A DNA stretch of 49,023 bases. Origin: Rozella allomycis CSF55. Taxonomy: Eukaryota. The notes below the pieces were generated by a model. That model saw only the letters and a list, made by a program, of their open reading frames with translations, had not been told where the DNA came from and did no database searches. Below are positions 1 to 49,023 of the stretch, piece after piece. Positions within the stretch are counted from its first letter, which is position 1; each line of letters begins with the position of its first letter. The stretch covers positions 1 to 49,023 of the forward strand of contig KE561207.1 in NCBI GenBank assembly GCA_000442015.1, read 5' to 3'. The position numbers and the translations under genes are program-made.

Positions 1-155
1 CTTCTCGGACGCAGTTCAGGATAGCTAATTTGGTTTCTGGTGGTACTCTGTAGCCTCAATTTTGATTTCCCACTCCGTCTGGACTTGGCCACACTCCGGG
101 GACAGTCGATATAGGCTTTCTGTTCAAAGTCAAGCATATTGAATGCCCCTGAAGC

Positions 156-545
156 ATGACGAGTATATTGGGCCTTGGTAATCCGAAATTTCCTAGTTTG
201 CTTATGACGTCGATGAAAGGCTCTTTCTCCTTCAAAAACGACATGCTGCGCGAAACTCGCCTGGGGACAAACCTTCTTCTTCGCATCGAAAGAGCTGGAT
301 TCGCGATCGCCAAAGTTTACGTTGTCAATGATGGACGTGCTGTTGTGCCCATTCCACAAGGCCTCAGCATTCACGACGACACGAATAACGCTCCCGTGGC
401 CGCACTGAACGTGAACGAGTTTGTTTTGGCCTGGACTGATGCTTACACCATTACGTACAACAACCAAAAAGTGCTTTCGGTCAACAATCAACGTCAGTGG
501 TATGTGCATGGTCCGTCTGATCGTGAAATCGATACACTGGATTAA
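156..545 (+). CDS. Hypothetical protein, intronless, ~110-129 aa (start could be the Met at 204 or 213)
   Basis: Clean ORF in a visibly GC-richer stretch; TAA overlaps AATAAA; no family recognised. Confidence 0.45.
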   Translation: MTSILGLGNPKFPSLLMTSMKGSFSFKNDMLRETRLGTNLLLRIERAGFAIAKVYVVNDGRAVVPIPQGLSIHDDTNNAPVAALNVNEFVLAWTDAYTITYNNQKVLSVNNQRQWYVHGPSDREIDTLD

Positions 546-1445
546 TAAACCTGATCTCTGCTGGGTGCTTTAAGGCTCAAGAGTGTTTTTGTCGAAAGTG
601 AATGTTCATCTTCGTTTATCTGCATATGGAAAAAGGCCAATGCGTTCTATTTCACAACATAAGAGTATTACATGGCAGATTATCTTTCAATACTATAACT
701 GGAGAAAGGCATTTCAAAGGAGGCTATTTAGACTGGGATGACTTCCAAAGTGCATATCGTGCTTCTTTTTTCAAATAAAAATGGTTTGCTAAGATATTCA
801 TTCTTAAATAATTGGTTTGATGACTGAGCAATTACCACTTCAAAAATCTCCATCAGGCATCAAACTATCAAAGTGTGGCCAATTCATCCAAAGGGAGCGT
901 TATAATAAATTAGTCGTTGGGCGATATTTTTCCTTTTTTATGTTAAACCCACATAATAAATACATGTTCCCAGCACCGCAATATTCCAAATTAACGCAGA
1001 CATTTCCACTCTCACTCAAATTCTTCCGCCAGGCATCTGCTCACACCAGTGACACCACCTGACCCTGACGGGTTGCGCAGTTTTGCCCGCATCCACAAAA
1101 ATCTCTCTTACGGTTTCGCCAAAGTATCCTCCCTACATGTAACGTAGATATAGACTGTAGAGAAAGGGTGTATCTCAACGTAGGATATTGCGCACAAATA
1201 CCTCACGGTCATGAATTTTCGCTATTGAACACGCTGAAGTCAGAAGTTCTGAGTGAGGTATCGGCGCGCAACCTTTCTTTGTTGGCCAGCAGACTCCTTC
1301 AATTCATCGACATAGCAAGAATGGGCGGAAATACAGAGGTCAAGAAGCCTGTGGATTAAACTTTTAAGCCTGAAATTCATCAATATATTGATACATTGGC
1401 TTTTTCACACGATTTGTATCCTTGAGTTATCATAATGGTTCTCAA

Positions 1446-2210
1446 ATGAACCAAAATATTGTAGTGTCCTTGATTCACGACTATCTAACAACCATAAAAT
1501 ATAACCAAACCTTATCAGTGTTGGCGTCAGAACATTCGATAAAGATAAGACCTCCAAATAAGTCTGGTTCTGCATCCTTTCTACGTGGGTTGGGATTAGT
1601 CGAGATTTTAAACGAATACATTGAGCTAAAAGAACAGGGTATTCATATTTCATGAGTATATTTAGAACGTCTCAAAATTCAATTTAAATCAGATTTCAAT
1701 AATCAAAAAGTCAGAGGGTTTCTTGATGAAATTTATTCGTCTTTAAGAAAGTTGGATGATTCTCTTTCTGAAAAAGAAAACAAATGCATTGATCAAAAAC
1801 TTGCCAAAAAGCAAAAAATAGATCAATGCAGAACTCGAAGGTTATCACATGGAGCAAACGATAAATGTCGTAGGCCAGAGAAAGAACTTGAAAGTGTATA
1901 AATTTATAAATATTTATGATTACAGATATTTGATATGCTAATCAAGAATGAAAATTCAAATATACCTGAAAGAATAGCTGAGAACATTAACCTGTCGCTG
2001 GCCAAATCGAGAAGTACTGACCTGGACGAATTAATGGCCAACGTCGGAATGGATAATTTAATTGACGAGCTAATAGCGCCAACATCATCTGGCGGTAATA
2101 TAATTAGATAAAATGAGATAGATATTTTTGATACTAATAAAACTTCTAATGCGTTTTCTACAGAGGATGATGTAAATTCATTTTTGGATCATCTTGTATA
2201 CGAAGATTAA
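1446..2210 (+). CDS. LisH-domain protein resembling NPAT/Mxc (4 exons)
   Basis: LisH-like IVVSLIHDYLTTIKYNQTLSVLASE, then LVEILNEYIELKEQ; after removing 27-, 30- and 27-nt GT..AG introns the frame continues through IPERIAENIN to TAA at 2208-2210. Both motifs recall NPAT (LTTILNEYVAMK; EKLAENIN) from memory. Confidence 0.62.
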
Positions 2211-2229
2211 TATTTTATTCACAATAAAA

Positions 2230-2571
2230 TTATATTAAACTATATGCTTTGAAGTCTTTAATAGTTTCTTCTTCATCAGCTTGAGTTTGCATAAAGTACA
2301 TGTCCAAAAATCCTTCAAATGTTAAGTGGCCCTTGGTATCTAATTCAAAATTTTCAAAAACTTCTTTGGTTGAATCTTCAATATCTTTATCCTAATTTTG
2401 TAAATTATATTAACTTACTACGACATCTTTTTGGTTCGTAACTCTCATAAATTCTTTGAATTCGTTGAAATTTAATGACCCATCTTTGTCCACATCAAAC
2501 TTATTAAATATCTCTTGAAATTTGACGATTACATCCTGTGTAAACTCGCCATCCTTGTCAAAAAACTCCAT
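2230..2571 (-). CDS. Small EF-hand calcium-binding protein (2 exons)
   Basis: MEFFDKDGEF...FNKFDVDKDGSLNFNEFKEFM (canonical EF loop), ~27-30 nt intron, second degenerate EF loop ELDTKGHLTFEGF. Confidence 0.85.
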
Positions 2572-2686
2572 GTGGCTTATGCCGGACGTTTGGTTTTTTT
2601 GTTTTCAAAAGGATCATTCTGAGTTTTAACAAACAATTTTGAATTTAATTAGTAAAAGTAAATAGTTTTGTAACTTGTCTAAAAAA

Positions 2687-3694
2687 TCAAGGATCTGCTA
2701 ATTTATTGATAAATAACTTTTCATTTCTTTGTCGATTTTCTATTTTGTTTATATCAGATGCATGCAGTGCATTGATCAAATAACTATTTAATGTTCTACT
2801 CCTTTCCGTCAAATCATTTTGCATATTATAATAATCAGATGATTTTTGAACTTTTTGTTTAAAGAGTTCAAACTTTTTCTTTAATCTTTCATTGTCTACT
2901 TGGGCAGTATATAATTTCTTCGCCATACTAGAAACGACACTCTTGTATTGCGTAATTTCTTTTTGAACTGAATTCTGGTAAGTCTCTTTTTCCTTCTTCA
3001 TATTTTCTAAGGTGCTTTTAAGCGCGTGGTTTTCTTCTATTTTTCGAATTGCGTGTTGCACAACCTTTAACACTCCATCTTCGCCAATTTCTTCGAGGCA
3101 TATTTTCTCTTTAATGATTTCTTGTTTTCTTGATACACTTAGAATAATGTCATTATTTCTTTACTGTGTCACGTTATTTATGTTGTATAGGTGTCTACTA
3201 ATCAGCTTCGAAATATTTACAGAGTGGGGCCTTTTAACACCCCTTTCTTCATTAAGCTTCATTTCATCTTTATCTTTAAATCACCAGGTATTACTTTTTC
3301 CTTTCAAAATTGATGGATTCTGTTCACTTAACGTGGTCTTGAGAAGATAATTGATTTTACTTTTCAATTCAAGAATAATGCCATCCTTTTCTTTATTTAG
3401 GTTTTCTAAATCTTTAATTTTGGCTATTAACAAATAATGGTCATCAGCAATATTGGATTCGACTTCACCTACATGTACTTCTCTTGCAATATCTGGACCA
3501 AGGACATCAGACCCTTTTGTAATATTTTCGATCTTTTGATTTTCTAAATTTCCACTTGTTGTCGATTCTAATTCGTGATCGCTCGCCTTGTCAACCTTCA
3601 TAAAGGGTATTGAATCATTGAATGAGGATACCCCGTCTTTTTCTAACTCTAAGTCTGATAAGCTTTTAATAGAAGATGATCTTCTTTGCTCCAT
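2687..3694 (-). CDS. Coiled-coil protein of unknown function (multi-exon)
   Basis: ORFs 3281-3787 and 2687-3073 joined via 27-nt GT..AG introns; K/E/L heptad-like segments; ATG at 3694. Exact 3' end uncertain. Confidence 0.6.
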
Positions 3695-3761
3695 GTGTTG
3701 CGACAGCGGAAAATTGAGGACAAAAATAGACATGAAACCATATTTATTGAAAGTTAGAAAT

Positions 3762-4123
3762 TTACATTCTGCCCCATGGATGCTCATATTTTCCTAGCAT
3801 TTGCATTCCCGTGGGAAATTTTGGTGGCGGGGAAGGTAGCTCATCGATTAAACTTATTCTGACCAAGTTTCGGAGAGCAGTCAAATGACCTACAACATGT
3901 TCATTGACCGGAAAATAATATTGAACGCCCCTGTGTGTCAAATGTAACGCTTCTGCATTGCCTCTTATTCTAGGGTGAAGTTGTTTGGGGCTATTAATCA
4001 ACTCAACTTGAAAAAACTTTTTTGTTGCCTCTTGTTAAATAAAGAACCATTTACTTTAGGAGATATGTAATGATGTTTTTTTTCAAGTGCTTTAATTAAA
4101 GGAGAACCTAGTTTGGCATACAT
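3762..4123 (-). CDS. Mitochondrial ribosomal protein uL30m-like (2 exons)
   Basis: After a 26-nt intron (4029-4054): KFFQVELINSPKQLHPRIRGNAEALHLTHRGVQYYFPVNEHVVGHLTALRNLVRISL, matching the uL30 pattern (cf. yeast Mrpl33 ...SLGLGKRG...VNPAIAGSLAKVKELVKV). Confidence 0.7.
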
Positions 4124-4754
4124 GCTTGATTTTGAAATTTTGGAAATATCAATTTTGAATAATGATTGTAATGGTTTAGTCTTGTAATCCCGTGTTCAAT
4201 TTCCAGTGGATGTGTTTTATACAGCTTAATTTCTTGGAAATTTTGTATGTGATTTTGACGAATGGATTCCCTTTAATAATCAACTTCGGTTGATATGCTA
4301 AAAAATGATCCACATTTGAAGCGGATAGTGTACTTATAAAAAGTATAATAGTGCTACTATAGAATACGATAAATTACACATGTTTACATTTGATGAAAAA
4401 AGAAATAGGCATCTTAATTCTTATTATGACAAAAGAAGGATATAATATACCTACAGCTACAATCTTCGATATTGTTGTTGTTTGTGAAGCATTAGCTAGT
4501 AGCAAATATAAAGAATCAAAAATTTATTTTACTATTATACAATGCAGGTTTACTACACTCATCTTTTTTACTTGATTGCGATTTTTAGCACCACATTTTC
4601 ACAGGCAGCGTATTAAGTATAGTTAAACATTTGCAAATAAAGGTTAGCAAATAGCAACTTTATAATATGGAGTATGGATATAGTTTTGTGTATAATATAC
4701 ATACTCTAAAAATTGAAAATCATTTATTTACATAATTTCTTTATCAGACATAAA

Positions 4755-6986
4755 TTACTCCTGAAGAATCCATTCAGGAGATGCATCAAAAATAATTTGG
4801 CATATTTCTCTGAAAGTGTTTATCGGACCGGATATATGAGTAATATTAACTTGGACTCTTTTTGATTCTTCGATCTCTATTTTAAATTTCACGATTTTTT
4901 CTTCATTAGCTTCTCTTGTACATCTATATTCATCAGGTTTTCTATTATGAAAATCGATTTTGTATGTAGTTAAAATGTTCCTTAATTGATCATCGGCACC
5001 GCTTTTAGTCACACATTGATTCACTAAAAATGTGAACGATTCTGGCTTGAATGAAAAGAGATTTGAGAACCATGATTTCTTCGGAGTATGAGTTAATATT
5101 GGTGACGGTAAAGCTCCCTCACCCATACCTCTCCTATGGAATCTCGGTGTTCCCATAGAACTAGAACCTAAAGATAAGTTAGAAACGTCAGGTATAGATA
5201 TCTTTAACTTTTCATTAAACTTCCTTTCGCTTCTTGTGCTTTCTTTGGGGATGGAGTCATCATATACACTTAATCTAAAGGTAAATAAATACATACATTG
5301 TTTCATCACTCTTTGAAAGTGGAGAAGATCCGCTACCTATACCAGTTGGCGGTTTACAGAATGCCCTTTTATGAAATACCCTAGACAATCTTACTTCTTT
5401 GAATTCTCTAAGTTCGTACGCAATACTTGATTTATTTGAGTTATTTGTCTCGTCCCAATCGCTACAAATTCACGATTATTATCATTTTTTCCCGATGAAA
5501 AAATAGGCTGCGAAATTTCGTTCAAACTTCCAACAGAATCTGAATTTACTGAATCACTCTGAAGGCTATTATAGCTTTCTGTCCTCCTTTTTGCTTCAGA
5601 TGTAAAATCCCAAGATGAGGATTTCCCCTCTTGATTTTCCAAGTAGTCAAGCTTCCGTTGAAGGAGAAGGTAATAGCAAACTTTTTCCGGATTTTCTCTT
5701 CAAATACACAATTATTTTATAGTTTACGTCAGTGAAGATAGTTCCCTCTTTAATGTTTCTAGATCTCCCCAGCCTAGCAAGGCTAGTGATTTTAAAATTT
5801 CAGGATCGAAGTATCCATTTTGTGCATTTCCAACGCTTAAAATTTTATCTTTTAGTCTCCTATGAGCTGGGATAGCAGGGCACAGTTTAATTTCATGTTT
5901 GGTGAACCACGGGTGCTTCATGGCTTCATGAAGCTAATAAATTCAATTTGACAATTCTTACACTTATTCTTTTGTTTACATCTACTTCTATCATTTTATT
6001 TATCAAGTCGGCTGCATCAACACTGATGAAAGGTGGCATTTCAAATTTTCCTGCCTTGACCTTGATTCTAATTTACTACTCGATATTTACTTTGTTCAAG
6101 AGTCTTCGAATGTTTTCATCATCGAAAGGCAACCTTCCCGCTAAAAGCGCGTATAAAATGACTAATTTATTGAGTTATATTTGAGTACCTCCGCAACTCC
6201 AAGTGTCTGCTGGTCCTCCATCATATTTTTCGCCTCGAATTATTTCTGGACAGGCATAATGTGGAGATCTATAGTCACACGCAACGTTAAAAAATACCCG
6301 CAACTAGTCTCTAACAATTTACCAGTTTGTTGGATTGAAGCCATACCAAAATCTGCCACTTTAATATCCATTTTGAAGTCTAACAACAAATTTTCCGGTT
6401 TAAGATCACGATGACTTAAATAAAAGTAAAATATACTACTTACTATATAAAATGTTGATGACAAAAGTCAACCGCGGAAATAATTTGAGCAAAATATTTT
6501 CTTGCCTCGTCCTCATTCAGTCTTCCTTTCTTAACTAGGTAATCAAAAAGCTCGCCTCCCTCTAAATGATCCAAGATTAAAAAACTATTTTAATTCATGT
6601 CATGGATTTACAGCTCATCTTTAGTCTCGTAGACATCATGCAAGGACATCACATTCGGGTGTTGTATTAACTTCATTATTGTGATTTCTCTCTCCAGCTT
6701 TCTAGATTGCTCTTCATTTGCGGCAAAAAGTGCTTTGTTTAAAATCTTTATGGCGACTTTCTTCCCATTATCCATGTGGGTCCCAAGCTTAACTCTACCT
6801 AATTGACATGGGAGATATAAAAATACCAGTAGATCCTGTTCCTAGAGTCTTTCCAAGGAAGTAAGGACCCACTCGAAACGTCTTTGTCGTTGGAGGACCT
6901 TTCTTCCTAGACATAGATGGTTCATTCTTAGTAGATTTTTGAGCGGAATTGGGTCTTTCTATTGTATTCTCTAATGTGGCATTCAT
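4755..6986 (-). CDS. Nim1/Gin4/Hsl1-BRSK(SAD) family Ser/Thr kinase with C-terminal KA1-like domain
   Basis: [70 protein letters not shown]; about 9 short introns. Confidence 0.9.
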
Positions 6987-7125
6987 TTTCTATGATTGAT
7001 CGTTCAAAGCTCTGTATTTCCTATTTGTCGTTGTAGTTTACAACGGTTATGTAAACAAACAGAACATTGGTTATTTGGGGAAAATACAGGCAGGTATTAT
7101 TTATAATTAAAAAACAAAATTTTAT

Positions 7126-7836
7126 TCAAACAACATTTGTGAAGGTTTGAAGCGCTTCGTAATAGGGATTGTTTGACGCATCAAAATTTGGCACACATTG
7201 ATTAAGAGAATAAAAATCCATGCAGAAATCATTTCGGGTATATGTCGAGAAGTATTCTTTGTTCTTTTTGATGGGCAATTGAATGCCAGAAATCGAGATT
7301 TCACAGTATTTGGCTAAGGAACATGACAATCCGTAGAAGCATTCTTTAGATATGTACAAGTCATAATCAAGAAAATCCAAAAGCATTTTTTCGTAGTCAT
7401 TAATCTCCTGTATGTCGATACCACTAAATTTTGCCCAAGCGAAATTGGAAGGATGGACATCATCTAGAAACTTTGAAGATAAAATAACCGCCATTAAGAA
7501 ACATTTTCTACATGCTACTGCAGAATTCAGGTGAATAAGCCTTCCGGATGAAGTACAATACGAAAAGGGGGTATTTTTAGATATTATATGCTTTGGCGTC
7601 TGAATTGTGCACCTAGACAGCTTTTTCCGAAATCGCATTAAATAAAATATAGACACAATAAGGACCGAATATGAAGTCTTCGCTTTTTTCAAAAACTCCT
7701 TGACGAATTTGTTTAATGGCAGCGAGTCGTTTGTATCTGAACTCCAAACAGAACCCAATAGATTGGTTATGACGTCTACTAAATATTCAGCTAAGTATTC
7801 AGATAACATGTTAGTAGAATTCATGCAAGTTTTCAT
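7126..7836 (-). CDS. Pho80/Pcl-type cyclin
   Basis: FLMAVILSSKFLDD...SNFAWAKFSG...EINDYEKMLLDFLDYDLYIS cyclin box of the Pho85-cyclin family; single ORF. Confidence 0.85.
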   Translation of the reverse strand: MKTCMNSTNMLSEYLAEYLVDVITNLLGSVWSSDTNDSLPLNKFVKEFLKKAKTSYSVLIVSIFYLMRFRKKLSRCTIQTPKHIISKNTPFSYCTSSGRLIHLNSAVACRKCFLMAVILSSKFLDDVHPSNFAWAKFSGIDIQEINDYEKMLLDFLDYDLYISKECFYGLSCSLAKYCEISISGIQLPIKKNKEYFSTYTRNDFCMDFYSLNQCVPNFDASNNPYYEALQTFTNVV

Positions 7837-8005
7837 CTCTAATTGTTTTGATTATCCAAAGGCTTTAAAGATTATCATTAAACATCAACAAAGCTTAATT
7901 TTTCTAAAAAAGAACATAAACACAAACAAACATTCCTATTAAAGAAAGATTATTTCAAAATATTAAATATGATTATAAACGCAATAAAACGCAATAAAAC
8001 TTTAT

Positions 8006-9314
8006 TTACTCATTTGCCTTTTCAACTTGAGTGTTTTGTTCTCTTGGACGCCTGTAATCTCTACGATATTCTCTTCTTTCACCGTGATATTCTCTTCTTT
8101 CTCCATGATACTCTCTTCTTTCACCGTGATATTCTTTTCTTTCACCGTGATATTCTCTTCTTCTGTCACTGTTGAATTCTTTATTGTCATTGTTGTAATT
8201 TCTCTTTTCACTTCTTTCAACGTTGTATTCTCTTCTTTGACCATGATAATCTTTTCTGCCATCATTGTTATACTCTCTCTTGTATCTTCTTTCGCCGTCC
8301 CTATGATAATTCCCTCTTCCACGATTGTTGCGATTGTAAAATCGTTTTGAGCGTTGAAATCCATCATCTTCAGCCTTCTCATCAGTTTTAACCGCTTCAG
8401 CTTCTTCAACTTTAGTTTCTCCTACTTCTTCTTTGGATATCTCTACATTTTCTTCTTTGTTTTCATTAATTGATAATTTTTCAATTTCTTCAACAGGAAC
8501 ATTAACTGATTCTTCGATAATTTCATTTTCCTTTGCATCTTCGGGATTCTCTTCATCTGAGTGGACATTTTCTTTAACAATTGGATTAAGTCTAGTGCTT
8601 TCAATACGAAATGCATAATCCAATAATGATTGATAGGTGAAATTTCCGAAAGTGTCTTCAGAAGCTCCAATAAACTTGAGAAGCGTTTCGACACCTTGTT
8701 CGATGGCGTTTTCATAACTTTTACTTTCAAAATAAAAAGATTACCTGATTTCTCCTTTTAAAATAGAAGGAAGTGGAACGATATTTTGAAATAAATGCAA
8801 CAGAGCAATGTCCTCGTTGGAAAGCATGAGGGCCATAGAAGGCATTTGGATGCTCGTAAAAACATTTAAAGATCTCACAATATCACGAATAGCTTTAGCT
8901 TGCGATTGCTATTTTATATGACTAAAGAAATTTACCTCCATTTGAAGGGTGACTTCTTGTGCCAATTGTTTTTCCAATAAAACTTGTTGCCTCTTATTTT
9001 TCTTTGCTTGCCTTTGTTCCTCCATTTCAATGGCATTAAAATTCTTAATCAAATCTTCTAACTCTTTGATCAATGTTTCAACTTCGCTCTTCTTTTCGAT
9101 AGCCTTTATTTGATCCTCATTTAAACTTCCGCTCTCTTTTCCTTGACTTTGTTGTTCATATTTTTGGATTTTGACCTGTTTTGAAATAGAAGCACTTTTT
9201 TACCAAACGTTTACGAAGAGTTCTCAATCTTTTATTCACGACATCGATATAGTTATTTCCAGATGATTTTTCTTCAGTAGTTACAGCTACACTTTCTTGA
9301 ACGTCTTTGACCAT
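8006..9314 (-). CDS. Caprin-1/YAG7-like RNA-granule protein with Arg/Gly/Tyr-rich tail (4 exons)
   Basis: Spliced N-terminus YIDVVNKRLRTLRKRLVKIQKYE...LNEDQIKAIEKK resembles Caprin HR1; acidic linker; RGRG and REYHGER repeats at the C-terminus. Confidence 0.62.
8065..8162 (-). repeat. 21-nt coding minisatellite (~4.5 copies) encoding (R/K)EYHGER
   Basis: Unit gatattctcttctttcaccgt repeated with minor substitutions. Confidence 0.9.
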
Positions 9315-9520
9315 GTCTCTCAATAAATGAACAGGGGTCTTGACAATGATTTTTCTAGAAACTCAACATTTCACGTTCACATCTAACTTTTCTATTTATA
9401 ATTAAAAGCCTAAAAATAAAACATTGCTTTAGTTAAGACCAAATTAACGTCTCAAAATTTACCATTACCAGACCTGTAAATTTCGAGAACTGAGAAAAAA
9501 CTTACCCTGGTTTTAAGAGT

Positions 9521-10096
9521 ATGAAGTAAGTATCCTGCAGGTGCATATCTTTGTTTTTTACGTTGTATAAATTCTTAGATGAATAGTAACTAATATATAG
9601 ATTAGAAATTTGTAACTTTTCCGGATATAAAATCTATCCAGGTCGTGGAAGAACTTTTGTCCGCGGTGACAGCAAAGTACGGCTTTTAAAAATTTTCGAT
9701 TAGACCTTTAAACTATTAAATGGAAAATGTGAAGCCCATTTCTTGGCTAAGAAAAATCCTCGTAAATTCCTCTGGACTCAAGTTTATCGCCGCTTGAACA
9801 AGAAAGGAATCAATGCTGACGAAGTTGCAAAGAAAAAGACCCGCAAAAACGTCAAATTTCAACGTGCTATCGCCGGTGTTTCTGTTGAACAACTTAAGGC
9901 CAAGAGAACACAACCTCCAGAAGTCCGTGCTGCCGCTCGCGCTGAAGCTATCAAAAAGGCCAAGGCAAAGAAGGCTGAATCTGAAGCAAAGAAGAAAGAA
10001 GAAAAGGCCAAGCAAACTGCTAACCGTGCTCAAGCTAAACAGACCAAGGCAAGCAAACCTGCTAAAGCTTCTAAGGCTCAAATGAAGCGTTATTAA
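9521..10096 (+). CDS. RPL24: 60S ribosomal protein eL24 (3 exons; introns 9526-9600, 9677-9703)
   Basis: [27 protein letters not shown]...[20 protein letters not shown]...KFQRAIAG and K/A-rich tail. Confidence 0.97.
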
Positions 10097-10184
10097 ATAA
10101 ATTTCATAGCAAATACATTAATATTTTATTTTGTTAATCTGATATTCAGTGTGAGCTCACTTAGAACGCAGCCACTTTTCTATA

Positions 10185-10918
10185 ATGAGACAAAATGAAG
10201 AAAAAGAAAATCCAAACTCCCTCTCCTATTTAACTAGGAAGTTTGTTAACTATTTAAAATCAAATGGTGCAGAGAGATTCACACCGGTCTCCGAACTAGC
10301 AAGTGTGCTAAAAGTTCAAAAGCGAAGGGTGTATGACATCATCAACGTACTTGAGGGAGTAGGATTATTGGAGAGAATGGAACAAGATCAAATACATTGT
10401 AGATTAAAGGGTATTTTACTATTGTTTTAGGAATAGAAACCAAAGCGGGCTATACCCCAGAATTAAACCCACTCATAGACAGTCTAAACAAACTTCGCGC
10501 CGAGGAAGAACTGCTAGATCACTATCTCTTAGGTCTTCGAAACGATATCCGAACAATGTCTCACAACGACAAGTAAAGTGACAATGTCCTATATGATAGA
10601 TTTTGTTACATCAAAAAAGCGGATGTTCTAAATGCTTTACCCAACCTGAATTGTAGATTATCAGATGATACTAGTCAAGATAGTTTGCTTAATGATGATC
10701 ATGGGAACTTAATTGCATTGAGACTTCCATACTCTTCACGAATTGCAGCGACTCACACTAATGGATTAAAGTATCATCTTTGGATGTTGTCCTTGGGAGA
10801 ATGTATTGATGCTTTTCATATTCAGCGTCATTTTCATCCGCTAGAAACTACGCCAAAACCGGGATATATCTATTCAATTCTTCCCAATGAAGGTCCTAGT
10901 GACATCTACGCCAATTGA
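10185..10918 (+). CDS. E2F: E2F-family transcription factor (3 exons)
   Basis: SLSYLTRKFV...QKRRVYDIINVLEGVGLLE winged helix; coiled-coil/marked-box region after two short introns; C-terminal YIYSILPNEGPSDIY. Confidence 0.9.
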
Positions 10919-10956
10919 AAAAGAACATATTCTGCAAACTACATACGTAATAAATT

Positions 10957-21494: not shown

Positions 21495-24400
21495 TTATAG
21501 TTGTTTGAAAATGATTTCAGGTTTAGCGTAATAAGATACAATTGGTGTTGTATCACTAGAAAAGAGTGTTATTTTATGAGGAACATTAACAATTTCTCGT
21601 CTAATCAAGTTTTTCATTAACATATTTTCAATGATATCATTTAATTCAAAGTCAGTTAAGAAATAAGACGTTTTAGATGGCAAATCAGAATGTAAGATTC
21701 CCGGATGCGCCAACAGAACGTCAGCGACTAAACGAACGTACATCAAGTAAATTGGTTCTATTAATTGATTGTCGAGAGAGAAATAAGCACGAGGAATGAA
21801 GTATGATGAATTTGTTTGAATACTCCATTCATGTAAAAAGGAGGTGTCAATGAATCTATTCGAAATTGGCTCACAAATTTTCTGAGACTAAAAAGTGGTT
21901 GAATGAAATTTAGATAAAAAGATTGAATAGAGATATTTGAAATTTCAGGAATTTGATGTTTGAAATGTTCCAAGATGGAATAAAGAGATCTTCCATGAAT
22001 GCCAGATTGATAAATGAAAGAATAAATTTGATTTAAATAGAAATCCATGTTGTCGAGATTGACTGTTTGATTATCAAAGATTGGTTCATTGTAGTTTGAA
22101 ATTTTTTCTACGTGAACGATTGAATCCAAAAGTTTTTCACCGTCAGAAAAGACGTAAGAATCTTCAGAAGACTTTTTAAGATTAATGTGCAAATCAAACT
22201 AAAAGTTAATAAACAGAAAAATAGTTACTAGATTGCAAGATAAGCCAGAAATTAAAGTTATTAATTGAAAAGATTCTAAATTTTTTGAAATTGCTGAAAA
22301 ATCTTGATTTGAAGTAAAAGTTGAAATATTTTGAAATAGATCATTTTTTGGAGATTTTAACGTTGAATGAAGAAATCTATTTTTAGAACAAAAATTACGA
22401 AATTTACGATTCAGAAAGCCAAAAATTGTAAAGAGGAAATTTTCTTGAATTTTTTCTTGTTTTGTTTATAATTCCTTTTTCTTTTAAATAATCTAAAGAA
22501 TTTTGTAATAAATTTTTGTCTATTAAGATTAAACTATTTAAAATGATTTCATGATCATAAATTTCTTCAGGGATTAAAAAGACCATTAAAATGAAAGAAC
22601 AGATTTTGTTTCTTGTTAAATCAAAATCAAAATTAATTTCTTTTGAAGCAAAAATAAAACTTTCATTTAAAAGATTTATGAAATTTCTTTTAAAAGTTAA
22701 ATTTTGATTCCAAAATGATCTTGTTAACCCTTTTTCTATTCCATTTAAAACAATAAATTCATCTGTAAGAAAATTAAAATCTTTTCTTGTTTTCAATAAT
22801 TCAATCTTCAATTCAGACATGAAGTTTTCATTCATTAACAATTCAATTATTTCTTTCAATGGTTTATTAATAAATTCTTTTGGAAATAATTCAAATTCTG
22901 AAATTAAAGATTCAAGGGTTTTCTTTTCTATTTCTCTATCTAAAAGTTTTAAAGATCTTTTTCTAACAACTTCAAATGGTTTCATTGTAAAAACTGAAAT
23001 TGCTTCATCTTCAAAATCTTCAATTTTCTTAACCTTCAAAATTGCTAAATAATTCAAAATCATTTCATCTTCTTCTTCACTCCATTCATATCTCTTCCCC
23101 CTAACCTTTTTCTTTATACTCTCAATCTTTTTTTCTTCTCTTCTAATCACAACTTTTGGCTTTTTATTCTTATTCTTCTTTAAAATCATCCCACCCACAA
23201 AATTTGCATAGCCAATTCTATAACAAAAATATCTCACGTGTTTATCTGAAATTTTATACTTCTCACAAATTTCCTAATCTATTTCTGAAATTTCATTCTT
23301 ACTTTTAGATCTATTTTTTCTTCTTTTTCTTTAGCATTCAAACAAATCTCTTTCACTTTCAATGGAATAACTTCTGCATGCCAGTTTCTATGATAATGAA
23401 TGTATTGCAATTCTTTCGGTAAATAATTCAACGGTTTCATTGCTACTTCTCTTCCTTCGTCTTCATTCCTCAACTCACACATTATTTGCATCGATCTACT
23501 CTCCAAATCAACCCAATACATCAATACACTCACAGAATCTTTAACATCAAACACTCTAATTATTTCTTCTCGCTTCAAATTAACTCCATTCACCCTGAAA
23601 TTCATTTCAAATTTAACTCCCCCAACACTTTTAATCACTCCCAATGCTTTCAATATATCAAGACTATTCAGTAATCCTCTAACCATCCTCTGTCTATCAA
23701 CAATCTCTTCAAACTCTGGAAACAACAACACTTCTCTCTCTTCTGGTAACATTTCAAACGTTGTCCCAACTAATTGGCAATAATTCATCAATGTAAACTT
23801 GTTAATTATATCCTGGAGATCAAACTTCTCATCTTTAAAATTATCAAACAAAAAGTTATGCAATATTTTAGCTTTGGGAAATTTAGGAAATACAAATCCA
23901 TTCCTTCTATACATTTCTCTAGTCTCATCATCCAATGTAGACTTTTTTGGTTTATCCAACACTACCTTTTCAACTTGCATATCTCTAATCTCTAAATTTT
24001 TATTAATTGAACTCGAAATAATTGTATTCTTAATCTCATTCAACAACTCTTGCACTTCATTAGATTCAAATGTCAATTCCGGTAAAAATACAAATGTTTT
24101 CGTCAAAGTTGTCCCCAGGATATTCTGAAATGTCACAGTCTCAAATTTCAACAAATTCTCTTCTTGCATCTTTTCTAAACATCTTATAAATGTTCTCTTG
24201 TCCATTTTATATTCATTAGTAAACAATCCAGAAATATCTGATATCGTTTGCTTCTCCCTAACAAAAACTATCTTCTCCTTCAAATACATCAAAATTGCTT
24301 CCTTTCTAACTTCAAATATATCCCTCTTTGCAACTTGAATCGGTGACATTGTTCTAGATTCAGGTGGAGTCATCACTACATTTTCCACAGGTTCACTTTC

Positions 24401-25567
24401 AACGTGGAATCTATACTCATTGTCGTCAGCAACTTTGGTCATTTCCAATGTATTCTTCAAATACGATTTATCAGCGAAAAACCTAAACTGTTTAACTTTT
24501 CCGTTCATTTCTTGTATCTTTTTTAATCCTTTCATATTGGGAACTTTTCTTTGGAGCCATTTGGGGTTCACTTGCAATTTTTCATTAAGCTCTGACATTG
24601 TCATCCCAGCATCACCAGATTTCAAAAATGTTAGAAAAATTTGAGTCTCTAATGGCATTTTAAGGAATAAGGATTGTTTTCCAGTACTCAATGATCCAGT
24701 ATGATCTTCAGATGTAGCATTACATTCAATTGGTTTGATTTCACTATTCAATAATTTCACGACAAGACAAGGAGTTTTATGGTTTGGAACTTCAACATAA
24801 AATAATTCAATATATTTATGCTTCTCCATTATTCTCAACAACCCCTTCAGTTCACTTGGCTTTTTCTTTCATTCCATAAATATATTCAAATTACCGTTAA
24901 TTTAAATAAATCTCTTCTATACATGGCTTGATCTTTTGCAGATTTCAATGTGTTTATAATTACATCCCACAAGTCTCTATCCGGCACGAAATCAATATTT
25001 GTCAATTCTTCATCAACATAATCCTTCCACACATACAAACTAGTATTTCTTCCCTCTCTCACAACATTATACTTGACACTATTAATATTCAAACCAATTT
25101 CTTACAATAGTTTAGCTTCCACAATCCCATTAATATAATACCCAGACGACCGTGGATCAATTTCAAACTGCTTCAATATATCTAATTGTGACATTCCCTG
25201 CGACCCCGCGCGTGCCACAGCCTCAACTATATTCTGCTGAATAGCATTTAACCCAAGGGAATCGAACTAGCGTCTCTAACTAGGAAATTTTCATACCTGA
25301 AATGTAGCCCTAATAACACTCTCATCAGCCTTCAACCACTGCAAATTACAATCCTATCTTGATCAAATCATTTCTGTTACAAAACTTATCGATGCGCAAA
25401 ATGGGAGAACTTGCTCACACATGTAGATTTTAAATGGCTCATCAGTTATTCCAACTCGACTTAGAGCATCATCCACGGAACACCCTGCTTGCTGGCGAAA
25501 TATAAATCTTACCTGCTTGGCCGTACAGAGATGTTTCATATTCCAACTTGTGGATCAGTTCATCCAT
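21495..25567 (-). CDS. TFIIIC B-block binding subunit (Tfc3/tau138/GTF3C1-like)
   Basis: IVEAVARAGSQGMSQLDILKQFEIDPRSSGYII (B-block domain), KMDKRTFIRCL, NGFVFPKFPKAKILHNFL, LLAHPGI; one frame break near 21850-21900 not resolved. Confidence 0.8.
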
Positions 25568-25679
25568 TTTTCGTGGCTCAGTCACGAAAAAAACGACACA
25601 GTGACTCGTCTATTTTTGCAATAACGTGTCTTTGGCCAGTATTTTATGGGAATAATCAATATAATATAATCAATTTGTA

Positions 25680-25718
25680 NNNNNNNNNNNNNNNNNNNNN
25701 NNNNNNNNNNNNNNNNNN
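25680..25718. other. Assembly gap (39 N)
   Basis: Run of n. Confidence 0.99.
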
Positions 25719-25878
25719 TTATATTCATGTGACGATTGACAATAATGCAAAGTAGAAATTTAGTAAATAACATTTGAATAAACTTTATTTGATTTTTACA
25801 ATAGATAAATTCCAATCCGGGTGATGTTTTTGTTTGGCAAGTGTCAATATTTCTATTTTGGTCTAATTCGCCGTGCAT

Positions 25879-27649
25879 ATGCCAGAATATCAACTGAAAT
25901 CATCATTTAGTTTTCGATTAAAGCGTTCATCAACACGATCTTCTGTAGTACCTGATGAGCTAACTGCCGATTCGAAATTATCATGTTTGGATATCACCGA
26001 CCAAGAAAAATCCCTAGAGTCCGCCCAAGTGAAGCATGTCAAAAATGTTAATATTTTCTCTGCTCGTCCTCCATCGTCTTCTTCGTCCATGATGATGAAT
26101 AGGTTAAAATCAGGCACTCTAAAGTTGAAGCAAAAAATAGTACAGCCGATTGATCAAATGATTGGGGAAATGAGCGAAACTAGCTTGAAAGATACATTTA
26201 AAAATAAATTACATGCATCTACCATATCACTGGGCTTGAAAAAGAAAACCGCAGAAACACACAATAGACAGCCTTTGGTATCAAGTCAAATTTACCAGGT
26301 ATATTATATAATTGAATTATAAAAGACCAAACTCTGGCAAGATTGTATTCCAGACAAGGATATATTACACAATTTGACCAGGGAGGAGATTGGCCGTCAA
26401 GAAGTTATCTTTGAAATTTATCAAAATGAAAAGACGTATCTAGAAGATTTAGATTTTCTTATTGATGTAATTTTAAATTATAAAGTCAAAAGAATTTTTT
26501 GATGCCAATTAACCGCCTACAAATCATCTCGCAAGAAGATATATCAAAACTATTCGCGAATTTGGAAGAAATACGAAGGGTGAATGCAGAAATATTTTCA
26601 GAGATTAAAAAGAGGCAAGAGGAAGATATTATTGTTGATCACATTGGTGATGTGTTTCTCGGAAAAGTAATTCTATTCCAACTATGTTCCAGTTTGAATC
26701 ATTACAGGCATATCAATTCTATTGCCAAAACTTGACACGAGCAAGACTTCAATTCACTGCATTAACGAATAGTGAACCGATATTTAAAAATTTCATTGAG
26801 GTAAACTCTCATTGATATGAGGAATTAATAGGACACAACCAAAAAGAGTCCAAAGAGACAAGACTTTTGGAGCTACCTTGATTTGCCTCGTAGGCATGTT
26901 CAGAGATATCCATTATTGTTAAACGCTTTATTGAAATCTACTCCCATGATTCACTCAGATTATAGCAATGTTAAAGGAGCACATAATTTGGCCGACGAAT
27001 TAGTTTGTTCCTTCGATGACCCGATGTCAGATTCACGCTCTGTTTATTCACAATCGACGTACTCTTTAAAACCTAGTCATTCGAATATGTCGATTTCATC
27101 TTTGGCGAGTCGAACAAGCGAGATGAGTATTGCCATATTTCACGCACAACTAACTAACGTAAACAGACTGTTACACCTACAAAAAATATTTAGCATGAAA
27201 AAGGACAAGGTATTTATACAATGTGACAAAAATAAGGTCTTGACCCCAATATTTCTCAAGTCCAAAGATTTATATCATGAAGGAATCTTATTTGACTATA
27301 AGAAAGGAAAACTGGTGCTTGGGATTTTGACAGATCAAGCATTTGTTTTACTTCGACGCGATTCTGAGTCTAGGTCTGCGCGGGCAGGTGAGTTTAATGA
27401 CTTTAGAAAGTTGTATACGAAACCGATTCCTAAAAACGAATTAGTGATTAAAATAGATGAAAAATCTCCTAGTAATATGCAGTCCCAATTTAAAAAAGAT
27501 GTTTTGATGTTCACGAACGAAAAGAGGGACTCGAAAACAGCAGCACTACAATACAACTTGCAGCCACAGAATGCGACAAATATTAAAGAATGGCTATCAG
27601 TACTGTAGCGTTAACTTATGTCAAGTCAATAAAAATTTCTGGCATTTAA
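25879..27649 (+). CDS. Dbl-homology (DH-PH) RhoGEF
   Basis: EIGRQEVIFEIYQNEKTYLEDL, LFANLEEI, IGDVFL, YQFYCQN, YLDLPRRHVQRYPLLLNALLKSTP; PH-like C-terminus. Stop is at 27608, or at 27649 if a last 26-nt intron is used. Confidence 0.87.
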
Positions 27650-27684
27650 CTTTGAAATTTCCTTTCCCTAAATATATTGTAAAA

Positions 27685-28390
27685 ATGAAACAAACCCTTC
27701 TATATGAAGGAAGAACAATTATTCAACAGATAAAAATAGAGCTAGAAAAATTCTTTGATAATTTTGATAACACTGAGACCTTAGTTGAACTTCAGAACAA
27801 ACTTCACCAGTGGAGAGAGCAAGGTAACCTTCAGTTATACTATTGTTTAAAAGTTGAATCCGCACATCAAATGAAAGTTTCTATTGACGGAAACCTACAA
27901 AAAATCGATGAAATAAAAAAGCAAAGACAAAAAGCCAAAGTTCATTTGATTAGGTTGAAAGAGGAGTTGGAAGAATTTTTGAAAGAAAAAAGAAAAAGGC
28001 TTGAATACATGAAACTAGCATGTGACAGTAAGAATCATAACATGGGTAATAGAAGATCCTCTTGAATTGAACGAATTACTATTTTATGCACAGAAGATTA
28101 GTTCTTCAACTTCAGCACCACATAATTGGGACTCTTCAAAACCTCTCGGTTTATTTAAGCCTCCTAATCCACAAGAAGACATGATGCGCTCAAGTCTGCT
28201 ATTTCGTAATCATTAAAGGATTTTGAAATCAGGAAAGCATACTATAGAAGCCGAAAGTGAGATTGAAAATAAAAAATTCGGGGAATCGTTAGAAACGAAT
28301 AAGATAGGTCAAATAAATATGCCAATGGGCAAGCCATTGCCACAAAGAAAAGAAGAATCTGACGAAGAATTCGATTTTGACAATTTTTAA
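27685..28390 (+). CDS. MED4: Mediator subunit Med4
   Basis: Coiled coil then ELLFYAQKISSSTSAPHNW...FKPPNPQEDMMRSSLL; acidic end EESDEEFDFDNF; 3 short introns. Confidence 0.8.
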
Positions 28391-28412
28391 GGTTGCATAA
28401 AAACATTATTTA

Positions 28413-29081
28413 TTAACGTACACATTCTAAGTCATCAAAATTTGTTTTATATTTATCCTGTGAAAGAGAAAATTCATAGACGTCATCGTGTTCATCAATA
28501 TATTCGTCATAAATTGACTCGCTAGAAAAGCTAGCTTCTTGGACGTATTCTTGTAAATCCAAATGAGAACTCAAGTATGAAGGTGCCATATTTTCTATAT
28601 CCTCGTTCAATGACTCAGAATCTGTGGTCGAGTCAGTAACATGAAAGTCATACTCTGGGTCCATGTCTGCATACATTTCAGAAACATATCTTACAACACC
28701 CTCGTTAAACTCATCATTATATTGAATACTTTCAGGAACGCGAGCACGCCAATTGTCTAATTCGCTTTGAAGTTCGGATTCTTCAATTAAACGTATTAGT
28801 CCGATATATCGATTGAGGTAGCCGCATATATATCCCATTTGATAATCGTAACATGAAAGACAAATCATTGAGTGGTCATAATATGTTATTATACCATTGA
28901 GTTTGTGAATTATAAAGTCGATCAATGGTTGTCTATTTGAGTTTAAAACAGGCTCGCGAAATATCATAAAAAACGTTCTCTTTCCATGATCACTTAATGA
29001 TCCTTGAGCACTTGAGAGGCGGGGAAAGCAGTATAGTACCATAAAAGTTTGTGGCTTGGGATCACGAGTGAAAATTTTCAA
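28413..29081 (-). CDS. Hypothetical protein with acidic C-terminus (first in-frame ATG at 29042)
   Basis: 222-codon uninterrupted ORF; no family recognised. Confidence 0.5.
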   Translation of the reverse strand: MKIFTRDPKPQTFMVLYCFPRLSSAQGSLSDHGKRTFFMIFREPVLNSNRQPLIDFIIHKLNGIITYYDHSMICLSCYDYQMGYICGYLNRYIGLIRLIEESELQSELDNWRARVPESIQYNDEFNEGVVRYVSEMYADMDPEYDFHVTDSTTDSESLNEDIENMAPSYLSSHLDLQEYVQEASFSSESIYDEYIDEHDDVYEFSLSQDKYKTNFDDLECVR

Positions 29082-29305
29082 AAAAAGATCAGTCTATTTT
29101 CTATTTATAGAAAGTAACCTAATATAGAACTTATAAACAATGAGCCAGAGAAAATGATTTGGTGAATCGGTCATTGACACGTCCCGTGAAACATTTAAAT
29201 ATTGCCATTTGTGTACCCTGGTTTGATGAAACTGTACTTGGCGTATTCTTTGAGCGCTCTCCTTATTTTCAATTTTCAAGCAGTTCCTACGTTTGCCCAT
29301 CAAAA

Positions 29306-30988
29306 ATGAAATTACGAAATTTACCTAATCATCATCTAATGACAACAGATTTTGAAACTTTGATCGACGACATTAATAAGAATAGTGGCGACACTGGAGA
29401 TTTGCTTGAGCATTGCATACATGTTGCAAAACTTATAGCCGACCAGATAAGAGACGATGACAAGATGCTTACCAAAGGAGATTCCTGCGAACTTTCGGGG
29501 ATCGCGATGAAAATTACAGAACGAAAGTATTCACAAAATGCATTTTTTATGACTATTCTTGCTATTCAAATGTTTGGAAAGCCTGAAGGTGTTGAAATGG
29601 TGAATATTCCAGTTGAAAATGCGCAATGCCGAAAATTTTGGCCTCGTTATCCATTATTGTTATCGCATATTTCGCAGGTTAAAAATTTATTGAAGAAAAT
29701 GAGGCGACAAATGGAAGAAATTAAGAGCTCAAAGCCACAGAGTTGTCTATTGAAAAACNCTATGACTCAATACTTCATTGAACACCCAGAACCTATGCCA
29801 GTGGAAGTTCCAGAATACGAAGAATTGGAACCCTTCTTTGATTGGATTTGCAATTTGCAAGAGAATCCAGAAAAAGATGTTCAATTCAAAAGAGGTGCCC
29901 TTTTGAAAGGTGGTCATTTGGATATGTGCAAGCAAGTTGTGGGGCCAGCACATTTGTACAAACTTTGCGAAGCGGTAAAGAAAGCCGGAGCGAAAGGATT
30001 TATTGAGCATTACTTGATGGGAAACAACATTGCGTTTGAGTTTCCTGAAAATTTGAATGGCAAAGGTGCTGCTAACGCAACCGATGGAACCAGAGTTGAA
30101 GGTATTAATGCAATGCTTGAAGTTATGAAGCCAGAATACGGTATCAAGACATGGTATTTAGCAGGAAATTGCATTAATTATGAAATACTTGACAAAATGT
30201 GCAGCGTTCTAAGTGATAATGATGTGTGTGAATCTCTTTGGTTAAAAAGAAATCCTTTGGGAAAACAATCAGGTAAATCACTAGGGCGCCTTTTGTCTAA
30301 AAACAAGAAAATTGAAATATTAGATCTGCACAATACGGGAATCGGTGATGAAGGATTAATTATTATGGAAAAGGAATTGTCAGAGAATCCTCCCTATTCA
30401 ACGAAGCTTAAGCATTTGTACTTGGGTGCAAATGGTATAGGTTTAGTAGGAGCCAAAGCATTAAAATCAATATTAAAACATTTTAAGGAAACATTGGAAA
30501 CTTTTATGATTGACATTAACAGATTAGGTGATGAAGGCATTCAAGAATTATCTTCAATTTTAAAAGAATGCAAAAATTTGAAACGTCTGGTTGTTTCTTC
30601 TAATGGGTTTACAGACAAAGGTATGGAAATAATTGAAAATCTTGCATTCGAACTTCCTTTGTTGTATCTTTCTGTTGGATTCTACAAGAGTACAGAAGTC
30701 TTAGGTGAATCGTATAATAAAATTTCTAATGTCAGCCCTATAATCAACATTATTGAAAATCATCCAACAATTCAACTCTTGAATGCTGAAAAGTGCGGAT
30801 TAAGCAAAGAAGAAACCCACCGCATGATTGAAGCCTCGAAAAGGAAAGGCGGCGTTTCCCTTTATGCTTTGCAACAAATCGGCTTTCATATTGAAAATGT
30901 CATAGCTCATGATTCAAATCAATTAAAAATATTTCGCAATGATCCGATTGTAGATCACATATTTAGCATTTACAGAAACAAAATGTGA
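29306..30988 (+). CDS. Ribonuclease-inhibitor-type leucine-rich repeat protein, intronless
   Basis: Repeats TWYLAGNCI, LWLKRNPLG, LDLHNTGIGDEG, LYLGANGIG, INRLGDEG; upstream FKRG...HLDMCKQVVGP. The N at 29759 may hide a gap, so the true start could be 29762. Confidence 0.85.
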   Translation: MKLRNLPNHHLMTTDFETLIDDINKNSGDTGDLLEHCIHVAKLIADQIRDDDKMLTKGDSCELSGIAMKITERKYSQNAFFMTILAIQMFGKPEGVEMVNIPVENAQCRKFWPRYPLLLSHISQVKNLLKKMRRQMEEIKSSKPQSCLLKNXMTQYFIEHPEPMPVEVPEYEELEPFFDWICNLQENPEKDVQFKRGALLKGGHLDMCKQVVGPAHLYKLCEAVKKAGAKGFIEHYLMGNNIAFEFPENLNGKGAANATDGTRVEGINAMLEVMKPEYGIKTWYLAGNCINYEILDKMCSVLSDNDVCESLWLKRNPLGKQSGKSLGRLLSKNKKIEILDLHNTGIGDEGLIIMEKELSENPPYSTKLKHLYLGANGIGLVGAKALKSILKHFKETLETFMIDINRLGDEGIQELSSILKECKNLKRLVVSSNGFTDKGMEIIENLAFELPLLYLSVGFYKSTEVLGESYNKISNVSPIINIIENHPTIQLLNAEKCGLSKEETHRMIEASKRKGGVSLYALQQIGFHIENVIAHDSNQLKIFRNDPIVDHIFSIYRNKM

Positions 30989-31013
30989 GATGTCTACAAT
31001 AAAATTTTCTTTT

Positions 31014-31649
31014 TCAATGGTTTATTAAATCTAGATCAAGAATAGATGGTCTTTTATCATTCTTTCTTTCCAACAGATACTCTTTGGCAGCCTTCATTTC
31101 GGACATGCACTTTTTGATCTCCTTCAAATGTTCTGCCATTTCGGTTGCAACATCAAGAGCCTCTATTCAAAACAATTGATTTGATTACTAATCTAGGATA
31201 TTCTTTAAACTCAGGATTGCTATATATATCAGCGTACAATGGTAATGTATGTTTTGAATCTTCTTTTGGGCCATCGCACAAAGCTTTTTTCAATACAATA
31301 TTATCAATCGAAAACGATAACCATTCGCCTTTCAACTTTTTATAAGTAATTCTTAGCTTAACTTTCTTTCGCCCCACGCCGACAGAGTCCAATTTCTATG
31401 GTAATGCAATATAATATCTCTTACGATACATAAGACATAGTGATTATTCCAATCATAAGGATGTTTAATGGTATCTTCCAAAACGCTAAACTCTAAATCC
31501 ATCCATACTTCACTACTGTCGTAAAGTTGAATTTGAAATTCAGAAATATAATGTGCATCGAATTCCAAATGAAATTCTTTCGTAATCACTAGGTCGTTGC
31601 AGTGGCCATCAAAATTTATGTAGGCAACTTTGGTTTCGTTTAGGGTCAT
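31014..31649 (-). CDS. Possible Nicolin-1 (tubulin polyglutamylase complex subunit)-like protein (3 exons)
   Basis: FDAHYISEFQIQ, KLRITYKKLKGEWLSFSIDNIVL and terminal ILDLDLINH resemble remembered NICN1 motifs (FKNYYTAFLSIR, LRLILRQPSPLWLSFTVEE, YDLNLLSY). Confidence 0.5.
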
Positions 31650-31710
31650 GATCAACGCCACATATTAAAATTGTACAGGAGGTTAAAACTATGGCAAGAA
31701 TTCTTTCGTA

Positions 31711-31782
31711 TCCGTATTGGTCTAGTGGCTAGGATTTTGCGCTCTCACCGCAAAGGCCGGGGTTCGATTCCCCGATACGGAA
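31711..31782 (+). tRNA. tRNA-Glu (anticodon CTC), intronless
   Basis: Acceptor stem TCCGTAT/ATACGGA, D arm GGTCTAGTGGCTAGGATT, anticodon stem TTGCG/CGCAA with loop CTCTCAC, T loop GGTTCGATTCC, T-run terminator downstream. Confidence 0.97.
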
Positions 31783-32226
31783 CTTTCTTATTTTTTGTAA
31801 AGAGTTATTACAGGATTCAGAAAGAGAATGCAATGTTTGAATCTGTGTGTGTGAATCATTTCTGTCTCCGCATTCAAATTCATAGTGATGTTTAATTTAT
31901 GATTTTTATCACTTATTTCATTTTCATGATAAGATTATGATTATATCACAAATTTACAAATCAGAAATGTTTTTACAAATTTATCTGATATTAGTATTTA
32001 GAAGAGTCTGGATGCAAACCTACACTTCTGACATCATAATGACGTAATTAGGCATTTTCCAAAATCTTCTTTAAGAGATCTCGAGATCATAAGTGATACA
32101 ACTTTACAGTAATCTTATTTAATCAAAGAGATCTTTTTGATTTCGAAAATACGGATCCTATCACATCGCATCATGATCATTTCACGCAAGTCCCAAATAG
32201 TGAGGCGCAGCGAGTCCCTTTATAAA

Positions 32227-35200
32227 ATGCCCGAGATATTTGAGCCGATTCTAGTAGATTTCAGTTCATCGCAATTGCTCTTTGAAACTGAAGCGTTTTC
32301 TTTTTTCCGAGCTATAATGTATAAAGCTCTGCCTAATACGAAACCGATAATGCGGGACGAGAGCAGTGCAAGTCGGGTGTTAATCAAGACGCCTAGTGAA
32401 GAGTTGTTTGACCGTTTGGATGAGGTTGATAGGATTATACCATACTTCCAGAATGAGAAGCGCATGGCAGAGAGGTTTGCATCAAAGTGCGGAATGTTCC
32501 ATGTGCCGAGATGGATTAGGAGAACTCAGGAAGGAATTGCCCTTGTTTATGATGATTTTGGAGGCTGTTCATTAAGGGAGATGTGTTTGAAGATGGGCTT
32601 TAGCGATCGGTTGCGAGTGTTTTTGAAGGTAGCGATTGATATAACTAGAATGTTGTATGTTTTGCATGACAGTGGAGGTGTATTTAGGAATTTGAGTATG
32701 AAATGTTTTTTGGTGGATGATAATTTTGATATGCGCGTCTTTAATTATACGTTGATGAGTTTTGTGGAAAGCGAGAGTGTGTCTTTTGATTTTATTGACC
32801 GATGGGAGTCTAGTATGATTGATTTGCAGTATGTTAGTCCTGAGCAAACAGGGAGGATGAACCGATGTGTGGACTATCGGAGTGATTTTTATAGTTTAGG
32901 GGTTATTTTGTATGAGTGGTTGTGTGGAACTGCTCCTTTTGATGGAGCCGATAGGCATGATTTGGTGTATGCGCATTTGGCTGTGCAGCCGCGACATCCG
33001 AGTGAAGTTTGGAATGAGATTCCTAAAGCGTATGGCGATGTGGTGATGAAGCTAATGTCAAAGAGGGCTGAAGATAGGTATTTTAGTTGTTCTGGATTGT
33101 TGGTGGATTTGGAGAGTTTGACGCGGGGAGTGGATAAATCATTCATAGCCGGGGTCTACGATGATAAGAGTAGATTGATGATACCAGAAAAATTGTATGG
33201 AAGGGAAGAGCAAGTCAAGGCGTAATTTAAGGAGATTATTTTCATGTAGAATAATTGAAGCGTATGAAACAGTTTGTTCTGGACAGGTTGCTGTTGTGAT
33301 GATATCAGGTTATTCGGGAATAGGCAAAACATCTCTTGTTCGTGAGGTGTATAAAGAAATTAGCAGAACAAGGTAACATGAATTGGATTTATTAAAAGGG
33401 GCTTTTTCATTAGTGGAAAATTTGAGCAATTTGGAAGATCGACGCCATTTGAGTCGTTGATCCAAGCATTTAATGGGTTGATAAAGCANTCCAAGCATTT
33501 AATGGATTAATAAAGCATTTATTATCACTTTCGACTGAATTGTTTGAGAAATGGCGCGACAAGATATTGGAAGCTTTGGAAGGCCACGGAGGAGCTCTGG
33601 TTGAGATTATTCCTGGGTTGATTGATATAATTGGCGAGCAAGAAGAGTTACCGAAATTGGGACCTGAAGAAACGACGAAGCGAATGAGTTTAGCGTTGAA
33701 AAAGTTTGTGCGAGTGTTTTGCAGTGTGGAGCATCCGTTGGTGTTATTTATGGATGATATAACGTGGGCGGATGCAGAGTCTCTGAAATTGATGGAAGAG
33801 CTGGCTAATTTGCACGGGATAGCACTGATGTTGATAGGAGCGTATAGAGACAATGAAGTGCCAGTGACGAGTTTGTTGAACGAGGTGTTGGGTAGATTGC
33901 GACACACGGATCATTATTTGTTTGAGATTGTTTTAGAAAAGTTGAATGTGAATGATGTGCAATTGTTCCTGTCTGATTGCCTGTACTACCATATGGCGTC
34001 ACCTAGATTGTGTAAACTGACGCAGCTGCTGTACTCCAAGAGTGGCGGCAATCCGTTTTTTCTGATCCAGTTGTTGAAGCATTTGGTGAGCCAGGGAACT
34101 ATTTATTTTAATTTTGAGATTGGGGAGTGGGAATGGACTGTGGAGGATTTGGAAAAGGTTGAGATTACGGAGAATGTTGTGTATTTGATGATCAAGCTGA
34201 TTCGGGGGATGAAAGAGTCGAATCAGAGAATATTGAAGTGTGCTAGCTGCTGTGGGACTATATTTAAGAGTCGTGATGTTGCAAAGTGTTTGGGGATGAG
34301 CAGTTATGAGCTGGTGGGAGAGTTGGATGAGGCGTTGAAGAATAATTTAGTTGTTAAAGTGAATGGATGTGAGGATATTGAGGCAACGGCAGTAGAGATC
34401 AACACTGGTACTAATATTTGTTATAGACTAAATCAGATAAATTTGATAATTTCAAATATGCGTTTACACATGATAGGATCCAACAAGCGTCGAATGAAAT
34501 GTTGAAAGAAGAGGAGAAGCGAAATATTCATTTAAAATTGGCGCGGTATAATTTATGAAATTTCAGAAATAGATATTATTATGAGGAGTGTTTGAATGAG
34601 AAAATGAAGGAAGAGGCATTATTTGGCATAGTCCAGCATTACAATGAGGCATTAGATCTAGTTGTAGAGGATGAGGAGAGGTTGATAGTGTGTGAATTGA
34701 ATTTGCGCGCGAGCAAGAGAGCCAGGGCCTCTGCGTCGTATTCAACGAGTCTGACGTTTTCCAATGCAGCGATAAGATCGTTCCCTGATAAGCTGAAAAA
34801 AGACCATTTTGAATTTTATTTTAAATTGTTGTTGAATAATTTGGAATCGGAGTATTTGAATACGAATTATGAGAGGGCCAAGGAGATGATAGATTTAGCG
34901 TTGCAAGAGTCGCAGTAAGAATTTAATTGAGAGTTGAGGGGTAGGAGTGAGTTGCAAAAGGCGCAAGTGTTGTCGCACCAGGTGTTGTATAAGACGAGTC
35001 AGGGCAAGGTGTTGGAAGCGATTGAGAGTGGATGGCAGGCGTTTAGGCTGTTGGGGGTTGAGATACCGACTGAGAGTGGGGCTATTGATAGGATGTTTAA
35101 TGAGTTGTTTGAGAAGAATAGGATGTTGTCAAAGGATATTGAAAAGCTGATTGAGTTGCCTGAGATGACTAGAGAAGATTATAGAGTTGTTATAAAGATA

Positions 35201-38200
35201 GGTAATCAGAGATTGATAGTGTTAAAATAGGTAATCAAAGATTGATAGAGTTAAAATAGGTAAATAGAGATTGATAGAGTTAACTAAGGTAAATGGATAA
35301 GTTAATTCACAATAATAGGTAAATAACCCACTACTTTTTGAGAAAGGGATTGATTTGATACCACCAGTTTATTTTGCTAGACCAGAATTGTTGGTGCCAA
35401 TGATATTAAAGTTGGTTGAATTGAGTGTAAAGAATGGAATATCATCATTAACATCATACGTGTATTGTCTATTTGGACTAGTTTTGAGTGGATTAAAGTA
35501 AAAAGAATTTTAATATTTAAAAGATATTATAAGGATTCGTATGTGTTTGGCAAGGCGGCGATGCATGTGTTGGACAAGTATCCGAATGATCCCATCGAGT
35601 GTCAAGTGATTAAAGTGTATGCCAGTCATATCCAATGTTGGAATGAGCCTTTGATGAATACATTGGAAACATTTAATAGAAGTTTGCAAGCAGGGATTAA
35701 TTATGCCAACAAGGAGTATTATGGGTATGGATCAGCTGAGAGAATTATTTATTCATTCTTTTCTGGTGTAAAGTTGGAGTTGATAATGGAGCAGGGAAGT
35801 AGATTGTTGACAATTGTAGAAGAATTGAAGCAAGTAAGTGAATTTGTGTGATGAGAAAGGATATTGGAATTTACTATACGAGATTGTTTCTGCAGTTGAT
35901 TTATAATTTGATCAATTCAGAGTCTGTTATAGATCCGATAATACTAACAGGCCAGTATTTCAATGAGAGTGATTTCCATAAACTGGAGAGTGTGACGTTG
36001 CTAGTGTTTGCATTTTATTTGTGTAAACTGATCTTGTGTGTAGTGTTTGGTGAGTATGACAAGGCGTGTATCTATTCGGCATTGGCAAAGCAGAATGCCA
36101 AGGGAGCGCCTGGACTGTTTATGTTGGCTGAATTGGAGTTTTATGCTACTTGTGGGTTTATTATGGAGTATAGAAATAATAAAGAGTTTCTGATTGATGA
36201 TATTGAGAATGGTTTGAATGAATTGAAAGTTGGGATGAACAGTTGTGAGTATAATTTGGATAATAAGATAAAGATACTGGAAGCATGCAAAGCTGCTATT
36301 ATAGGGGATAGCAATAATAGTTTTAAACATGCTACTCATAGTAATTTTAATCATGAAATTGATCAACATGAAGCAGAGAGGGTAGAACATTTGTTTGATT
36401 TGGCTATTGATGCTTCATTGAAAGATGGGTTTATTCATGAATACGCAATTTGTTTAGAATTGAAGGCAAAATTATTAATGAGATCGAAATCTAATTATTA
36501 CTTGTTGCATCAAGAAGCGTATTATGCGTATTTAAAGTGGGGCTCAACCACCAAGGGACATCAGCTGTTGAATTTAATAGGAAAGCGATTACTGTCAACC
36601 ACACCTAGACTGAATTCATCAACAGTTAGTGAGAAGATTGAAAGAAGGAGTATTGTTGAGATTAATTCAAGTATTTTGATAAAGGCGTGTGAAGTTATTA
36701 ATGATTTGGTTGATTTTGATTCTATTTGTAGAACATTGATGGAGTTGGTTGTCAAGTGTGTTGATGCTGATAGAGGGTATTTGGTTATGCAAGATTTGAT
36801 TAATAATGTAGATCCGCATGTTAAATTGAGTATTGTAGGGAAGAATAGTAAAGGTGAGAATGGTAAAGGAGAGAAGAGTAGTTCTAGTAGTGTGTCTGAT
36901 GGGAGTTCTAGCAGTAACATTCAAATGCACCCATCCACTTGCACTTCTTCTACTTCAACATCGACTACATCTATGGTACCGTGGTCATTGATTAATTATT
37001 GCTTGAGATCTAAAAAGAAAGTGATAAATGAATTTGATGATTTTATTAAAGATGAATATTTTAATTTGAATAAAACAAATCATGTATTGTGTGTTCCATT
37101 GGTTGACAAGGCTAGATGTATTGGATGTGTTTACTTGGAATCCAATAGAATAGGATTTAAACAGGAACAAATAGAAACATTGAAATTGTTATTGTTTCAA
37201 ACTACAACGCATCTTGTGAATTCCATGTTGATTAGTGGGAATGAAAAGAAGGATTTAATGATTGAAAAGCTGAAACAAGATTTGCGAAAGAACAATACTA
37301 ATTTAGAGTCTCTTGTGCAGAATAGAACGAAAATATTGGAAATAAGAAATAAACAATTGACGGATGAAATTCAAGAGAGAAAGAGAATTGAAGTTGAACT
37401 GAAAAGAGCGAAAGATGAAGCAGAAGCAGCAACGTTGTCTAAAAGCCAGTTTCTAGCCAACATGTCACATGAAATAAGAACTCCAATGAATGCCATTATT
37501 GGATTCACTGATCTCTTGCTGTTAACCAATCTGAATTCCAACCAAGCAGAATTCGCATCAAGCGTTAAATCAAGTGCGCAAGATTTGTTAACAATTATTA
37601 ACGATATTCTAGATTTCTCCAAAGTGGAAACTGGCAATATTGTTTTGGAGAGTTTAAAGTTTAATATTGAGAAGAGTATTGAAAGTTGTTTGGAAGTTGT
37701 TAATTCAATCAAGAATTCTGAGAATTTGGATTTGAGTTTGATTGTTAATAAGAATTTGCCAAATTTTGTTATTGGGGATCCTACTAGGTTTAGACAAGTT
37801 GTATTGAATTTGTTGTCTAATGCGATAAAGTTTACAAAGCAAGGGGATGTTTGTATTCAAGTAGAGATTTGTGAAAATGAAGAATGTGAAGATGAACTAG
37901 CAATAGGTAATTTGTATGAAGTGGAATTAACATTAGGTAACTTTTATAGTTTAGATTTAAGGTTAAGGTAATCAATTGACTGACGCACAGTCTTGCTTTG
38001 CACTAAACTCTCCATTACCTTCAGTTAAATCAAACAATTCACATTCTTCTCAACCATCAATCTACTCTAAACAATTCCATTCAACAAGCGAATCATTTCA
38101 TTCATCAAACCCCACAAACAACAAATACCTTCTAGTAGTCAAAGTGTATGATACAGGAATTGGAATCTCCAAAGAAAACAGAAAAAAATTATTCAAATTA

Positions 38201-39349
38201 TTCCAACAAGCAGATTCTTCAATAACAAGAAATTTTGGTGGCACTGGGCTTGGTCTTTCGCTTTCTAAAAGTTTAGCGAATGCTATGGGCGGTGATGTCT
38301 ACATTGCCTCTAGCAAAGTCAACGTTGGCTCGTGTTTTGTTTTTAAATGCAAAGTTGGTATTGATTTCAGCAGCTCTACTTCTTTAATTAGTGATTCTAC
38401 AAGTAAAAGTACAAGCACTTCTAGCACTATGAATATATTAAACAACATGACTTTAAACACTTCTACTCCTACAATGAATATACCTTCTACTTCTACAATG
38501 AATACCCCTTCTACTCCTTCTACAATGAGTACCCCTTCTACTTTTACTTTTACTTCTTCTACTACGTCTACGTCTACTTCTAATGAGTCAAATGATAATG
38601 ACGTTCTAAATTTCAATCTTTTACTAAACAAAAAATATTCCCTCATAGTCGACGACAAATCTTCCTTCTTTTCAAAATCTCTAATCTATTATCTAGAAAA
38701 CACCTTCAACTGCATTCCAAACGACAAAACTCCAGACTTTATCATCATCAAAGATTCATTCCTCCTTCCAACCAACATCCCCTCCACAGTCCCATCAATC
38801 CTCATCAAATCAAAGAAATCCCTTCACAAATCAGCATTCGAACTCACCCAACCAGTCAAACGAAAAGCCCTCTACGAAACAATCATCAAAGCACTCAAAA
38901 TAAACCCAAAAAACAATCTCCAATCTATCCCAGAATCTATTCCCGAAAAATCACAATCTAAAGAAAAAACCATCTCTGACGTTTCCATTCTACTGGCCGA
39001 AGACAATCTAGTCAACCAGAGACTCATATTTCACATGCTAAAGAAGATTGGATACAAGTGCGATCTCGCGGAAAATGGCGTGCAGGTGTTGGAGCTGTTG
39101 GAAAAGAAGACGTACAATATTATACTCATGGATGTGCAGATGCCCGTTATGGATGGGATTACTTGCACTAGGATTATTTTGAAAAAGAATTTGAAGAATA
39201 GACCGCTTATTGTCGCACTCACCGCTAATGCGCTGTCGGAATCAAAGGAAAGATGTTTGGATGCTGGAATGGATGATTTTTTAACGAAACCGATTAAATT
39301 AAGTGAATTGGAAAATGTTTTATCGAAAATTCAATCAACAAGGAAATAA
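32227..39349 (+). CDS. Large hybrid histidine kinase (S/T-kinase-like - AAA ATPase - helical - GAF - HisKA - HATPase - REC), fungal group X / Chk1-Mak type
   Basis: YVSPEQTGRMNRCVDYRSDFYSLG, Walker A GYSGIGKT, HPLVLFMDDITWAD, GGNPFF, HDRIQQ, FLANMSHEIRTPMNAI, NLLSNAIKFT, DTGIGI, GGTGLGL, ILLAEDN..MDVQMPVMDG..FLTKP. Confidence 0.94.
33461..33517. repeat. 28-nt duplication joined by a single N (likely uncollapsed alleles)
   Basis: Two copies differ only at GGG/GGA and TTG/TTA (synonymous). Confidence 0.85.
35202..35346 (+). other. Stack of five abutting mini-intron units (29, 29, 29, 30, 28 nt)
   Basis: Units 35202-35230, 35231-35259, 35260-35288, 35289-35318, 35319-35346 each begin GTAA and end AG; removing all 145 nt gives VIKIGIDLIPPVYFARPELL. 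Confidence 0.85.
37907..37967 (+). other. Stack of two abutting mini-intron units (30 + 31 nt)
   Basis: 37907-37936 and 37937-37967 each GTAA..AG; removal joins ORF 35848-37971 in frame to ORF 37976-39349. Confidence 0.75.
38395..38582 (+). repeat. Ser/Thr/Pro low-complexity coding repeat in the histidine kinase
   Basis: Imperfect units like ccttctacttctacaatgaatacc (PSTSTMNT). Confidence 0.75.
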
Positions 39350-39464
39350 ATTTTTTAATTTAAAAGTAAAAAAGTAATGATATTGATATGTAATGGTGTT
39401 TATATGTAATGATTTAATGTTCAAATAATTTTAATATGATAAATGCAATTTTATTAACATTTAT

Positions 39465-40128
39465 TTAAGCATAATTAAATATCATTGATTCTTCCCTCTC
39501 TAATTTCTTTATCGTTTCAATCAATTCGTTCCTCTGCTTAATCAATCTTGGCCCATGCACAGTCACCTTTTGTTCATACTCATACGGCTTTATCTCTCTA
39601 TTCAGAGTTTCAATTTCCTTTCGCAGTTCCTTACTGTAGCTCTCATACTCTATCCAATCCTCTCCCTCAAACACATTCTTCTTCACCACCATCATATCAT
39701 TCTCAACAGCTATCATTCTATACTCGGACGCTACAATCACTTCCACACTCGTTTCAATAATCTCATCAGCCATCTTCTTAATCTCAGCAATCTTCCTCCT
39801 CACAAAACTCCTCGTCTTTACCCCCCGTCTATTCCACAGCACAACACTCATCAGTCCGCAATACTCTCCATACCCAAGCTTCACAGCATTCAACTGTCTC
39901 TCCACATCCTGCATCTCAGCATTCAGCTCCACCACTAGATAAATTCTCGCATTCTTATACCCACCCATATACCTTCTCGCCCTGCTCATCGCCTTCCACG
40001 CACGCATCTTTTTAAACACACTCGAGCTGCCAAATTCAGGCATGTCAATAATCTCAACACCATTCACTGCCATCCCCTTGCGGCCGTCAAATGTCGCACC
40101 GTCCCTAATTATATTGTTGCCAAACACG
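39465..40128 (-). CDS. 3' part of an unrelated protein (weak P-loop GTPase-like segment + coiled coil), fused in the ORF track to Mdm34 across an N
   Basis: Sequence after the N at 40129 changes base composition; VEIIDMPEFG recalls the IIDTPGFG G3 motif; no Mdm34 similarity. Confidence 0.4.
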
Positions 40129-40129
40129 N

Positions 40130-41239
40130 CACGGAAGATAACATGCTTGGGCGTCTCTCGCAAAGGTGACAGGGTACGGTATGTGTGCTGCAGATTCTTT
40201 AGTTTTGGAATTGCAAATGTTTGCTTTTCGGGATGTTTCAGTTTGCCGGAATTGAGGGAAAAGGTTATAGAGCGGATTCGAGTGAGTATGGAATCTTCAT
40301 GGCAAAGGTCTGGATTGTATATCACGGGATCAGAAAATGCACGTGACTTTGTGGATTTTAGTAGCAGTAGAGGGTCTGTAACTATGGGAAGTGTATATGG
40401 GTCATTTTCCTTGATTGTTTCAAGTTTTTTGTGGCCACGCGACGGCGGTCTAGAGTTAAGTGACGTGTCAGACATTGATTTTGATAAAGTGGGAGGTTTC
40501 TTTTGTGATAAGCGTATATCAGGCATAGATATGCTTGTCTTTGTCAACTTGCCTATTTCAGCCTTTTCTTTATCATCCGCTTCACCGGTTAAAGACATGA
40601 ACGAAGATGAGAAAGAGTGAAGCATATTCGGCAATTCTTCCATTAGCATATATCTAATAGCTTCCTCTATCTCATGTTGAAGCAAATCGTGGACACTGAC
40701 AATGTGGTCAAACGTGGAGCTCACAGTCACACTTTTCAAAGGATCGTTCTTGAAATTTAAAGTTATCTTTTTGTTTCGTAAATCAACCACAAGAGAAAAT
40801 ATGCCTTGAATACGCAATTCACTAATCTTTAGATCGATTGGAACCGCAAGTGGTTTGTGAGCAAATACGATGCCCTTTTTCTTTATTTTTGAGCGCGGAG
40901 AGTTGGTTGAAGTCATAGGATTGACCTACAAAAAATCGATGCTTTAATTACCTGAACATTTGCGTGTAAGACTATTTCCGAATCTCCGAAATATTCAAGT
41001 TTCATTATCAAATGTAATCTGTCCAATGATAGCTCGGAAATCTCTAGTATATCAAGTTTTGGAGCCTAAAATTATAATTTACAAATCATTTATACAATGG
41101 AACCAAGGCTAAATGATTTTATAGTTATTTCTCCAACTATTTTGTCAAAACTCTTTTCATTCAAAACAGAATGTAATTTGTCTTTTAGCTCATCATTAAC
41201 GATGGAGTTTAGCTCTGTCCATTGAAATTTGAAAGACAT
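40130..41239 (-). CDS. MDM34: ERMES subunit Mdm34 (SMP domain); 3' end interrupted by N
   Basis: MSFKFQW, SFSLGSIAPKLDILEISEL, NVQVNP, ITLNFKNDPLKSVTVSSTFD, EELPNMLH; two short introns. Confidence 0.9.
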
Positions 41240-41271
41240 TATATAGTTAACTAAAGCTCTAAATATAGATG

Positions 41272-41608
41272 CAATGATGTTGTTTATTTCAATTTACAGA
41301 ATAACATGCGCAATATAGACTTTAGCATATCGGTTAGGATGCTCAGAATGCTTTTGGTTCTAATAGATATTGTTACCAGTGTTTTGCAGAATTTCATATC
41401 TACATTTCGCCATGGAACTAGAAAAACTTCTAATGGCTGNTATTGATAATATTTATTTCAATTTACAGAATAACATGCGCAATACTGACTTTAGCATATC
41501 GGTTAGGATGCTCAAAATGCTTTTGCTTCTAATAGATATTGTTACCAGTGTTTTGCAAAATTTCATATCTACATTTCGCCATGGAACTAGAAAAACTTCT
41601 AATGGCTG
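41272..41608. repeat. ~165-nt duplication joined by a single N at 41440 (likely uncollapsed alleles)
   Basis: Two copies offset by 169 nt with several substitutions. Confidence 0.85.
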
Positions 41609-41836
41609 GATTTCAGCATCTACCACTTCTCCATTACACAATTTTGTTTGCACTGTCATTTTTGAATTGGTCTTTATAGATTTAGAAATTGCGAATAGTA
41701 GACTGGAGAGTGCCGAGTTGTCAATCATGTTCATTAATGGCTTCTTAACAAGTATATATGTTTCAAATTCTGTAGTATTAAAGAGGACGTCGTCTACGAC
41801 TCCAAATGGATCAATGATAACCTTTAGGACAGCCAT
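41453..41836 (-). CDS. Hypothetical small protein (weak PAS-like pattern)
   Basis: Open frame MAVLKVIIDPFGVVDDV...VQTKLCNGEVVDAEI; both duplicate copies keep the frame and the stop. Confidence 0.5.
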   Translation of the reverse strand: MAVLKVIIDPFGVVDDVLFNTTEFETYILVKKPLMNMIDNSALSSLLFAISKSIKTNSKMTVQTKLCNGEVVDAEIQPLEVFLVPWRNVDMKFCKTLVTISIRSKSILSILTDMLKSVLRMLFCKLK

Positions 41837-42074
41837 AAAGCTTAACTTGGTGAAATGCACAAATTTTACACATGAAGAGGTCCCATATTACACGTAAGAA
41901 AAATCGAAAAAAATAATAGTGGATATAAAGGGCTACACCTGAAGCTTACGAATTTTTAATTACGGAAAGAATTTTTTTGTCACTTTACAGATAGTAACAG
42001 ATAAGCCACAGGAAGCGTTCAATTGCCTATTTAAGCGATTCCCAATTGCGTACCCTTGTCAAAAATTGTTCTAA

Positions 42075-42629
42075 ATGGTGTCCAAGCTAATCATTTTGCT
42101 ATGCATTACTCTATCAATGTGGGCATTCGTTATTAAGGAGATCCACAACAATAGCAGCGAGTCATCGAGGCCGTTACACCCATACGCCATCGAAGAAACA
42201 CCAAACGCTCAAGGCTTGCAAGAAATCGAGTCTTTAGAGGATGTAAACCTTTCCACCAGCGAACAAATTGAAGAAATCGAAGGTCGCCTCCGCTCAATGC
42301 AAGTAGAAGAACTCGAAACTGCTAATGAAAATGAACCAGAGCTTGAGATTGAAGAATTTACAAATGGAAATCAAACCGAAGGTTACGGTGGAACCGAATT
42401 GGATGGAGCAGCACCATTGGCCCAATTGTTCAACGGACTGAATAATATGGCTACCAGACTTGACGCTAAAGCTCAAGAAATTAACAACCGCAATATATCA
42501 GATGAGGATGTGGGAGCTCAATTAGGAGCTGGATTTGAAATGCTCGGTGAAATGCTTAATTGTTTCCTTCAACCCGCTGCTGGAAATGGAACAAATACCG
42601 AAGCGACTCCTGAATGTGTTATTCAGTAA
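42075..42629 (+). CDS. Secreted acidic orphan protein ending in a CaaX motif
   Basis: MVSKLIILLCITLSMWA signal-like N-terminus; E/N-rich body; C-terminus ECVIQ*; intronless; AATAAA downstream. Confidence 0.8.
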   Translation: MVSKLIILLCITLSMWAFVIKEIHNNSSESSRPLHPYAIEETPNAQGLQEIESLEDVNLSTSEQIEEIEGRLRSMQVEELETANENEPELEIEEFTNGNQTEGYGGTELDGAAPLAQLFNGLNNMATRLDAKAQEINNRNISDEDVGAQLGAGFEMLGEMLNCFLQPAAGNGTNTEATPECVIQ

Positions 42630-42683
42630 TTATTTATTTAATAAATTGCTTTTTTATTACTTGTCCGATAACATTTATTAAGA

Positions 42684-43959
42684 TTAAATGGATGGGATTT
42701 GATCAAGAAATGGAACCATTATTTGAAATGTTCTGACTCCATATAACGTATCTACAAATAGTTTTAGGTATCCTTTTGACATATCACCAACTTTAAGGGC
42801 ATCCATACCTTTGATATCAAACAATGATTTTTACCAGTGATAGTATTGGATACATCGATTGACGACGCCTTAACGAATGTGAATGTACTGTCTTCAGCAA
42901 TCAAAAGGCTAAATATTGAGATGTTACCATCTTGAGATGCCAGAATTAAACATGACCATTCCGAGATGAACTTTACTATAGATATTCTTTTTAATGGTCT
43001 AAAGTATCCTAAGGGTATTGCTTCAACTTTAGCATTCATGGTATTTTTTAAATCATGCATCCCTAATTCAAATACAGAAGTCCAAAAGAAGAAAGTTGAC
43101 TGTTTTCCTTTAATAGCTTCATCACAATTAAGTGTCCGTGTAATATTTTTCCTTTCGTCTTCCCTGCTTTTCATTAATTTAAGAAAATATTCGCGTGTTT
43201 TATATTTATTTTGAATACTCATAAACAACTCAATATCAACAAATGTACAACCCCATCCCCTATCGATCAAATCTTAAACAAAAACTTACCAGTCACTTAA
43301 AGAAACTGTAAAAATGCACTCCTTGGTATTTACATTCCAGACTTTAGCAGTGCAATCAATACTTACCGAACCCAAATAGGTTGAATCAGAATTGAAATCT
43401 TGCGATAGAAAGATTCTATAATGTTACCGATGGCCGGTATGTTGTGACAGTGACCAACTAAAAGAATAGTTTCATTGGTAATCAAATCAAAAATTCTAAT
43501 TTTGAAATCATTTGAACTGACAGCGACGTATTTTTTAGAAGTTGCTATGCCCCAAGTGCTCTCACCTGTACTGTATTGGTATCATTAACAACATTACTTG
43601 AATCTTATAGCTTTGAAGTTGCTCTCGATGAGAAACACAATCACGTTACCGTCATCCTTAACCGCCACCAAATATTCAAACTCATCACAATTCCCAAGCT
43701 TTATTTGATGTATTTCCGAGTCAGTAAATGTTTCTATAGATTTCAAACAGGATAAACCTTCTGTTGATGAATAATCTCGGTAATGGATAAAAAGAAAAGG
43801 CTCTATTTGAAAAATATCTATCTTATCCTTGAAAGCTTTAAAAAGCATATTTTTGTAGATGCAGATAGAATTCATATTCTTATTATGAAGAAATTATTAA
43901 CATACGTAAGGATTTGATGAACGAGAATGCAAATATGTAGTACCTTCCCAGACATTCAT
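42684..43959 (-). CDS. WD40-repeat protein, CRT10-like
   Basis: STWGIATSKKYVAVSSND, GHCHNIPAIDF, SVSIDCTAKVWNV, WGWGCTFV; 5 short introns. Confidence 0.72.
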
Positions 43960-44061
43960 TTAAGAAAATTCAACTCTTTTTGATTATTTAACTTTTGCCA
44001 TAACTAATTTATTTTGGATCTTTTTACCTGGAGTTCCCCGAGTACTTAACGAAGCCACAGA

Positions 44062-45341
44062 ATGTTTTCATTTTCGGACATATTTTCACCTAATTTAGAA
44101 ATATTTGAATTTTCAGATACGGGAAGAGGCCTAAGAGCTAAAAACGATATCGCGGAGAATGAAATATTGTTTTCCATATCATTAGATAATGTTTTGTCAA
44201 GGAAGACTGTTTTGCATTCCCTTGATTTGAAAGCAAAAGAATATGTACAAAATTTGAAGACTGAAGACCTACTTTCTAGTTATATATGTATTGAAAGAAA
44301 CAAATCTGAGTCATTTTGGAAGCCATACTTTGATACTTTACCTAGTTGTAGTGATCTGGCACAAATATACCTGGCTGATTTCAAAGACATTTTGCCTGAG
44401 TATGTCAAGAGTAAATAGGCTGTTCAAATGATAAAGATAAAATAGTGGCAAAGAATGAAACATTCAGGGCTTCATTCGAAACTCTAAAGAAAATTAATCC
44501 CAATGTAGATTATAAACAATTTTTGGAGGCGTCATTGCTTGGTACGCAAAAAATTCTACTAAATATTAGTAAATACTCGGTGTGTTTACACAGACAAAGA
44601 CGCACTTTCAAAAAATGATTCCATATCAATGATTCCATTTTTCGATATGTTCAACCACAGTCCAAATGTTTCAGTTGATACAAAAGTTGAAAATAATACA
44701 TTTCAGATCATTACAAAAACGCCCTATAAATCTGGTGAGCAAGTAATTGAAAATGTACTTTTTGACAGGTGTTCATCAATTATGGATCACACGACAATTG
44801 GACTTTGTTATTAGAATATGGATTCACTATTTCTTCAAATCCCATGCATCAAGTCAGGCTTGATGATATATTACTGCAATATCTAAAATCAAACAAAGAA
44901 ACTTTTCAATTCATAGAAAAGATAGGCTTGTTAAATGAATATTTTGTATCGAAAAATGAAATTGGCTGGCGTTTACAGACAGTGGTGCTTTTGACGCAAT
45001 ACACTCATGAGAACATCGATCTGGCGGCCACATTGCCCATAGTTATGAACAACAGGAAGACTTTTGAAGAAAGCTTTGGAAAAAGAGTCTTTAAGGGTTC
45101 GAAGAACAATGGTAGTTATATAGAGGCAATGAAGATATCAGAAAGAGTAAAAGTGGTCATCAAGAAGGCAGTTGAGATCAAATTGGCACAATTGAAAGAG
45201 AAGCTAAATTCAATCGAAAGTATAGAACTTAAAAATTTAGACATCAAATACATCGAAATGGTTAAAAATGTATACAAGGAGGAATGCTCAATCCTTTCTT
45301 CAATTTTGAATGTTAGAGATCTTGAAGATATTTATACCTAG
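44062..45341 (+). CDS. SET-domain lysine methyltransferase, SETD4/Rkm2/LSMT-like
   Basis: TGRGLRA, SFWKPYFDTLP, VNTRCV, MIPFFDMFNHSP, GEQVFINYGSHDNWTLLLEYGF; 3 short introns. Confidence 0.9.
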
Positions 45342-45455
45342 AATATTAAAAGATATTCCAAAATAAATAAAGTAAAGTAAATAGCTCAAATTTTTGAAAC
45401 GGAATAAATTGAAGTATTATTTGAGACAAAATGATTTATTGGCAACAATTGTAGA

Positions 45456-48400
45456 TTATTTGATTTTATCGCCCACACTTGAAGTCCTGTTGATCAATCC
45501 GGCCGCACTGTAAGCCATGTTTCTCTGAGTAAACATTCTGAATATTTCCTTCTTTCTGTTTCTTTGTCGTCTTCTCACAATAATTGCAATCGCTCCAACT
45601 ACGCAAACAGTTGCAATGGCGCCACCAACGGAAGAACTAATTTGCACAATTGTAGACAGGTCTCCATTATTTTGAGTCTGGGCAGCCGCATTATCACTAT
45701 GTTGATATAAGTAAAATCCTACGCTTGGGATGAAGTCGCTAAAAGTATTAAAGACGATACCCCGTTCAACCTTTGGGTGGACGTAGGCGTCAAAGGTAAT
45801 GAGGTTTGTGTCAATGAAACTGTTAACGATAGCCGTGCTGTAGATGTGGTTTGAATGTATGTAGGCGCCACGTTTGCTATTATAGTCTAGGTCACATTTT
45901 AAAAGTTCTGTTACTGAATGTGATATGCCATTTGTTTGGGCTGATGAGGCAGATTGAATTAAGACATTAAACGAAGACGTGGATGAAGAAGTAAAAGTTG
46001 AAATAGAAAATGTTGAACTACTTAAATGAGAAGTGGTAACAGATGAAGCTGCCAATGAATCTGAATCTGAAGTACTTGTAGACGAAACCAATATGAAAGT
46101 AGATGTTGGAGACTGCATTGATGATGACGAGAAAGTTATGCCTGTAGATAAGATTGCAGTGGATGATTTTGAATCTGTTGTGGACATTGTGGAGCTTATG
46201 CTTGATACAACGTTTGCAGTTGACTTAGAAAAAGGTGTGATAGATGTTTCGCTATACCTTGTTTCTTGTGTTGAAGAATCCACCAAACTCCCGGCAATGT
46301 AATATGATGAAGGGATTGTGTTAGAGGTTGATGTTGTTAAATCTCCTGTCACGCTACTACTTAATATTGTATTTGTATTCATAGCAAACAAAGTTGTTGT
46401 AGAATCTGGAGCTGTACTAGATGCAACAGATGATGTCACTAAAACATCCGTTGTTGTTTCCAATGATGTTGTTTTATCCGATGTAAGAAAAATCATGAAT
46501 GTAGAAGAAGATGTGGTCGGGTCTAAAGTGATAGAAGCGATTGTCGTAAATGAAGATATTACTGTCCCCTGCGTTGTGGTATCAGAGTCGGGCTGTGAAT
46601 CAGATGATATTGTTGAAGCTGAAATTGATATTGAAATATCGGAAGTTGTTTCAGGAGATACTGCTGTATTTGATGATGACATGGTCGTTACTTCCGCTGT
46701 TGTTTCCGCTGATAGAGTGGCGTCAAGAGTGGTTGAACTATCCCGTGAGGATGTGTAATATGAAGAAAGAATTGATGTATCCAATGATGATGTGAAATAT
46801 ATTGATATTGAAGCGTCTAATGGTTTTGTATCCCACGATGTTGATGTGGTATTCGAGTCTGACGTTGATGCTGTAGTAGCGGAAATTGTTTCGCTCTCTA
46901 ATGTTGTTGTTGGAAGCAAAGATAAAGTAGTTGCATCTAAAGTGGTTGTATACAATGACAGTGAGGTAGAAGATGTTGTTGCAACAATCGTAGCTGTATC
47001 AAAAGAAGCCGTATCCAATGTAGTGGTATGTGACAATGTAGTCGAGCTTTGAAATATGGTTTCAGAAACACTTGTTGTGTCCGATGATACGGTTGAATAT
47101 GAGGAGGAAGCTGCTGTATCAGTAGATGTTGATATTGTTGTAGTACTGGTCGACAAAGTTTCGGAATCAGATGAGCTTGTAGAACTTGAATAGGTTGTTG
47201 TTAATGTATCAGAAAATGTTGTTGTGATATCCGTGCTTGTAGAACCAGTCGATGTCGTTGTGGTGATGTCTGAAGTTGTTGTCGTCACTATCGTGCTGGT
47301 AGGCGTTGTATTTGTTGTACTATCAATGCTTGTACTAGAAGTTGTATATATCGTTGTAGTGGTTATTACAGGAGGTGTTGTTGTCGGTATTGTTGACGTA
47401 GAAAGTGTAGTCGTTGTAGTAGTGGTAGTAGTAGTTGTTCTAGTTAAAGGAGACCAAGTCTTGTAAGCGCCATTTGTATTGTAGACACAGAATGCTTCAC
47501 CGGAAACCAGAATACATGAAGTTCCGTTTGTACAAGTCATATTATCACAAGCGGAAGAATATGGAGTAAAGGTGATATTCATAGAAATAACAGAGTTATC
47601 CGCATTCTTCAAACAAATACCGTAATAATTTCCATCACCGCAATACCCATCACAATATCCATTAAAGCAAGAACATGCAGTCCCGGGTGACGCAAATCTA
47701 GGTGCACAGTAAGTATCTGAAACACCGTTACATATATCATATTGCAATCTGCAACCTTTTGATGACGAAAATATCCAATCAGAAACTTGATTACATCTCA
47801 TTCCATTAAGTTTTATGTTACCAAAAGGATCACAACATTTCAATTGAGTATTACACAAATTTGTTCTTGTGTCAACTACGCAAGCCCCATTTATACACAC
47901 TTTGGCAGGGTTATTTTCATCACAAGGAGTTCCGTTTCGTCTTGTAAGTAGCGAGTTTAAATTATTTGGATTTGGAAAAGTTGTTTCATTCCAACTTCCC
48001 ATTGATACTTTAGTGCAATGAAGCGTACATCCAACATTATTAATGTCCCATGGGACAAAATCGGTCCAAGAATCATTCACCAAGGCGGGAAGAACACCGA
48101 GATATTCCATTGTCTATTATTATTAAGCGCTTTAATAATATTACTTTGCATTGATCTTCAGGATGAGGATACCAATAAGTAGTGTAATTTGACCAAAATG
48201 TGAACGATGGTACCGAATTTCTCGTCACAAAACAAGTTCCAGTAGTACCCACTGATGACTGTATATTTCGAATTGAACACGGTGAATACTTTTGCCCGTT
48301 AATTGTGTTTATCGCAATACTGTAGCCGGTCGCTGCCATAATATACTGGATACCATTAGGATTACATTCTTGATTGTTAGGATCATGACCTGTGCCAAAC

Positions 48401-49023
48401 AAGTGCCCAAGAGACTATTAATTATTATGGTTATTTTTACATGCATTAAATTGGATAAAGCGACAGATCTGGACATTAGCAAGTTATTTGAAGTGCTAAA
48501 ACTGGTAAGACTAAAGTAGTTAGCTGTGTTACAAGGCGAAGACTATATTGCAAGCAAATTGCTTTTACGCCATACCAACTCAAGTATCCACCAAGGTAAT
48601 TGTGAGTTAGCCCAACTACTGTGCAAAAATTGTTCTTGTCAAATCCAGGAAACAAATTATTTGTTATTGAATTTCGATATGCACCAGAAAGTACATTTAC
48701 ATCTGTTGTCGTTGAACCGAACAACGTAGTATTTACGTTTGGAGAAATGAAATAATATGTCAGAGGCATGCCTATATTTAAGTCACGCATAAAAATCGTA
48801 TAAACATCATTCATTATTGAAAGAAGAACATCATCAGATCTATTTCCCCATCTTGATTTGAAAGTATAGTCTGCAATCGCTGCAACTGGACAGTCCTTTC
48901 CAACAGCAACAACTCTAGGATCAATTGTTATAGATCTCCGAGAGAATGATTTGCTGCTTTGGTCTTCATTTTTATATGCGACTATATCTTGAACACCATT
49001 TTTGACTATAGTTTCAATCTGAA
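45456..49023 (-). CDS. Type I membrane ADAM/ADAMTS-like protein: M12B-like domain, Cys-rich/disintegrin-like region, long Ser/Thr mucin stalk, TM helix (5' end outside window)
   Basis: Spliced HSLGHLFGTGHD, Met-turn YIMA, YSPCS, EDQC, NGTPC..KVCINGACV, CCDP..DICNG; ~500 aa S/T-rich; TM GGAIATVCVVGAIAIIV then RRRQR. Confidence 0.85.

Follow-up and report, generated by a model that had tools for sequence, protein, structure and literature searches.

How does a gene whose other homology-supported introns are 26–30 nt long lose an intervening sequence of 145 nt? The question is raised by a hybrid histidine kinase (HK) gene in the 49,023-nt stretch of Rozella allomycis CSF55 contig KE561207.1 that we analysed (hereafter the window), in which positions 35202–35346 of the forward strand consist of exactly five abutting GTAA..AG units of 29, 29, 29, 30 and 28 nt. 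We think it probable that this array represents five complete, abutting spliceosomal mini-introns in a functional gene. We also consider it rather likely that the units would be removed by consecutive splicing across four zero-length exons, in an array that would have grown by tandem duplication. The number and order of the splicing steps are what we infer from the DNA. The proposed reading joins two known mechanisms in a new form.

Five abutting intron-like units in a histidine kinase gene

The exact five-unit parse put forward in the original prediction was reproduced in both coordinates and lengths (Table 1). No splice signal is interrupted: every unit opens with an intact GTAA of its own and closes with an intact AG, and the joints fall between units. 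Inside the intervening sequence a 3' splice site directly abuts a 5' splice site four times, at AG|GTAA joints that follow positions 35230, 35259, 35288 and 35318. Moreover, the ..ATAG end of the upstream exon, when placed before the start of any unit, gives AG|GTAA, the original donor context; the claimed regeneration of the donor after each excision therefore holds at the level of the sequence. (Note that a competing AG is present at 35342, 4 nt upstream of the end of unit 5, and that its use would break the frame.)

Units 1–3 were described as near copies, and this is borne out by their ungapped identities and by a period-29 repeat, the call for which starts 9 nt inside the upstream exon (Table 1). 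Judged by these identities, units 1–3 are a recent 29-nt tandem duplication. Unit 4 shows no more than marginal similarity to unit 3 (shuffle p ~0.04), and the sequence of unit 5 is unrelated to that of the other units in the shuffle comparison. The tail of the upstream exon bears a weak likeness to the unit interiors (shuffle p 0.04–0.11), which we take as a hint that the units may derive in part from exon sequence, and the G content of the interiors of units 1–3 is 0.20, compared to 0.125 in 34 reference introns.

Table 1. Features of the array, its host gene and the TG-ending introns of TPS. PWM, scores of donor and acceptor; identities are ungapped.
Feature	Coordinates	Strand	Length	PWM donor	PWM acceptor	Remarks
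Hybrid histidine kinase gene	32227..39349	+	2241 codons			11-exon model, no stop; start codon predicted
Ordinary intron	33222..33249	+	28 nt			
Ordinary intron	33373..33398	+	26 nt			
Ordinary intron	34408..34436	+	29 nt			Two guide proteins gave differing registers (35 or 17 nt)
Ordinary intron	34546..34572	+	27 nt			21-nt alternative also in frame
Ordinary intron	34915..34944	+	30 nt			Aligner favoured register 34909-34938, also 30 nt
Upstream exon	34945..35201	+				Ends in phase 1, ..ATAG
Tandem repeat	35193-35283	+				Tandem Repeats Finder: period 29, 3.1 copies, 90% matches
Unit 1	35202-35230	+	29 nt	4.8	6.4	GTAATC..ATAG
Unit 2	35231-35259	+	29 nt	4.9	6.4	27/29 identical to unit 1
Unit 3	35260-35288	+	29 nt	5.1	4.3	Donor GTAAAT; 23/29 identical to unit 1 and 23/29 to unit 2
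Unit 4	35289-35318	+	30 nt	5.2	5.4	Donor GTAAAT, acceptor ATAG; diverged
Unit 5	35319-35346	+	28 nt	4.1	1.7	Donor GTAAAT; C-richer, T run
Downstream exon	35347..35497	+				Frame restored only with exactly 35202-35346 absent
Ordinary intron	35498..35523	+	26 nt			
Ordinary intron	35834..35859	+	26 nt			
Possible two-unit array	37907..37967	+				37907-37936 (30 nt) abutting 31-nt intron 37937-37967
TPS intron ending in TG	20304-20330	-	27 nt			Bypasses AG at +20
TPS intron ending in TG	19693-19722	-	30 nt			No internal AG; AG at +46 unused

Chance and mis-assembly are poor explanations for the array

An abutting chain of five GTAA..AG units (24–33 nt each) occurs once when both strands of the window are considered. 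When 400 strands of 49 kb were simulated with a Markov model, the longest chain was one unit in 331 of them and two in the other 69, and never reached three or more. With the recent duplicates collapsed, which leaves 87 nt, a full parse was obtained in 3 of 100,000 simulated intron-like sequences if GTA donors were allowed and in 0 of 100,000 if GTAA donors were required. Units 4 and 5 alone (58 nt) could be parsed in 902 (GTA donors) or 356 (GTAA donors) of 100,000 simulated sequences, and the chance of a single AG|GTAAAT joint is about 0.4–0.9%, which is not vanishing.

We give hardly any credence to the idea that the array is a mis-assembly, or that a break here has made its host a pseudogene. 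At single-N joins (16999, 33489 and 41440) the assembly does have imperfect tandem duplicates, one of which lies in the same histidine kinase gene and has a period of 29, but the array is free of any N, and its units differ from one another, so that a k=31 graph resolves them. Moreover, the array is present without gaps in contigs of four DNA runs from four studies with two organism labels, one of which may be the source of the assembly; an artefact of this kind had been named at the outset as something that would count against the array. In runs X1 and X2 a single 178-nt contig covers 35190–35367 with 0 differences and 0 gaps, and in X5 and X6 the region 34300–36300 is spanned without interruption (0 gaps in each); among the differences and contig pieces listed for the four runs there is neither an indel nor a splice joint. 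As for a pseudogene, removal of the array leaves an open frame of 2241 codons that is collinear with the homologues.

Frame and homology require removal of the whole array

The host gene encodes a protein with Pfam domains of the Pkinase-like, AAA_16, GAF, HisKA, HATPase_c and receiver types and a TPR-like middle. To leave the reading frame open, of the 32 possible combinations of retained and removed units, only one suffices, the removal of all 145 nt; any retained unit results in a premature stop. Around the junction the spliced protein aligns gap-free to 12 of 12 intron-less bacterial (cyanobacterial) homologues, with no gap in any row of the alignment of the model and these homologues from ~22 residues before the junction to 40 residues after it. 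A spliced aligner that had no length preference placed exactly 35202–35346 with both guide proteins. On this evidence from frame and homology, the mRNA must lack the entire 145 nt, in agreement with the earlier claim that the stretch is intervening and is spliced out. (Note that a metagenome scan for the loci of relatives returned 2 loci only, with 28% identity in the kinase core, neither of which is an orthologue, and that none of the 77 candidates from a protein search with an 84-residue exon was significant.)

Homology-supported introns in the window are 26–31 nt long

We used homology-guided alignment to define the other introns of the window, because joining pairs of open reading frames was too noisy. 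(A gene finder of our own, with a flat intron penalty up to 400 nt, was dropped; it skipped short exons and over-called long introns.) The length-blind aligner found 24 other homology-supported introns in three genes, all of 26–31 nt: seven in TPS (26, 27, 26, 26, 30, 31 and 28 nt), ten in CYFIP (28, 27, 29, 27, 29, 27, 27, 27, 28 and 26 nt, the same with 3 of 3 guides) and seven in the HK gene besides the array (Table 1). This length rule thus rests on three genes in a single 49-kb window, with 24 introns between them. With a flat prior of 20–40 nt, 57 of 67 predicted introns were 25–31 nt. The claim that the units have the size of nearly all other introns is therefore sustained, and the array is the only longer interruption that the length-blind aligner placed consistently. 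Longer gaps were placed by the aligner near the 5' end of CYFIP (53 or 123 nt), in its poorly conserved 3' part (41–389 nt) and in stretches of the HK gene that are open and lack conservation (201–576 nt). As these depend on the guide or are unneeded for the frame, we regard them as alignment artefacts, though they are possibly real. (A protein atlas searched with a fragment of CYFIP gave no score of 0.9 or above and was uninformative.)

A second, possible pair of abutting units is found in the same gene at 37907–37967, in an insertion relative to the homologues. Its first member is a multiple of 3 with no in-frame stop, and so could be intron or coding sequence; the pair is indistinguishable from chance, as abutting pairs are expected about 1.5 times per strand.

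By the measures that describe ordinary introns here (26–31 nt, a GTA(A) donor, an AG or rarely TG acceptor and an AT-rich interior), the units of the array look like introns. In 34 reference introns the PWM scores were 4.5 on average for donors (sd 0.8) and 4.5 for acceptors (sd 1.2). The unit donors (4.1–5.2) all lie within 1 sd of these, and four of the five unit acceptors score at least the reference mean minus 1 sd. The terminal acceptor, which is obligatory for complete removal, is the weakest of the five.

These scores bear on the most serious alternative, namely that the array is one unusually long intron, in which the donor at 35202 pairs directly with a branch point and with the acceptor at 35346, and the joints are relics of neutral duplication. 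We regard this as unlikely, though with a chance large enough to be weighed in full. Longer introns are generally tolerated by spliceosomes; the window has only one such array, the joints of units 1–3 exist without any need for selection, and unit 4 may also be an old copy. Moreover, the footprints of the 3' and 5' sites overlap at a zero-length exon, which might hinder unit-wise assembly. Set against removal in one step are the internal acceptors, whose scores approach or exceed the mean of bona fide introns and greatly surpass that of the terminal acceptor, and the fact that 0 of the 24 homology-supported introns exceed 31 nt. Folding of the 145-nt RNA likewise gave no structure that would join the distant ends (z-score -0.02). 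In addition, the period of 29 and the lengths of units 4 and 5 (30 and 28 nt) fall in the centre of the intron-length range, where a neutral repeat need not fall.

Two TPS introns appear to end in TG

In TPS, a conserved gene, two introns take a TG at +27 or +30 as their acceptor, at places where an AG cannot be used in frame (Table 1). Both match 6 of 6 homologues without a gap, and once TG was allowed as an acceptor the alignment scores rose from 2094 and 2316 to 2289 and 2505, respectively. The TG acceptors could be sequence errors. If they are genuine, the use of TG at +27 and +30 suggests that 3' sites are picked by distance; that a nearby site would win, in one case despite an AG at +46, also argues against splicing of the array in one step. 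The very narrow range of intron lengths and these two introns fit the suggestion that the spliceosome may be tuned to ~28 nt.

A more far-reaching proposal, which we put forward tentatively and consider possible rather than probable, is that the Rozella spliceosome acts as a molecular ruler that cannot span, or almost never spans, more than ~31–35 nt per reaction and that cuts the 3' site by distance even without an in-frame AG. Longer intervening sequences would then exist only as concatenations of minimal introns with obligate recursive splicing, and such genomes would have an active means of gaining introns in the slippage or tandem duplication of segments that are one intron long and carry AG|GTAA.

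Proposed growth and stepwise removal of the array

We propose that the array would have grown by repeated tandem duplication of a segment one intron long that carries the AG|GTAA joint, a classical mechanism of intron gain that would here have acted at an existing 5' splice site. Unit 5 would probably be the original intron and unit 4 probably an older copy. The part of the original prediction that had the array grow by duplication of a whole intron is upheld for units 1–3, with their period of 29 and 3.1 copies; units 4 and 5 differ in sequence. A related claim, that a conserved unit architecture reflects selection, is weaker than first put forward. The joints of units 1–3 show no sign of selection because copying a segment that bears AG|GT makes them automatically, whereas units 4 and 5 keep AG|GTAAAT joints; the U4|U5 joint would clearly be an independent one, and the U3|U4 joint less surely so.

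The repeat could instead owe its retention to a role outside splicing, such as that of an intronic array of GATA-factor sites, with the intron-like parse incidental. Four matches to HGATAR begin at 35196, 35214, 35243 and 35272 (spacings of 18, 29 and 29 nt), the last three at the repeat period. The motif, however, overlaps the ..ATAG acceptor-like ends and would simply be copied along with the repeat, and units 4 and 5 keep their joints and are without it. An Rfam search of the array gave 0 matches at E up to 1. We consider a role of this kind highly improbable as the reason for the array, and putative GATA sites would in any case be compatible with stepwise splicing.

For stepwise splicing itself we envisage the following. 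If, as it appears, the spliceosome couples donors to 3' sites ~26–31 nt downstream, the first partner of the donor at 35202 would be the strong acceptor at 35230, and this reaction would recreate ..ATAG|GTAA. The same cycle would repeat over the four zero-length exons, in up to five consecutive reactions, and other orders of excision would give the same product.

Relation to known systems

Recursive splicing at zero-nucleotide exons, or ratchet points, is described for very large introns of Drosophila (bioRxiv 10.1101/006163). It was stated in the original prediction to occur mainly in very long animal introns, a generalization that does not accommodate the 336-nt intron of SPNCRNA.445 in Schizosaccharomyces pombe, a fungus with short introns, for which recursive splicing at a zero-length exon is reported (bioRxiv 10.1101/226894). 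The array resembles these cases in that a 3' site adjoins a 5' site and, as predicted here, the donor is regenerated at each step, removal is piecewise and the final mRNA is unchanged. In flies and S. pombe, however, long introns are split at one or few points, and the intermediates are documented. In the array, known here from DNA, every segment is a minimal intron of 28–30 nt in a total of 145 nt, so that no long intron is being subdivided; the joints are four in succession, and three of the units are tandem copies.

In complex intervening sequences of Lipomyces, several U2-type units are removed by consecutive reactions, and duplication of a donor element has been proposed as their origin (PMC7138796). 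As far as these descriptions extend, stwintrons and complex intervening sequences, which are also known from Hypoxylaceae, share with the array the presence of several intron units and removal by consecutive reactions, as we propose for the array. In a stwintron one of the splice signals of the outer intron is split by the inner one, which makes for nesting and an obligatory order; in the array, by contrast, no signal is interrupted, and whole units follow one another in series and are in principle independent, which sets it apart from stwintrons. (Note that the assertion that fungal stwintrons are nested and not abutting needs to be amended, as abutting donor elements are described in the complex intron of Lipomyces (PMC7138796).)

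An intron created by tandem duplication is reported to match the duplication in size (PMC2891723; see also PMC4974935 for this route of gain), and the array has the corresponding features: a direct repeat with AG|GT in each copy, 29-nt units that match the period of 29, and an mRNA that would be unchanged after splicing. In the classical cases exon sequence is duplicated and one new intron arises between flanking exons, whereas in the array an existing 5' splice site forms part of the duplicated segment, the event is iterated and the introns abut without an exon between them.

Genomes with ultra-short introns are described for ciliates, microsporidia, dicyemids and myxozoans (PMC13644364, PMC5014332). 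The window shares with them a sharp length mode below ~30 nt and signals reduced to little more than GTA..AG, and differs from them, as they are described in these sources, in its concatenated array and apparent TG acceptors. Searches of the literature that covered abstracts and main texts turned up no account of abutting mini-introns in tandem arrays, and for intron length in R. allomycis nothing more than a remark made in passing, on two introns, that its S23 introns are ~30 nt (PMC6349667).

Implications

Should the units be excised one at a time, the array would rank as the most compact recursive splicing known, with four zero-length exons within 145 nt, and would place such splicing in a lineage close to the microsporidia. 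The way in which a spliceosome dealing with introns of 26–31 nt gauges length would then have its own natural experiment. We would also be seeing intron gain by tandem duplication in progress, with an existing splice site as its location, and the repeat period would for that reason equal the intron length. Moreover, R. allomycis gene models that bar introns of 26–31 nt, TG acceptors or arrays will be wrong. CYFIP provides an example, as its public gene model already omits a conserved exon.

Five abutting intron-like units within a histidine kinase gene

The original prediction had divided a 145-nt stretch of the gene for a hybrid histidine kinase (the HK gene; 32227..39349, plus strand) into five intron-like units, and we reproduced this parse exactly, with the same unit lengths and ends. 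Each of the units (U1 to U5) has GTAA at its start and AG at its end, and the exon upstream of the array terminates in ..ATAG. U1 and U2 are identical at 27/29 positions and U3 matches each of them at 23/29; U1-U3 are a tandem repeat, reported by TRF at 35193-35283 (period 29, 3.1 copies). In shuffle comparisons with U3, U4 showed a marginal likeness (p about 0.04) and U5 showed no resemblance. The donor GTAAAT is common to U3, U4 and U5, in each case immediately 3' of an AG. (Note that HGATAR motifs, which are of the GATA-factor type, occur at 35196, 35214, 35243 and 35272, the last three spaced at the 29-nt repeat period; they probably recur simply because the repeat itself contains ..GATAG.)

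Coordinates of the array, of single-N tandem duplicates and of TG-ending introns in the trehalose-phosphate synthase (TPS) gene
Feature	Coordinates	Strand	Details
Array of five abutting units	35202-35346	+	29, 29, 29, 30 and 28 nt; exact parse
Imperfect tandem duplicate	16900-17099		period 101; single N at junction (16999)
Imperfect tandem duplicate	33460-33518		period 29; single N at junction (33489); coding exon of HK gene
Imperfect tandem duplicate	41283-41612		period 169; single N at junction (41440)
TPS intron, 27 nt	20304-20330	minus	GT start, TG end; passes over AG at +20
TPS intron, 30 nt	19693-19722	minus	GT start, TG end; no AG inside, AG at +46

The window contains a single chain of five such units, whereas among 400 simulated 49-kb strands 331 had no chain longer than one unit and 69 reached two. 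With the recent duplicates collapsed (87 nt), a full parse was obtained for 3/100000 random intron-like sequences when GTA donors were used and for 0/100000 with GTAA donors, the corresponding values for U4 and U5 alone being 902/100000 and 356/100000. Contigs from four DNA sequencing runs, belonging to four studies, carry the array, with no gaps, indels or joints among the contig pieces listed; one of these runs may be the source of the assembly itself. Moreover, the array contains no N, unlike the duplicated stretches at single-N joins of the assembly, whose copies match at 87-95% of positions and which resemble overlaps of contigs or haplotypes that were left unmerged. (The duplicate in the HK gene, if real, would move its frame by 29 nt.) The presence of the array is confirmed. 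Downstream of it, at 35400-35544 (145 nt), two of the runs, X1 and X2, each yielded two contig versions, one matching the window exactly and the other differing at 8 positions, which suggests that the samples contained two diverged haplotypes or strains.

The whole array must be absent from the mRNA

The HK gene specifies Pkinase, AAA_16, GAF, HisKA, HATPase_c and receiver domains. The organism uses the standard genetic code. Our model of the gene comprises 11 exons and 2241 codons with no stop, and omits 33461-33489 (29 nt, N-flanked duplicate) as an assembly artefact. When units were retained or removed in all combinations, the frame stayed open in only 1 of 32, that in which all five were removed. 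Across the resulting junction, the model and 12/12 intron-less cyanobacterial homologues align gap-free in every row, from about 22 residues before it to 40 after it. We also wrote a spliced aligner that is guided by proteins and charges the same cost for an intron of any length; with both HK guide proteins it put the interruption at exactly 35202-35346. All 145 nt of the array must be absent from the mRNA.

The HK gene contains a second AG|GTAA joint, at 37907-37967, where a 30-nt unit (37907-37936), a multiple of 3 in length and without an in-frame stop, abuts a 31-nt intron (37937-37967). The unit is weakly like the exon tail upstream of the array (p about 0.1), and the pair may represent either an array of two units or a duplicated stretch of 10 codons in coding sequence. 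Of note, the coding strand of the gene has a strong G-over-C skew at 32001-38000 (+0.35 to +0.45 in 2-kb windows), and 38001-40000, spanning the end of the gene and the start of a minus-strand gene, has a GC skew of -0.36.

Ordinary introns and 3' splice sites in the window

Introns of the HK gene that are backed by homologue alignments measure 28, 26, 29, 27, 30, 26 and 26 nt; both guides gave the same coordinates for five and a different register for two. Those of the TPS gene, whose product is 51-65% identical to chytrid and zygomycete proteins, measure 26, 27, 26, 26, 30, 31 and 28 nt, and those of the CYFIP gene measure 28, 27, 29, 27, 29, 27, 27, 27, 28 and 26 nt, the same with 3/3 guides. 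Every one of these 24 homology-supported introns is thus 26-31 nt long, and when introns were predicted by a Viterbi parse on codon usage, with a flat prior over 20-40 nt, 57/67 came out at 25-31 nt. (Note that the public CYFIP protein model P0121 (335 aa; 14600-15900, minus strand) bridges two stretches, of about 133 and about 47 nt, and misses a conserved exon set by all four guides between introns 15599-15625 (27 nt) and 15451-15478 (28 nt); introns of 26-31 nt seem not to have been allowed for in the current annotation.)

The aligner also made some calls that fit less neatly; these were treated as alignment artefacts, although real introns may be among them. In the CYFIP gene they comprise guide-dependent gaps of 53 or 123 nt near the 5' end, gaps of 41-389 nt, different for each guide, in the poorly conserved 3' part, and an 18-nt GTTA..CAG gap at 17941-17958 (minus strand) found with 3/3 guide proteins, which represents an intron of unusually small size or else a misalignment hiding a non-canonical one. 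Pseudo-introns also span the N-flanked duplicate at 16853-17067, and gaps of 201-576 nt fall where the HK gene is open and not conserved.

In the TPS gene, which is highly conserved, two required introns cannot be read in frame as GT..AG. Permitting TG acceptors improved two alignment scores (2094 to 2289; 2316 to 2505) and displaced improbable intron calls of 81 nt and 46+17 nt; with both TG-ending introns removed, the TPS protein aligned gap-free to 6/6 homologues through two invariant motifs. Unless they reflect sequence errors, these TG ends suggest that how far a site lies from the donor or branch point is the main determinant of the 3' cut.

Probable stepwise removal of the array

In this genome, splice signals amount to little more than GTA(A), an AT-rich interior and AG. 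Acceptor scores within the array are 6.4, 6.4, 4.3 and 5.4 at the internal sites and 1.7 at the terminal site, the end of U5, compared with a mean of 4.5 for 34 reference introns; folding of the 145 nt gave no structure joining its ends (z-score -0.02). On this basis, the donor at 35202 is expected to be joined to the acceptor at 35230. This first excision would recreate ..ATAG|GTAA, and the cycle would start again; other orders, or pairing of a donor with a later acceptor, would reach an identical mRNA, and any unit left in would give a premature stop. Excision of the array in a single step, as one 145-nt intron, is the less likely alternative. Judged from these sequence features, unit-by-unit removal is a reasonably probable course. 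The interpretation originally offered, namely removal in five steps by a spliceosome tuned to about 28 nt and growth of the array by tandem duplication of a whole intron, is supported in part.

Relation to known systems and origin

Recursive splicing with zero-length exons is established in Drosophila (bioRxiv 10.1101/006163) and has been described for two cases in S. pombe, which that study presents as the first known from any yeast (bioRxiv 10.1101/226894). The array has the sequence-level features of such splicing but is without the 'long intron' context of the known cases. It lacks the defining feature of a stwintron, because no splice signal in it is interrupted. Complex intervening sequences of fungi include abutting donors in Lipomyces starkeyi (PMC7138796), ultra-short introns have been reviewed (PMC13644364), and an R. 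allomycis ribosomal-protein gene has two introns of about 30 nt (PMC6349667). In the literature searched, minimal introns that abut one another in a series did not come up.

With respect to origin, the array has the repeat pattern of intron gain by tandem duplication: the duplication period of U1-U3 equals intron length, and on their sequence these units are a tandem duplication. The TRF repeat starts 9 nt within the upstream exon, the interiors of U1-U3 are richer in G than reference introns (0.20 vs 0.125), and the upstream exon tail is weakly like the units (p 0.04-0.11), which together give a hint that the duplicated segment may have crossed the exon-intron boundary.

Follow-up and report, generated by a model that had tools for sequence, protein, structure and literature searches.

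The hybrid kinase gene and its public model

The window, by which we mean the whole analyzed stretch of 49,023 nucleotides from contig KE561207.1 of Rozella allomycis CSF55, carries on its forward strand a gene for a hybrid kinase. Specifically, Pfam profiles identify Pkinase, AAA_16, GAF, HisKA, HATPase_c, and Response_reg domains in its product. The gene corresponds to the public protein P0001 (2221 aa), named at NCBI as a Rozella allomycis protein, which is 100% identical to the gene's last exon. At two sites in the gene, intron-like units lie end to end. The features that bear on the analysis are as follows.

32227..39349, + strand: hybrid kinase gene (P0001)
35202..35346, + strand: sister locus; five abutting GTAA..AG units of 29, 29, 29, 30, and 28 nt (145 nt in all), following an exon that also ends in ATAG
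35860..37906, + strand: exon encoding GAF, HisKA, and the N-box part of HATPase_c; ends in ATAG and contributes one base of a Gly codon (phase 1)
37877..37906, + strand: exon tail, the last 30 nt of that exon; its last 19 nt are the probable source of the 3' part of unit 1
37907..37936, + strand: unit 1, 30 nt, GTAAT..TTAAC..TTAG; a multiple of three with no in-frame stop
37937..37967, + strand: unit 2, 31 nt, GTAAC..TAAG; its removal is required for the frame
37968..39349, + strand: last exon, starting GTAATC and encoding a loop insert, the HATPase_c G-boxes, a Ser/Thr-rich linker, the REC domain, and the stop codon

In the P0001 model, unit 2 is the sole intron at 37907–37967, and unit 1 is read as ten coding residues (1752–1761). 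At the sister locus, the model places a 76-nt intron, an 11-nt micro-exon, and a 30-nt intron. Further upstream, it posits a 154-nt intron (33342–33495) that spans a single N. This 154-nt "intron" swallows coding sequence along with a 26-nt intron at 33373–33398. In the same interval, a 29-nt near-duplicate flanks the N at 33489, and it is probably an unmerged assembly overlap.

Five abutting units at the sister locus

The five-unit stretch can be read from frame and homology. Among the 32 subsets of its five whole units, only the removal of all five keeps the frame open. That removal deletes residues 903–915 of P0001, 13 residues that are absent from 35/35 aligned homologues, and it produces a gapless homologue alignment. 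Together, frame and homology show that all five units at 35202–35346 are non-coding. The public model is wrong at this site, where it includes 13 spurious residues. Given this error and the invented 154-nt intron, we regard the public gene model as an ab initio prediction that carries no evidential weight. It is probably wrong at unit 1 too, by 10 residues.

Tandem Repeats Finder reports a 29-nt array at 35193–35283, with 90% matches, that corresponds to the youngest three units. The array begins 9 nt inside the exon, so it also spans the splice junction.

Two abutting units in the HATPase_c domain

Units 1 and 2 abut as AG|GT, with the junction TTAG|GTAAC at 37936/37937. Unspliced read-through of the exon ending at 37906 meets a stop at 37969, and the downstream 460-codon frame opens at 37967. 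The frame is restored either by removing both units (61 nt), which makes the HisKA/N-box frame continuous with the 460-codon frame of the G-boxes and REC domain, or by removing unit 2 alone (31 nt). The initial annotation had reported abutting GTAA..AG units of 30 and 31 nt whose joint removal restores the frame, preceded by an exon ending in ATAG. The sequence bears this out, with ATAG seen at 37906. It had also pointed to the GTAATC start of the next exon as a donor whose 23-nt GT..AG product would be out of frame. That, too, is correct: the product (37968..37990, + strand) scores 3.2 bits under the splice-signal model described below, and we reject it as a third intron. Other partitions of the region fare no better. 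Specifically, a 25-nt alternative for unit 2 that uses an acceptor at 37961 scores 11.6 bits and, read from the sequence, leaves a stop, and a 36-nt unit at 37871–37906 with a GTG donor is unlikely, as such donors occur in 0/45 introns.

Unit 2 is almost certainly a real intron. The alternative is that there is no intron at the site at all, and that a one-base assembly error in 37937–37967 breaks what is in truth a continuous coding repeat. The assembly does contain flaws, namely single Ns and the 29-nt unmerged duplicate around the N at 33489. However, no N lies near unit 2, which possesses full intron signals (14.5 bits) and modal length. Moreover, unit 2 does not resemble the exon tail, hence there is no third coding repeat for an error to interrupt. 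We regard this explanation as extremely improbable.

The status of unit 1 is less straightforward. Its length is a multiple of three and it is free of stops, so the frame does not demand its removal. The site lies in a variable insert of ~70 residues between HATPase_c profile positions 37 and 38, a loop in which homologues differ. Thus, homologue alignment is uninformative for unit 1, and ten extra residues would be harmless there. These features are compatible with a reading in which unit 2 is the only intron, and unit 1 is coding sequence, duplicated in frame, that lengthens a disordered HATPase_c loop by ten residues. The intron-like ends of unit 1 would then be leftovers of the duplication, unused or used, exitron-like, in a minority of transcripts. 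P0001 reads straight across the unit, removal of unit 2 by itself gives an open frame, and the unit, taken in frame, partly repeats the exon-tail peptide. The public model, however, is a poor witness, since it includes at the sister locus residues absent from every aligned homologue and invents an intron upstream. The differences between unit 1 and the exon tail also argue against a coding role: among six, only one is synonymous and one falls at a third position, and changes of those kinds are so few that unit 1 displays no sign of coding constraint. Taken with the splice-signal scores presented below, these considerations make a coding unit 1 possible but somewhat unlikely. Conversely, its removal from the transcript, by whichever route, appears likely.

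RNA folding of 37892–37982 gave z = +0.79, that is, no special structure. One RNA run with an R. allomycis label contributed a single 34-nt piece at 26401–26434 and nothing on the hybrid kinase gene.

Strand composition switches precisely where unit 2 ends, and the altered stretch extends from 37968 to ~39050. In 60-nt bins, counts are G15/C3 at 37846, G13/C2 across both units, G9/C16 at 37966, and G0/C18 at 38026. Third codon positions change accordingly, from G3=20/C3=1 before the site to G3=3/C3=40 at 38570–38869, and the bias reverses again within the REC domain, near 39050. No positive flip in the window is larger than that at ~37971, and the strongest negative flip falls at ~40128, beside the single N at 40129.

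Splice signals and intron length

The excerpted text of PMC6349667 describes two putative R. allomycis S23 introns as short (~30 nt), and that of PMC8476143 gives a density of 2.5 introns per kb for the species. In the window, joining of open reading frames yielded 84 intron candidates on the + strand and 117 on the − strand, from which 45 were curated as frame-required. All 45 are 26–32 nt long, with a mode of 27; the set was picked with a 40-nt length ceiling and thus leaves room for longer introns, and some 40–75 nt candidates in the window stay viable. In the donor matrix from these introns, A occupies +3 in 97% of cases and +4 in 65%. Units 1 and 2 both fit the ends of U2-type R. allomycis mini-introns (GT..AG, with a GTA(A/T) donor) and their length range. 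With regard to flanking sequence, the next exon begins with GTA in 5/45 curated introns and the preceding exon ends in AG in 10/45. Where exon borders read AG|GT, junction-spanning duplicates would be spliceable.

A leave-one-out position-weight model covering donor, acceptor, and length was built from the 45 introns, and it gave the following scores.

Real introns: 13.4 bits (sd 3.3)
Unit 1: 16.9 bits, above 39/45 window introns
Unit 2: 14.5 bits
Single 61-nt intron: 7.5 bits, a penalty that is partly circular, the curated set having had a 40-nt ceiling

Such scores are nearly absent from coding sequence, which argues against a coding unit 1. Specifically, in a 27.4-kb exon mask, only 4/2229 GT..AG segments score at least as high as unit 1, and three of these are probably real introns of 26 nt. 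The fourth is a 27-nt, stop-free segment at 27210–27236, its length again a multiple of three. It is a GTAT..AAG unit (+ strand, 15.7 bits) in a RhoGEF-PH gene, in the linker between both domains, and the choice, as with unit 1, is between an intron and coding sequence, here nine residues. When intronic positions only are scored, unit 1 has 15.6 bits, a value that 42 window units reach when both strands are considered: 21 curated introns, 3 units from the two arrays, and 18 others, mostly on the sense strand within genes. About five of those 18 are antisense to Pfam-supported genes and are probably false. The sister-locus units score 13.6–17.2 bits on the scale that gives unit 1 15.6. That unit 1 scores so highly is largely inheritance from its parent sequences and is not evidence of selection for splicing. 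Indeed, by our own arithmetic, conservation of six signal bases at ~23% divergence has a chance expectation of about one in five.

The same scores bear on the manner in which the 61 nt would be removed. One notion is that the whole stretch leaves as a single intron, spliced from a donor at 37907 to an acceptor at 37967, and that the AG|GT inside it is an unused remnant of duplication. This pairing restores the frame and would recreate exactly the mRNA that preceded the duplication; the binding sites at the abutting junction presumably overlap, which would favor use of the outer sites, and the viable 40–75 nt candidates in the window leave a place for an intron of such length. By contrast, every curated intron is 26–32 nt long, and in two conserved multi-exon genes, judged by Pfam profile coordinates, the pieces of open reading frame are so closely spaced that long introns would hardly fit, if at all, between them. 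Furthermore, the internal sites are as strong as real ones, with 5.1 bits for the unit 1 acceptor and 14.5 bits overall for unit 2. Given such strong nearer partners, intron definition should choose the short pairs. We therefore consider one-step excision quite unlikely.

The abutment itself is unusual. Of composition-matched shuffles, 0.9% contain an internal AG|GTAA dividing a 61-nt intron into two units, each 24 nt or longer. Among 166 intron-like units in the window scoring at least 12 bits, 5 pairs have a gap of 0, compared to 5 in total for gaps of 1–30 nt. All 5 gap-0 pairs reside in the hybrid kinase gene, one at 37907–37967 and four, not mutually independent, at 35202–35346. A look-alike of the form 26+1+29 in a TBPIP/Hop2-domain gene (13502–13447, − strand) does not qualify as a near-stacked pair. 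Its 29-nt GTA..AG part scores only 4.9 bits, and when that part is taken as coding and only the 26-nt intron is removed, the frame is open through to the C-terminus.

Origin of unit 1

The initial annotation held that the two units are dissimilar and not obvious copies of each other. Their sequences contradict this view. Anchored at their 5' ends, units 1 and 2 are identical at 19/30 positions, a level that only 0.5% of 946 other intron pairs in the window reach (mean identity 0.43, sd 0.08). Unit 1 also matches the 30 exon nucleotides directly upstream at 18/30 positions. Across 37877–37966, self-identity at period 30 is 37/60, whereas positions across the window average 17.6 (sd 4.0). A value this high occurs at 0.033% of positions, which include just one other locus in the window.

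The two resemblances divide unit 1 between them. Specifically, unit 1 is chimeric. Over its first 11 nt it resembles the head of unit 2 (9/11 identical), and over the remaining 19 nt the end of the exon tail (14/19), for a composite match of 23/30; the breakpoint falls after base 10–11. Over all window positions and both strands, the composite statistic has a mean of 11.1 and an sd of 2.5, and 0.065% of positions reach 23. On the + strand, the unit 1 locus is the only one at which the composite is at least 23, and the highest value upstream of any of the other 44 curated introns is 17. As a chimera predicts, the exon tail and unit 2 match each other at only 10/30 positions. Unit 1 has the makeup of duplication-based gain, a tandem copy of its flanks with AG|GT at the copy borders. 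Very probably, to judge from these matches, unit 1 arose by a 30-nt duplication that spanned the 5' splice junction.

The exon tail was well suited to this role. Its last 16 nt are acceptor-like, scoring 4.6 bits relative to an average of 5.8 for true acceptors, and the exon tails that precede the 43 other training introns score at most 4.2 bits. With an acceptor-like exon tail already in place, the copy would have been a complete intron from the start.

Tandem Repeats Finder reports nothing at 37877–37967 because the copies are too diverged. The unit sequences do not belong to a dispersed repeat family, as no further copy with at least 66% identity exists in the window. A metagenome scan for relatives, using the 435 residues upstream of the site, matched 399 patterns, none of which was confirmed, and thus yielded no close relative. 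The nearest homologues are ~30% identical and differ in the HATPase_c loop.

The initial annotation further proposed that longer intervening sequences here are built from ~30-nt modules, and it took the two units as independent support for that idea. The layout agrees with the first part: the 145-nt and the 61-nt stretches both split exactly into abutting GTAA..AG units of 28–31 nt. The independence does not hold, for the modules are products of tandem duplication across a splice junction and hence of slippage, only old.

A model of two stacked mini-introns

Our favored reading, to which we assign a probability of roughly 0.5, is that units 1 and 2 form a stack of two mini-introns and that each is excised via the internal sites. 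The ancestral gene would have contained one phase-1 intron of ~31 nt, now unit 2, in the loop between the HATPase_c N-box strand and the G1 box. A 30-nt tandem duplication, probably by slippage, would then have copied the last 19 nt of the exon and the first 11 nt of the intron. The event would be old, because the copies are now only ~77% alike. With the exon ending in ATAG and the intron starting with GTAA, unit 1 would have been born with a 5' splice site, an AT-rich, acceptor-like AG end, and the standard Rozella length.

Both units would be recognized as ordinary mini-introns, and excision could proceed in either order. If unit 1 leaves first, ATAG comes to precede the unit 2 donor, GTAAC. 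If unit 2 leaves first, the unit 1 acceptor comes to precede GTAATC. Thus, after either first step, a normal intron would remain, and the exon between the two units would have a length of zero. The mature mRNA is predicted to join 37906 to 37968, without the ten residues inserted by the public model. One caveat is that, with the two units abutting, the factors bound at the unit 1 acceptor and those at the unit 2 donor would have overlapping footprints, and the internal sites might be harder to use as a result.

Relation to known intron architectures

Intron gain by tandem genomic duplication across an AGGT site has been put forward by Hellsten et al. (2011; PMC3265369), as given in the excerpted text of that paper. 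In the cases described there, as here, one copy provides the GT and the other the AG, a complete intron is made in one step, and the old mRNA can be restored. Those cases, in the same excerpted account, begin with duplication of exonic sequence, and they make a first intron. By contrast, the duplicate that became unit 1 is as long as an entire intron and would span a 5' splice junction already in place, and the result is a second intron end to end with the first, with no exon between them. Potato RdRp is reportedly a further case of intron gain through tandem duplication.

The AG|GTAA junction also recalls recursive splicing. Duff and colleagues are said to have described, in 2015, zero-nucleotide recursive splicing at ratchet points in long introns of Drosophila and human. 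At such a site, as at the Rozella junction, the sequence reads AG|GTAA; a donor is regenerated at the exon end after the first step, as it would be in Rozella. The zero-nucleotide recursive sites that have been described subdivide introns of many kilobases. The Rozella site differs in scale, as it comprises 61 nt (145 nt at the sister locus) at ~30 nt per putative step.

Fungal stwintrons provide another point of comparison. These "complex intervening sequences" consist of several U2-type units that are removed by consecutive standard reactions, and duplication of the donor element has been proposed as their origin; removal in one step and removal in two steps can coexist (Ag et al., 2020; PMC7138796, excerpted text). 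As portrayed there, stwintron units are nested: the internal intron splits a signal of the external one, which forces an inside-out order. The Rozella units, unlike stwintrons, lie side by side, each with a complete donor and acceptor, and either order works. We reject a stwintron assignment for units 1 and 2, which abut end to end, with neither interrupting the other's signals.

Finally, exitrons are protein-coding introns inside exons, stop-free and with a length divisible by three. Unit 1 is similar in that it could be kept or removed without breaking the frame. Unlike an exitron, unit 1 lies directly against a constitutive intron, from which it derives. Our literature search found no description of abutting or tandem mini-introns in Rozella.

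Implications

A broader hypothesis is that the Rozella spliceosome is length-gated to ~26–32 nt and clears longer stretches only by recursive removal of ~30-nt pieces through zero-length exons. If so, slippage duplications across splice junctions would heal themselves where they end in AG|GT, and introns could multiply locally, in quantized steps, with the two-unit and five-unit loci as snapshots of the process. We offer this generalization tentatively and consider it doubtful.

The variant of tandem-duplication intron gain suggested here is new, while the general mechanism is already known. Duplication across a splice junction would require no mobile element, and it would do no harm provided that the exon ends in AG. 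Should both units be spliced, the site would represent the smallest case of recursive, zero-length-exon splicing known to us, and it would provide a readable example of an intron multiplying through junction-spanning duplication. Moreover, two loci in one gene, one with two units and the other with five, would offer a tractable pair for asking about the upper length limit of a spliceosome that handles tiny introns.
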